A stretch of DNA of 56,551 nt. It comes from a virus. Taxonomy: Duplodnaviria; Caudoviricetes. The position numbers and the translations under genes are program-made. Numbering within the stretch: the stretch's first letter is position 1; each line of letters opens with the position of its first letter. The notes beneath the pieces were generated by a model. That model worked only from the letters and a program-made list of their open reading frames with translations, made no database searches and was not told the origin of the DNA. The stretch covers positions 1 through 56,551 of IMG/VR virus record IMGVR_UViG_3300021138_001866; one strand, written 5' to 3'. Below, piece by piece: positions 1 to 56,551 of this stretch.

Positions 1-86
1 GTGCCAATACCTTCTTCGTCCTTGGCAAAGCTACCCACGTTTCGTGGGTTTTCATAGTGATCAATTACCTGAGATGAGTATGCCAT
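1..86 (-). CDS. iscU: Fe-S cluster scaffold IscU, N-terminal part (runs off the window)
   Basis: Not in the ORF track. Manual translation from ATG at 86 gives MAYSSQVIDHYENPRNVGSFAKDEEGIG, the canonical IscU N-terminus; start overlaps the upstream TAA (TAATG). Confidence 0.9.
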   Translation of the reverse strand, partial: MAYSSQVIDHYENPRNVGSFAKDEEGIG

Positions 87-397
87 TAGTTTGGTACCAA
101 GGCCATTTTCTCTGTGCCTGTTTGTGGATCGGTAATCTGTTGCCAATGGTATCCTGGTGGTGGAGTCTGCGGTGTTGCCTGCGGTTGAACATAAACTACA
201 CTAGGTGGAGAAGTATAAACAACCGGAGGAGGTGCGTAATATCTAGGTTGGGCTAATTCATAACCAATAACACCGCCGATCAAGGCCGGAGCCACCCACC
301 CACCACGATAGCAACAACCACCACGCCAGTGTGCTTCGGCTGATGCTGATCCGACTAATGTTAGTGCTAAGATGCTTGTTAATATAATTTTTTTCAT
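86..397 (-). CDS. Secreted Pro/Tyr-rich (PXPV-like) small protein
   Basis: Signal peptide MKKIILTSILALTLVGSASAEA, then YYAPPPVVY-type repeats; SD AGGAG upstream. Confidence 0.7.
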   Translation of the reverse strand: MKKIILTSILALTLVGSASAEAHWRGGCCYRGGWVAPALIGGVIGYELAQPRYYAPPPVVYTSPPSVVYVQPQATPQTPPPGYHWQQITDPQTGTEKMALVPN

Positions 398-428
398 TGC
401 TAACTCCTTAAAGGTGAGTATACTATAG

Positions 429-457
429 AGTATACTATATTTATAATATTAGGTCAA
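429..457 (-). promoter_or_regulatory. Sigma70-type promoter with a nested T4-like late promoter
   Basis: Minus strand TTGACC-17nt-TATACT; TATAAATA at 438-445 lies inside the spacer. Confidence 0.7.
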
Positions 458-469
458 TGGTATTTTGGA

Positions 470-895
470 TTAACTACGATTGGATAAAGCACGATTTGCC
501 ATAGCGGAAACCGTTTTTTCTGGTGCTGTTTGTGTTTCGGCACCATCTTCGCCTGGAACTTCGATATCGGTATCAACCGGATTAATAAACACGTATTTGG
601 TTCCGTTTTCATCATCTTTAATATTTGCCACAATGCTCTTTACTGCGTCATTATGTTGTTTGGCGTTTTGTAGTGTTTCTAAAGTAAATGCTTCAGCACC
701 TGGTTTATTGCGAACCAAATTGATCAGTGCTTCAACAGAAATCTTAGGAACTGCAGCATGGTTACTACTGTATTGCAATTCTCTTAGGGTATTGATCAGT
801 GCATCAATGGCCACATGGTCAGCATCGTCTTCTACGTATGCTGACAAATCTTCATCGTCTTCAAATAAACGGCCACCGAATTCTGTAAATCTCAT
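470..895 (-). CDS. Hypothetical acidic protein, probable virion/head protein
   Basis: 141-aa ORF coupled to the upstream gene; N-terminus MRFTEF...LFE. Confidence 0.6.
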   Translation of the reverse strand: MRFTEFGGRLFEDDEDLSAYVEDDADHVAIDALINTLRELQYSSNHAAVPKISVEALINLVRNKPGAEAFTLETLQNAKQHNDAVKSIVANIKDDENGTKYVFINPVDTDIEVPGEDGAETQTAPEKTVSAMANRALSNRS

Positions 896-1584
896 TAACG
901 AGGCTCTCTACCTAATTCAGCTGTGCCGCCTGCAGCTGCATCTACAGCACCCATTCCGTCACCTTCAGGTTCCTCAGCGCCCATTGCAGGCTCAGGTGCC
1001 ATACCAGGCATCGTACCTCCCATGCCACTCATACCGCCCATGCTCATATCTGGAGTAGCTTCGCCAGTTAATGCACGAGCAGCTGAGTCAGCTTGTTCGC
1101 GACCATCGCTTAAGGTTTGCCATACTTGTTGTAGTAATGGAGTAACTGTTTGTTTAAATCCTTCAGCACGGTCTTCACCGATTTGATCGCGGATAGTATC
1201 TAATAATGCAGGTAACTGTTCGTTCTGCATTTTACCAATTTTTTCTAGCATGTCTTGAATGCTATCAACCATGTCTTTAGCAGCTAAGATTGCTTCGCTT
1301 TTAGCCATTTCGCTTTCTTGGATAAGAACATGACGGTTCTCTACCATCCAACGATTTAGACTTTCGCGGACCATAAACATTTCCATATACTGAGGATTTT
1401 TTTCAGCAGTATGAGCACCATGTGTGCGTTTAACTGCATCTAAACTTTCTGTAATACCTTTAGCCAATTTATATGCCTTAGGGAATGTTAAATTATCGTA
1501 GTCAATCTTAAAGCCAAAGCGGCTTTCTACTACTTGGTTAATTTTTTTAGCTTTTGGCTGATTGCCGATTTCTGTTAATCTCAT
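895..1584 (-). CDS. Hypothetical coiled-coil protein with low-complexity acidic C-terminus, probable head/core protein
   Basis: 229-aa ORF, helical, Gly/Met/Glu-rich tail; N-terminus MRLTE. Confidence 0.6.
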   Translation of the reverse strand: MRLTEIGNQPKAKKINQVVESRFGFKIDYDNLTFPKAYKLAKGITESLDAVKRTHGAHTAEKNPQYMEMFMVRESLNRWMVENRHVLIQESEMAKSEAILAAKDMVDSIQDMLEKIGKMQNEQLPALLDTIRDQIGEDRAEGFKQTVTPLLQQVWQTLSDGREQADSAARALTGEATPDMSMGGMSGMGGTMPGMAPEPAMGAEEPEGDGMGAVDAAAGGTAELGREPR

Positions 1585-1596
1585 GATTTTTAGGTC

Positions 1597-2130
1597 CTAT
1601 TCCGTCCAAACTTTTAAATATTTAGCTGATTCGATAGATTTCTTAAGAGTTTTTTGTGCTAACTCTAAACGCAACCTAGCGTCTTCAAATCTGGCCGTCC
1701 ATATACTTATGCCGATTATATTCTGATTCTTTATTGCACGATTTTTACTGTTTTCGTAGTGTGTTAAATCATTTTTAAATCGTTTAACTTCACTGTCAGC
1801 TGATTTTATTTCAGCGGCCAGATGGTCAGAATGCACCTGCTCACATAAACAATAAAAAATAGCTGACTGTTTACTGTCAAATTCATGCCGTAATTCACGA
1901 TTATGATCCAACAAATGCCAGTATCCTTCTGCAGGTACAACATATAATTTGCCTATACGATATCCGCCACTGGGCAAAGGCCAGATTAAAGGTATGTGTT
2001 TATTTTTTGATAACTGTGCAAATTCACGATGTGTCCAAGAGCTGATGTATTGTGCAGCGGCAACTATTACAGCATCGACTTGTTGTTTAGTAGGGTTATC
2101 TTGATCTTCTTTTATAGGTAATGCGACCAT
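1597..2130 (-). CDS. Hypothetical protein
   Basis: 177-aa ORF in a co-oriented operon. Confidence 0.6.
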   Translation of the reverse strand: MVALPIKEDQDNPTKQQVDAVIVAAAQYISSWTHREFAQLSKNKHIPLIWPLPSGGYRIGKLYVVPAEGYWHLLDHNRELRHEFDSKQSAIFYCLCEQVHSDHLAAEIKSADSEVKRFKNDLTHYENSKNRAIKNQNIIGISIWTARFEDARLRLELAQKTLKKSIESAKYLKVWTE

Positions 2131-2305
2131 TTTCTTGAATTCTTAATAATACATCCTTGTTAACCAAATGATTTGCTACCAATTGCTGTCTTAGGTCTAA
2201 GTCGGCTTTAAACAGTTGCTGGTTATCTCGTAACATGTCTAAAACTTCAGCTTCCTCATTTGTTATTGGAAGTGTTATATTATTTAAGAGTTCTACAATT
2301 CGCAT
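2096..2305 (-). CDS. Small hypothetical protein
   Basis: 69-aa ORF in the operon; N-terminus MRIVEL. Confidence 0.6.
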   Translation of the reverse strand: MRIVELLNNITLPITNEEAEVLDMLRDNQQLFKADLDLRQQLVANHLVNKDVLLRIQENGRITYKRRSR

Positions 2306-2309
2306 TATT

Positions 2310-2567
2310 TTATTTGAAGTGTGTGGCCAAAAGAGTTATAATACCAGCAACTAGCACACCTATTATAGTTGTACCAATGGTGATTAATGTTTTGTAATGT
2401 CCGCTGTCATTACCTGACAGACTATCTTTGATATCCACAATGTGACCTTCTAGCTTGTCCATGCGGGTTTCAAGGTTGGAAAGTTTAGTGTCCAAGTTAC
2501 TATACCTTTCAGCACATAATTCTACGTGCGCCTCAAGGCTTTTCTTTTCTATATCAGTTGAGGACAT
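2310..2567 (-). CDS. Coiled-coil protein with a C-terminal transmembrane helix (holin/XhlA-like architecture)
   Basis: Heptad-rich N-half and hydrophobic LITIGTTIIGVLVAGIITLL. Confidence 0.55.
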   Translation of the reverse strand: MSSTDIEKKSLEAHVELCAERYSNLDTKLSNLETRMDKLEGHIVDIKDSLSGNDSGHYKTLITIGTTIIGVLVAGIITLLATHFK

Positions 2568-2665
2568 AATGTCTCTTCGCTTTCATTGTTTAAGCGATGC
2601 GCTAATGTGCCTGTGTGAGCCGTAATAGTAAGCCATAATGGTGCCGTAGCATCAACTATTATTTA

Positions 2666-3106
2666 TTAAATATTGCGTATATCACGGTATCCATCTAGAA
2701 AGTAAATATTACGAATTGCACCATGGGGATAAAAAATAGGTAACATAAAACGTGCTGTTTCTTCCAGACCTTGTATAACGGGCACTTGTTCAAAATACTG
2801 TTCTAATAGAGCAACCGGATTATTACTGTTAGCATATACACCTGAGTGTTCAACTGCCCATATCCAGGCCCATACTGAGTGACACCCTTGAAAAAAATCT
2901 CCAAATTCGACCCAATCTAAATCTATACCGTCTTTGCGTATAGGACTGATTATTTCTATTGGTTGTGCACCAAGACCTATTGTCTGTACCACTGTTTCCC
3001 AATTACGCTGTTGATTACGAGCTAGTTCTTCACCGTTACGAGTTACTCCGGTGGCAGTAATATCTACTAGAGTGATGCCTGTGTAATAGTGTAACTGTGT
3101 ATTCAT
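2666..3106 (-). CDS. Hypothetical phage protein
   Basis: 146-aa ORF; late-promoter-like CATAAGTA just upstream. Confidence 0.6.
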   Translation of the reverse strand: MNTQLHYYTGITLVDITATGVTRNGEELARNQQRNWETVVQTIGLGAQPIEIISPIRKDGIDLDWVEFGDFFQGCHSVWAWIWAVEHSGVYANSNNPVALLEQYFEQVPVIQGLEETARFMLPIFYPHGAIRNIYFLDGYRDIRNI

Positions 3107-3123
3107 ACAGATACTTATGCCAC

Positions 3124-3155
3124 AAAAAAACCGACCATAAAGATCGGTTTCTTTT
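3124..3155 (-). terminator. Rho-independent terminator
   Basis: ACCGA/TCGGT stem followed by a U-run on the minus strand, downstream of the 3173-3592 gene. Confidence 0.7.
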
Positions 3156-3172
3156 TATAGTTAAATTAACTA

Positions 3173-3592
3173 TTAAGCAAACTTGATACCACCAGTAGAT
3201 GATACTGTTGCTGTTACAGCATAAACGTTGCTTAAAGCACCGATGTTACCTGCACCGTCACCAGCTAATGTTTGACGAAGTGCGTTTTGTGCTGTTGTAT
3301 CTGTCCAACCTGAACGCTCTGTAATGATGCTGATCTGTGCACCAGAGTCAACTTGGTATGCTAATACAGTTGCGTTACCTTCTAAAATACGTAAAACTGT
3401 CTCAACTGCACCACCAGTTGTTAATTCAGCTGCTAAGTTACCGTTAGCACCAGCTGTTGGGAAAACAACTTTATATGCTGTAATAGGTGCTGCAATACCT
3501 GTGTTGATAATTGCGGCATTAGCAAATGAACGACCTGCGTCTGCGTTTACTACACCGGCTGCGTCGCCGTTAATTCTTGTGAATGTTGCCAT
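3173..3592 (-). CDS. Probable abundant virion structural protein
   Basis: Ala/Gly/Thr-rich, strong SD AAGGAG, CATAAATA upstream, own terminator. Confidence 0.55.
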   Translation of the reverse strand: MATFTRINGDAAGVVNADAGRSFANAAIINTGIAAPITAYKVVFPTAGANGNLAAELTTGGAVETVLRILEGNATVLAYQVDSGAQISIITERSGWTDTTAQNALRQTLAGDGAGNIGALSNVYAVTATVSSTGGIKFA

Positions 3593-3660
3593 TTTAAATC
3601 TCCTTAATTAAATGAGCCCTTAAGGACTACATGCAAATATTTATGATGATCAGTAAAAAA

Positions 3661-4755
3661 CTATAGCCTACCTTGAACATTTGCAGTGGAAAATACGCTA
3701 CGATCTACCAGCTTTATAAACCCGCTGGGAGTATCTATGTTGAATCCTTCGCCCTTGGGTTGTCCGCCCACCGACTGCTCTATACCTGTGACCTGCGAGT
3801 CTAACTGTTTTAATATAGCTAGTTTTAATACAGCTACTTTACTATATACCTGATCTAGTGCTGCCAAAATAGGCTTATTTTTCTTGTCTATTACTATATT
3901 AAATTGTGGGCGTGTTAATTTACTCTGTAGCCAATTACCATCCACTGCTTGATTGGTTGCCTTACGATTATAGTATTGCTGTAGTCGATCTTTGCTGGCC
4001 TGAGTCAGACTGCTTAAAAATTCATCACCACCTAAACTGGCAAAGGTATTTACTGCTCTTATGGCGTCGTTTTTGGCCTTAACCGGTTCTTTCATCTTAA
4101 AGGATGTGCCCATGTTGCCGGTGAATACGGTAATGTATTCGTTAGTGCCAGACAATCCACCTAGGCCCAGCAAACTTTGACGACCGACCAATGGACTGCT
4201 TTTAGACTTTTCTATGTCTGACCCATAGCTGTGTACTGCTAGACCTACAGCACGGCCGGCAATTTGTTTGCCTAGGTCACTGTGAGCATCTACACTATAG
4301 GTTACACCGTGTGGGTTTGGTTTAAACACAAACTTGCCTGCTACAGGAGTCAGTGGATCTGTCCACATTAGATCTCCTTGTACAAATCCTTTGAAATTTG
4401 CAGGGCATATACTGCCTACTGCATTAAACACCTTGGCCAGCATCTGTGCTACTTCTGGATTCTTGGCACGGTCACTAAAAAACTTTATTAGTTCTTCGGC
4501 ACTAGTAACCTGTCCGCCAGCTTCACCAATATACTCTTTATAGTTCATAGTGAAACGACCATCACTGGTTCTACGGCCAAATATAATAGCCGGCGATCCG
4601 TCCCATTTGATGCTGACAGTTTCGGGTTGTTGTACAGCACCAATCATGCCGGTAATAGCATCCATGGCCGCGGTACTACCGCCAAAGATAAAATCTTCAG
4701 GGTGTGGTGTTCGAGCACCTTCCATTAGATTTTGTATAAATTCTAATACTATCAT
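3661..4755 (-). CDS. ATP-dependent ligase-fold (RNA-ligase-like) nucleotidyltransferase
   Basis: Motif I KWDG, motif III-like VQGDLM, motif IV EGFNI, motif V-like FIKLV. Confidence 0.6.
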   Translation of the reverse strand: MIVLEFIQNLMEGARTPHPEDFIFGGSTAAMDAITGMIGAVQQPETVSIKWDGSPAIIFGRRTSDGRFTMNYKEYIGEAGGQVTSAEELIKFFSDRAKNPEVAQMLAKVFNAVGSICPANFKGFVQGDLMWTDPLTPVAGKFVFKPNPHGVTYSVDAHSDLGKQIAGRAVGLAVHSYGSDIEKSKSSPLVGRQSLLGLGGLSGTNEYITVFTGNMGTSFKMKEPVKAKNDAIRAVNTFASLGGDEFLSSLTQASKDRLQQYYNRKATNQAVDGNWLQSKLTRPQFNIVIDKKNKPILAALDQVYSKVAVLKLAILKQLDSQVTGIEQSVGGQPKGEGFNIDTPSGFIKLVDRSVFSTANVQGRL

Positions 4756-5762
4756 TGGAAGTATCCTCGGACCATATCAAGGCCTTGTTGTACTTTTTCT
4801 CTATCATCGTTGGCACGTGCTATTGCGGCTGGTGTTGTGGCTTTGTCGCGCTTCTTGGCTGTAATATCTAACATAGCTTTTTCTTCATAACGTTGCCAAA
4901 ACTTATTAATAAAATCTTGTGCATCTGTAAACTTAGCCAAGTCGCCTTGACCAAACATGCTGTTTAATTCACAGCTACGTGCAAATCCTTTGACACCAAT
5001 GACTAGTTTACTTATTTTAACATCTTCGATGTTGTTGCCAGGAAACTGTTTTAACATCGGATCAATTTGAGGATTGTCGATGCCCAACTGTTGAGCTTCG
5101 TAGACAAATGTATCTAGAATAAATGTTTCTGGATTAGTAGTAACTGTAACAACCTGTGTGCCTTTTTGTTTACTAAACGAAACGTGTTTACCGTCTTGTA
5201 CTTTTAACTGTACACCAGCATGTTGAATACTTAGATCAAGTATTTCGCCTAATACGCTGTATATATTACCTGTTAATAATCCTTTAACACCGCGCTCAGG
5301 AGTAACACGTGCGGCGCCCCATTTTTCTAAACGTTCTGGATGCCACATAAAATCTATTTGTACAAAGTCGTTGTTGCCAACCTGGAATGTAGGATGCCCG
5401 GGTTTGTCTCCTACTTCTACATAGGGTAAACCTGCGCTAATAAATTCATTGGTTAACTTATTCCAGTGTGCGGTAAATTGTGTATAACCTTGTCCTGTTG
5501 CTTCTGGCGCAATCATTTGCAAATCAATATCACCATAAATTTTTTCTGGATTGTCGCGAGCATCTTGTTCGTGATATGCGCTACTTCCTGTTGGCCGTCC
5601 GCGACGTATTTCTCCTACTTGTGCTCCGTATTTTTTGTTAAACTCAGCAACAAAGCGATCAACTACTTGTAAAGCTACACTAACAATCTTAGGGTGTAGG
5701 ACTGTGCCCTGTGTTTTAACAGAATCCCAACCGCCTTCAATAACAAATTCTCTTGCTCTCAT
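4752..5762 (-). CDS. Pol-beta-superfamily nucleotidyltransferase
   Basis: TGSS...GDIDL and a third carboxylate in VQIDF. Confidence 0.65.
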   Translation of the reverse strand: MRAREFVIEGGWDSVKTQGTVLHPKIVSVALQVVDRFVAEFNKKYGAQVGEIRRGRPTGSSAYHEQDARDNPEKIYGDIDLQMIAPEATGQGYTQFTAHWNKLTNEFISAGLPYVEVGDKPGHPTFQVGNNDFVQIDFMWHPERLEKWGAARVTPERGVKGLLTGNIYSVLGEILDLSIQHAGVQLKVQDGKHVSFSKQKGTQVVTVTTNPETFILDTFVYEAQQLGIDNPQIDPMLKQFPGNNIEDVKISKLVIGVKGFARSCELNSMFGQGDLAKFTDAQDFINKFWQRYEEKAMLDITAKKRDKATTPAAIARANDDREKVQQGLDMVRGYFQ

Positions 5763-6559
5763 CGTAGTTTATTGGACCAGTGTCTTAACCACTCGGTTGG
5801 GTGAGCACTATCTTCTAATTGTGGTAGTTGTCTACCTGAACGTTCTAGATATTCCCGGAAATCTTTTAACTTGGTATCACGTTGGGGGTCGTTACGTAAG
5901 GCTGCAACAGTAGATTCAACACCGGCTAGATCTCGTACTGTGCCTGCAGGCAAAAACATCTTGGCCATTACTGCTGGATCATCTGTGACCAATTCATCGG
6001 TAAGACGGTCATGTACTCCGTCGTGCATGGCCACTTTAACGCCTAGTGTTTTGCCAATGCTGTTAAACAGCACAGCACGGTCAACACCTTTGAATTGACT
6101 ACCAGCTGGCATGGCTGCCATCATAAACCTAGTCCACTTCATTCTGTTTACAAAATTAAAATCTGTTTGCACAAACCCATTTTTGATATTGCCGTTTATT
6201 GGAGTGCGGAAATGTATTTCAATACCTGACTGATCAATCCAGCCGGCACGAAAGGCAGGTTGTTTACCTTTGGCCTTACGATTCATTATTTCTTCATCAG
6301 GAATACCGTTATGCTTACACCAGTTTACTAAGGTGCTCATTACTGCGTCTTTGGTTAATACGTTAGCATCTAACAGTAGATCTATATCACCAGATGTTTC
6401 GGTAACGCCGGTACTGCCAACCATGGCATCGCGTAGTGTCAAGCCTGTGATTTGTTCGAGCCAAGCAATGGTAGTAGGCACATCCACACGATTAATACGC
6501 TGTGTTAAAGGTACCTGTTGTTGGTCTTTAAAGACATTACCGCCTTCAAGCAGAATCAT
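5759..6559 (-). CDS. Pol-beta-superfamily nucleotidyltransferase
   Basis: VGSTG...SGDIDL and VQTDF; probable start ATG 6559 (ATGA overlap with the upstream stop). Confidence 0.65.
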   Translation of the reverse strand: MILLEGGNVFKDQQQVPLTQRINRVDVPTTIAWLEQITGLTLRDAMVGSTGVTETSGDIDLLLDANVLTKDAVMSTLVNWCKHNGIPDEEIMNRKAKGKQPAFRAGWIDQSGIEIHFRTPINGNIKNGFVQTDFNFVNRMKWTRFMMAAMPAGSQFKGVDRAVLFNSIGKTLGVKVAMHDGVHDRLTDELVTDDPAVMAKMFLPAGTVRDLAGVESTVAALRNDPQRDTKLKDFREYLERSGRQLPQLEDSAHPTEWLRHWSNKLR

Positions 6560-8796
6560 TTTATCTGATCCCACAGCAGTGCTGAAAAATCAATAGATGA
6601 TTCTTCTAATGCCGGTTTTTTGTTTATTTTACCAGAAGTAACCGGTGTCTTGATAGTATCAACTTGTTGTTGATTTTTTGTTCTTTGATCCGCGTAAAAT
6701 TGATCCATATTAGGGTTCAAAATCCTGCTCGGTTTGTATTTTGTTTGTGTTGGTGCTGTGGTATTTGAATAACTGCTAGGACTTTGACCATAATTTACAG
6801 ATGTGTTGTTGGTGCCGGGTACTGTTGTAGCTCCATTTTTAGATGTAACTGGCGGGTTAGTACCGGTTACATTAGGAACACCGGTGGGTACATTGTATGT
6901 AGGAGTTGCATAACTGCTAGGACTTTGACCATAATTTACAGGTGTCTTTGCCGGCTCGCCGGTTTCTTCATCATAATCAGGTCCGGCTGTGGGTTGGGTT
7001 GTTGGTTGTGTGGCTGTGGGTTGGGTTGTTGGTTGTGTGGCTGTGGGTTGGGTTGTTGGTTGTGTGGCTGTGGGTTGGGTTGTTGCTGGCGTTCCTTGGT
7101 TACGAGCAACCTTGCGACGACCAACATAGTCAGGACTGGTTGGAGTTTCTTGCGCTTGTTTGTCCAACATTGCAGCAACGCTTGCATCAACTGGTTTGTT
7201 GTCGAGCCCAACCCATTGATCGCCAAATTTTTTGTATTGCGTTGGTTTTCCATACCGGTCTTTGATTGTGACCATGTTTTTATCTGTGCCTTTATCGGCC
7301 ACACTTTGTCCAACAGGAGCAAATGCTCCGCGTTTGATTGCATCAGCTGCTCCTTTGGCCAAGTCACCAACCACATTACCAGCTTTGGTTCCTATACCAT
7401 CAGTGGCTTGATCGGTGTCTTGATCGGTGTCTTGTGATACCGTGGCAGGTGATTGCGCACCTGTGTGTGGGTTAACTGCCTGTGCTGGTTGCGCGGCAGG
7501 CTCTGTAGTTGCTGTAGTAGCAGGAGCGGCCTGCACTCTTGCTGGATTAGGTTCCATTGCGCCAGCGGCTTGTGTGGTTACTTGATCTGTATTCTCTGGC
7601 GGTGTCTGTGCTGTGCTAGTAGGAATTTTCATACTGGTATATATTTGATTAATAACTTCGGGACTAACTCCAGCCTGTTGTAATACTTGTGCTACTTCAT
7701 CGCTATCAGTAGGCGAACCAGCTTTCTTCCAGGCAGATTGTAATTTGTCGGCAGTAACCTTGGTAGTTAAGTTCTTGCCTTTGGTCCGTGCCCAATTACC
7801 AACTGCGCCAGCGGCCTTTTTAAACATATCGCCGATGCCTTCGTTAGTTAATTGAACACCACCACGCGGACGACCAATACTTTCGTGTAATGCCCAGGTA
7901 TAAACAGTTAACTTACGATCAACATATCGAGATTCTTTGAATCCACTAAAATCTTGGCCTGCAGCGCCTCCAACAGCTTTTGCAGACCCAAGCATACCTT
8001 CTTTACCTGCTGCACTTAAAAATGCTTTAGTGGCTTCAGCATAGTTAGGATCTGTAGGGCTAATTGTTTGTCCAGCCATTACAATGTCTCCTACTACTTT
8101 ACCATGATCAACTTGAGCAGAAAACGGAATTCCATTTTTAGACCAAGAAATATTATCAATTGATCCAGGAGCACCCTGCAATGCCTTGCCAATCTGTCCA
8201 GCACCGTAAGCCACAGCACCTGTCTTGGCACCAGCGTAAGCGGCACTACTAAACTTTTCACCTTGTAGCAGTTTGTCAGTCATTTTTAATAGACCCAGTG
8301 CGGCTGCACCACCTACACCAGCCCCACTGATACCTGCGGCCGCTATAAGGGCACTATATATTAAACTTTGAGCTATAGGATGTTTTTTAGCAAAATCTCG
8401 ATATTTTTGTATATACTGCATCACACCGGTATCGCCACCGGTTGCTTGCTTTAACTTTTCTGCGGCTTGGTCATACTTGGCATCAATGCCTTGAATAGGA
8501 CCAGAGTTTTGAACTTTAGTTTTTAAATCGTCCCAAGCCTTGTTTACAGCAATAGCAACATCTTTGCCTTGGCCAATCATGGTGCGGTTACCACCTGCAG
8601 CAGTAGCACCTTGTTCAGCTTGTTGGAATAACTGTTGAATTTGTGCTGGAGTTAATTGTGCTTCTATAATTTTACGGCCGGCCGATTCCCATAACTTATA
8701 TGTGCGGCTTTCTGTTAGATTAATGGTCTCACTCAAGTCTTTAGTCTTCTTGTTTAATGCTTTATGTTGCTCATTTACAATATCATTAATCCTCAT
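6556..8796 (-). CDS. Large low-complexity protein, probable internal virion protein
   Basis: 746 aa; Gly/Ala hydrophobic segment and a Thr/Pro/Gln-rich repetitive C-half. Confidence 0.6.
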   Translation of the reverse strand: MRINDIVNEQHKALNKKTKDLSETINLTESRTYKLWESAGRKIIEAQLTPAQIQQLFQQAEQGATAAGGNRTMIGQGKDVAIAVNKAWDDLKTKVQNSGPIQGIDAKYDQAAEKLKQATGGDTGVMQYIQKYRDFAKKHPIAQSLIYSALIAAAGISGAGVGGAAALGLLKMTDKLLQGEKFSSAAYAGAKTGAVAYGAGQIGKALQGAPGSIDNISWSKNGIPFSAQVDHGKVVGDIVMAGQTISPTDPNYAEATKAFLSAAGKEGMLGSAKAVGGAAGQDFSGFKESRYVDRKLTVYTWALHESIGRPRGGVQLTNEGIGDMFKKAAGAVGNWARTKGKNLTTKVTADKLQSAWKKAGSPTDSDEVAQVLQQAGVSPEVINQIYTSMKIPTSTAQTPPENTDQVTTQAAGAMEPNPARVQAAPATTATTEPAAQPAQAVNPHTGAQSPATVSQDTDQDTDQATDGIGTKAGNVVGDLAKGAADAIKRGAFAPVGQSVADKGTDKNMVTIKDRYGKPTQYKKFGDQWVGLDNKPVDASVAAMLDKQAQETPTSPDYVGRRKVARNQGTPATTQPTATQPTTQPTATQPTTQPTATQPTTQPTAGPDYDEETGEPAKTPVNYGQSPSSYATPTYNVPTGVPNVTGTNPPVTSKNGATTVPGTNNTSVNYGQSPSSYSNTTAPTQTKYKPSRILNPNMDQFYADQRTKNQQQVDTIKTPVTSGKINKKPALEESSIDFSALLWDQIK
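6769..6941. repeat. 32-bp perfect direct repeat, two copies
   Basis: ATAACTGCTAGGACTTTGACCATAATTTACAG at 6769-6800 and 6910-6941, encoding VNYGQSPSSY twice. Confidence 0.85.
6985..7085. repeat. 27-bp tandem repeat, about 3.7 copies
   Basis: GGCTGTGGGTTGGGTTGTTGGTTGTGT starting at 6985, 7012, 7039 and 7066; encodes TQPTATQPT. Confidence 0.9.
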
Positions 8797-9040
8797 TATC
8801 GCCCCTTAATTTGCGTACTCCTCGGATAAATTTATTAGGATCTTGGCTACGAATACTGTTTAATAGACGATTTTCCAACTGCTGTGCTATTTCACTATCA
8901 TAATTTTCTCTAATGTAATTCATTAGATTAATAGCACTGGTAATAACGTTATTAGCACGTGATTCCACGAGGTTTTCGCGGTCTCGATGTACTAACAGGC
9001 TATCGATTTCGTCTAATATGCTACGAGTACGCTTCTGCAA
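8786..9040 (-). CDS. Small helical hypothetical protein
   Basis: 84-aa ORF, TTG start after GGAG; perfect TATAAATA at 9062-9069. Confidence 0.6.
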   Translation of the reverse strand: MQKRTRSILDEIDSLLVHRDRENLVESRANNVITSAINLMNYIRENYDSEIAQQLENRLLNSIRSQDPNKFIRGVRKLRGDNED

Positions 9041-9061
9041 GATTTAACTCCGATTTAGTTA

Positions 9062-9069
9062 TATTTATA
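9062..9069 (-). promoter_or_regulatory. T4-like late promoter TATAAATA
   Basis: Exact match at the head of the virion-gene operon. Confidence 0.6.
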
Positions 9070-9724
9070 GAAGTTTTGGTAATCTTAATTTTAACATTTC
9101 GTAATAATACCTATGTCCTTCGGGGCCGTCGTGGCCGTTCCACCCGTATTGATTAAAATCAACTGGCTTAATTTTAGTTACATTTTCTTGAAAATATATT
9201 CTAGCATTATCAAACCAATTTAATATTCTGGAATCTTGTTTAAAATATTGAACGTATGCATCACGCATGGGTAATTTCTCATTACTAAAATTTTTACCAT
9301 TGTTTATAATTAAAAATGGTTTATTTCTAGCTTTTAAAAATTCCATTAATCCAATTAACTTAGCATACAATGTACACTCGATAGTTTCAAAATCAAGTTC
9401 AGATACTGCGTCCGGAGTTAATATAGTATGCAACGTGTGACTATGCGGACTGGCTAAATCAAATCTAAATATAGTAGTTATATTAATTATATAAAGTGTT
9501 GGTAAGGTAGTATTTTCTAAACAATGTTGAATAACTAATTTTATCATCATATCATTACTACGCCCAGGACGGCTCTCATTGACAAAATCAGTACAATTAT
9601 AATCTTCCATTGCAATTTTATACCAATAATGATCCTCAACCTTAGGGCACCAAACTCCATTGGATGCATGACCATCGTCTACATTATAACAAGTGTGGCT
9701 ATCTCCGGTATTAAATAATATCAT
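9065..9724 (-). CDS. SGNH-hydrolase-like protein
   Basis: GDSHT near the N-terminus, GRSND, and C-terminal GHDGPEGH. Confidence 0.5.
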   Translation of the reverse strand: MILFNTGDSHTCYNVDDGHASNGVWCPKVEDHYWYKIAMEDYNCTDFVNESRPGRSNDMMIKLVIQHCLENTTLPTLYIINITTIFRFDLASPHSHTLHTILTPDAVSELDFETIECTLYAKLIGLMEFLKARNKPFLIINNGKNFSNEKLPMRDAYVQYFKQDSRILNWFDNARIYFQENVTKIKPVDFNQYGWNGHDGPEGHRYYYEMLKLRLPKLL

Positions 9725-11163
9725 TCTGCTTTAGCCTTTAATCCAGCAAGCATGCTTTTAAGGCGACTGCTGTCAACAGTAGCCGAGGGCGGAGGTCCTG
9801 CGTCCTGTTCAACATTAAATCCTGACTTAGCTTTTGGAAAGTTATCAACTACAGTGGTTGTAGTTTTAATTTGATTCATAATACTTGCGGCCACACGCGG
9901 TGGGCCACCTCCTCCGTTGTAGCTTTCTTGTCCTTCTTCTCCAGGGTCGGTAATACGCATAGTTTCAATATTGTATTCCAAATCAATTTTATGTCCTACA
10001 CCGGTGCTGCTTCTAGATTTCATACATTGAAGTTGATACTTGCCACGTTCTTTCATAGCACGGCTTGTAAAGATACCAAACACGTTATCTGCTGTATTAA
10101 TTTTACTGATACCACCAGCAATATGACTGTGGTCAAATTCTACTTCTTCAACTGCACTACGATTCAGCTGACTTGCAGTTACCATTAGTATGTTTAGTTC
10201 TTTTGCTAGATTACGTAATTCTTCTGCCACATACTTGTCTTTGATAAACTGATCATTGGGGTTAACTTTAACACTCACTGGCATAACTAAGTCTAAGTAA
10301 TCTACCATAACAAAGTCAACTTTAATTCCTGTTTGTATTTGTACTTCTTTTAAATAACTGCGGATATCGTTTACGTTACTTTGAGCCGGCAATGCTTTAA
10401 CTCTATATTGTCCAGACTTTTTACTAACCAAACGCACCTTCATTGTGGTTGTGTCAATATCTTTGCGTATGTCTTTTGTGCCCATACCAGTTAACATTGC
10501 ATCTGTTCTCAAACTTGTTAATTCTTCGCTCAACTCTAGTGTAATATACACTCCACTAAGTCCGGCTTGCAACCAACTCAATGCTATGTTCATCATAACC
10601 AATGATTTTCCTGATCCGGATCCTCCAGCAAATATGTTTAGTTCACCTCTACTGAATCCACCATATAATAGTTTGTCCATTTGTGGCCAACCTGTGCTTA
10701 CCTGCCCGCCACTATTGAAATACTTATTAATACGTGTTGCAGGATCAGCAAAGTAATCTGTACCCATGTCCTTTTGCAAACTTATTTGTACTGCATCTTT
10801 AATTAATTTTTCCACAGGATCGTAATCACCTTTCTCCAACATGTCGGCGGCTTTTAGAATAGCACGTTCTAGTTCTTGACGTTTGGTAAAGCCTTCGAAT
10901 TCTTGCATGAACCATTCATAATGTCCCTCATTTAGTTCAGGCACTGGCTTTAATTCTACACCTGTTGTGGCTCGAATCTGTTCATAGCTGGGCAAAGTTT
11001 TGTGTGCATCTGTGTGTGTTTTAATAAAATCAGCAACTGCACGTAAACTACGATCAAAGTTTTCGGGATTGTAGATATTTTGTACACGTACATAGCTTGA
11101 TGCATCCTGCATCATCATTTCTAAAAATAGTTTTTGTAAATCTGGTGTATATTCTTTTATCAT
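9721..11163 (-). CDS. Replicative DnaB-like helicase (T4 gp41-like)
   Basis: Walker A GGSGSGKS, TLELSE, VDYLDL, TASQLNR. Confidence 0.92.
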   Translation of the reverse strand: MIKEYTPDLQKLFLEMMMQDASSYVRVQNIYNPENFDRSLRAVADFIKTHTDAHKTLPSYEQIRATTGVELKPVPELNEGHYEWFMQEFEGFTKRQELERAILKAADMLEKGDYDPVEKLIKDAVQISLQKDMGTDYFADPATRINKYFNSGGQVSTGWPQMDKLLYGGFSRGELNIFAGGSGSGKSLVMMNIALSWLQAGLSGVYITLELSEELTSLRTDAMLTGMGTKDIRKDIDTTTMKVRLVSKKSGQYRVKALPAQSNVNDIRSYLKEVQIQTGIKVDFVMVDYLDLVMPVSVKVNPNDQFIKDKYVAEELRNLAKELNILMVTASQLNRSAVEEVEFDHSHIAGGISKINTADNVFGIFTSRAMKERGKYQLQCMKSRSSTGVGHKIDLEYNIETMRITDPGEEGQESYNGGGGPPRVAASIMNQIKTTTTVVDNFPKAKSGFNVEQDAGPPPSATVDSSRLKSMLAGLKAKAE

Positions 11164-12059
11164 AATTTAGGACAGTTAAAAGTACAATAGTCTAGAGAAT
11201 TTAATTCAATACTATCATAAAATGTTTGCATATTATTTGCTATTGTATTGATAGTAGTTTTACTTATATCATACAATTCTTGATCTTTATAAAATTCACT
11301 CTTGTAGTAAAACCTATGATCTCCTACATAACAACACGGCATATAATATCCAGTTGCAGATATGTAATGTTCTTTGTTATTTTTACATTTTGGGTTTATA
11401 TCAATTTTTCTATTACCTTTTTTCCACTGTACAATTGATTCTTGTCTTTCTCCAACAAATTCCAAGGGTTTGAGAGGATCATTATCAACCCATCTATCAC
11501 TTGGAGTTATTTCAAAATTTTTAATACCAAGCTCCTTGCTTAGGGATTTGGCAATTTCAATTGAATCAGTATTAAATGCAAACGGTATGTATTTCCAAGT
11601 TGTGCTTACTTGAGATTTGACTGCAATATCTATACCTTGTCTAATAGAGTCCCAGTTGGCATTTATTCTATATTGAGTAAAATTATCCGGAATACCATCA
11701 ATTGAAAAAATTATAGTATCATCTTTTGTTAAACAATCTGTCAACTCTTTCCACCAAATTGGTTTACGGTAACTACCGTTAGTAACAATTTTAATATTGG
11801 CTTTTTTATTTTTTAGCCATTGCACCATTGGGATTAAATTATCATAATAAATTGGATCTCCGTAATTACCGCATAAAGTAAATAGCAATTCGGTTAAATC
11901 TATATCAAAGAAATTTTTAAAATCTACAAAATCAAGTTGTTGATTCCCCCAATTTTTCATTTTAAAATCTTCAATAAATTTTGTCCTTGAACATCTAGGA
12001 CATTTTAATGTACAAATATTTGTAGGCTCAATATGAAATCCTTTTATGTTATTAAGCAT
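11160..12059 (-). CDS. Radical SAM protein with a C-terminal Cys-rich (SPASM/Twitch-like) domain
   Basis: CTLKCPRC motif, GNYGDP, TNGS, FSIDG, PCC and terminal CxxxC. Confidence 0.85.
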   Translation of the reverse strand: MLNNIKGFHIEPTNICTLKCPRCSRTKFIEDFKMKNWGNQQLDFVDFKNFFDIDLTELLFTLCGNYGDPIYYDNLIPMVQWLKNKKANIKIVTNGSYRKPIWWKELTDCLTKDDTIIFSIDGIPDNFTQYRINANWDSIRQGIDIAVKSQVSTTWKYIPFAFNTDSIEIAKSLSKELGIKNFEITPSDRWVDNDPLKPLEFVGERQESIVQWKKGNRKIDINPKCKNNKEHYISATGYYMPCCYVGDHRFYYKSEFYKDQELYDISKTTINTIANNMQTFYDSIELNSLDYCTFNCPKL

Positions 12060-13086
12060 GCGCTAGTTTCTTTTTCTTTAGTTCAATTTTTAAACGACTT
12101 GTTTCTCGTGCTTCAAGGATACTTTTTAACACAAACAGTTTTCCGTATTTGATTACAGCTTCATTGATATCTTTAAATGTACCAAACCATAATGGGAAAC
12201 TAACACTCCATCCATATTCTTGTGCATCACTAACCAGTTGCATCCCGGCTCGATCATAATCTGGGACCACAATGACTTCACGTCCCAAACTATCAATGAT
12301 ATCTGCTTGAGTTTCACTACACTCATTGCTTAATACCGCAACACCATCTATGCTCATAGCATCCATAGGCCCTTCACACACAATTACAAATTTGGCATTG
12401 GGCAATTGTTTATCTGTGTTAAACACATAATTAGGTTCGTAACTAGAATGATACTTAGGTTTAACCGTATCATATAGGGCACGAGCGGTGTATCCAACAA
12501 TTTCATTGCGCCAGGTAAACGGAACGATTACTCGACGGTTTAAGTTGTATTGTGTTTCCGGAGTCCAATAAAAATCATACCGATTCAAATCAATGTGCCT
12601 GCCAGCTGAGTATAATACTGCATCGTGAAACTCCTTATGCACATCCGAATCTTTTAAGGTGTACCAGCTTTCCCATTGGTAAAATGTCAGTGCTTCTGTG
12701 GGCAAAGCACGGGCTCGAAAGTTTATTTCTTCTTGCTCTACAATCTCTACCAGTTGCTCAGGTGCTACTAATTCTCGTATTCGAATAGCATCTATAACCA
12801 GTCGTTTGACCGTATTTTCATCGGCACCTAGCCATGACAACAGTTTACGGAATCGGTATGTTAAGTGACGACCAGGAACATAGCTGGCTTTAAAATTACA
12901 ATTAAAACAATGATAACTGGTACCACCATCTGCGTTCATTACTAAACCGCCACGACCACGTGTGTCAGCTGACTCGCCATTATGCTGACAGCAAGGTGCG
13001 TTAAAACTGATCCACCCAGAAGCGGCATTAGTCTTGCGTCGTGCTGGAAGTAGTAGTTTTACAGATTCTTGAATAGAGTTCAACAT
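12052..13086 (-). CDS. DNA primase (zinc finger plus TOPRIM, gp61-like)
   Basis: APCC...HCFNC zinc finger; EGPMDA and PDYD TOPRIM motifs; next to the helicase. Confidence 0.88.
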   Translation of the reverse strand: MLNSIQESVKLLLPARRKTNAASGWISFNAPCCQHNGESADTRGRGGLVMNADGGTSYHCFNCNFKASYVPGRHLTYRFRKLLSWLGADENTVKRLVIDAIRIRELVAPEQLVEIVEQEEINFRARALPTEALTFYQWESWYTLKDSDVHKEFHDAVLYSAGRHIDLNRYDFYWTPETQYNLNRRVIVPFTWRNEIVGYTARALYDTVKPKYHSSYEPNYVFNTDKQLPNAKFVIVCEGPMDAMSIDGVAVLSNECSETQADIIDSLGREVIVVPDYDRAGMQLVSDAQEYGWSVSFPLWFGTFKDINEAVIKYGKLFVLKSILEARETSRLKIELKKKKLAHA

Positions 13087-13138
13087 TCTTAGTATTATAT
13101 ACTAAAATATAATTAAACTCAAAAGACTTAATGCTCGA

Positions 13139-14983
13139 TTATGATACTACCACATTGCCCCAACGACCCAAATAAGCGGTATAGATCTGTGCATTACCAT
13201 AGGTATAATTATACACCATCATTCCCGGAACTGGTGTTAATGCGGCTATTTGAGTTTGAGTTAAGTTTGCCAAGGTGGTATAACCAGATACTACCAGATT
13301 TCCAGCAATATTAACCTGACCAGATCCAGCAACAGTCATAACAGTAGATGCATTTATTGTGTTATTGGCTGTGACATTAAACAGTAAATTAGTGCCTTGG
13401 TTGCTGTCTGAAAAATTTTGTGATGCTTGTATGACCATGCCGGGAGTTCGCAGAGGGGCATTTATGGTATAACTATTTGTTCCCCAACCGCGACCTAAAA
13501 ATGCACCCAATACATCGCCGGATTGACTGGCACTTGGACTGGTTGCTGTGCCACGAGCACTTCTGGCTACATATATAGATCCCACGGTACCGTCACCGTT
13601 ATTGTAAGTATCAGCTGTCACCTTAGCAGCTGTTCCAGATAACCCGGACACATACACTGTGGCATTACTGTTAATATTAATTGCCAATGATGGGTTTGGA
13701 CTAACTGTTAGTACAGCACTAGCACTTGGTGTACTGGTATTACCACCCAGTACTAAATTTCCAATAATAGTATGCGTTGTCCCAGTGACGCCTATATTTC
13801 CAGTAATTGATGTTCTGTAGCTAGAATGAGTCATAGTGGTAGAGGGAACATTACTGCCAATTGGGACATTTAAAAATTCAATAACTGTACCTTGTGCAGT
13901 ATCTGTGTAATTTTCTGTAGCCCGTATATGTATGCCAGAAGCATAACCGCTTTGGATAAATCCAGTGGTACCATACCCTCTTGTAGCAAATAAACCAATA
14001 ATATCACCACTTTGTGTTGCAGTAGGTGCTCCGCTGGTACCTCGTGCTGTCCTTAGGAAAATTCCAGAATTTACAACACTACCAAAACTGTCAATGCCAA
14101 GTCTGGCTATTTTTCCATCGGCACCACTTAGATGAACAGTATTATTTGCAGCCAATATTGGTACAGTATTATTGAGATTTATAGTTAAAATTGAGTCTGC
14201 CGAAGCAACAATATTAGCACCATACCCCAATACTAAATTGCCTAAAATGTTATGTATTGATGTGTTGTATTGACCAACATTGATATTACCCTGTATGCCT
14301 ACACCACCTTTGACCACCATGGTACCTGTACTGTTGTTAATAGGACTGGTATTAGGATTGAATATCTGCAGAGCAATGTTGGCCTGATCATGACCACCAG
14401 ACATAAAGGAAATGTGTTTACCTTGTGTAACTGCACCAACTAATAAGTTACCTCCTACATCACCAGGATTATTTCCCTGTGTATAAATGTAAGCATCATT
14501 GGCGTATATTGCAGTACCTAGATTGTTGGCTGGATGTGTGCCATCGTATGTGCTGCTGGCAATACCCATGTCAACATAAAACGTGCTATCGGTACCATTA
14601 TCAGCTGTGGCCACATAGTCTGTGGTTGCCTGCTGTCCAGAATTAATATTTTGTAAATTTAACTGTGCATAACTGTTGGCGTTGGCTGTAAACTGGCCCA
14701 ATAGATTAGGAATTAGATAATACCCAGACTGTAGGCCGGCAAAAATTGGACTAAAGCCGGTTGTTGTATCGCCCGATGCATATATAGTATTGGCCAAAAT
14801 AATGCCCGAAGCTGACTCCAATGGCCATCCGCCTGGAGTAACACCATCTTGTACTCGCAGAGTATTAAGTGTTGTATCAACAACAATTTCACCAACTGGC
14901 CCAACATAGCTTCCAGCTTCGGTTAAATTACCACGTTTTAATAGTATTTGTCTTAATTGAACATTTGCTGTAAAATTGCTCAC
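13139..14983 (-). CDS. Tail fibre/adhesin-like protein
   Basis: N-terminal LKRG...GEIVVDTTLNTLRVQDGVTPGG fibre-attachment module; Gly/Asn/Thr-rich beta repeats with an internal duplication (RTARGT...SGD / RSARGT...SGD). Confidence 0.7.
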   Translation of the reverse strand: MSNFTANVQLRQILLKRGNLTEAGSYVGPVGEIVVDTTLNTLRVQDGVTPGGWPLESASGIILANTIYASGDTTTGFSPIFAGLQSGYYLIPNLLGQFTANANSYAQLNLQNINSGQQATTDYVATADNGTDSTFYVDMGIASSTYDGTHPANNLGTAIYANDAYIYTQGNNPGDVGGNLLVGAVTQGKHISFMSGGHDQANIALQIFNPNTSPINNSTGTMVVKGGVGIQGNINVGQYNTSIHNILGNLVLGYGANIVASADSILTINLNNTVPILAANNTVHLSGADGKIARLGIDSFGSVVNSGIFLRTARGTSGAPTATQSGDIIGLFATRGYGTTGFIQSGYASGIHIRATENYTDTAQGTVIEFLNVPIGSNVPSTTMTHSSYRTSITGNIGVTGTTHTIIGNLVLGGNTSTPSASAVLTVSPNPSLAININSNATVYVSGLSGTAAKVTADTYNNGDGTVGSIYVARSARGTATSPSASQSGDVLGAFLGRGWGTNSYTINAPLRTPGMVIQASQNFSDSNQGTNLLFNVTANNTINASTVMTVAGSGQVNIAGNLVVSGYTTLANLTQTQIAALTPVPGMMVYNYTYGNAQIYTAYLGRWGNVVVS

Positions 14984-15477
14984 GAAATAGTACCTCCATC
15001 AAATACTGTATCATCAACTCCTGGTGCGCCTTCGGTTACAGCATAATAAGCTGGTAAAATTTCAAGATCCAGTGGTACACCATAGTTATCGTCGATATAC
15101 ACAGGTTGTTCGGTATTATCGCTGGTCTTTATGGTGCGAAATGTCAGTTTATAAAAACGATTTTCTAAACTGCTGATTGTACTGTTGTCTAATATAAAAT
15201 TACCTTGCCCTAATTGTATATTTGCCCAGGTAACAGCATAGGTATTAACAGTTACTTGATTAAGTGGATCCTGTATTTGTGCCTGCATACTGTATCCACT
15301 GAGATTAACAGATTTTTGATCTTGATTACGCACTATAACCTGTATGGGGTTGTCTATGCCTTGATAAACTTTTATAGGTCTACTATACACAACTAGGTTC
15401 CTTCTATTAAAAATTGTAGGATCAAAAACCTGTACTAGGGCAGTATTTGGATATAAATATGCTTTAACAGTGATCAT
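14980..15477 (-). CDS. Probable baseplate/tail accessory protein (BppU-like)
   Basis: IKVYQGIDNPIQVIVRNQDQKSVNLSG pattern; coupled to the fibre gene; CTAAATA upstream. Confidence 0.5.
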   Translation of the reverse strand: MITVKAYLYPNTALVQVFDPTIFNRRNLVVYSRPIKVYQGIDNPIQVIVRNQDQKSVNLSGYSMQAQIQDPLNQVTVNTYAVTWANIQLGQGNFILDNSTISSLENRFYKLTFRTIKTSDNTEQPVYIDDNYGVPLDLEILPAYYAVTEGAPGVDDTVFDGGTIS

Positions 15478-15512
15478 TATTGATTGCCTTTATAACATAT
15501 TTAGCGAGAAAC

Positions 15513-15884
15513 ATGGAAGAAATTAAACTGCTTTTAGAAAAATACCCGTATCTCACTTACTTGGTTTATGGAGGCAACGATTATGTTGGAATTGTACAAA
15601 ACAGCGACGAACAAATTACCACAATTTATGACTATGCTGCCTTAAAAGATTCAGACCAAAAAATTAGATTTTTACAATTTGCTGATGTTTGGTGGTGGGA
15701 AAGTAATAGGATTATTCCTATTAATGTGTTTTTAAAGGCTGACTGGTTAGAGTTTAAGTTTGCTGTTAAGACCATGAACAGCAAAGATGTAGAAATCAAA
15801 TTAGGTCCACAGGTAAGTCTTAAAGAAATGAGTCAAAAACGTAGCAAACGTCGTTCTATAACTCTAGTACGTAAAGTCAGTTAA
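15513..15884 (+). CDS. Hypothetical phage protein
   Basis: Isolated plus-strand ORF with WWWES motif and basic tail; ATG 15513 is the likely start. Confidence 0.6.
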   Translation: MEEIKLLLEKYPYLTYLVYGGNDYVGIVQNSDEQITTIYDYAALKDSDQKIRFLQFADVWWWESNRIIPINVFLKADWLEFKFAVKTMNSKDVEIKLGPQVSLKEMSQKRSKRRSITLVRKVS

Positions 15885-16518
15885 TTAGTTGTAGTAGTTC
15901 TTCTACCGTAATAGTACTATTAGCACCTTTACTACTATTTTGTTTTGCTTCAAGTATCTGTAAATTAGCAGGATGATTTACAATGCTCTCCGGTAAGTTA
16001 GCGTGCCAAGCATCCAATATACTCAATTTATGGTCAACGTGATATGTTTGTTGTCCTAAGACATATCCTTGCTCTCTTGCCCAAATTTGTGCTCTTTGTC
16101 TAATTAGGCGAGCATAATGCTTGTATTCTTTAACATCTTCTGGAGTCACAAGTCCAGTTTTCTTTTTCTTGGTAGCCTTCATTTTTTCAATTACTGTTTG
16201 ATTATGCAAATACCTAGTAAAAGTTTTCCTGGCCTTTTCTCTTCTTTTGGTATCACCTTCCCATTGTTTAGTAACTCTATTAGAATGTTGTTTAATGTAC
16301 TCGGGACAATGCTGGGCAATAGCAACACAAGTGTATTTTCCGTGGGTATTCAATACTGTGGCTTGCTGATTGCATCCATGATCACAAAGCTGTCCCAAAG
16401 GAATAGGATTATGTGTTTTCTTATGATAATGGTACATTGATGGATTATTACTCACATAATCACAATGTTCACATTTGCGTGGGTATGGAATTTTAATGTA
16501 GTCTTTTGGTGCTGGCAT
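15877..16518 (-). CDS. HNH homing endonuclease with an N-terminal zinc finger
   Basis: CEHC...HYH finger; HVDH...NHPANLQILEAKQNSSKG; CATAAATA upstream. Confidence 0.8.
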   Translation of the reverse strand: MPAPKDYIKIPYPRKCEHCDYVSNNPSMYHYHKKTHNPIPLGQLCDHGCNQQATVLNTHGKYTCVAIAQHCPEYIKQHSNRVTKQWEGDTKRREKARKTFTRYLHNQTVIEKMKATKKKKTGLVTPEDVKEYKHYARLIRQRAQIWAREQGYVLGQQTYHVDHKLSILDAWHANLPESIVNHPANLQILEAKQNSSKGANSTITVEELLQLIN

Positions 16519-16552
16519 AACTTTATTTATGCCTTTAAAAAATCACATACTA

Positions 16553-17146
16553 CTAGGAATACCCTTGACTAATCTGCTCACAAATTAGGTTCATATGCAC
16601 TGCTACTAAATGTGCATAACTTATGGCGTGAGCTTTTTTGTAATGATATCCACTGTCTGGATCTGCGTCCCATACAGTTCGAGCTATTTCGGCCCAGGTA
16701 CGACCCACTAGGTTACGTTTCCCTGGGCGAATCAAGGCCAAAAACATGGCCATCCTAGGTATGCTATTAACTGCTTCTGGACATTTTATCAACAGATCGT
16801 AGTGGTTGCCAATGTGTATCAGCTGACTGCAAAACTCTGGATCATACAGCCTATCCCACTCGGGTTCTTTGGTCATTAAAGCCTGTAGATGTTGTTCGCT
16901 CTTTATCTGAGTATATAATGATACATTTAGAAAATCTAACTTTACATAGCCAAGTTCTTCGGCCACTTGATAATCTATGCTGGCTATGCCTGTAAAAGGA
17001 TCTGTGGGAATATCTGTTACATATATACCTGTGTTGTGTGGTATTAATTTCCCATCACGCACAATACCCGCAGGATGATGTTTTAGGTGTTGTAGCGCTG
17101 CTTCTCTGTCAGGAAAATCTATATCAATGTCTGATCTGAATTTCAT
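16553..17146 (-). CDS. Miniature DNA polymerase III alpha (DnaE)-like catalytic core
   Basis: SDIDIDF, HNTG, KLDFL, ALIRPG and YKKAHAISYA in DnaE order; start at 17146 (ATGA overlap); 197 aa. Confidence 0.8.
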   Translation of the reverse strand: MKFRSDIDIDFPDREAALQHLKHHPAGIVRDGKLIPHNTGIYVTDIPTDPFTGIASIDYQVAEELGYVKLDFLNVSLYTQIKSEQHLQALMTKEPEWDRLYDPEFCSQLIHIGNHYDLLIKCPEAVNSIPRMAMFLALIRPGKRNLVGRTWAEIARTVWDADPDSGYHYKKAHAISYAHLVAVHMNLICEQISQGYS

Positions 17147-17841
17147 AGGCCTGCCTTTACCAGTATGTCTTTGACCCATTCGGTATCGGCCATGTAATCT
17201 TTGAATTTGCGTTGCCAGTATTCTGGATCAATCCAGGGTAGTACTATTTGAATTTGTTCTTCAGTAAGTTGCTCAAGAAATTCCACGCCCGTGCTACAGT
17301 TAAACACAATCCATGGACTGATACGGCCAGTAGTGATATGGTGGCAAATCCGATTACTGTTAGCGTATTTAAAATAATCTGTAAAGCCATTTCGAAGATC
17401 AGGGTGATCGTCTGCATAGGTCTGCATCTCCTTTAGTGCTCGTTCTAGTGCGTCTTGTACTGCTTCTCTTTGTAAGTACCCAGGTAACCATTCTTCGTAT
17501 AATCGATCTGAACACCAGTTGTCTATTTTTTTATTATTTTTTAGTAACCATTCTAAATAATTATTAAAATTAATACAGCGTATATTTTGACAATACCTGC
17601 CAAATTTTACAAAGGCATTATAATAAGGACTAGCTACAAAATCTGCGTAGCTTTTTAATCGAGCCGATCCTTGTGTTATTTCATAAAAACGTAAATAGGC
17701 CTGTAGTCCTAACTGTACTCCAGATTCTCGTTCCTGTTGCCAACGACGTTTGTTTTCGCAAAGATGTACCGCAAGTGTTGATTCTTTACGGAAATCTTTT
17801 TCACAGTAACGACATTTAAACAAGGTCAATACGTCTGTCAT
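17143..17841 (-). CDS. C2H2-type zinc-finger phage protein
   Basis: FKCRYCEKDFRKESTLAVHLC. Confidence 0.65.
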   Translation of the reverse strand: MTDVLTLFKCRYCEKDFRKESTLAVHLCENKRRWQQERESGVQLGLQAYLRFYEITQGSARLKSYADFVASPYYNAFVKFGRYCQNIRCINFNNYLEWLLKNNKKIDNWCSDRLYEEWLPGYLQREAVQDALERALKEMQTYADDHPDLRNGFTDYFKYANSNRICHHITTGRISPWIVFNCSTGVEFLEQLTEEQIQIVLPWIDPEYWQRKFKDYMADTEWVKDILVKAGL

Positions 17842-18539
17842 ATTAGGTTATGTGTTCTCATATGATTTAAAAAATAATCATTTAAATGCACATACTCGTC
17901 ACCACCATAGTGTCGAGCAAATGGTTCCCAACGTTCTTCGGGTTCCGAATACTTGGCACCAAGATCATGTAAAAATAAATTGGCAATAAATCGATCCAGT
18001 GGCACAATGTGTGGATTGCGTTCAACAATTTTTTGATATTGACTGCTAACATTGGTAAAATATTCTGTATATCTTCTTTCGCAGAAATTATAAAACAGAT
18101 GGTTAATACCGCGATTAGACAAATAGCCACTTAACATAGTTAAGTCACATAATAGTTGATCTATGTGTTTGATGTCAACATCATAGGTATAAATGTCTTG
18201 TATGTATTGCTCAACATCTGTTTGAGAATTTTTATATACTGCATCTGCAGGAATAAAATGTCCTTGTATTCCATTGGCACTGTACTGTACCCAATTATCT
18301 TTATCTTTTTCTGTGGCCAAAAACGTGCCTTCACGTCGGCGCATAAAAGACAAACCCAATAATACAAATCCGATATCATCATGTTGCTCGAGGTATTCTA
18401 GGGTAGTGCGAATAATACGTCGATTGCTACTGCCACCAATGGCAATACTTTCAGCACTGTCTAGGCCAATCTGTCTGGCTAGATTATTTGCCAAATAATA
18501 ATTAGCACTGAAACTACAACCATTGACCAACAGCTTCAT
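17838..18539 (-). CDS. SGNH-hydrolase-like protein
   Basis: NGCSFS, GGSSNRRI and C-terminal HY; same family pattern as 9065-9724. Confidence 0.5.
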   Translation of the reverse strand: MKLLVNGCSFSANYYLANNLARQIGLDSAESIAIGGSSNRRIIRTTLEYLEQHDDIGFVLLGLSFMRRREGTFLATEKDKDNWVQYSANGIQGHFIPADAVYKNSQTDVEQYIQDIYTYDVDIKHIDQLLCDLTMLSGYLSNRGINHLFYNFCERRYTEYFTNVSSQYQKIVERNPHIVPLDRFIANLFLHDLGAKYSEPEERWEPFARHYGGDEYVHLNDYFLNHMRTHNLI

Positions 18540-19009
18540 AGTTCTTTCTTAATTTGTTTCTCATCCCAGCCATGTGCTCTTGCCAGTTCTCGAAGTTCTG
18601 TTTTGTCGTTTAATTCGGCCATCAGGGCTATTTCGTCGTCGCGAGCATGTGGGTATATTTCACGTAAAAACTTTTCTGCTTTGTTATTAGAAGAATCACG
18701 CTTTTTGGCAGCTAGCCAGGTATGTCGTTGTTGTCCCATACCAGGACTGACAGTGGTGGATAACAGCCACAGTAATTTTTTATGTTGAGTACTGCTTATG
18801 TCAAAAAAGTTTCGATTAAGTTTTTCATTACAGCTCATTAGATAATAGGCTTGAAAATCTGCATTGCCTTCTACCGTGGCGCCCCAGCGTATCATCAAAA
18901 ACGGGCTAAACTTTTTTTGTTCTTCGTTGGTAAGGCTATCATAAAAGTCGCGATCCTTCGAATCGAACTTGGCCATTTCATTTGCGATTGATAGTTTATC
19001 TGTTGTCAT
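18536..19009 (-). CDS. Probable clamp-loader small subunit (gp62-like)
   Basis: FSPFLMIRW...N...F pattern, size and replication context. Confidence 0.55.
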   Translation of the reverse strand: MTTDKLSIANEMAKFDSKDRDFYDSLTNEEQKKFSPFLMIRWGATVEGNADFQAYYLMSCNEKLNRNFFDISSTQHKKLLWLLSTTVSPGMGQQRHTWLAAKKRDSSNNKAEKFLREIYPHARDDEIALMAELNDKTELRELARAHGWDEKQIKKEL

Positions 19010-19229
19010 ATTTTAATTTATAGTACATTATAGCAGGTTCTAGTAATTCTTGCAAGCCAGGATCTACTCGAGCTTTTCTTCTAATACCATACCACAGTTT
19101 ATCCTCACGCATTTGTTCAAGTAGATCTGTTTGTTTGGATGAAACATGGTGTAATTTCTTATCTGTACTACCCGTGTTTCTGACATACACAGTTTCACCG
19201 CCATCCGGGCTTTCGTATATGTTAGCCAT
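18996..19229 (-). CDS. Small hypothetical phage protein
   Basis: IYESPDGGETVYVR; coupled in the operon. Confidence 0.6.
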   Translation of the reverse strand: MANIYESPDGGETVYVRNTGSTDKKLHHVSSKQTDLLEQMREDKLWYGIRRKARVDPGLQELLEPAIMYYKLKYDNR

Positions 19230-19733
19230 TTACCAAACTTTGTTGTAGTCTACTACTTCGCTTTGACGGCTAATGTCTTTGACAAAGTAAGCACACATAG
19301 GACCGTCCACACCTTCTTCTAGGGGTACTGCTAACATCTGTCCAGGTTTTAGTTTGGGAAAATACCATTTGACATCTTGGTAAATGTCCACAATTTCTAC
19401 AGGATAAAAATCTGGACGAAAACTGGTTTTAGGATTAAAGGCAAAGGCCGAGAACCCACGATCATTGATGCTTGTCAATGGAATGACTTCTAGGTCGCCC
19501 ATGTCTTTTTCACCAATTAAAATTTGCCAATCCACTGGCATTTTAATCACGTGATTACCAATCTTTAATACCAATGCCGGACTATTAAAAGATTCCATAA
19601 AGATCAACGGAATATAAAAGTAATCAGGTTCTTTAGGATTGCTATTATCTAATACACAGAAATTAAGTTCGTCAATTTCATTAGGTATTTCGTTCATTTC
19701 GTAACTACGATTTTCAAGTGTTAATATACGAAT
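19230..19733 (-). CDS. Hypothetical beta-rich protein, probably with an ATT start
   Basis: Frame is open 12 codons upstream of the ATG at 19697; GGAG lies 7 nt before the ATT at 19733. Confidence 0.6.
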   Translation of the reverse strand: MRILTLENRSYEMNEIPNEIDELNFCVLDNSNPKEPDYFYIPLIFMESFNSPALVLKIGNHVIKMPVDWQILIGEKDMGDLEVIPLTSINDRGFSAFAFNPKTSFRPDFYPVEIVDIYQDVKWYFPKLKPGQMLAVPLEEGVDGPMCAYFVKDISRQSEVVDYNKVW

Positions 19734-19887
19734 TTTGATTCTCCAATATTTTTAGTAGTATAACAGATTATACAAAGTAGATGCAACCTAATTAGATATC
19801 TTTTAATAAATTGATACTAAATAAGGGTGTAGTTCGCGATCCTGGCAGATCCAACTACTCTAACACTTGAAAAGGAAGTATCAGCAA

Positions 19888-20433
19888 ATGTATTTACACT
19901 ATTACATATATGCCTATATAAGAAAAGACGGTACACCGTATTACATCGGCAAGGGCAAAGGTACAAGAGCTTGGTCAAAAGCTCATTCTGTCACAGTTCC
20001 AAAAGATCAATCCCGTATTATCTTACTTGAAACAAAGTTAACCGAAGTTGGTGCATTGGCATTAGAGCGTCGGTTGATTGCCTGGCACGGCAGAAAAGAT
20101 TTAGGCACAGGCCGTTTACTAAACAGGACCGACGGCGGCGAAGGTGTTGCAGGCTTTAAAAGAACAAACCCTGTTTGGAATAAAGGACTTAAAGGAGTAT
20201 ATACACAATCAGAAGAATCTAATGTCAAGAGATCACTGGCATTAAAAGGATGTGTTTCGCCCAATAAGGATAATTACGGAGAATTAAATCCATTTTATGG
20301 AAGAAAACACTCTGAAGAAACTATACAAAAAATTAAAGAAAAAACAAAAGGTAGGATTCCTTGGAATAAAGGATTAAAAGGTTCACAAGTGGCGTGGAAT
20401 AAAGGATTAAAACTAAAATCTACATCCAATTAA
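19888..20433 (+). CDS. GIY-YIG homing endonuclease with NUMOD3-like DNA-binding repeats
   Basis: [37 protein letters not shown] and three WNKG repeats. Confidence 0.85.
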
Positions 20434-21877
20434 CTTTTTCTATAGAAATTGGGTATCCGGCCTCAGCATAAAATTTCTTACGTACTGTTAGATGTCGTTT
20501 AGCGAATTTACAAGTACTAGTTATATCGTAAATGTTAACAAAGTCCTTATCTTCTGCTTTTCTTAATCCACGCCCGATACTCTGGATGACCCTAACAAAG
20601 CTCTTTCCCGGCTCAAGCATGATTACATTAAAAAGTCGAGGAACGTTAATACCCACAGCAGCAACACCATACGTGCAAACCAAAATTTTATCATCACTTG
20701 TAGCAACATCATCATATTCATCTTTTCTCGCCTTTGCTTTGGTACTGCCCGACACAAACACAGCCCTGTCGCCCAGTCGTTCTAACAGTAACTTTCCTGT
20801 GGCAATACGATCTACAAGTATAAGAGTATTACCAGTTTCATTTACCGACTGTATCAGTTGAGATAGATAGTCTAATCTACCCGCAGTTTCAGTCAAGTAT
20901 TTAAGTTCGCTTTGATAATCTCGGTATTCTACATGATCTATTAACTGTACTATATTTACATGACAGTTGGCCAGGTGTCCGGCTTCTTGAAGTTCTGATG
21001 CACTTAGTTTTCCCACTACACTACCTAGACTACAAAAGATACTGGTACGTTCATAATCTTCTTTAGGTATAGTTCCAGTTAATCCCCAGCGTATTGGTAC
21101 GTGACCAAACACCCCAGTTAATAGTGTTTTAAGTGCATCAGCCTTGGCCATGTGTACTTCGTCCACCATGACCAACACTACGTCTTCAATAAATTGGCCA
21201 ATGGAGACATCAGCCTCTGCTGACTTTGTATTCTTTAACAAAATGTTTAAACTTTGCCAAGTACAGATGGTATGCGTTCGCCCAAACTCCTTACGGTCTC
21301 CAAAATAAACACCCACATCCAATCCCAAGTTACGATAATCATCTTCTGTTTGTGTTACTAGGCTTTTGTTGGGCACAATAACAATGCTGCGACCATACTG
21401 TTCTACACTCTTACTCAATGCCGCGGTCATGATAGTTTTACCAGCACCTGTGGCTATTTCTTGTACGCTCTGCGGATTTTTTAAGAAGTTGTTGATGATC
21501 TCAACTTGATAATCACGGAACACAATAGGCTCACTGGCTCGAGGATGTCCCGCAGGCCAAGTTTGGTCACTAAACGAATCTTCTTGAAATTCTGTAAACT
21601 CAAACTGTGTTTGATAGTCACGAACATCCTCCAGCTCAACATCATATCCTTGAGATTCCAGGATGGGCAAGATGTCTGGTAACAGATTCACATAACTGGT
21701 GCCACTCAATTGAAAGAACGCAACCTTGCCGTCCCATCGACCTAATCTCACCGCGGGTTGATATCTAGCACCGGGTATTTCAAACTTGAATCTATCTACT
21801 AATTTTTTACGTGTGGCCAGATCAAGACCTTCGATCTTGATATTGACTTCATCGCGTATCACCAGTTTAGCTTTCAA
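20420..21877 (-). CDS. uvsW: SF2 DNA helicase, UvsW-like
   Basis: [26 protein letters not shown]. Confidence 0.85.
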
Positions 21878-23004
21878 ATATTTTTTACCTTGGAATTTAT
21901 TTTTTTATTATACACGTCTTGAGCACAGTATACAACCTTTTCAGCAGACTGTAACATCATTTGTTTGTCTCCACCAAACACCATGCCAGCACTGCTGATC
22001 AGTAGTGGAATTGTTTTTAGATTATGCACAGGTTTGATAGTATGTATGTATTTACCCTCTAGATCGTCTCCGTATCTATTACGTAATTTAGTTAGCATAC
22101 GACCGCTAAGGTCAGGCTCATATACAACCACCGGCCAACGTTGCAGAGCATCTGCATAGTCTAACACGCTGCCAAAATCGTTGCCCTGTACCAGAGTATT
22201 AGGATTAATTTTAATTTCTCTATTAGACAACAGGTTATAGAACCTGGGACCGTATTCGTTGATTACAGCATCGGCTAGGTCTTTGTTAATTGTATAACCC
22301 AGTATACTACTGTAATCCATTAATTGTAAAAGATTGCCGTGGTCGAATCCGCCTAGAAAATCTTGTATGTAGTCTAATAAACTATTTTCTGCATTAGCAA
22401 TAGTAAGTCTATTGTTGGCGAATTGCAGTTCTATTGCGTATCTTGACTGTTCCACTTGATTTAATTTGAGCATTAGTTCTTGTACTGCTGGGTCTATTTC
22501 AAATTTTTTCACAGTTGCCCAGGCATATAGCCAACTTAGATTATATTCGGTTAAGGCCACAGCCCATACTTTTTGGTCGCGATCCCACTGTGCAGGTCCT
22601 TGGCTTTCGCGACTAAAGGTTTTAATTGCATCGACCATTTCTTTGTTGAAAGGAAATTGTACTATTAACCGATCATCGATTATCCTGAGACTCTGCGTAT
22701 AATCCATTTTGCGTAATGGTATGCGCCACTTGGCATCGCGAACTGGTGTTACATCTATGCCCAATGCAGATAACTGCCGTGTGTAGTTTAATATAATTTT
22801 ACAAAGTAATTGAGCCTGTTTTTCAGTCAAGGCCTGGTTATTGGTAACAGAATTGGTCATGCTATCTAAGACCTGAACATCATATCTGGCTAAATTAATA
22901 ATAGGGTTAAATTCTAAATACCAAGTGCCAGCTTGTCCGGTCACTGGATTGCGATGACCGGCAATAACTTCCAAATAGTCTTCAACGTAGGTAAAAGTCT
23001 TCAT
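21874..23004 (-). CDS. Hypothetical protein
   Basis: 376-aa ORF coupled to uvsW. Confidence 0.65.
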   Translation of the reverse strand: MKTFTYVEDYLEVIAGHRNPVTGQAGTWYLEFNPIINLARYDVQVLDSMTNSVTNNQALTEKQAQLLCKIILNYTRQLSALGIDVTPVRDAKWRIPLRKMDYTQSLRIIDDRLIVQFPFNKEMVDAIKTFSRESQGPAQWDRDQKVWAVALTEYNLSWLYAWATVKKFEIDPAVQELMLKLNQVEQSRYAIELQFANNRLTIANAENSLLDYIQDFLGGFDHGNLLQLMDYSSILGYTINKDLADAVINEYGPRFYNLLSNREIKINPNTLVQGNDFGSVLDYADALQRWPVVVYEPDLSGRMLTKLRNRYGDDLEGKYIHTIKPVHNLKTIPLLISSAGMVFGGDKQMMLQSAEKVVYCAQDVYNKKINSKVKNI

Positions 23005-23031
23005 AGTATATTATAACAGAAGTAATTGAAT

Positions 23032-23058
23032 AAAAAAAGCCCTACAGTTAAGTAGGGC
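23032..23058 (-). terminator. Rho-independent terminator
   Basis: GCCCTAC/GTAGGGC stem plus U-run. Confidence 0.75.
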
Positions 23059-23102
23059 CGGAAAAACTGTGACTCAGGAGCTAGAGAGAATCACAGCAAT
23101 AC

Positions 23103-23279
23103 TCATTGAAGGCGCTGACGCCAAAACACAAAATTAAGTACAATGATACTAAAACTAAACAAGGCCTCTGTGTATTGATTGGCACCAATACCGTTTAACA
23201 TATCTAATGTCATAAACCCGATTAAAAACCAAGTTATGTTTGAATAGTTTTTTGAATACCAAGCATTAAATCGATTCAT
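23103..23279 (-). CDS. Small membrane protein (58 aa)
   Basis: Manual translation MNRFNAWYSKNYSNITWFLIGFMTL...FSFSIIVLNFVFWRQRLQ; ATGA overlap with the upstream gene. Confidence 0.6.
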   Translation of the reverse strand: MNRFNAWYSKNYSNITWFLIGFMTLDMLNGIGANQYTEALFSFSIIVLNFVFWRQRLQ

Positions 23280-23557
23280 TTTTGAACTCCAAAATGTTGT
23301 TGAATCTTACCGATACATTTGAGTATGCCATTCTTTTGTCCCACTCTGATGCCAGTGGCTCTTGGATCACGGAATGGATCATCGTCGGCAACGGATTCTG
23401 CGTTTAACTCATACCATTCCTGCTTACATTCCGTGATACATTCTGCTACAATCAACTGGGCAAACCGTTCAACAAATTCTGGTGGAATATGAAACGGTTC
23501 TCCTTGTCCAGCCTGTCTAGCAAGTTGTCGAATCTTTTCGTTCATAGTATTCTCCAA
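23276..23557 (-). CDS. Hypothetical phage protein
   Basis: MNEKIRQLARQAG...FAQLIVAEC...HFGV pattern common in phage small ORFs. Confidence 0.6.
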   Translation of the reverse strand: MENTMNEKIRQLARQAGQGEPFHIPPEFVERFAQLIVAECITECKQEWYELNAESVADDDPFRDPRATGIRVGQKNGILKCIGKIQQHFGVQK

Positions 23558-23569
23558 AAAAGACTGCTG

Positions 23570-24616
23570 TTACACAGTCTTCATACAAGTTACTTCAGCC
23601 ATTGACTTCCACTTTAACGGAAAGCTCTTACGCAAGTCTGCGATCTTGATCGCCATACGCAAGCTCATTTCACGGAACTTGGTCTTGTTAGTTTCCATAA
23701 ACTCAATAATCTCATCTTGAACAACTGGTTCAAAATCGTAGTCGGCAAACAGTGCTCCATCTTGTGCGATTTGCTTGATACGCAGGACCTTGTCTCTCAT
23801 GGTGTCTAATGTCAAATCCAAATAGTGACAACGACTCTGTAGTGCTTCCAAGTGATCACGCAACTTCTGACTCTTCATAGTGTCGAATTTGAGGTTAGTG
23901 ATAAAAATTACTGAACCCTTGAACTCAAAACTGTCAGGAACGCCTTCACGTCTCAGCATATTACTGTCACTCAACCACGAAATCTTACGTTTCTTACCAG
24001 AGTCTAATGCACCCTTGAGCAAGTTTAAACTCACATCATCAACTAAGATTGAATCGCAGTCATCAAATACTAATACACAATTTGGATCTGAATACTTGTA
24101 AAGTGTGCAGTATAAACCTAACGCAGTAGAACTACCTTTAACAACTTCGGCACGTAGACGCTTACCAGCAACTTGATCAAACAAACAGGCCTTCTCAACA
24201 ATACGCTCTACACCAAAACTTTTACCAACTCCTGGAGGACCTGACACAATCATTGCACGGATGTCACCGTTAGTAGCGGCAGTGGTCATTTCGTCCAAGA
24301 TCTCAAAACGAGTACGAATACGCTCAATAGCCTGTTCGTCTGACTCTTTGGCTGTTTCTAATGCCACTGCTTCGGCAACCGGTGTATTACCTGCGTCAGC
24401 AAACTCTTGTTCGCTCACAAATTCATAATCACTCATTGCATCAACTTTAACACGGATATCTTCAGGGAAACCAGGAAAACGACCGCCATTTTTTACAGTC
24501 ACATAACCACCTTTGGCAGTATTTTTGTACTGCTCAACTAATTGAAAAACTTGACCGCTTACGTCTGAAGTACGATAAGCACCTGTTTTAATACGGATAA
24601 AAGATATGTTACTCAT
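23570..24616 (-). CDS. AAA-family ATPase
   Basis: Walker A GPPGVGKS, Walker B LVFDD, IFITN, SRC. Confidence 0.8.
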   Translation of the reverse strand: MSNISFIRIKTGAYRTSDVSGQVFQLVEQYKNTAKGGYVTVKNGGRFPGFPEDIRVKVDAMSDYEFVSEQEFADAGNTPVAEAVALETAKESDEQAIERIRTRFEILDEMTTAATNGDIRAMIVSGPPGVGKSFGVERIVEKACLFDQVAGKRLRAEVVKGSSTALGLYCTLYKYSDPNCVLVFDDCDSILVDDVSLNLLKGALDSGKKRKISWLSDSNMLRREGVPDSFEFKGSVIFITNLKFDTMKSQKLRDHLEALQSRCHYLDLTLDTMRDKVLRIKQIAQDGALFADYDFEPVVQDEIIEFMETNKTKFREMSLRMAIKIADLRKSFPLKWKSMAEVTCMKTV

Positions 24617-24646
24617 TTTAGCTCCTACTTTTGTTAATATACATAT

Positions 24647-24675
24647 ATTATAGCAAATATGGAATTATGGGTCAA
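24647..24675 (-). promoter_or_regulatory. Early sigma70-type promoter
   Basis: TTGACC-17nt-TATAAT with extended -10 TG. Confidence 0.75.
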
Positions 24676-24705
24676 CCGCCCATTTTGTCTGTTGTTTTTT
24701 TACAA

Positions 24706-24885
24706 CTAGGAATTTACTGTGTTAAACGGGCTGAATTCGTCGATGTAAACACGGGTTCGGTTAGTGACCACTAACTTTGCACGATGCTCTGCTTCTTCGG
24801 CGTAATCCTGTTCTATCCCGTTAATCCAAAGATCGTACTCTTGATCTATTGGAAATGCTGACTCATACTCTTTATTGATAATCAT
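24706..24885 (-). CDS. Small hypothetical protein
   Basis: 59 aa from ATG 24885 after AAGGAAG. Confidence 0.5.
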   Translation of the reverse strand: MIINKEYESAFPIDQEYDLWINGIEQDYAEEAEHRAKLVVTNRTRVYIDEFSPFNTVNS

Positions 24886-25336
24886 AGTAATAACTTCCTT
24901 TTGTGCCAACTGCTGATTGATAAGAATTGATATAGTCGATAGCGTCAACGATTTGGTATGCTCTAACATCGTGTTCAGCATATCCTTCGTATAACATCAG
25001 TAAATAACCGTCGTTGGGCAATGAGTCGGGATGACCTTCGACCATATAGTAAGTTATGGCATCAACTTTGTTGCCCTCTTGATCCGTGACTGTGACTGTT
25101 TTACGATCATAGTAAGTAGGATAGCCTTCTAATCTGTCCAAACTCTCAAGACATTGATCAGTTATTTCCCATAATACTCCGTGTGCCACACCGCCGGGCG
25201 ATTCTACAATGTCAGCGTGAGTAGCAAATCTAAATTCGTAATCTTCAAGTTGGGCAGGCCCCAGGCTACGAGCCTGCGGGCACCTATATGCCATTTCTGA
25301 AGAATTAGTATTCATACCATAAGCAAAATATTTCAT
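24872..25336 (-). CDS. Gamma-glutamylcyclotransferase (GGCT/AIG2-like) family protein
   Basis: YFAYGMN...GVLWEI...LDRLEGYP..Y. Confidence 0.85.
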   Translation of the reverse strand: MKYFAYGMNTNSSEMAYRCPQARSLGPAQLEDYEFRFATHADIVESPGGVAHGVLWEITDQCLESLDRLEGYPTYYDRKTVTVTDQEGNKVDAITYYMVEGHPDSLPNDGYLLMLYEGYAEHDVRAYQIVDAIDYINSYQSAVGTKGSYYYDYQ

Positions 25337-25345
25337 AATACAAGT

Positions 25346-25374
25346 ATTATAGCAGTATTTGAATTATTGGTCAA
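25346..25374 (-). promoter_or_regulatory. Early sigma70-type promoter
   Basis: TTGACC-17nt-TATAAT with extended -10 TG. Confidence 0.75.
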
Positions 25375-25376
25375 AT

Positions 25377-25398
25377 AAAAAGCCCACTACAGTGGGCT
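25377..25398 (-). terminator. Rho-independent terminator
   Basis: AGCCCAC/GTGGGCT stem plus U-run. Confidence 0.7.
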
Positions 25399-25419
25399 TG
25401 TAGGTTAGTGTAGACTAAC

Positions 25420-25716
25420 TTATTCTGCGGGTGGAGTCCAAACCGGAGTAGCAGAAATTGCGGCTTTAACAGCATTGATTTGATCTGCATTCATCTGCAT
25501 AATTCCGTCGCCTTCGGCAAACTTAATTAGTTCGCCTTGTGTGTTAATTTCAAACAAAACTGGCTGAATTGTTAAATTGTTCTGTGTTAAAATTTCTTGT
25601 GCGCTGGGTTCTGTGTCTGTATACCAATGTTCAACGGTTATCCCATTATTTTGTAACCAAGTTAATACTTCACCGATGTGATCGCCTTGTGTGCTGAGTC
25701 CGTATAAACGTATCAT
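25420..25716 (-). CDS. Glutaredoxin/NrdH-fold-like protein without CxxC
   Basis: Start at 25716 after AGGAG; pattern IRLYG...WLQNNGI...QPVLF; no cysteine. Confidence 0.4.
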   Translation of the reverse strand: MIRLYGLSTQGDHIGEVLTWLQNNGITVEHWYTDTEPSAQEILTQNNLTIQPVLFEINTQGELIKFAEGDGIMQMNADQINAVKAAISATPVWTPPAE

Positions 25717-25746
25717 TGTAATTCTCCTAATATACAAATATTTATG

Positions 25747-25789
25747 AAAAAACCCGCCAAAGTGTGCATCGTTGAGAGGCATGGCGGGT
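25747..25789 (-). terminator. Terminator downstream of groEL
   Basis: ACCCGCCA/TGGCGGGT stem plus U-run. Confidence 0.6.
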
Positions 25790-25812
25790 GTGTCACTAAT
25801 ACTTAGTTACAA

Positions 25813-27734
<1,922 letters not shown>

Positions 27735-27826
27735 GATCTCCTTTTAAAATGAATAAATTTAAGTTTTTTATTGTACTACAGAAATTGTCAGCAAGTCAAT
27801 ACTCTGCTGACAAAAATATTTATCTC

Positions 27827-28594
27827 TTAGAAATATTGGCAATTGGGTCTAGGAAAATAACATTCATTGTACTGTAAGGGTTTTATTTTGATTGTTTCCA
27901 GCACTGTATCTTTGCCCAGTCCCATGGCTAAACTGTACACAAAATTTTGATTTGCCATAATCATATCTGCTCCAGCCACGATTCCGGCTAGTTGTAAAAA
28001 ATCAGTAACCGGACGATAGGGAATGCGTTGTCTTGCAACACGTTCAAAATCTGCATGTTCTTTTTCTGTGCCAACAAATACTGCTGTTTTAGAAAGATCG
28101 ATATCTCGAACCATATCATACCAAACGCTGTCACCGTTAGGATCTCTATAACGGAAGGTGCGACTGATTACAATGGGTGCTAGTTCAATTGGATCAGCTT
28201 CTAACCACACAGTATTATAGTCATCAGCAGTAAATGGTATATTAAACGCCCTATGATACGCTTCTACATAGTTGCCTTCAAAGCCGCGAAATAGTGTGCC
28301 ACGGAACCGATCTAAATCAACATCAGGTTCAGGAGTACCCTGAGTCCATGTGCCTACATCGGCAATGTAACTTTGATGTTGAAGTAAAGGTCGTAGCCAT
28401 TCGTAGTCTTGAAATGTAAAGCGACCTTTATGTGCTGGATCTACTTCTTCGGGACGATATCCGTATTGTGCCACACAGTTTTCAATGTTGTTTAGTGCAA
28501 CCAGGAAATGAGCATTGTTGTTTGACATCTTTTTTACAATGCTTAGGCTATAGATAAGGTCGCCTAATGTACCTGAGTGTTTATAAGTATTCAT
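27827..28594 (-). CDS. GT9-like glycosyltransferase
   Basis: GTLGDLI N-terminal motif; FVGT..E, LA.IV.GAD..MAN C-terminal pattern. Confidence 0.55.
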   Translation of the reverse strand: MNTYKHSGTLGDLIYSLSIVKKMSNNNAHFLVALNNIENCVAQYGYRPEEVDPAHKGRFTFQDYEWLRPLLQHQSYIADVGTWTQGTPEPDVDLDRFRGTLFRGFEGNYVEAYHRAFNIPFTADDYNTVWLEADPIELAPIVISRTFRYRDPNGDSVWYDMVRDIDLSKTAVFVGTEKEHADFERVARQRIPYRPVTDFLQLAGIVAGADMIMANQNFVYSLAMGLGKDTVLETIKIKPLQYNECYFPRPNCQYF

Positions 28595-29387
28595 TGATTT
28601 TTGATTTGTGTATTAGTATTAGATCTGGAATTACCTGGTCAATTTTAGCAGGTTCTAGGGTTTTAGGATCAAACGCCAGATAACCAATCTGTTCAATTAT
28701 ATCAAATTGATGTTGATTTTCAGCGTGTGTGTAATTTGCAAACCACTCCATGAATATAACTGGGCGTATGCGGTCAATAAACTCTCTGCTGGAATCTAAG
28801 ATGCTGACATCATGTCCTTCTGTATCAGTTTTAATAAAACTAATATTATCTATTTCTACATCAGATAGATATTTTTTGCAGATACTGGCCAAGGTTAGTC
28901 CTTCTACTTTTATTGACTGTGTGCTGATCTGGCCCATGCGTCGTTGTAGCTCGTTACTCCAGCTATCGTCAATAATACCACCATTTAATAATCCATTGTT
29001 ATGATCAAAAATTTCTATTTCTGCTATATTGTCTGTGGTAACTGCTTCCGCGGCTGTGATAAATTTACCTAAGTGTTTATTGGCTTCGGCATTCATATCT
29101 AGCACTTGTTTATTTGACGGTATAGGTTCAATGGCCAATACTGTTCCTTGTGCTAGATATTGCATAGGTATAATGGTATCGCCGGTGTGTGCGCCAATGT
29201 CAATAACAGTTGAACCAGGCTGTATAAATCTATGCCAATTATTGTCGGCTAAGAAGAAACTAAAATGTTCAAGATAACTGTTACCACCATGACTAGCCGG
29301 ATGATCTGTGTCAAAATAGGTAACATCAGCGTTGGGCAGGGTTAATCTAAAAACTCGTCGGCCATTTTGTATATCTATTGTTTCCAT
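28581..29387 (-). CDS. FkbM-family SAM methyltransferase
   Basis: IDIGAHTG, AIEP, IKTDTEGHD. Confidence 0.88.
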   Translation of the reverse strand: METIDIQNGRRVFRLTLPNADVTYFDTDHPASHGGNSYLEHFSFFLADNNWHRFIQPGSTVIDIGAHTGDTIIPMQYLAQGTVLAIEPIPSNKQVLDMNAEANKHLGKFITAAEAVTTDNIAEIEIFDHNNGLLNGGIIDDSWSNELQRRMGQISTQSIKVEGLTLASICKKYLSDVEIDNISFIKTDTEGHDVSILDSSREFIDRIRPVIFMEWFANYTHAENQHQFDIIEQIGYLAFDPKTLEPAKIDQVIPDLILIHKSKINEYL

Positions 29388-30280
29388 TAATTATCTTTCA
29401 ATTGCAGTAATATTGCGTTGGCTATACTGTCTGTGTCAAAATTACCAGTACATGGGTAGTTGCCTTTTTCACAGACAATTTGTCTAATAGGTGTTACTTG
29501 TTGATCGTTACAGCCAGCACAATCTTCTAATGTTGGTATAGCTGTAGCATTCCAGTTGTTATCTAGTCGTCGATGTGGTATAATACGTTCAGGTCGTAGG
29601 TGTGTGAGTAGTGCCACAATATGTGTTTTACTTGCAGCCGCACATTGAAATGGTCCTGAATCTATTCCTACAAATGCCCGGGCATGATCACAAAGATATT
29701 TTATTTGTTGGCTGTTATATTTGTCTCTAGCATCAAAAAATAGTGGGTGATCAACATAGTGGTCAGTACTACCACCTACACATACCACATGGAAATCTGT
29801 TTTTTCTTCAAAAAGTCTAGCATATATTTCAAACCATACATCTAAATTGATATTTTTAGCACCCCAGTGCCAGTTACGCATATGAACTACAATGTATTTT
29901 GGTCCAATGTCCATCCTGTTTCGATCAACAATCTGCATATCTTCCACAGTGGGAAATAATTCTACACTTCGATTTAAAGTTGTAGTGCCAAATGCTCGAT
30001 AAAAATAACTGTCTACATAGTGATTCTTAGGATTTAATTCGTAAGCATCGTCAAGGTTAATGTAGACTTCATACTGCCGAACATCAACTCCGTCTACAGC
30101 AATGATATTGCGAACATGTGGATTATTACGATATACTTCAAAACAGTCTGTGGCTACATCTATGTTAGCATTGTTGCCATAACGCAGTTTTAATTCGCGA
30201 ACTACACCTGTGGTCATTATAACGTCACCGATTGCGGCACGTCGTTGCACTAATATGTTAATAGGTTGTTCAATCTTCAA
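29387..30280 (-). CDS. GT9 (heptosyltransferase-like) glycosyltransferase
   Basis: AIGDVIM, FVGIDSGP. Confidence 0.8.
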   Translation of the reverse strand: MKIEQPINILVQRRAAIGDVIMTTGVVRELKLRYGNNANIDVATDCFEVYRNNPHVRNIIAVDGVDVRQYEVYINLDDAYELNPKNHYVDSYFYRAFGTTTLNRSVELFPTVEDMQIVDRNRMDIGPKYIVVHMRNWHWGAKNINLDVWFEIYARLFEEKTDFHVVCVGGSTDHYVDHPLFFDARDKYNSQQIKYLCDHARAFVGIDSGPFQCAAASKTHIVALLTHLRPERIIPHRRLDNNWNATAIPTLEDCAGCNDQQVTPIRQIVCEKGNYPCTGNFDTDSIANAILLQLKDN

Positions 30281-30983
30281 TTGCTACTCCGTTTGGTCCA
30301 AGTAATCCACGTAATCCTACCGTGGGTCTTTGTACTATTAATTCTTCGGGCAAATAATAATACAGCATGTGTTCAATATCAAAGTACCCACCAGCATCTA
30401 ATCTCTGTGCCATGCCAACAAATCCACGTTGGTAACTGTCAACGATTTGATCTGTATGCTTGGCCGGCCATGACCAAAGTCTGCTCATAAATTGATATTC
30501 CATACCGTCTGTAACTTGTAGAGGGAATTGGCTAGTTTTTCTTTGTAATACCACAATGTTATCCGGAACTGTTTTGTAATAAGCAGGATCAAACTTTTCA
30601 GTCAATTGATAACGCCCAGACATTTTAAATATTCTATCAAACTGTTCAGGAATTCGTGCTTCCATCATCTGTGATAACAGTTCGCCAAATATCATTACTT
30701 CTGTAGTATTTTTTACAATGTCCCAGTTATCGGTACTGTGAAATATACCTTGTACTGCTTCGTTTTCGCTAAAATTGTAGTAATATTCTACTTGGGATTC
30801 TATAATAGCAATTTGAGTTTTGGTAGGTGGAAAGCCGCCCATCTCTACGACAGCAATACTGGCACCAGGACAGTATTTGCATATAGACGCAATACTGTCC
30901 AGTGTTTGCTGTAGTCGTTGTTCGTTTGAGTGTACGCCAAATTTGGTATTTAAGGCACTGGTTAGAATAAAGAGTGGTTTCAT
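30270..30983 (-). CDS. Putative glycosyltransferase-like protein
   Basis: RLQQT..SI, IFKMSGRY, DIEH motifs; glycosylation context. Confidence 0.45.
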   Translation of the reverse strand: MKPLFILTSALNTKFGVHSNEQRLQQTLDSIASICKYCPGASIAVVEMGGFPPTKTQIAIIESQVEYYYNFSENEAVQGIFHSTDNWDIVKNTTEVMIFGELLSQMMEARIPEQFDRIFKMSGRYQLTEKFDPAYYKTVPDNIVVLQRKTSQFPLQVTDGMEYQFMSRLWSWPAKHTDQIVDSYQRGFVGMAQRLDAGGYFDIEHMLYYYLPEELIVQRPTVGLRGLLGPNGVAIED

Positions 30984-31006
30984 TGAAGTTTTCTAATAGT
31001 CGAGTA

Positions 31007-31080
31007 TAGTATATTTAAGTTTGACTTAAAAGTCAATAAACTTTTTTATCATTGACATTTGTTTAGTGTAAATATATAAT
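31007..31080. promoter_or_regulatory. Divergent sigma70-type promoters
   Basis: Plus strand TTGACA-17nt-TATAAT at 31052-31080; minus strand TTGACT-17nt-TATACT with its -35 at about 31030-31035. Confidence 0.7.
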
Positions 31081-31103
31081 AATTCAACTATTACAGGACT
31101 TCA

Positions 31104-32069
31104 ATGAACTTACTCATAACCGGTGGAGCCGGGTATATTGGCTCCAAACTTGTTCCATATCTGGCACAACAAGGACACACAATCACAGTAGTAGATAAAT
31201 TTGATTTTGGCTGTAACCTAGATTCTATGCCCGGTGTCACTGTTAGACAATTAGACGTATTTGACAGTACCGCAGACGACTATCGTGGCTTTGACACAGT
31301 CATACACCTAGGCGGATTAAGCAACGATCCAATGGCCAATTTTAAACCCAGTGATAATTTTGTCCAAAATCTAGCCGGAACTACACTGGTAGCATATCAT
31401 GCCAAACAGGCCGGAGTGCCTAGATTTATATTTGCCAGCAGTTGTAGCGTATATGGTAAAAACGACAATTTGCTGTTAGACGAATCTATGGTTCCAGCAG
31501 TAGATTATCCCTATGGGCTTAGTAAAATACAAAGCGAGCACGGATTTAACTATCTCAGTGACGATAACTTTGAAATCATTTCCCTGCGTCAGGCCACTGT
31601 CTATGGTTGGGCACCACGTATGCGAACCGATTTGGTTGTGAACACCATGACCAAAACTGCTATACTAGACGGTACCATTTATATCAATGATCCTAGAGTA
31701 AGCCGTCCATTAATACACGTTAACGATCTGGTACAGGTATATGGACACGTACTTAATCTGCCCAAATGGCCAAAGATACTCAATGTCAGCACCGGCAACT
31801 ATAGTCTAATTGAAATTGCCAAATCAGTACAGCGTGCCTTAGCTGGATCATTGCCCAATTTAGAAGTAATCAGTCGAGACCTAACTGACCCTAGAAGTTA
31901 TCGTGTTAACAATCAACTGATGGTTGACTTAGTGGGGTCTTGGTCTTATACTACTATAGAACAATCAGTGGCAGAATTAATCTCAAAAATACCAGTCACT
32001 GATCTAGATACCTGGGCCAATCCCGAATATACTAACTTACACATGTACAAACAACGTATAGGACAATAA
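31104..32069 (+). CDS. NAD-dependent epimerase/dehydratase
   Basis: GGAGYIG, ASSCSVYG, YGLSK. Confidence 0.9.
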   Translation: MNLLITGGAGYIGSKLVPYLAQQGHTITVVDKFDFGCNLDSMPGVTVRQLDVFDSTADDYRGFDTVIHLGGLSNDPMANFKPSDNFVQNLAGTTLVAYHAKQAGVPRFIFASSCSVYGKNDNLLLDESMVPAVDYPYGLSKIQSEHGFNYLSDDNFEIISLRQATVYGWAPRMRTDLVVNTMTKTAILDGTIYINDPRVSRPLIHVNDLVQVYGHVLNLPKWPKILNVSTGNYSLIEIAKSVQRALAGSLPNLEVISRDLTDPRSYRVNNQLMVDLVGSWSYTTIEQSVAELISKIPVTDLDTWANPEYTNLHMYKQRIGQ

Positions 32070-33388
32070 TGGAAGAAATACTACGCTTAGTCAAAGAATA
32101 CATTGACAATAAACAATCCACCAAAACCTGGACAGCCGGCCAAGATTTGGTACACTACGCTGGCGCACACTTTGACAGCACAGAATATGTGGCCGCTGTA
32201 GAAAGCCTGCTCAAAGGTTGGCTAGTTATGGGCGACAATGGTATGCGATTTGAGCGTGCCTTTCCGGCACAGTTTGGTAAAACTGGCGGAGTATTAACTA
32301 ATTCTGGTTCAAGCAGTAACTTATTAATGATGGCTGCTATGACCAGCAAGCGTGGATATAATTTCCCTAAAGGCACCAAGGTTCTAATGCCTATTGCAGG
32401 CTTTCCAACCACAGTTAATCCCACAATTCAAATGGGTTTTCAGCCGGTATTTGTTGACATTGAGTTAGACACACTTAATTTAGACCTAGATCAAGTTGAA
32501 CAGGTATTGGCCAATGATCCAGATATCAAGATTATTACGTTTGCTCACGTGTTAGGTAACTGTCCCAACATGGACCGGCTAATGGCTTTGATTAAAAAAT
32601 ACAATTTGGTGTTCTTAGAAGACTGCTGTGACGCACTAGGATCTACCTATGATGGTCGTCCATTGGGCAGTTTTGGGCTAATGGCATCCTGCAGTTTTTA
32701 TCCAGCTCACCATATGACTATGGGTGAAGGTGGCTTTGTTGCTACCAGTGATCCACAACAAGAAATTATCCTGCGCAGTTTCCGTGAATGGGGACGTGGT
32801 TGTTATTGCGTAGGGCCAGAAGCCAATAAACTTAAATGTGGTACCTGTAACCAACGCTTTAACGATTGGATTCCTACACTACCTGGTGAAATATTTGATC
32901 ATAAATTTGTCTATGACGAAATTGGCTTTAATTTAAAACCAATTGAAGTTCAATGTGCCATGGGTATGCAACAACTTAAAAAGTTACCCGAGATACACAA
33001 TCTGCGTAAGCGTAACTATCAACTGTTGTTTGATATCTACAGTAAGTATGAAGAGTTTTTCCACTTGCCCAGAGCACAGGACAAAGCAGATCCAAGTTGG
33101 TTTGCGTTCCCACTGACTATAAGAAAAGGTGCTCCATTTACTCGTAATGAAATTGTAGATTACCTAGAAGAAAATCTAATTCAAACTCGTCCATATTTTG
33201 CCGGCAACATTATGCTACAGCCAGCCTACAGCCATTTGATGGATCCACAGTTGGCCAAAGATAACTTTCCAGTGGCCACACACGTTATGCTTAACAGTTA
33301 CTTCCACGGAACCAGTGCTGTTATTACGCCTGAACAGATTGCCTGGATTGGTCGTCAGGTTGATGGTTTTATGAGTTTATACATTTAA
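32069..33388 (+). CDS. rfbH: NDP-4-keto-6-deoxyhexose 3-dehydrase (DdhC/RfbH, E1)
   Basis: NSGSSSNL, EDCCDALG, SFYPAHH (His in place of the PLP Lys) and WGRGCYC...C..C Fe-S ligands. Confidence 0.88.
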   Translation: MEEILRLVKEYIDNKQSTKTWTAGQDLVHYAGAHFDSTEYVAAVESLLKGWLVMGDNGMRFERAFPAQFGKTGGVLTNSGSSSNLLMMAAMTSKRGYNFPKGTKVLMPIAGFPTTVNPTIQMGFQPVFVDIELDTLNLDLDQVEQVLANDPDIKIITFAHVLGNCPNMDRLMALIKKYNLVFLEDCCDALGSTYDGRPLGSFGLMASCSFYPAHHMTMGEGGFVATSDPQQEIILRSFREWGRGCYCVGPEANKLKCGTCNQRFNDWIPTLPGEIFDHKFVYDEIGFNLKPIEVQCAMGMQQLKKLPEIHNLRKRNYQLLFDIYSKYEEFFHLPRAQDKADPSWFAFPLTIRKGAPFTRNEIVDYLEENLIQTRPYFAGNIMLQPAYSHLMDPQLAKDNFPVATHVMLNSYFHGTSAVITPEQIAWIGRQVDGFMSLYI

Positions 33389-33400
33389 AAAGGATATATT

Positions 33401-34285
33401 ATGGCAGTATTTGATTGCACTATGTTTTTTAACGAAAACGATTTATTTGAAATACGTTTGAATCAACATTGGGATTTTGTCGATCGGTTTATTGTGGTCG
33501 AAGCCGGAGAAACACATACCGGACTTAAAAAACCTTTTAATTTTGATCACGAGCGTTTTCGCCCCTGGGCCAGTAAAATTGAATATCGCACCTTTGATAG
33601 TTTTGAAGAAACCATGCGGGCTCATCCTGAACTAACTGACAGCAACAGTTTTGCCGACAGAGGCAGTAATAAAAATAGCATGGACTGGGCCCGTGATGGA
33701 TTCCAAGGCAACTATGCTTATAAAGTTCTTGCTGAATTAGGCGCCGAGGACGAGGACATTATACTGGCCAGTTGCTGTGATGAAACAATCAAACAGTCTG
33801 CATTTGATGTCTGTTGTGATAAAATTAAGCATAATCCCGAACTGGATCCTATTTTTATGTTCAGACTCCGACTGTATGCATATAAATTTAATGCTCTTTG
33901 GAAACCGTGGCAACAGGCCGACACCACTGGACTGTTACTGAGTTATAAAACTGCTAAAAAGAGATTGATAGCCACTGTTAGAGAACACAGAGCCTGTACT
34001 GATATTATAGACAATGCTGGCTGGCATTTTTGTTCTATGGACAACGGTGACGGAGATATGATATTACAAAAGTTCCGTGCCTGGGGACACAGTAGAGATA
34101 TTGTTGCTGGACAAAAACAAAAATTTGAAAGTCAGACCAAAGAAGAAGCCATGGCAATTTTCTTGGAAGATGTAAAATTTAATAAGATAGTAGAAATTAA
34201 TTATGAAAATCATCCAGCCTACATAGTGGATCACCAAGAAAAATTTAAAGATTATATTTTACCAGTATTCGATTTAGACCAATAA
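33401..34285 (+). CDS. GT17-family glycosyltransferase-like protein
   Basis: FDCTMFFNE..L..RL, FIVVEA..TH.G..K, GWHF. Confidence 0.75.
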   Translation: MAVFDCTMFFNENDLFEIRLNQHWDFVDRFIVVEAGETHTGLKKPFNFDHERFRPWASKIEYRTFDSFEETMRAHPELTDSNSFADRGSNKNSMDWARDGFQGNYAYKVLAELGAEDEDIILASCCDETIKQSAFDVCCDKIKHNPELDPIFMFRLRLYAYKFNALWKPWQQADTTGLLLSYKTAKKRLIATVREHRACTDIIDNAGWHFCSMDNGDGDMILQKFRAWGHSRDIVAGQKQKFESQTKEEAMAIFLEDVKFNKIVEINYENHPAYIVDHQEKFKDYILPVFDLDQ

Positions 34286-34305
34286 ACTAACCAAAGGAAA
34301 CTATT

Positions 34306-35103
34306 ATGAATCAACAAGAACGTCAAATGCTCGACATCCTCAAAAGGGGTAAACAAGAATTTGGATATGTGGCAGTAAAAGCCGAATTCGAAGCAGAAGG
34401 CACACGTACCGATGAACTGCTCAGGCTATTAGAAATTGCTCGCAGAGCAGATGTAAAAATTGGACTTAAAATTGGCGGATGTGAAGCCATGCGTGACCTA
34501 ATGGAAGTTAAACAATATGGTGTTGACTACATTATTGCTCCAATGGTAGAAACAGGCTATGCGTTATGGAAATTTATTGACGCTAAAAATAAAATCTACA
34601 CAGCCGATGAACAAAAAGATACTAAATTTTTAACCAATATAGAAACTATTACCGGTTATAATAACCTAGAAGACAAAATTGAAAAAGCCAAAAATGGTCT
34701 AGACGGACTGGTATTTGGTCGTGTTGATTTTGTTATGAGCATGGGCATGAACGGTCGTGAAGATATTAACAAAGACGAAGTTACACAATACGTGATTAAT
34801 ACAGCACAGGCCACTAAAGATGCTGGACTTGAACTAGTCATGGGCGGTGGTATTTCTATTGATGCTATTCCGGCTATCCGTGCTGTACAGGCTGTTCATT
34901 TAGATCGTTACGAAACACGCAAGATTATTTTTGATGGTGCTGCAATTAATTTGCCAACAGCTGAAAAAGCTCTGCTGTCAGCAGTTGAATTTGAATTACT
35001 GTGGTTAAAGAATAAACGCGAATACTATGGTAATATCTTTGCTGAAGATAATAAGCGTATTGACATGCTGGAAGCACGTTGGAGAGCAATTATCGGGCAG
35101 TAA
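34306..35103 (+). CDS. HpcH/HpaI aldolase-citrate lyase family protein
   Basis: [29 protein letters not shown]. Confidence 0.75.
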
Positions 35104-36121
35104 TTGGAAGATCTGTTAAGGCACTACGGATTGACTCCCACAGTGCCGGGGAATTTTCAAATCCCTGTTTTTTAATAGTCAAATTAGCGGGCAGAATAAG
35201 ATTAATCTTACTGCCCGTATTCTTTTTGTCTTTGGTCATTGCACCACACACTCGATCAATGTCTATAAAAACATCAACAAACTCTTGATAATTTTCATAT
35301 AAGGTCTGATGAGTCAATTGCCATTGGGATTCTGTGATCAGTCCCTGTAGGTAAGCAAATCTATTTACAGCATCCATGCCAATGGTGATGGCTATGCCAT
35401 GTGGTATAGCAAAATCTGTAGAACTTTCTATGCCGTGCCCGATACAGTGGCCATAATTTAATATTTGACGTATGCCTTGATCAAACTCGTCTTGTTCAAT
35501 ATAGACTTTTTTAATCATTAGTGCTTGATATACATAACTATCTATATTGCTTCTAGTAATCTCACCAGGTGCAGGACATTGTCCACTGATTAATAGCAGT
35601 TTAATAATTTCACCAATGCCAGACTTTACATCAGAATCTGCTAGAGTATCTATAAATCTACTGTTAATTATAACCCGATCAGGTGGTGTAAATGATCCCA
35701 GTAGATTCTTATACCTACCAAAGTTAATACTGCTTTTACTGCCAATGCAACTGTCGGCCTGTGCCAATACTGTGGTAGGAACAAATGTCCAGGCAATACC
35801 ACGCATGAATGTAGTGGCAATAAAGCAGGCAATATCCTGTGTGATACCTCCACCAATGGCAACCAAATGGCTATCGCGTCTAAGATTCTTTGACAGTAAC
35901 TCTGTAATAATTGGTTCGATACCCTGATAACTTTTAGTATCCTCTGTGGCATCTATCAGTACCACATTATCTTGCCAGGGAATATCCAGACCCGCTGTTA
36001 AATTGCTATCAATGATATAGTGTGTGCCCAACTCAGGATTGAACTGATCCTGAAACTGCACGGTATAATCACCGCGATGGCTGCTAACAACAAAATCAAG
36101 CACGTGTAAATCCTCCATCAA
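35090..36121 (-). CDS. 3-dehydroquinate-synthase-like sugar phosphate cyclase
   Basis: [41 protein letters not shown]; a GTG start at 36103 is possible. Confidence 0.85.
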
Positions 36122-36800
36122 TTGATAAGTTTTGTCCAGATATATAGGTATTTTTTTCGCTGGCTAAAAAAGCAACAAACTCGGCAATTTCCGTGGCTTT
36201 AGCCAATCGTTTAGCTGGCACATTTTCTAGCATACGTGCAACACCAGCTTCGCCGAGGTTACGCCAGGTCATTTCGGTGTCAATAAATCCAGGAGCCACA
36301 GCATTAACCAGAATGTTGTGCTGAGTAAATTCATGTGCTAATGCAACTGTTAGTCCATCGATGGCAAACTTACTGGTAGAGTAGCTAGCACGTCCAGTTT
36401 TACTTTTCTTTCCCCAGACACTACTGATATTGACTATACGACCCCAGCCCTGTTCAACCATGTGTGGCAGGACCATTTGACACAGCCTAAAAGGTGCATA
36501 GACATTTACCTGTTGTATTAGGCAAAACTCTTCTGCAGGAATTTCGCAGAAATTACGTACAACATTAATGCCGGCATTATTGACCAAAATATCAATGTCA
36601 GCTGATGCCAGAATATTTTGTACAGAGTCTATTTGATCTTGTTTGCTAAAATCACAATCTAGATACTGGTCCAAATATTCTGGGGTCGCTACGGGCTGTG
36701 TGCCCATGCCCATGACCCAGGCTCCGCCTTGTTTAAACTCTTGTGCTATGGCTTGTCCAATACCACGAGTAGCACCGGTAACTAAAACTCTTTTCATCAT
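36096..36800 (-). CDS. Short-chain dehydrogenase/reductase (FabG-like)
   Basis: TGATRGIG, NNAG, YSTSK, PGFIDT. Confidence 0.9.
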   Translation of the reverse strand: MMKRVLVTGATRGIGQAIAQEFKQGGAWVMGMGTQPVATPEYLDQYLDCDFSKQDQIDSVQNILASADIDILVNNAGINVVRNFCEIPAEEFCLIQQVNVYAPFRLCQMVLPHMVEQGWGRIVNISSVWGKKSKTGRASYSTSKFAIDGLTVALAHEFTQHNILVNAVAPGFIDTEMTWRNLGEAGVARMLENVPAKRLAKATEIAEFVAFLASEKNTYISGQNLSIDGGFTRA

Positions 36801-36900
36801 TGACCTTTTTGAATATTTAACGTCATTATAATAGCACATAAATATTTACAAATCAAATTTAATACCTTATAATAAGGTATATTTCTAATAGAGGATAACA

Positions 36901-38673
36901 TTGAAAGTAAATGACTATATTGCCCAAAGGCTAAACCAAGCCGGTGTTACCAAAGTGTATGGATTAGTCGGTGGTAGTACCGCAGGATTAAATGACGGGT
37001 TTATTAAAAATCCCAATATTGATTTTATTGCTTTTCATCACGAACAAGGTGCTGGACATGCTGCAGTAGGTTCAGCAAGAACAAATAATCGACTAAGTGT
37101 CTGTAATGTCACAGCCGGATGTGGTGTAACCAATGCTATGACCAGTTTGTTAAATGCCTACGAAGAAAGTGCGCCAGTGTTATTTCTCAGTGGTAATACA
37201 GCCATGAGCAATCAGGCCAAGTACATTAATCGTAACAAAGGCATACAGATTAGAAAATACGGTATCCAGGACCTAGATGCTCTACAGACTGTCAAGCACA
37301 TTTGCAAATATGCTGTGGCCATTGAGCGAGCCGAAGATGTTCCTTACGCATTAGACTGTGCTATATATCTGGCTGAATCTGGTCGCCCGGGTCCAGTCTG
37401 GATTGACGTTCCTGGTAACCTGCAGTCTGCAGAAATACCCGAAGGATACCCAATATACCAGCCCACTGACAGCAATACTACAGATTCTGCAGAAGGATTT
37501 CCTGGTGCATTAGAAATAATTCAAAATTCACTGCGTCCGGTAATTGTTGCCGGTAATGGTATTAATCTTGGCAACGCTAGAAGTCAATTTAGAAAGTTTG
37601 TTGATAGGTATCAAATTCCGTTTGTGACAACATTCTTATCGCGAGATCTAATAGCATACGAGCATCCACAAAACCTGGGCATGATTGGAGTTAAAGGTGC
37701 CCGTGCTGCAAATTTTGCCATGCAGAACGCAGACTGTTTAATCATACTTGGCTGTTCCATGAATGTAACACATATTGGGTACGATACTAAAACATTCAGT
37801 CCAGCAAGTAAAAAAATAATGGTAGATATTGATGCTAATGAACTTGGTAAGGACGTATTCAAAGTTGATCTACCAATTAACGGTGATGTTAAAGATTTCT
37901 TTGACACTGTCGATTTAGGTTCTGAATACCAGGTTAGTTCTTGGGCCGCTAAGTGCCAACATTGGAAAACTATGTGGCCCATATATGATCCTGAGGTACA
38001 TAGATCTGACGAAGGCGGATTGAACCTGTATGAAATTGTGGAAAGTATTAATCGCAATATGCAACCAAATGACTGCTTTGTTGTAGATGCAGGCCAGCCC
38101 TGTTACGTTCTTTCCAGCAATGGCAAGTATAAAGAAAATTGTCGTTATATGGCACAGGCCGCACAGGGTGATATGGGCTATGCTGTTCCAGCATCCGTAG
38201 GCGTTCATTTTGCCGATCCCGAATTAAATATCACATTAGTCATCGGCGAAGGTAGTTTTTATACTAACTTACAAGAACTAGCAGTAATCAGACAACACAA
38301 TATTCCTGTAAAGATCTTTGTGATCAATAACGATGGCTATATGAGTATTAAACAAACTCAAGACAAGTTTTTTGGCGGACGACGTTGGGGCGTCAGCAAT
38401 TCAACCGGAGTTTATTTTGCCGACATTGGTAAAATTGCAACAGCATTTGAAATACCTTATGTTAAGATCTCCAATAACCAAGAGCTCGATCAACAGATGA
38501 GTAGTCTGCTACGTGCTACTACTCCAATTATTGTTGAGTTTATAAGTCAAAATACTCTTGATGTATTACCTGCACAGGCATTTAAACCAGATGGTCTGCA
38601 GGGCGGTCTACATGATATGTCTCCGTTTTTACCACAGGCAGTACTTGACCAAGAAATGATTGTTCAAATATGA
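36901..38673 (+). CDS. Thiamine-diphosphate-dependent enzyme (acetolactate synthase/YerE-like)
   Basis: HHEQGA, GRPGPVWIDVP, GEGSF...NNDGY; TTTACA-17nt-TATAAT upstream. Confidence 0.9.
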   Translation: MKVNDYIAQRLNQAGVTKVYGLVGGSTAGLNDGFIKNPNIDFIAFHHEQGAGHAAVGSARTNNRLSVCNVTAGCGVTNAMTSLLNAYEESAPVLFLSGNTAMSNQAKYINRNKGIQIRKYGIQDLDALQTVKHICKYAVAIERAEDVPYALDCAIYLAESGRPGPVWIDVPGNLQSAEIPEGYPIYQPTDSNTTDSAEGFPGALEIIQNSLRPVIVAGNGINLGNARSQFRKFVDRYQIPFVTTFLSRDLIAYEHPQNLGMIGVKGARAANFAMQNADCLIILGCSMNVTHIGYDTKTFSPASKKIMVDIDANELGKDVFKVDLPINGDVKDFFDTVDLGSEYQVSSWAAKCQHWKTMWPIYDPEVHRSDEGGLNLYEIVESINRNMQPNDCFVVDAGQPCYVLSSNGKYKENCRYMAQAAQGDMGYAVPASVGVHFADPELNITLVIGEGSFYTNLQELAVIRQHNIPVKIFVINNDGYMSIKQTQDKFFGGRRWGVSNSTGVYFADIGKIATAFEIPYVKISNNQELDQQMSSLLRATTPIIVEFISQNTLDVLPAQAFKPDGLQGGLHDMSPFLPQAVLDQEMIVQI

Positions 38674-39470
38674 AAATAGCTGTTTTAGGTGCTCGTGGTT
38701 TTGTTGGATCCAGTCTGGTTAATAGCCTTAGTCGGGATCATGTAGTTTATCCATTGACCAGAGATGTTGTAGATCTACTAGATCCTGCGTCAGTTCGCAG
38801 TTGGCTACTGGATCGACATCCAGACGTGATTGTTAATGCTGCTGCTATAATGAAAGACCGAGACGGTCTAGGTGATACCAGAAACAATCTTGGCCTGTTT
38901 ATGAATTTTTATAATAATCGTGCTTTGTTTGGCAAATTTATTAATCTAGGCTCGGGTGCTGAGTTTGATACTGCCGCTGATATCGATCAGGTCACTGAAA
39001 GTCAAATCTTTGATCGATTGCCTGCAGACAGTTACGGTTTTGGTCAAAATATAAAAAGTCGTATCTGTGCTGACACTGATAATTTTTATACCGTTAGGAT
39101 TTTTAATTGTTTTGGCTTTGGAGAAATTACAACTCGCATATTTCCAAGATTTTTAAACCGTAGTGCTACACTGGCTGTAACTAATAATAGATACTTTGAT
39201 TACTTTAGCATACAGGATTTATGTTTGGTAATTGACCACTGTGTGGCTAATTCATGGACTGTTAAAGATGTCAATGCTGTTTATGAAACAAAATATTTAA
39301 TCAGTGAAGTATTAGCAAAATTCTGCACACTAAACAATTTAGAAAAAGATTTTGAAATTGTATCCGCCAGTGCCAACAACTATACCGGCAGTGGCGCTAA
39401 TCTAAACAGTCTTGGCATCAAACTCAAAGGTCTGGATCACGGACTCTCTAACTATCAAATAACATTATGA
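38670..39470 (+). CDS. NAD-dependent sugar reductase/epimerase
   Basis: GARGFVG, GSGAEF, YG; coupled to the ThDP enzyme. Confidence 0.75.
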   Translation: MKIAVLGARGFVGSSLVNSLSRDHVVYPLTRDVVDLLDPASVRSWLLDRHPDVIVNAAAIMKDRDGLGDTRNNLGLFMNFYNNRALFGKFINLGSGAEFDTAADIDQVTESQIFDRLPADSYGFGQNIKSRICADTDNFYTVRIFNCFGFGEITTRIFPRFLNRSATLAVTNNRYFDYFSIQDLCLVIDHCVANSWTVKDVNAVYETKYLISEVLAKFCTLNNLEKDFEIVSASANNYTGSGANLNSLGIKLKGLDHGLSNYQITL

Positions 39471-40264
39471 AAATTACTATATCTGCACCAACAGTATTAA
39501 ATCAATTTGAATTTGCTCCTGATCGTCTTGATGTATTCCAAAGTAGCGTAGGCAATTATACTTTTGCCAGGACAGTCACAACATTTGATTGGCCAAACTC
39601 GCAGGTTTGTGTTGGCGACACCATACTAGGCCCTGGAGAAGATCCAAGAGCATTTGACTTATTTGGAACACCGGCCTGTTACTCGGTTCGCTTCAATGAA
39701 TGGGAACGATTTGTTCCTCAGCTGTTTATACAAAACGACGAAGACTGGATCTGTTTAAAACTTCAGTTAGCCGATGCTATCCCAGCAGGAAAGAATTGGG
39801 GACCATTTACCTATAACGGTGAAGTATATTTTGTGCATGAAATCAGTCCGTTTAGGGTATTAAACCTCACCGGAGACACAGTTTCTACAGCATTTACCGT
39901 TGATTTAACCACCGATATGATGCCTATTGATAACTACCCTTCACTGCGCGGTGGCTGTAACGGTTTAGACATTGGTGGAGGCCTGGTACTGGGCTTTGGA
40001 CATGATAACTATGCCAGCGATGCCAGAGATATCAACACCATACAACACCGACCTTATGGTTGGTGCATTGACATGAATAACCCGTCGGCCACTAAAATAA
40101 TCAATTTGGACTTTGAGTGGGATAATAAATATAAAATAATTGACCCAACAGCGTTTATCAAACAAGACGGAGAGTATTACTTAATGACTTGTGAAACTGA
40201 ATGGCAGTGGAAACAGTTAAATCAAACAGGGCGTAATTGCTTATACCCTATCAATATCAATTAA
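39467..40264 (+). CDS. Glycosidase-like beta-propeller protein
   Basis: GEDPR, KNWGPF, LRGG motifs. Confidence 0.45.
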   Translation: MKITISAPTVLNQFEFAPDRLDVFQSSVGNYTFARTVTTFDWPNSQVCVGDTILGPGEDPRAFDLFGTPACYSVRFNEWERFVPQLFIQNDEDWICLKLQLADAIPAGKNWGPFTYNGEVYFVHEISPFRVLNLTGDTVSTAFTVDLTTDMMPIDNYPSLRGGCNGLDIGGGLVLGFGHDNYASDARDINTIQHRPYGWCIDMNNPSATKIINLDFEWDNKYKIIDPTAFIKQDGEYYLMTCETEWQWKQLNQTGRNCLYPININ

Positions 40265-40273
40265 GAGGAATAT

Positions 40274-41305
40274 ATGTTTTTTAAAAATAAAAGAGTTTTG
40301 GTTACAGGCGGTTGCTGTTTTATTGGCAGTTTTTTAGTTGAAAGTCTGCTGGCAGATGGTGCAGAAGTCACAGTGGTAGATGACCTTAGCAGTGGTAAAA
40401 TTGAAAATATCAGCGGTGTTCGAAATCAAATCGATTTTGTATTAGGTGACCTGCGTGATGCTGCAGTTGCTCGAGAAGTTACTCAAAATAAAGACATTGT
40501 ATTCCACCTGGCCAATATACACGGAGGACGTGGATTTATTGAAACACACCCAGGAGAAATTAGTCAAAACTTCCTAATCGATGGTAATGTATTTTATTAC
40601 AGTCACTTGAACAAGGTTGATCGTATAGTATATACTTCAAGTGCCTGTGCTTATCCAACTAACTTACAGGAAGATGGACCGGACCAACAACGCTACCTAA
40701 GCGAAGAAATGGCAGATCCATTTACCAAAGGTGCTGCACTCAGTGATGGCGAATACGGTTGGGCCAAGTTCATGGGCGAAATGGCTCTTAAAGGATATCA
40801 CAAACAGTTTGGCACTAAAGGTGTAAGTTGCCGACTATTTACTGTATATGGTCCGCGTGAAAACGAAAGCCACGCTATTATTGCATTTATTGCCAAAGCC
40901 ATGATCGAACAAAATCCATATGAAGTCTGGGGTAGCGGACAACAAGATCGTAACTTTACCTATGTAAGCGATATTGTTACAGGACTAAAACTATCCTGCG
41001 AAAAGATCACTGACTGTCGCAGTATTAATATTGGTACCAGCGAAATTACTAAAATTGCCGACGCTGTACAAACAGTGTGCGACATTATGGGCTACAGCCC
41101 CAGCGAAGGATTCTTCTTTGATCGTAGCAAACCAGAAGGCGTACACGCTCGTGCGGCTGATACTCGTAATCAAGAATTGTGGTTAGGGTGGAAGCCTGAA
41201 GTGACGTTTAAAGAAGGCATTGCAAAAACCATTGAATGGTATCAGGCCAATCGCAATGCCACTGATCTTAAGAAAGACTTTGAGCGTAAACTATTCGAAC
41301 GTTAA
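40274..41305 (+). CDS. NAD-dependent epimerase (GDP-mannose 3,5-epimerase-like)
   Basis: TGGCCFIG, HGGRGFI, SSACAYP, YGWAK, VWGSGQQDR. Confidence 0.85.
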   Translation: MFFKNKRVLVTGGCCFIGSFLVESLLADGAEVTVVDDLSSGKIENISGVRNQIDFVLGDLRDAAVAREVTQNKDIVFHLANIHGGRGFIETHPGEISQNFLIDGNVFYYSHLNKVDRIVYTSSACAYPTNLQEDGPDQQRYLSEEMADPFTKGAALSDGEYGWAKFMGEMALKGYHKQFGTKGVSCRLFTVYGPRENESHAIIAFIAKAMIEQNPYEVWGSGQQDRNFTYVSDIVTGLKLSCEKITDCRSINIGTSEITKIADAVQTVCDIMGYSPSEGFFFDRSKPEGVHARAADTRNQELWLGWKPEVTFKEGIAKTIEWYQANRNATDLKKDFERKLFER

Positions 41306-41466
41306 TCGTTTGATTCGTCTCGGGCAACACGTTCGCCAAGGTATTGTTTAACCACACGAACTAGTTTACGTTCAGTATCATAAACAAATTCTTTTGAATC
41401 TTCTTCGGTATTTACTACCAAAATAAAACCATTTGCTGCTCTGCGGATTTCTAAACTTTCAAACAT
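41302..41466 (-). CDS. Small hypothetical protein
   Basis: MFESLEIRRAANGFIL after AGGA; TTGACC-17nt-TATACT upstream. Confidence 0.6.
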   Translation of the reverse strand: MFESLEIRRAANGFILVVNTEEDSKEFVYDTERKLVRVVKQYLGERVARDESND

Positions 41467-41526
41467 GATATTTCCTATAAGTGTTGAACTGTACACAGTA
41501 TAACATAGACCGAATTACAGGTCAAT

Positions 41527-41550
41527 AAAAAACCCGCCTAAGCGGGTTTT
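41527..41550. terminator. Rho-independent terminator, bidirectional-looking
   Basis: AAAACCCGC/GCGGGTTTT stem. Confidence 0.8.
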
Positions 41551-41566
41551 ATTTGTTCTAATTAGA

Positions 41567-42277
41567 TTAGAATGATTTGCTGGCAGATACTACCAATGCG
41601 TTTTTGGTTAGGTCTAAACCGTTGATAGTATTACCACTAACAACACCAGAACCCAATGAACTATTTGTGTAATACTTGGCACTAATTGCCCAACCAGATA
41701 AATCGTATGTTGCACCAACATTATAATCATTATAATTTAATGTTGAGTTATTGGCAACACTGGTCATACCAGCATGAGCATTTAGTGTTATCTTAGCGGC
41801 AACTGGGAAGGCTACATCTGCTTGATAGTAACGTGATCCTGTGCTGTTTGCTGCACCAAAATAATCACTCACTGATTGACTTGCTTTAAGTGCAACTGGG
41901 CCACGTGAGGCACCAATGTAAACTTCGTTGGTGTCGAACCGAGCACCATTGGCGGCAGAGGCACGTGGATAGAGATAGTTGTAAGAACCAACGTCAAATG
42001 TAATTCCACCAAACTCTTTTTTGTATCCAGCATAGAAATCGCTTTCTAATCCTGCGCCGTTAGTGTACATCTGACTGCTAACTGAACTATTCCAGTTACC
42101 AATATAGAGTCCGCTTTTATCGGCAAAATCAATTCCACCTTGTACTGCTGGTGCCAATTGAGTTTGACTGATACCACGGAAGCGATAGTCGCTAGTTACG
42201 CCCAAGTTTGTTGAAACCTGCGCTTGTGCTACAGTTATACCTGCTACGATTAGTAATGCGGTTAATAATTTTTTCAT
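41567..42277 (-). CDS. Outer-membrane beta-barrel, TIGR02001/TorF-like putative porin
   Basis: Signal peptide, SDYRFRGISQT, PAVQGG.D, G.Y.GNW.S, terminal Phe. Confidence 0.85.
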   Translation of the reverse strand: MKKLLTALLIVAGITVAQAQVSTNLGVTSDYRFRGISQTQLAPAVQGGIDFADKSGLYIGNWNSSVSSQMYTNGAGLESDFYAGYKKEFGGITFDVGSYNYLYPRASAANGARFDTNEVYIGASRGPVALKASQSVSDYFGAANSTGSRYYQADVAFPVAAKITLNAHAGMTSVANNSTLNYNDYNVGATYDLSGWAISAKYYTNSSLGSGVVSGNTINGLDLTKNALVVSASKSF

Positions 42278-42418
42278 TCTTAATTTCCTTTTTGTTATGA
42301 CACCGTTGGTGTCAGTATTATATAGTATTTGGCCTATCCAAGTAAAATATTCTTATATCAAAAGTTCCGTTATTGATAAATGTGATTTCTGGGTGTTTTT
42401 GAACAAAAATCTATAGAT

Positions 42419-44035
42419 TTACATCAAAAGACTGGATAAATCTATGCCTTGTTGCTCAAACCACTCAGATTGTGTGGGACTCTGTTTGGCTCTTAGGTAA
42501 TTGATGTCACTGAAGGATTTAAACCATTTATCTGCTATTTCTAAAGTAATTGGATCACTTTGACGACATCTACGTGCCATATCTATATTATAATATATTG
42601 CTGTATTGTAATAAAAATGATCTTGCCAAGGTCTAAAGGTGCCATCCCTCATCGAGGCCGGTGTGTGTTTGTAATCTGACAGTATATCAAATAAACGTTC
42701 TTTAAAATTGTTTTGCAAGGCTATATCATGATTACGTAGCCAGTAATTGCTACTGGATCTAGGTGCTAGTCCAAAACTAAAATCTAATCTTTCGCAAATG
42801 CTGTCTTGAGTTTCTAACAAAAAACGACTAAAATCCTTTGGTACATAATTACTGCCTACTGGATCATTTATAAATTTTATTAATTGTAGAATTTGTAATA
42901 TTTGCAGTAAAATGCCGCTGGCATCAAATGCGTCAACAAAACTTGATGCTAGACCTACTAGGCAATAATTTTTACTCCAGGAATTTTCATAACTACCCGG
43001 ATCCCATTTTACCACCAAAGGGTCATGCAATCTTGTATTCGAATCACTACTTTCGACCATTTCGTCTAGAGCCTGATCTACTGTTCTATCAGCTGAATTG
43101 AACACATATCCATAACTTTTTCTATCCAATAGTGTAATGTCAAATAACCAACCGTATTCCATTGCTGTGGCATTGGTAACAGTTATTAATGATTTTTTTA
43201 AATCTTCGGTTGTACGATGTCCATTTGCTATGATTACAGCAGTATTGTGCCGTATACCTGCAGATGCTGTACACCATTTTAAATTTAATTTATGCCCGAG
43301 TACTCTCTTAAAACCAGTACAATCAACATATAAATTACAATTAATTTCTCGACCCTGGTCAAGGAGCAAGGTACTAATAGATCCCGAATCGGTTAATTTA
43401 ATATCCTGCACTGTACCGGTGACCCAGGTATCAATGAGATTACCATATGTTTTTTTTAACCACTCACCAGTTTTAAAACTATTAAGATGTGTGCTAACAT
43501 AGTTATTACTAAAGCGATCTTCAACCCAATTTAATTTATTACCTTTATTGTACCAATAAAATGGGTCATGATGTGACTGGTAATCTTTGTAGTTAATTTT
43601 TCCAGCTTTATATAACTCGTACCATAGGTCATACAATTTATAAGCAGTATTGCCAGGTTCAAGCCAGCTCATTGGCATTTCTTCATCTGACATGTCATTA
43701 TTAAAAATAATTTTATGGTCGGGTGCCAGTCGCATTGGACTATAAAATCCCGAATCGTTCTTGTGCAGGAAATCTTTAAATTCAACACTATATTTGAGAG
43801 TACTACGAGATTCTGTTAGGAACTGGCTTAACCATTTGGGTTGATCGGCGTTAGATATTTTTAAAATTTTAATCATCCATCGAATAAACTCCCCAGGAGC
43901 AGATTCGCCAAATCCAGCATTCTTGGGTTCAACAGGACTATCAATTAAGGTAACGTGTGCGCGAGGACAGTTTTTCTTAATAGCGATTGCTGTAAGAATC
44001 CCAGTGAAACCCGATCCTATTATGCAAATTTTCAT
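42419..44035 (-). CDS. Tryptophan-halogenase-like flavoprotein
   Basis: IIGSGFTG, GFGES, VDCTGF, GWLFDITL, GYVF, GLASSFVD. Confidence 0.75.
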   Translation of the reverse strand: MKICIIGSGFTGILTAIAIKKNCPRAHVTLIDSPVEPKNAGFGESAPGEFIRWMIKILKISNADQPKWLSQFLTESRSTLKYSVEFKDFLHKNDSGFYSPMRLAPDHKIIFNNDMSDEEMPMSWLEPGNTAYKLYDLWYELYKAGKINYKDYQSHHDPFYWYNKGNKLNWVEDRFSNNYVSTHLNSFKTGEWLKKTYGNLIDTWVTGTVQDIKLTDSGSISTLLLDQGREINCNLYVDCTGFKRVLGHKLNLKWCTASAGIRHNTAVIIANGHRTTEDLKKSLITVTNATAMEYGWLFDITLLDRKSYGYVFNSADRTVDQALDEMVESSDSNTRLHDPLVVKWDPGSYENSWSKNYCLVGLASSFVDAFDASGILLQILQILQLIKFINDPVGSNYVPKDFSRFLLETQDSICERLDFSFGLAPRSSSNYWLRNHDIALQNNFKERLFDILSDYKHTPASMRDGTFRPWQDHFYYNTAIYYNIDMARRCRQSDPITLEIADKWFKSFSDINYLRAKQSPTQSEWFEQQGIDLSSLLM

Positions 44036-44048
44036 TATCTAATTTTCT

Positions 44049-44225
44049 TTATCTGCCTCGACCAGCAGATCTTTTGGCTGGTTTATTGCCTTGAACCTGA
44101 GCACCGAACTTAGCCGACTGAACCTGTGCTGTCTTGGCTCCAGGTATTTTAGGATTTGCGGCAACGGTCTTAGCGGCCTGTGCAGCCGCTATAAATGGAT
44201 TTTTACTTTTCTTTTCTTCGGTCAT
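44049..44225 (-). CDS. Small basic Ala/Lys-rich protein (58 aa)
   Basis: Manual translation MTEEKKSKNPFIAAAQAAK...KPAKRSAGRGR; ATGA overlap with the upstream gene. Confidence 0.55.
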   Translation of the reverse strand: MTEEKKSKNPFIAAAQAAKTVAANPKIPGAKTAQVQSAKFGAQVQGNKPAKRSAGRGR

Positions 44226-44419
44226 TCTGCAACTTCTTCTTTGGGTTTTACATATCCTGGACGACTTTGTAATTCTTTGATACGACGATTAATTTTATCT
44301 CGCTCTTTTGGTTTACTAGATTTAGACACCATGTCTTCCAATTGCTTGATATTTAATGGTCCTAAAAGTGTTCGCCCGGTTTTAGTATGACTTGATGTTT
44401 TTTTTGCGTTTGTTGCCAT
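44222..44419 (-). CDS. Small basic protein
   Basis: 65 aa with SD AAGGAG. Confidence 0.6.
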   Translation of the reverse strand: MATNAKKTSSHTKTGRTLLGPLNIKQLEDMVSKSSKPKERDKINRRIKELQSRPGYVKPKEEVAE

Positions 44420-44439
44420 TTAGATCTCCTTGAAAAATT

Positions 44440-44534
44440 TGGCGGAGTGTGTTGGATTCGAACCAACGATACAGTTTTTTGACCATATACTTTCTTAGCA
44501 GGAAAGCGCCTTCGACCGACTCGGCCAACACTCC
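44440..44534 (-). tRNA. tRNA-Ser(GCU)
   Basis: GGAGTGT/ACACTCC acceptor, CTTTC-CT GCT AA-GAAAG anticodon arm, long variable arm, TTCGAAT loop, encoded CCA. Confidence 0.92.
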
Positions 44535-44544
44535 GTATTTTGTG

Positions 44545-44591
44545 TGGTGCCCAGAAAGAGACTCGAACTCTACTAGGGCATAAACTATATT
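44545..44591 (-). pseudogene. 3' half of a split tRNA
   Basis: AATATAG...AGAG-TTCGAGT-CTCT-T-TCTGGGC-A-CCA; acceptor strand is complementary to GCCCAGA at 45271-45277. Confidence 0.8.
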
Positions 44592-44667
44592 GTAACTGGA
44601 ACAGTACTCCAGTATCTACATAAAGGTACCTCTATGTCGTGTTATCTAGTATTACACTATACAAAAC
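44587..44667 (-). ncRNA. tRNA-like cloverleaf with a non-canonical anticodon arm
   Basis: TTGTA/TACAA, GTGT/ACAC, ACATAGAG/CTTTATGT and ACTGGA/TCCAGT stems in tRNA order; no TTC loop and no CCA. Confidence 0.55.
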
Positions 44668-44669
44668 TT

Positions 44670-44754
44670 TGGTGGGCAAGGAGAGACTCGAACTCTCACG
44701 ATTTTACTCGCTGGAACCTAAATCCAGTGCGGCTACCAATTACGCCACTTGCCC
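44670..44754 (-). tRNA. tRNA-Leu(UAG)
   Basis: GGGCAAG/CTTGCCC acceptor, CTGGA-TT TAG GT-TCCAG arm, variable arm, TTCGAGT loop, CCA. Confidence 0.92.
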
Positions 44755-45198
44755 TTTTCTCTTCTCCCAGTGTAACTTAATACTCTCGGAGATTTTTTTC
44801 TTTTGATCCGCTGACTTTGGCTTATCTTTGTTTCCAGAACCGTGTGTGTTACCTTTCTTGCCTTTAGCGTTCATTCTACAGGCTTCTTCGTAACCATATT
44901 TCTCAACCATTCTGTCCCAAGGAGAAGTATTATGCCCTTGATCTAATCTATTCTCTTGTGCTGTTCCCCAATATAGGTGTTTTGGATTACTACACTTTTC
45001 ATTGTTACAGGCATGACATACATGTATCTTATGACCACTTGGTATAGTAGTATCCAATAAATGTGCCATTAGCCCTTTACAATAACTTGATAGTCCGCCT
45101 TTCTGCGGACCACCTCGTTCTACACACGGATCAGTTAAATCTATGTGCGTTTGTCTCTCTACCTTTGATTGTGTAATGTATTCTTCTATTAATAGCAT
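44740..45198 (-). CDS. HNH homing endonuclease with a NUMOD3-like tail
   Basis: HVCHACNNEKCSNPKHLYWGTAQEN; start 45198 after GAGGAG; TATAAATA at 45216-45223; last five codons overlap tRNA-Leu. Confidence 0.82.
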   Translation of the reverse strand: MLLIEEYITQSKVERQTHIDLTDPCVERGGPQKGGLSSYCKGLMAHLLDTTIPSGHKIHVCHACNNEKCSNPKHLYWGTAQENRLDQGHNTSPWDRMVEKYGYEEACRMNAKGKKGNTHGSGNKDKPKSADQKKKISESIKLHWEKRKGQVA

Positions 45199-45241
45199 TT
45201 TACTCTCCTCATGTTTATTTATACTAAACATAAAGAAAACA

Positions 45242-45277
45242 CTAATATAGCGTGTATACCAATTCCACCATCTGGGC
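45242..45277 (-). pseudogene. 5' half of a split tRNA (Leu-type D-arm)
   Basis: GCCCAGA-TG-GTG-GAATTGGTATA-CAC-G-CTATATTAG. Confidence 0.8.
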
Positions 45278-45280
45278 AAA

Positions 45281-45564
45281 ATGCAAACAGTTTGGGCACA
45301 TCTGTTTGCTTTACAACCGCGGACCCCAAACCCCCCAGACCGTCTCTGGGTCGGGCACATATCACAAGTACTGCTACCGTGCAAGCGGCTAAATGCGACT
45401 GTTGTACAAGGACTATAAAACTTTCGTGGCTTTAAAATATTGGCGCCGCTTCGGGGACACCCGATATTAGTATTATTCGAGCGACTTGAACTCTTGCAAT
45501 GCCACATACTGATTCTACCACTGGTATCAAACGGGCGTCACCCCTGTACCCAAACTGTTTACAT
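45281..45564 (-). ncRNA. Candidate ~285-nt structured ncRNA
   Basis: 20-bp terminal stem (45545-45564 with 45281-45300; two G-U pairs on the minus strand), internal helices, and a promoter directly upstream. Confidence 0.65.
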
Positions 45565-45574
45565 CTTAGTAATA

Positions 45575-45603
45575 ATTATAACATAGCAATACTTATTGGT
45601 CAA
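45575..45603 (-). promoter_or_regulatory. Sigma70-type promoter for the ncRNA/tRNA unit
   Basis: TTGACC-17nt-TATAAT with extended -10 TG. Confidence 0.75.
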
Positions 45604-45604
45604 T

Positions 45605-46849
45605 TTATATTTTCACAACTTTAAGTTTTTTATTTTCTACTGCAATTTTATTAGATTGAGTTAAATAATCTCTGTTTATAAATCCTGGTTGATTTAATTC
45701 TGCTGTACTTGGTCCTAAATAGTATAACGTAGAACAGTTTATGTTTAACCCAACCGGTTTTCCCAATTCATATGTAAAATATTTTGGATCAATTTTATGT
45801 AACAAAAAATTTAGTCCCGATTCCCACGCAGAATATAAATTAGTACCGGTTAAATTTGTATAAAACCAATGATCCATTTCGTTGTAAAAACTGTTTGTGG
45901 GTTTAACTGTTTGCCAAGTTTCTACATCATAATCCGGGTATATAATAGATTTTATAACTTGCTCATATGCAGTACGGCGAGCAGGACTGCCCTGTATTCC
46001 TTGAACAAGATGGCCAATATGCCGATTGTGAGGCATATCAAACCAGGTCTTGATTATATGTGCTTGTTTAGCCACTAGTTCAGGTAAGTCCGGAGTCCAA
46101 TAAAACAATTCTGTGGTAATATTTGTGTGATCACCTATTATAGGACATGGGTTATTTGCCTGTAAATCCATGAAGTACAAATACCACTTATTATCAATTA
46201 CAGCAAGTTTAGGTTTGTCAATACCGTGAAGCACACAGATCTTTTTGTTAGAATCTGCTAATTTACGCTGTTCTTGAGTATTAAAATTACCAAACTTGAT
46301 TCCGTGTCCAGGTTGAAACCAATCTCTGGTGGTAAAAACCCATGACTCGTCCCGCAGGTAGTCATCTTTTAATAAGTTTTCACTGTAATCCTGAATGGTG
46401 ATTTTTACCTGTGGATAGTTTGTTTTAATCCAATGTAGCAATGGTTCTGCTGCGTATTTTCTTTCACCTAGGGTATTTTCAGCTCGAGTATTCCACGGAG
46501 CATCAACAGAATCTTTATCCACCTGCTTTGGATATCTAAACATTACTTCGTCGATGTGTATGCCATTTAATAGAAAACTAAAAAGCGCAGTAGCACTATC
46601 ACCTCCGCCTGAACATTCTAATCTAATATAGTCATACCTATCACGTAATTGTTGGGCACGTTGACGATATAATTCTCGTAAATTAGTCTCAGGCTCACTT
46701 TCCCAATTAAATTTAGCAAACTCAATAGGATTAAACTGCCAATCTGGCAGTTCTCCTGTCTGTGTGGCATATATATAGGCGTCGGGTTTTAGATAAAAAA
46801 TTCTATTACCAACTCGATAATACCCAAGTTTAGAATTATGTTCAATCAT
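45605..46849 (-). CDS. PP-loop (adenine nucleotide alpha hydrolase) protein, paralog 3
   Basis: SGGGDS, GIDKP, FYWTPD, KQAH. Confidence 0.7.
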   Translation of the reverse strand: MIEHNSKLGYYRVGNRIFYLKPDAYIYATQTGELPDWQFNPIEFAKFNWESEPETNLRELYRQRAQQLRDRYDYIRLECSGGGDSATALFSFLLNGIHIDEVMFRYPKQVDKDSVDAPWNTRAENTLGERKYAAEPLLHWIKTNYPQVKITIQDYSENLLKDDYLRDESWVFTTRDWFQPGHGIKFGNFNTQEQRKLADSNKKICVLHGIDKPKLAVIDNKWYLYFMDLQANNPCPIIGDHTNITTELFYWTPDLPELVAKQAHIIKTWFDMPHNRHIGHLVQGIQGSPARRTAYEQVIKSIIYPDYDVETWQTVKPTNSFYNEMDHWFYTNLTGTNLYSAWESGLNFLLHKIDPKYFTYELGKPVGLNINCSTLYYLGPSTAELNQPGFINRDYLTQSNKIAVENKKLKVVKI

Positions 46850-46852
46850 CGA

Positions 46853-47758
46853 TTAATCTAATTTGACACCAACGGTTAAATTAGTCCAATATCGATTTTG
46901 ATCATCCCACCAGGCTGGTAAATCTTTTTCTGACACTTGAAACGGTTCGCAGTAATCTGGTGCATAAGAGTCACGTACAGATTTTTTATTTTCTACCTTT
47001 AACAGTATTTCGCGTATTTCGTGTGCTTTTTCCTCGGAAAATGAACGTGGCACCATGAGGTTATAGGGAGTATTCATTTTTGCCAGTGTAGGAGAAAAGC
47101 CCTGACTTGATAAATTAGGATACTGTGACACATACTTAGGGCCAGTTGTCCCAAGAATAACAAGTTTATTTTTAGAATTTTCACTGGTAAATTTTTCTAG
47201 GTCACCGACAAATCCAACTGCCAGGTCGACCTGTTTGCCCATTGCAGCTAATAAAGCATCAGTAGTACTTTTAAAAGGAATTACTCTGGCGTTAGGATAA
47301 TTTTTTATAACAGCCAGTGCAGTTAAATGACTAACAACCCCAAGTCCGCTAGTAGCAATAGTAACAGGACTATCTTTAGGAACTTCTTTCCATGTACTAT
47401 ATTTTCCCGATGCTACTGCAAAAGGAACACTACATTGTGTCATAATAGTTCTCATTTCGTGTACATCATAACTTTCTGTAGGATAAAAATTAGGTCTTAC
47501 CCAGTAAGCACCCGATGTCATAAAAATAGTATTAGGTGTATTTTTTATGTAATTAAATGCTACAACCTGTCCGGCACCAGGCCTGACGTCAAAAAGAAAA
47601 TTATATCGATCTTGAATTTTATTGGCTTCTTCGGCCAAGGTTCTGGCATAATTTGCACTATTATCGCCGGCACTAAATCCGTAAATAATTGTAATATTTT
47701 CTCGCGCCTGTGCAGTTAATGCGAAAAATGTAAGTAAGATTGCTAAAAATTTTTTCAT
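46853..47758 (-). CDS. Bug/TctC-like periplasmic solute-binding protein
   Basis: Signal peptide, IYGFSAGD, RPGAG, IATSGLG..SHL, IPFKS, VDL; TTGACA-17nt-TAAACT at 47779-47807. Confidence 0.75.
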   Translation of the reverse strand: MKKFLAILLTFFALTAQARENITIIYGFSAGDNSANYARTLAEEANKIQDRYNFLFDVRPGAGQVVAFNYIKNTPNTIFMTSGAYWVRPNFYPTESYDVHEMRTIMTQCSVPFAVASGKYSTWKEVPKDSPVTIATSGLGVVSHLTALAVIKNYPNARVIPFKSTTDALLAAMGKQVDLAVGFVGDLEKFTSENSKNKLVILGTTGPKYVSQYPNLSSQGFSPTLAKMNTPYNLMVPRSFSEEKAHEIREILLKVENKKSVRDSYAPDYCEPFQVSEKDLPAWWDDQNRYWTNLTVGVKLD

Positions 47759-47819
47759 AAAATCTCCATTGAAGTATAAGTTTACGATGTTACTCGTAAT
47801 TTGTCAAGTTAAATTGCTT

Positions 47820-47930
47820 GTAGGAATCTACTTACGGAAATCGGCGTTCTAGGTGTATCACACTAGTAAAAGAGTTTTGCTACTCTAGGCGTCAATGTAA
47901 ACCCGACGTCGGACGACCCGGCGTTGCTTA
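47820..47930 (-). ncRNA. Candidate ~110-nt structured RNA or regulatory element
   Basis: GC-rich island with several hairpins between a late-type AATAAATA and a sigma70 promoter. Confidence 0.4.
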
Positions 47931-47947
47931 AATTATTTATTACAGTA

Positions 47948-49144
47948 TTAAAAACGATCTTTTAATTCAACTTCGTATCTTTTATTAGTCTGTGTGTAGT
48001 GTGCTGGCCCTATATGATAAAATGGCGTTAAAAACCCAACAAATCCCACAACACGGTCAAATTCTATATTAAAGTATTTGCGATCTATGTTCTCTTCGAC
48101 AAAGTTTATACCAGCCATCCAACTTTGATAAAGTTTATGATCTTTGTATTGACTATAAAACCAATAGTCCATCTCACTATAAAAATTAGTACCAGGTTTG
48201 GCAACTTGAAAAGTTAAATGATCATAGTCGGGGTATACCAATGGTTTAATTGTTTGTTCGTAGGCAGTACGTTGAGCATTACTGTGGTTAGGCCAGCGAG
48301 CTAAAAATTGTAAATGTTGATTAGCAGGTGTATTAAACCAATTGCGTATGATGTGTGCTTGTTTTACTGTAAGAGTAGGAAGGTCAGGAGTCCAAAAGAA
48401 ATATTCGTTGGTAATATTTGAGTACTCACCTATGTCGGGATTAGCATAATTAGCCTGAAAGTCAATAAAATATGCGTACCATTGGTTATCTTTTATACAC
48501 AATTTTGGCTTATCTATGCCGTACAATATACAGATCTTTTTTCCTGTGTCGGCTAATAGTCTATGACCAATGGTTTGGTAATTGGTAAATTTAGTAACGT
48601 GCGCCGGTTGTAAAAAATCCTTGGCTGCGTACACCCATGATTCATCTCTATCAGAATCGGCCAACATATCAGCTGAGTAGTCGTGTATAGTTATTTTAAT
48701 ATCAGGATAGTGTGTAGCTAACCAATTAAATAAAGGCCTGGTGGCAAATTCATATTCGCTTAAATGGTTTTCTGTATTATAAGAAAGTGACACCGGTACC
48801 TTGCCTTTACCGGCTTCAGGAAATCGAAATACAATTTCATCTAATTTTATATTGTTTAATAAAAAACTAAACAAAGCCTGTGTGCTGTCACTTCCGCCCG
48901 AACACTCTAATCTAATGTAATCGTATTGGTCGCGTAGTTGCTGAGCACGTTGACGATATAATTCTCTAATATCAATATCTGGTTCAGTATGCCAATCTTG
49001 AGCTTGATAAATTTTATTGTTAAAATCCCAGTGCGGAAATTCATTGGTCTTGGTTGCATCAATAAGGGCATTTACTTTACTGTAGTGAATGCGGTCACCT
49101 ACAGTATATAGGCCCAGTTTTTGGTTTTGTTCTAGAGTTATCAT
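47948..49144 (-). CDS. PP-loop protein, paralog 2
   Basis: SGGSDS, GIDKP, FFWTPD, KQAH. Confidence 0.7.
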   Translation of the reverse strand: MITLEQNQKLGLYTVGDRIHYSKVNALIDATKTNEFPHWDFNNKIYQAQDWHTEPDIDIRELYRQRAQQLRDQYDYIRLECSGGSDSTQALFSFLLNNIKLDEIVFRFPEAGKGKVPVSLSYNTENHLSEYEFATRPLFNWLATHYPDIKITIHDYSADMLADSDRDESWVYAAKDFLQPAHVTKFTNYQTIGHRLLADTGKKICILYGIDKPKLCIKDNQWYAYFIDFQANYANPDIGEYSNITNEYFFWTPDLPTLTVKQAHIIRNWFNTPANQHLQFLARWPNHSNAQRTAYEQTIKPLVYPDYDHLTFQVAKPGTNFYSEMDYWFYSQYKDHKLYQSWMAGINFVEENIDRKYFNIEFDRVVGFVGFLTPFYHIGPAHYTQTNKRYEVELKDRF

Positions 49145-49203
49145 TGGCAGTTAAAATTTAGTATTATGCATTTTTATAAAACAGGTTGGTATATTTTATT
49201 AAT

Positions 49204-50346
49204 TTAATCAACCCTGCCAACAAACCAATGCGGGCTATCGTGACCTTTAATTCCTTTATTATTAAGTAAAGGGTCTAAAAATGAAGGATCTAGGTTGTTG
49301 GTTAAAAAGTCTATTCCAGCATTCCAGTTCTTTATAAGTTTGGTATTTTTAAATTGCCTAGTAAACCATAGGTCTAGTTCGCTTTCCCAATCTAACATTG
49401 GTTTTTTAACCTGGAACCATGTGGTGTCCCAGGTGCTAGAATAAATTATACGCTTTAACAAAATTTCTTGTGTTGCACGATCGATCATCAGTTGCGGATA
49501 AAACAATGGTATATATTTAGGATTTTGTTTGAAGTATTTTAATATAACATGAGCTTGTTTAACTAACATATCACAAGATTCTGGTGACCAATAAAAGTAC
49601 TCTATCTCAGTATTGGTATAGTCAGCAAAGTGTTGAGAAATAGGCGTAATATTTGTAAGTTTATCAAAGAAATACAGGTAAAGTTCATTGGTACGATTAA
49701 CATATATCCTAGGTTTATCTGTACCAGTTATTATAGCAATACTTTTATAATGATCAAACCTATTATGTAAATTTTTCATCCCAATATAATTATATCTTTG
49801 TATTACAGCCGGATTAATAGGATCTTTATAATCAAGTACCCAGGATTCGTCTTGAACATTTTTAAAATAATCAATTATAGCACGACTACAATCAAAAAAT
49901 GTTATTTTTGTAGCAGGCATATTGTCGGTGATCCATTGCAATCGTGCTCGAGTATGAAGTTCATATTCGGCATTAGAATTCCAGGGTGTGGTTATTTCTT
50001 TATCAAGTATAGTAAAATTTTTTGTTGCTTCGAGAACCCAATTAGTTACAATTTCGTCTATATGCAGTCCTTGCCGATAAAAGCTCATTAAGATATTATT
50101 ACTGTCGCTACCGCCACTATAGCTTAATATAATGTAATCATATTTTTCTCTAAGTTCTCTGGCACGTTGGTCGTACAACTCATCTAAAGATTTTTCAGGT
50201 TCTTGAGCCCAATTAACCGCATTAAATATATTGTCGTTGAAAATCCACTGAATTGATTGTTTTATTTCAGTTGCGTAAAGATACGCTTGAATCTTGCTTT
50301 CAAATTCTTTCCCATTGCAAAAATAATAGCCTAGTTTTTTATTCAT
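49204..50346 (-). CDS. PP-loop protein, paralog 1
   Basis: SYSGGSDS, GTDKP, FYWSPE, KQAH. Confidence 0.7.
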   Translation of the reverse strand: MNKKLGYYFCNGKEFESKIQAYLYATEIKQSIQWIFNDNIFNAVNWAQEPEKSLDELYDQRARELREKYDYIILSYSGGSDSNNILMSFYRQGLHIDEIVTNWVLEATKNFTILDKEITTPWNSNAEYELHTRARLQWITDNMPATKITFFDCSRAIIDYFKNVQDESWVLDYKDPINPAVIQRYNYIGMKNLHNRFDHYKSIAIITGTDKPRIYVNRTNELYLYFFDKLTNITPISQHFADYTNTEIEYFYWSPESCDMLVKQAHVILKYFKQNPKYIPLFYPQLMIDRATQEILLKRIIYSSTWDTTWFQVKKPMLDWESELDLWFTRQFKNTKLIKNWNAGIDFLTNNLDPSFLDPLLNNKGIKGHDSPHWFVGRVD

Positions 50347-51248
50347 TGTTGTTTAAGTGAATTTAGTTTTTCTGGCCAATACTTTGACCATTGGGTATAT
50401 AAAATATCGGTATCTTTAAGATCAACGTCTGCACGACTGCATCGATCAGCGTCATATAATTTTTGTAGATCTGGTGCTGTGCGAGCAGCTTTGCGTAAAA
50501 TTTCATGTAACTCTTTTCGTACTGATTCTTTGACTGTAATAGGCACTACCATTTGATAGTTACCAACCAATCCAGTAAATCCTTTTGTACCTTGACTATA
50601 CCATGTCTGTAATCCAGGATACTGCCTAGTACCGCTGGCACCAATTACCGAGATCTTTCCTATTTTTTCAAACTGTTCTATATCGTTTGGCAAACTGACA
50701 TTCAGATCTAATCTTCCAGCTAACACTTCTTGTAATCCTGACATTGTACCATTATAACCAACTAGTGTTAGGTGTGTATCTGGCAATAAGGTCTGTAGTT
50801 CTCGGGCAACAGCTTCGGTTAAACTACCATAAAGTACACCAATGGTTATATCTTTTTCTTTGCGTAAATCTTCTAGTGATTTATATTTTGTACTAACTAT
50901 GCTGTATGGCTGCCCTGTACACTCAATTAGTACTGGTTTAAAATCTGCTATATTATAACTTTCAGTTGGATAAAACACTGGACGTATAAAGTAACTACTG
51001 CTATAACTTAAAATAGAAATACCGTTATAGGATAATACATATTTGGCAGCAATAGTTCCGCCAGCTCCTACTTTGTTATCATAAACAAATGTATATTTGG
51101 TTTGGTCTTTATTGGCTTGATCAATTATAACTCTAATATAATTTGCCTGTGCTGATCCAGTGGCAGCTGGCCAAACAATAGGCACTACCTGCCCAGCTCG
51201 AACCGAGAGTGAAATAAATGCCAATGCAATAGCGATTATTTTTTTCAT
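50343..51248 (-). CDS. Bug/TctC-like periplasmic solute-binding protein
   Basis: Signal peptide, IVWPAATG, NKVGAGGTIAA, VGYNG, VLAGRLDL. Confidence 0.75.
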   Translation of the reverse strand: MKKIIAIALAFISLSVRAGQVVPIVWPAATGSAQANYIRVIIDQANKDQTKYTFVYDNKVGAGGTIAAKYVLSYNGISILSYSSSYFIRPVFYPTESYNIADFKPVLIECTGQPYSIVSTKYKSLEDLRKEKDITIGVLYGSLTEAVARELQTLLPDTHLTLVGYNGTMSGLQEVLAGRLDLNVSLPNDIEQFEKIGKISVIGASGTRQYPGLQTWYSQGTKGFTGLVGNYQMVVPITVKESVRKELHEILRKAARTAPDLQKLYDADRCSRADVDLKDTDILYTQWSKYWPEKLNSLKQQ

Positions 51249-51290
51249 TGTAAATGTATTATATTTTAAAATTTATTTTAAAGCAAGAAC

Positions 51291-51313
51291 GATAGCGACT
51301 AATAGTCGCTATC
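51291..51313. terminator. Perfect inverted repeat, probable terminator or processing hairpin
   Basis: GATAGCGACT-AAT-AGTCGCTATC just after the ferritin-like gene. Confidence 0.55.
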
Positions 51314-51321
51314 TGGACAAT

Positions 51322-52014
51322 TTAATGTAATTCAGACATTGGGATATGTTGTTTGATGCAACGTAGATCCCATAACACTTCTATAAATTGGTTGGCAAGA
51401 TTTTGAGCACGAGCTTGTACTTCTGGATCAACTACCAACTTTTCTAGTTCAGCACGACCTAAACTTGCATGAAATTTCTCATCTCGGGCAATTTCGGCAT
51501 ACTTTTCTGCGATTAACGCATTAGGAGCACACTCGGCCTGCATCACCCAGTTACGATGTGCCATACCTTCGGCAATGTATTGGTATACTGCTAGTGCAAG
51601 TGGATCTTCGCTACATTCAAAACGTTCTAATAATGTAGCAGGACGAATAGTTTCTTCATCATTATTTAATTGTGCTTGACGTATACCTTCTTCGATGGCA
51701 ACAATATTAATAGGCTCACCGGCCATGTCTTCGACAATTTCTTTTAAGAACCAAAAATGTTTAGCTTCATCATGTGCTTGTTTGCTTAACAAGAACATAT
51801 CTTCCGGGCTAGTGTCCATAGCACATTTAGAAACACGCTTAGCCAACTGTATACAATTGATACGTTCGTTAATCATACGACGACTAAAGTAACCGATCAT
51901 TTCTTCACGACTTGGGTTAGATTCGAAGTATGATTTTACACTCTGCTCATGAAACTGATATAATGGTTCGCAATCTTGTGCTAATTTTGCTGTAAATTCT
52001 TTTGCATTTAACAT
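51322..52014 (-). CDS. Ferritin-like di-iron protein
   Basis: Two E...ExxH sets: NE...DEAKH and AEG...DEKFH. Confidence 0.75.
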   Translation of the reverse strand: MLNAKEFTAKLAQDCEPLYQFHEQSVKSYFESNPSREEMIGYFSRRMINERINCIQLAKRVSKCAMDTSPEDMFLLSKQAHDEAKHFWFLKEIVEDMAGEPINIVAIEEGIRQAQLNNDEETIRPATLLERFECSEDPLALAVYQYIAEGMAHRNWVMQAECAPNALIAEKYAEIARDEKFHASLGRAELEKLVVDPEVQARAQNLANQFIEVLWDLRCIKQHIPMSELH

Positions 52015-52973
52015 TATTTTTTTCCTGCAATAATTTGATTTAATAGACCTGGACTAAAGTAACTATCTAATGCTGTATATAATCCTTTAGTAGCAGTAAC
52101 AAACTTTGCTTTTTCTTTACTGGTCATTTTGATTGTGGCAATACCCTGTTTAGTGGCCTGTGCTTCAACAATTAGGTTGTCTGCTAAACTATCTTCGCGT
52201 TCAATTTTAGCAGCTCTCATTGCAGCACAAGAAAATATTTGTTGTACTTCTTTGCCTAACGATTGCCATAGTTGTTCGTTTATAACTAAACTTGTTAAAA
52301 ACAAACTATGCTCGTTGTCATTGATGTAATTGGTATGCCGGTCTTGTTCTAGTATGAAATAACGTGTGTATGTTGTTTCGCCGCCGACAATGTCACCGCT
52401 GGCTAATTTTTTAGTAATATCTTCAATCATTACAGGAATTGGATTAGCACCAACAGCTTTGATAGTACCAATTGATACTGGATTATTAGTACAACTGAGA
52501 TTCAATCGATAAAAATCTTCTAATGTTTCAATTGCCTGTTTGCTTGGGATAATTTTAAAACCACCGCTATAAGTAAATGTTAATCCACGAATGTTGCTGT
52601 GTTCTGCAACCTTGGCCAATAAATGTTGTCCAATTGGGCCATCGATGATATTACTTGCTTCTGTGTGATCATTGAACAAAAATGGCATAGCCAAAGCATT
52701 AATATCTTTGTCAATTTTACCTAGCGTACTGGCATAAACAGTGGCTAAATCAATAGTACCGTTGTCAATTAAACTGATAATTTTTTCACGATCTGTGGTA
52801 TGATTTGTTAAATTTGTATGTGCTAATTCGTTCCACTCTTTGAGACTAACAACATTAATAGTGTATTGACCATTGGTTTCTGCGGCTACTTCTGCAGCAA
52901 AACTTTTAGCTGCTTTAATAAAAACATGGTATGGCTCGTGAGCTAGTACCCAGTTTAATGTAAATTTTTGCAT
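52014..52973 (-). CDS. TRAP transporter solute-binding protein DctP-like, no signal peptide
   Basis: FAAEVAAETNG, GTIDL, MPFLF, GANPIP, L.SG.I.G.E, WQSL...Q. Confidence 0.75.
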   Translation of the reverse strand: MQKFTLNWVLAHEPYHVFIKAAKSFAAEVAAETNGQYTINVVSLKEWNELAHTNLTNHTTDREKIISLIDNGTIDLATVYASTLGKIDKDINALAMPFLFNDHTEASNIIDGPIGQHLLAKVAEHSNIRGLTFTYSGGFKIIPSKQAIETLEDFYRLNLSCTNNPVSIGTIKAVGANPIPVMIEDITKKLASGDIVGGETTYTRYFILEQDRHTNYINDNEHSLFLTSLVINEQLWQSLGKEVQQIFSCAAMRAAKIEREDSLADNLIVEAQATKQGIATIKMTSKEKAKFVTATKGLYTALDSYFSPGLLNQIIAGKK

Positions 52974-53134
52974 TATTTCTCCCGAATTGGATAGTTATTT
53001 GATATATTTATTTATCAAAAACGCAGAGAGAAGGTTTCTGATTCAGGATTACCTTCAACCTGGTATAGACAGCCCATCCCCGGTTTCGTCTATAGCGGAT
53101 GCTGAATAACAACCTTGCGGTGCGGGGTCAGCAG

Positions 53135-53737
53135 TTACATAGCAGGACCGTTTCCATTACGGAAGCCAACAATACCGCCCTCTTCGGTAATCCTCTTTAA
53201 TACATCTTCAAAGAGAATCGGTGCGAAGTCTGGAGTTTGTTCAACACAGACACAGTGATATCTTGTATCAACTTCATCACTGTATAATGTCTCTCCGGTG
53301 CGAGCATCAACACCGCGAGCCTTCATAACTCTGTTAGCGTGAAGGTGTCCGTGAATATTCGTACCAAACCTACCAAGACTTGCTTCGTGTAGAGGAATGT
53401 GGGACAAGATAAGTCCGTTCATAACGTGGTAAGCACGTAGTTCACGAAAGTACTGTCTGTATTCATCATCACGGAAAATATCGTGGTTACCGCGGATAAG
53501 AACTTTATCCCCGTTAAGGCGAGCAAGGGTGCTCATAGCCCGACGGTTAATAACAACATCTCCGAGAAAATAAATTTTATCGTTCGGCTTTACACGCTCG
53601 TTATAGACTTTAACAAGGTGCTCGTCCATTTCCTCTGCGGTGTCCCACGGGCGAAGTTTTGTGCCATCGGCCCGGAGGAAACGGCATACCCCCTGGTGCC
53701 CAAAATGGGGATCTGAATAAAGAAAAACTGAAGGCAT
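53135..53737 (-). CDS. Calcineurin-like metallophosphoesterase
   Basis: SDPHFGH, LGDV, GNHD, SHIP, HGHLH; start 53737 after AGGAG. Confidence 0.88.
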   Translation of the reverse strand: MPSVFLYSDPHFGHQGVCRFLRADGTKLRPWDTAEEMDEHLVKVYNERVKPNDKIYFLGDVVINRRAMSTLARLNGDKVLIRGNHDIFRDDEYRQYFRELRAYHVMNGLILSHIPLHEASLGRFGTNIHGHLHANRVMKARGVDARTGETLYSDEVDTRYHCVCVEQTPDFAPILFEDVLKRITEEGGIVGFRNGNGPAM

Positions 53738-53779
53738 AATACATCTCCTAAATGATAAATAACTAAACAAAGGACAATT

Positions 53780-54436
53780 ATGATTGACGCTTATGTTTAT
53801 ACAATAACTAACAAAATTACCGGTGAGTTTTATCACGGGTATCGATACAGAAATCAAACTCTGGGTATTGTCCCAAACGATGATCTTTGGATCACTTATT
53901 TTACATCATCTAATAGAATTAAAAATGATATAAAAAAATACGGAAAAAATTCTTTTACTGCTACCATTATATACGAAAACACTGATTCTGTCAAGTGCTG
54001 GCAACAGGAGCAAATAACCATTAGACAGGACTGGGGAAACCCACTCTTACTAAATGGTAAGTATCACGATCCAGACTCTAATGTTGAGATATTCCGAAGG
54101 GTTAATATGCTCACCGAAGAATCCAGACTTAAAATGTCTATGGCCGGTAAAGGTCGTCCTAAATCTGAAGAGCATAAGAGAAAAATAGCACTGGCCAACA
54201 CCGGAAACATTGGCTCAGTGCAAAAATGTGCTAAAATTTCTGCGGCTAGGAAAGGTAAGCCTCCATCAAACAAAGGAGTTACTCCCCCTAAATATTCTTG
54301 CCCGCATTGTAATGTATTAGTATCAAACGGTAATCTTAATCGCTGGCACGGTAATAACTGTAAGTTGATTGATCCTAAAGGGCATGCCAAACGTACTATT
54401 CAAGTGGCCTCCATCAACCGGATACAGGAAGCATAA
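53780..54436 (+). CDS. GIY-YIG-like homing endonuclease with NUMOD3 and a zinc ribbon
   Basis: YVYTITN..TGEFYHG.R, YFTSS, KSEEHKRKI, CPHC...RWHGNNCK; GATAAATA upstream. Confidence 0.78.
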   Translation: MIDAYVYTITNKITGEFYHGYRYRNQTLGIVPNDDLWITYFTSSNRIKNDIKKYGKNSFTATIIYENTDSVKCWQQEQITIRQDWGNPLLLNGKYHDPDSNVEIFRRVNMLTEESRLKMSMAGKGRPKSEEHKRKIALANTGNIGSVQKCAKISAARKGKPPSNKGVTPPKYSCPHCNVLVSNGNLNRWHGNNCKLIDPKGHAKRTIQVASINRIQEA

Positions 54437-54448
54437 GCGCCTCCTTTC

Positions 54449-55546
54449 TTAATTTAAAAAATGTTGATCTACTATTTCTTTGGTAACCGGAAATTGCTCA
54501 TGTATTATAACACTATTATCAATTTCTTGCAACACAGATAGTAAATGGCTGTATATGCTGTTGGCTACTGTAAAAAAATGCTGTCTATTGTGCTGTCTTA
54601 CTCTGACCGATTCGGCTGTGATGTTGTTTTTACACGTCATCATGGTGTTGGCCACTGCTGTACCTCTTTCAGGAGGCCATTTTACATTGTCATAGCTTTC
54701 ATCTATCCAATCACCAAAAGTTTGAAATCCCATGTTGCGTAACTGTGATAAGTATCCAGGACCACCATAGGCTATAAAAGGATGTCCTAACATTAGACTT
54801 TTATAGACTTTTTCTGTAGGAAAGAATTCTTCTTGCGAAGTTTCACTGACAATACTGACGTCGGTTAGATGATAGTGACTGGGGTAATAGGCATAAAATC
54901 TAAAATCGTAATGCACAAATGGATCTAACCAATCTTCTTTAGGGCCAAGTCCTGTAGAACTTTTACTGCCACGATAACTCCAAATACTAGATTCTAACAG
55001 TCCAGCAGTTCGAACCAGCTCAAATAAATGATCGCGCATACCACGTTGTTCGCCATTGAGAAATAAAAATTGATATGGCTTTGGGTCTGTGTCAATTTTG
55101 GTGTGCGTATAGGCCAAACGTGCTAGATTAAATTCATTGACCAACATCCAGGCAAAAAATTCAGGAAAATTGTAATTTTTTACAAATCCAGCAATATCTC
55201 GATCGCCATTTTTAATCAAATAACCTTCTACACCTTTTTCCGTAAGTTTTTGTCCAGTGGGATTGAAACTGGCACCCAAGGTGGCTTCACATTCGCTAGG
55301 ATAGTAAAACACCAGACGATTTTGATTGTGGCTGGCCTGTTCAATTAAGTCAATGGCCATGCTATGACCAGGGTCGTTAAATGGAGTTTCCATAACAAAA
55401 CAGTCGGTTATTACTGTTACTCCAGGGGGTATTTGATTTAGTGTAGTAACTACGTATTCTACACCTGACATGGTCAAGGTATTGTACAATAATTTAATCT
55501 GTCGTTCCACTGGACGAACACTGGGGTTGGCTAGGATATATAACAT
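54449..55546 (-). CDS. Putative glycosyltransferase-like phage protein
   Basis: SIVSET...TEKVYKS...HPFI...GFQTF...DESYD C-terminal pattern. Confidence 0.45.
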   Translation of the reverse strand: MLYILANPSVRPVERQIKLLYNTLTMSGVEYVVTTLNQIPPGVTVITDCFVMETPFNDPGHSMAIDLIEQASHNQNRLVFYYPSECEATLGASFNPTGQKLTEKGVEGYLIKNGDRDIAGFVKNYNFPEFFAWMLVNEFNLARLAYTHTKIDTDPKPYQFLFLNGEQRGMRDHLFELVRTAGLLESSIWSYRGSKSSTGLGPKEDWLDPFVHYDFRFYAYYPSHYHLTDVSIVSETSQEEFFPTEKVYKSLMLGHPFIAYGGPGYLSQLRNMGFQTFGDWIDESYDNVKWPPERGTAVANTMMTCKNNITAESVRVRQHNRQHFFTVANSIYSHLLSVLQEIDNSVIIHEQFPVTKEIVDQHFLN

Positions 55547-56412
55547 TAGATATTTTGTATGCGTTGATCAATTACTTTAGCGTAGTAGTCTATGTTGTCA
55601 ATTGATACTGGAACGTTCCAGCTTTTACTATCAACATTTAGACAGTTTAATCTGTGTATATTGATACTGTCTAGTTCTGATTCTAAAGAATTGTGTAGAT
55701 TAGGCCAAAATCGCTGTTGTTTTATTGTCTGTGTATCAGGCCTTAGGTGCATGACCCAATTGCCTAAAAATTGGTATTCGCTGAAATTTAATCCACCGTG
55801 TTCGGTCTGCGATCTTGATACTAACTGTTTTCTTAAGGCCACCATCCAAGGCTGACCAGAACGTGATTCAATCAGTGTCTTTAGTGCCTGCCAGTCGGTT
55901 TTTAATATCGGAAAAAATTCTGACACAAATACATTATTTGGGTGTTGTTCAATACCAGTAAGGTCCTGAAAACTTGATCCCCAACAACCGGGATTTTCAG
56001 TGTATTCATTGTCCAGGTACAATACCGGCAGACCGTTGACAAAATACTCATGCGGACGAATTCTGATGCTGTCGCAATCGGATATCACAACCTGTGTATC
56101 TTGACAGACATCTAAGGCCATAAACTTTAAAAATTGCTGTTTTATCCATGCAATATTTGGATCTGATAGCCAGGTTATAGTGTCAACTAACGACTCGCGA
56201 TTAAACTGCTCAACCAGCTCACTGTCGTGAACAAACTCAATGCGACTCATATCAATATTGTATCTATTGAATGCAGATCGGATATCTGCCTGAGGAGTGC
56301 AATGATGTATAATAGTTCGTTCAAATTCGGGTATTAAAAATCTATCGTATTTGAGACATAAAGTAGCATCGGGGATACGATTATTCCCAATAAACATTAA
56401 TCGAGTAGCCAT
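55546..56412 (-). CDS. Putative glycosyltransferase-like protein
   Basis: WIKQQFLK, DCD (DxD), FSEYQFLG; TATAAATA at 56418-56425. Confidence 0.45.
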   Translation of the reverse strand: MATRLMFIGNNRIPDATLCLKYDRFLIPEFERTIIHHCTPQADIRSAFNRYNIDMSRIEFVHDSELVEQFNRESLVDTITWLSDPNIAWIKQQFLKFMALDVCQDTQVVISDCDSIRIRPHEYFVNGLPVLYLDNEYTENPGCWGSSFQDLTGIEQHPNNVFVSEFFPILKTDWQALKTLIESRSGQPWMVALRKQLVSRSQTEHGGLNFSEYQFLGNWVMHLRPDTQTIKQQRFWPNLHNSLESELDSINIHRLNCLNVDSKSWNVPVSIDNIDYYAKVIDQRIQNI

Positions 56413-56428
56413 ATTGTTATTTATATAG

Positions 56429-56506
56429 TGGAAGTACGGGAGAGATTCGAACTCTCGGTTGTTCAGCTTTGCAGGCTGTTGCTTTGGGCCACTCAGCCAC
56501 CGTACT
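56429..56506 (-). tRNA. tRNA-Cys(GCA)
   Basis: AGTACGG/CCGTACT acceptor, CAGC-CT GCA AA-GCTG arm, TTCGAAT loop, U73 and CCA. Confidence 0.9.
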
Positions 56507-56508
56507 GT

Positions 56509-56551
56509 TGGCCTCCCCCCACGGAGTCGAACCGCGGCCCCGAGTTTTGGA
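56509..56551 (-). tRNA. tRNA-Trp(CCA), 3' part (cut by the window edge)
   Basis: T CCA AA ACTCG, CGCGG-TTCGACT-CCGTG, terminal GCCA. Confidence 0.75.

What the first reader, a model, noticed from the sequence alone, without database searches (positions are those of the whole stretch)
44545..45277. Nested tRNA: a tRNA gene split in its anticodon arm by a cassette carrying an HNH nuclease and a replacement tRNA-Leu
Seen: a tRNA 5' half (GCCCAGA, D-arm, CTATATTAG; 45242-45277) and a 3' half (T-arm, TCTGGGC-A-CCA; 44545-44571) pair perfectly in a 7-bp acceptor stem but lie about 670 nt apart. The inner ends are also complementary (CTATATT at 45244-45250 with AATATAG at 44585-44591), so the halves can still close an extended anticodon stem. 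Inside sit a late promoter, an SD, an HNH gene and a complete, sequence-divergent tRNA-Leu(UAG) whose first 15 nt encode the HNH C-terminus (GQVA-stop). Inference: a selfish element cut a resident tRNA-Leu(UAG) gene (a TTAG remnant survives) and compensates with its own cleavage-resistant isoacceptor, physically locked to the nuclease by the overlap. The outer shell may be kept as an RNase P/3'-processing signal or be rejoined. I see no group I intron core in the insert.
Basis: partly seen in the sequence, partly recalled or inferred. Interest (0 to 1): 0.88.

Follow-up and report, generated by a model that had tools for sequence, protein, structure and literature searches.

The report
Homing nuclease cassette splitting phage tRNA-Leu
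A selfish DNA-cutting-enzyme gene that travels with its own spare leucine tRNA gene sits inside, and has broken, this lake phage's resident leucine tRNA gene, while related phages still carry that gene whole at the same spot.

Summary
On the minus strand, a tRNA-Leu(UAG) gene is split after its anticodon. Its 5' part is 45277-45242 and its 3' part is 44591-44545. The 650-nt insert carries a late-promoter-like motif, a 152-aa His-Me/HNH nuclease gene, a complete tRNA-Leu(UAG) that overlaps the nuclease stop by 15 nt, and a 78-nt spacer.

The split gene is a true tRNA-Leu. An intact allele (L078) matches its first 29 and last 27 nt exactly. A partly syntenic relative (L133) has an intact tRNA-Leu(UAG) followed by tRNA-Ser(GCU) at the same place.

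A second phage contig (L027) carries the same element in unrelated surroundings. The two copies are 100% identical over 681 nt. All 12 differences lie in the outer tRNA parts, and the flanks are unrelated. This is the footprint of homing with co-conversion. No intron model matched.

In relatives the outer remnants are chimeric, truncated or absent, so they look like debris rather than a spliced or rejoined tRNA.

The closest known systems are the free-standing homing endonucleases of phage tRNA clusters (T4 SegB, T5 F-Tfl). The nested "cut and bring a spare" layout is a new variant; five literature searches found no description of it.

This scan has already noted the same layout on other DNA: 39 notes in at least 30 genomes.

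The parts
45575..45603 (-). Sigma-70-like promoter (TTGACC-17-TATAAT, 11 of 12). It is the likely early promoter of the leader and tRNA transcript that reads through the whole locus. Context, inferred.
45242..45277 (-). Outer tRNA-Leu(UAG) 5' remnant: acceptor GCCCAGA, D arm, 5' strand of the anticodon stem, and TTAG of the loop.
   Evidence: The first 29 nt are identical to intact L078 tRNA-Leu(UAG).
45193..45244 (-). 5'-UTR hairpin that pairs the Shine-Dalgarno sequence (45210-45205) and the AUG and encloses the TATAAATA motif. Predicted to block translation on read-through transcripts.
   Evidence: -15.3 kcal/mol, z -4.37, 0 of 200 shuffles as stable. The core stem and TAAATA are conserved in 16 of 16 aligned relatives.
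45216..45223 (-). TATAAATA, a T4-type late-promoter-like motif (the consensus is recalled, not from a call).
   Evidence: The motif count in the window is not above chance (5 found against a mean of 7.5 in shuffles). The weight rests on conservation upstream of the homologues.
44740..45198 (-). HNH / His-Me-finger homing-endonuclease gene, 152 aa (P0001).
44670..44754 (-). Complete inner tRNA-Leu(UAG) with CCA. Positions 1-12 encode the last four HNH residues, and D-loop TAA (positions 13-15) is the HNH stop codon.
44592..44669 (-). 78-nt spacer that belongs to the mobile element. It is loosely tRNA-shaped with no tRNA signatures, and is probably a decayed tRNA.
   Evidence: 100% shared with L027. 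Fold not better than shuffles (z -0.68). No Rfam match. The other nested loci have no counterpart.
44545..44591 (-). Outer tRNA-Leu(UAG) 3' remnant: AA of the loop, 3' strand of the anticodon stem, a degenerate variable region, T arm, acceptor TCTGGGC, A, CCA.
   Evidence: The last 27 nt are identical to L078.
44575..45255 (-). 681-nt tract 100% identical to locus L027: the element plus 14 nt and 17 nt of co-converted tRNA sequence.
44440..44534 (-). tRNA-Ser(GCU), the resident downstream neighbour. The same neighbour follows the intact tRNA-Leu(UAG) in L133.

Best explanation
This is a mobile 'cut and bring a spare' cassette. A free-standing His-Me/HNH homing endonuclease gene is fused by a 15-nt overlap to its own tRNA-Leu(UAG) gene. 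The cassette has been copied into the anticodon loop of the phage's resident tRNA-Leu(UAG) gene.

Shown here:
- The resident gene is a true tRNA-Leu(UAG), interrupted after the anticodon.
- Related phages have it intact at the same place.
- The identical cassette sits in a different tRNA-Leu allele of another phage, with co-converted tRNA sequence at both junctions.
- No intron is present.

Inferred mechanism:
- The nuclease cuts intact tRNA-Leu genes of co-infecting phages near the anticodon.
- The break is repaired from the donor, using the conserved D-arm and T-arm sequences of the flanking remnants as short homology arms. This lets the element enter phages whose surrounding genes are unrelated.
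- The broken outer gene is non-functional debris, and the carried tRNA-Leu(UAG) replaces its function, so the host phage pays little cost.

Inferred expression control, following the T4 pattern:
- On early read-through transcripts a hairpin hides the ribosome-binding site and the AUG.
- A late-promoter-like TATAAATA inside that hairpin would give a translatable late mRNA.
- RNase P maturation of the inner tRNA would cut the nuclease mRNA 15 nt before the end of its stop codon.
For: 1. Identity of the split gene. The first 29 and last 27 nt equal the intact L078 tRNA-Leu(UAG). Of 122 pattern matches, 111 are intact tRNA-Leu genes, 69 of them UAG.

2. Empty site. L133 has a homologous upstream intergenic stretch, then an intact tRNA-Leu(UAG), then tRNA-Ser(GCU) 6 nt later, the same order as in the window.

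3. Mobility.
- Similarity between the window and L027 starts and stops exactly at the outer tRNA ends (45277-44545; 98.6% of 734 nt).
- 45255-44575 is 100% identical, all 12 differences lie in the outer parts, and the flanks are unrelated.
- Two acceptor pairs change on both sides and a third goes from G-C to G-U.
- L027 and L035 share the outer 5' part (100% of 26 nt) but carry cassettes only 75% identical. The window and L027 share the cassette (100%), but their outer 5' parts are 85% identical.

4. Family pattern, 26 loci.
- The next tRNA is a tRNA-Leu in 22.
- The overlap is exactly 15 nt in 11, and there is some overlap in 18.
- A 5' remnant is present in 13; both remnants are present in 6.

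5. Remnants are debris.
- The L027 T stem is chimeric, with 2 of 5 pairs.
- The 3' remnants in L035 and L120 lack the anticodon-stem strand and have TCTTAA in place of the T loop.
- Breakpoints differ in L045 and L055.
- L120 holds a further tRNA 3' fragment.

6. No intron family matched at E<=10.

7. Nuclease.
- PHROG 1872 'endonuclease', E 2e-10.
- Invariant C61 H62 C64 N66 C69 W77 N83 in 23 sequences.
- The motif aligns to I-PpoI.
- I-PpoI chains are the top four fold matches.

8. Hairpin.
Against: - No enzymology. Cleavage of the intact allele, the position of the cut and the resistance of the inner tRNA gene are all inferred.
- Pfam HNH_3 (20.5 bits against 24.8) and zf-His_Me_endon (22.5 against 27) fall below their curated cut-offs. 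The fold matches are weak (E 0.16-0.38, 33-45 columns).
- The homology arms left outside the identical tract are only about 22 and 30 nt long, which is short for recombinational repair.
- The acceptor covariation may date from before each invasion. It neither proves nor disproves a present function of the halves.
- The window's own halves are undamaged outside the co-converted tract, so their decay is inferred from relatives only.
- HNH and inner tRNA are not always co-inherited. L032 and L037 have 100% identical inner tRNAs but HNH proteins only 76% identical.
- TATAAATA is not more frequent in the window than chance.
Confidence: 0.8

Rival explanations
1. The outer halves are still functional. 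After RNase P and 3' processing remove the inner tRNA, the two halves pair through the 7-bp acceptor and the 7-bp inner helix. They then act as a processing scaffold for the nuclease mRNA, or are rejoined by an RNA ligase into a working tRNA.
For: Both helices are intact in the window. The acceptor stays paired through compensatory changes in the window, L027, L120, L045 and L041, and is paired in 6 of 7 positions in L055. In 98 of 120 in-silico joins around the junction, ARAGORN sees a cloverleaf at its default threshold.
Against: - The natural join gives a 6-nt anticodon loop, which ARAGORN cannot name.
- The variable region has no proper stem (against L078).
- The L027 T stem keeps 2 of 5 pairs.
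- L035, L120, L045 and L055 lack the 3' strand of the anticodon stem.
- Seven of the 13 loci with a 5' remnant have no 3' remnant, and 13 of 26 loci have neither.
- No RNA ligase family was recognised in the three candidate ORFs scanned.
Confidence: 0.06
2. The insert is a self-splicing intron (group I or other) in the anticodon loop, with an intron-encoded endonuclease, as in bacterial tRNA-Leu(UAA) introns.
For: The insert lies in the anticodon loop of a tRNA-Leu, an endonuclease ORF lies inside it, and it shows a homing-type footprint.
Against: - No Rfam intron family matched at E<=10.
- After the ORF and the 85-nt tRNA, only 43 nt upstream of the ORF and the 78-nt spacer remain, and the spacer fold is no better than shuffles.
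- The junction positions in the tRNA differ between lineages.
- The joined exons lack one loop base.
Confidence: 0.03
3. The arrangement arose by a local partial duplication of one resident tRNA-Leu around a nuclease gene that had inserted beside it, not by entry of a foreign cassette into the gene.
For: In L052 the 5' remnant has the same acceptor as the tRNA downstream of the HNH gene (GCGGGCG). L036 and L055 have whole tRNA-Leu genes on both sides of the HNH gene.
Against: - In the window, the inner and outer tRNAs differ in the acceptor stem (GGGCAAG against GCCCAGA), the D stem and the anticodon stem.
- The outer parts match L078 exactly, while the inner tRNA is 92% identical to the inner tRNA of L028.
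- The cassette is 100% identical in L027, inside a different outer allele.
Confidence: 0.07
4. Assembly artefact: a chimeric contig joined across similar tRNA genes.
For: tRNA clusters are repeat-rich, and many contigs in the runs break at tRNA genes (tables 5 and 7).
Against: The same layout occurs in independent assemblies: L027/L074, L035/L142, L120, L045 and L055. A 1395-nt contig of run X1 covers 44488-45500 with one difference (table 8).
Confidence: 0.01

Closest known systems
Phage T4 SegB, a free-standing GIY-YIG homing endonuclease in the tRNA gene cluster (PMC2330249: abstract and Discussion part 1 read; PMC13096335: abstract and section 10 read)
   Same: - It is a nuclease gene embedded in a phage tRNA cluster that targets tRNA genes and spreads itself and neighbouring tRNA genes by intronless homing.
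- A hairpin is predicted to hide the Shine-Dalgarno sequence and the start codon.
- The ORF end abuts a downstream tRNA, so tRNA maturation is proposed to cut the mRNA at the stop codon.
   Different: - SegB is GIY-YIG, not His-Me/HNH.
- It lies between tRNA genes, recognises the T-arm motif of many isotypes, and shows no isotype preference.
- The element here is tied to tRNA-Leu (22 of 26 loci), sits inside its target gene, leaves both halves behind, and carries a replacement isoacceptor.
Phage T5 F-TflI, F-TflII and F-TflIV, HNH endonucleases of the T5 tRNA gene region (Akulenko et al. 2004; not read, known only through citations in PMC10644984 and PMC2330249)
   Same: They are HNH-type nuclease ORFs inside a phage tRNA cluster and are regarded as mobile homing genes. 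Processing of the tRNA transcript is proposed to lower their expression.
   Different: The passages read describe no nesting inside a tRNA gene and no linked spare tRNA. Sequence relatedness to P0001 was not tested.
Group I introns with homing endonucleases in bacterial tRNA anticodon loops, such as the cyanobacterial tRNA-Leu(UAA) intron (recalled, not read)
   Same: A mobile insert in the anticodon loop of a tRNA-Leu gene, with a homing-type footprint.
   Different: No ribozyme was detected. The cost to the host is avoided by a spare gene copy rather than by splicing. Junction positions vary between lineages.
I-PpoI, a His-Cys box (His-Me finger) homing endonuclease
   Same: The catalytic motif aligns (residues 47-84 of P0001 to 83-120 of I-PpoI). 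I-PpoI chains are the four best fold matches.
   Different: The similarity is limited to 33-45 columns and is not significant (phmmer E 0.028-0.88 for the four I-PpoI sequences; Foldseek E 0.16-0.38). I-PpoI is intron-encoded in a eukaryotic rDNA.

Membership tests
Free-standing homing endonuclease gene (intronless homing, T4 Seg/Mob type) | Presence/absence polymorphism at one locus among related genomes | tested here: met
   L133 has an intact tRNA-Leu(UAG) then tRNA-Ser(GCU) behind a homologous upstream stretch. L078 and L138 carry an intact allele whose ends are identical to the window's halves.
Free-standing homing endonuclease gene (intronless homing, T4 Seg/Mob type) | Co-conversion of flanking sequence with the nuclease gene | tested here: met
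   The 681-nt 100% identical tract includes 14 nt and 17 nt of tRNA sequence. All 12 differences lie further out and the flanks are unrelated.
Free-standing homing endonuclease gene (intronless homing, T4 Seg/Mob type) | Site-specific cleavage of the allele without the nuclease gene, and resistance of the allele that carries it | not testable with these tools
   Needs purified protein and DNA substrates.
Free-standing homing endonuclease gene (intronless homing, T4 Seg/Mob type) | Not inside an intron or an intein | tested here: met
   No intron family at E<=10 in 43900-45900. The ORF has its own Shine-Dalgarno sequence and start codon.
HNH / His-Me finger nucleases (Pfam PF13392 HNH_3, PF05551 zf-His_Me_endon) | Profile match above the curated cut-off | tested here: not met
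   20.5 bits against 24.8, and 22.5 against 27. PHROG 1872 'endonuclease' matches at E 2e-10.
HNH / His-Me finger nucleases (Pfam PF13392 HNH_3, PF05551 zf-His_Me_endon) | Conserved catalytic His and Asn and metal-binding Cys residues on a beta-beta-alpha core | tested here: met
   Invariant C61 H62 C64 N66 C69 W77 N83 in 23 sequences. The model has strands 58-62 and 75-79 followed by helix 80-86, mean pLDDT 79. The motif aligns to I-PpoI (weak scores).
Group I intron in a tRNA anticodon loop | Ribozyme core detectable by a covariance model | tested here: not met
   No Intron_gpI or other intron match at E<=10.
Group I intron in a tRNA anticodon loop | Exact removal restores a canonical tRNA | tested here: not met
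   The end-to-end join has a 6-nt loop, and ARAGORN reports an unnamed 2-nt anticodon. It is one base shorter than L078.
Split or trans-joined tRNA (archaeal type) | Halves consistently keep all tRNA elements and pair through a dedicated helix | tested here: not met
   3' remnants are missing in 7 of the 13 loci with a 5' remnant. They are truncated or have an abnormal T loop in L035, L120, L045 and L055.
tRNA (Rfam RF00005), for the inner gene | Covariance-model score above the gathering threshold, with a canonical anticodon loop and CCA | tested here: met
   54.2 bits against 29. ARAGORN calls tRNA-Leu(tag), 85 nt.

The most novel reading that the evidence does not exclude
The two outer halves are not dead. 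Once RNase P and 3' processing excise the inner tRNA from the early transcript, the halves stay together through their 7-bp acceptor helix and 7-bp inner helix. They are then used either as a bacterial-virus split tRNA, possibly sealed by a phage RNA-repair ligase, or as a tRNA-shaped clamp that delimits and times the nuclease mRNA. That would make this the first split tRNA outside archaea, created by a homing element.
Probability: 0.05. Interest if true: 0.9.

Novelty: new variant of a known kind. Interest (0 to 1): 0.6.

Why it matters
Homing endonuclease genes are known to avoid harming their host in two ways. Some hide in a self-splicing intron or intein. Others sit between genes.

This locus shows a third way. 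The element lands inside its target gene, destroys it, and supplies a working copy of the same gene that is physically overlapped with the nuclease gene. In effect it is a natural cut-and-rescue drive.

tRNA sequences are conserved across unrelated phages, so the remnants can act as portable homology arms. The 100% identical copy in unrelated surroundings shows that such transfer happens in lake phage populations.

The locus also offers a simple system for studying three things: how tRNA repertoires of large phages are reshuffled, how short a homology arm can support homing, and how tRNA maturation can throttle a toxic nuclease mRNA.

Tried and rejected
- ARAGORN with introns up to 1500 nt did not call the outer gene.
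- A first scan of 690 in-silico joins at a lowered ARAGORN threshold was uninformative: 502 passed. It was replaced by 120 joins at the default threshold.
- A strict search for split tRNAs (exact 7-mer plus a T-loop word) missed cases with G-U pairs or shifted register. It was replaced and by reading.
- blastn of the locus against GenBank phages found only tRNA-Leu similarity and no close relative.
- tblastn of the nuclease found three cultured-phage homologues at 45-55% identity. In Citrobacter phage Ursula the gene ends a tRNA cluster and no tRNA-Leu is annotated after it. In Klebsiella phage vB_Kpn_AM_K6 no tRNAs are annotated in the stretch. The third hit, Ralstonia phage RsoM2USA, was not inspected.
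- Reads. Only Logan contigs were available, so levels, ends and absence cannot be judged.
  - No joint removed the insert cleanly.
  - Every joint listed carried 17-32 other letters between its sides, or 'between: not known', and had sides of 20-27 letters. These joints fit other tRNA-Leu genes of the samples.
  - One such intact tRNA-Leu-like contig in DNA run X1 has a depth (131.9) close to that of the window's contig (126.8). It could not be placed.
  - RNA-library contigs of X16 and X20 carry the cassette and run on into 3' ends (…CTTACCC-A-CCA and …TTGGGGC-A-CCA by my reverse complement of the loose ends) that differ from the window and L027. They hint at further outer alleles, but DNA carry-over cannot be excluded.
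- The spacer fold is not better than shuffles.
- TATAAATA is not enriched in the window.
- A Pfam scan of three ORFs at 3661-6574, noted earlier in this scan as nucleotidyltransferase- or ligase-like, gave only DUF6267.
- The pairwise aligner settings produced scattered gaps. Only the identical end blocks were used from it.
- Literature searches found no description of a nuclease-plus-spare-tRNA cassette nested in a tRNA gene. Subscription journals are not covered. Supplementary files (for example the neighbourhood tables of PMC13096335) were closed and may hold such cases.
Full report
**What is there**

The window is a 56.5-kb fragment of an uncultured phage from IMG/VR. It encodes a GroEL, a helicase and a tryptophan halogenase.

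The cultured phages with a related nuclease whose records I opened (Citrobacter phage Ursula and Klebsiella phage vB_Kpn_AM_K6) are Straboviridae. Runs that hold the stretch are lake and freshwater metagenomes.

Read on the minus strand, the locus contains, in order:
- a tRNA 5' part at 45277-45242;
- a 43-nt leader with TATAAATA (45223-45216) and GAGGAG (45210-45205);
- a 152-aa ORF at 45198-44740;
- a complete tRNA-Leu(UAG) at 44754-44670;
- a 78-nt spacer;
- a tRNA 3' part at 44591-44545, ending in A-CCA;
- tRNA-Ser(GCU) at 44534-44440, 10 nt further on.

**The split gene is a real tRNA-Leu(UAG)**

ARAGORN of the 122 as intact tRNA-Leu genes, 69 of them with anticodon UAG.

The best match, L078 12049-12133, is identical to the window over the first 29 and the last 27 nt. 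Compared with it, the window's anticodon stem carries three compensated pair changes, the loop keeps TTAG…AA but lacks one base, and the variable region has no proper stem.

L133 gives the empty site. The last 65 or so bases upstream of the gene are homologous to the window's. They are followed by an intact tRNA-Leu(UAG) and, 6 nt later, by tRNA-Ser(GCU).

**The insert is mobile**

L027 comes from another contig, and its surroundings are unrelated to the window's. It matches the window from 45277 to 44545 exactly, which are the ends of the outer tRNA.

Within that span 45255-44575 is 100% identical. The 12 differences lie at 45273, 45271, 45265, 45256, 44574, 44573, 44559, 44558 and 44556-44553.

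The acceptor stem is GCCCAGA/TCTGGGC in the window and GCCCTGG/CTAGGGC in L027. That is two changes on both sides and one G-C to G-U. So an identical element, with short co-converted tracts, sits in two diverged alleles of the target gene. This is the classical footprint of homing.

L035 shares L027's outer 5' part (100% of 26 nt) and its upstream flank, but carries a cassette only 75% identical. The halves therefore follow the host genome, while the nuclease follows the element.

**A family with a fixed design**

I examined 26 loci with a homologue of the nuclease. Eight further loci (L030, L031, L033, L040, L042, L050, L051, L054) looked like duplicates by tRNA layout and were dropped. One search gives these counts:
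- The next tRNA is a tRNA-Leu (UAG, UAA or CAA) in 22 of 26.
- The ORF overlaps the tRNA by exactly 15 nt in 11 of 26, and by some length in 18 of 26.
- A tRNA-Leu 5' remnant precedes the ORF in 13 of 26.
- A pairing 3' remnant with CCA follows the inner tRNA in 6 of 26 (window, L027, L035, L045, L055, L120). L041 has a minimal version.

In the 15-nt overlaps, tRNA positions 1-12 encode the last four residues and the D-loop TAA is the stop codon. This holds down to 53% protein identity (L045).

**The remnants look like debris**

- L027's T stem is a chimera that keeps 2 of 5 pairs.
- The 3' remnants of L035 and L120 start in the variable region and have TCTTAA where the T loop should be. An intact allele with the same 3' strand, L149, has a normal T arm.
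- L045 and L055 keep only the T arm and the acceptor strand.
- L120 holds an extra 3' fragment of yet another tRNA.
- Seven loci keep only the 5' part.
- In the window the end-to-end join has a 6-nt loop.

Breakpoints that vary, with no intron model matched, argue against splicing.

**The nuclease**

Pfam matches are below their cut-offs. PHROG 1872 'endonuclease' matches at E 2e-10. Twenty-three aligned sequences keep C61 H62 C64 N66 C69 W77 N83.

The motif aligns with the catalytic region of I-PpoI. An AlphaFold model (mean pLDDT 79) finds I-PpoI as its four best PDB matches, but weakly. I read the protein as a His-Me/HNH homing nuclease. Its activity and its target are inferred.

**Expression (inferred)**

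A strong sigma-70-like promoter lies at 45603-45575. It would give a read-through transcript of the whole locus.

On that transcript a hairpin (45244-45193; -15.3 kcal/mol; z -4.4) pairs the ribosome-binding site and the AUG. TATAAATA lies in its loop and 3' strand. The TAAATA core and the flanking inverted repeat recur upstream of all 16 aligned homologues.

This matches the control described for T4 homing nucleases. The SegB paper also proposes that maturation of the downstream tRNA cuts the mRNA at its stop codon.

**Comparison and novelty**

Nucleases in phage tRNA clusters that home and carry tRNA genes along are known:
- SegB;
- the T5 F-Tfl enzymes, seen only as citations;
- HNH genes in mycobacteriophage tRNA clusters.

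The new points are the position inside the target gene, the retained halves, the strict tie to tRNA-Leu and the overlapped spare isoacceptor. Five full-text searches found no description of this layout.

This scan has noted the layout before on other DNA: 39 notes in at least 30 genomes, several with follow-ups that reached the same reading. I did not use those notes as evidence.

**Verdict**

Confidence in the best explanation is 0.8. Novelty: a new variant of a known kind. Interest: 0.6.

Noticed in passing
window 45281-45564 (minus strand): A non-coding leader of about 285 nt lies between a strong sigma-70-like promoter (45603-45575) and the split tRNA. Its last 65 or so bases are conserved in L133 upstream of the intact tRNA-Leu.
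   Followed up: partly
window 44592-44669 (minus strand): The spacer between the inner tRNA and the 3' remnant can be drawn as a cloverleaf with an 8-bp, 4-nt-loop 'anticodon' arm, but it lacks tRNA signatures. Its fold is no better than shuffles (z -0.68). It travels with the cassette (100% identical in L027) and is absent from the other nested loci.
   Followed up: partly
L145, minus strand from 4154: A tRNA-Leu-like gene of about 108 nt has normal acceptor, D and T arms. Roughly 20 extra bases sit in the anticodon region, and ARAGORN does not call it. It may be a small insert or a decayed gene.
   Followed up: no
L110, minus strand from 1086: A tRNA-Leu(UAG)-like gene whose T arm is interrupted by a GC-rich hairpin of about 35 nt.
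   Followed up: no
L143 from 374: A tRNA-Leu 5' part is followed by about 560 nt with no homologue of this nuclease, then a tRNA-Leu(CAA). This may be a different cassette in the same kind of site.
   Followed up: no
L028 362-508; L006 2435-2510: ARAGORN calls suppressor-type tRNAs in these phage contigs: anticodons CUA and UUA back to back in L028, and CUA in L006. This hints at stop-codon reassignment.
   Followed up: no
L027 1522-1611; L036 2023-2117; L052 3506-3597; L006 10991-11084; L133 1991-2084: ARAGORN calls unusually long tRNAs (90-95 nt) as tRNA-Ile(UAU) in several of these phage tRNA clusters. L052's carries a long extra arm; the others were not read.
   Followed up: no
L120, reverse strand 3095-3130: A stray 3' fragment of a third tRNA (ending …CCAGCCGC-A-CCA) lies between the inner tRNA and the outer 3' remnant. 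It looks like a scar of serial invasions.
   Followed up: partly
window 42419-44035 and 25813-27432 (minus strand): The phage encodes a tryptophan-halogenase-family protein (Pfam E 1e-45) and a GroEL-type chaperonin (PHROG E 1e-179).
   Followed up: no
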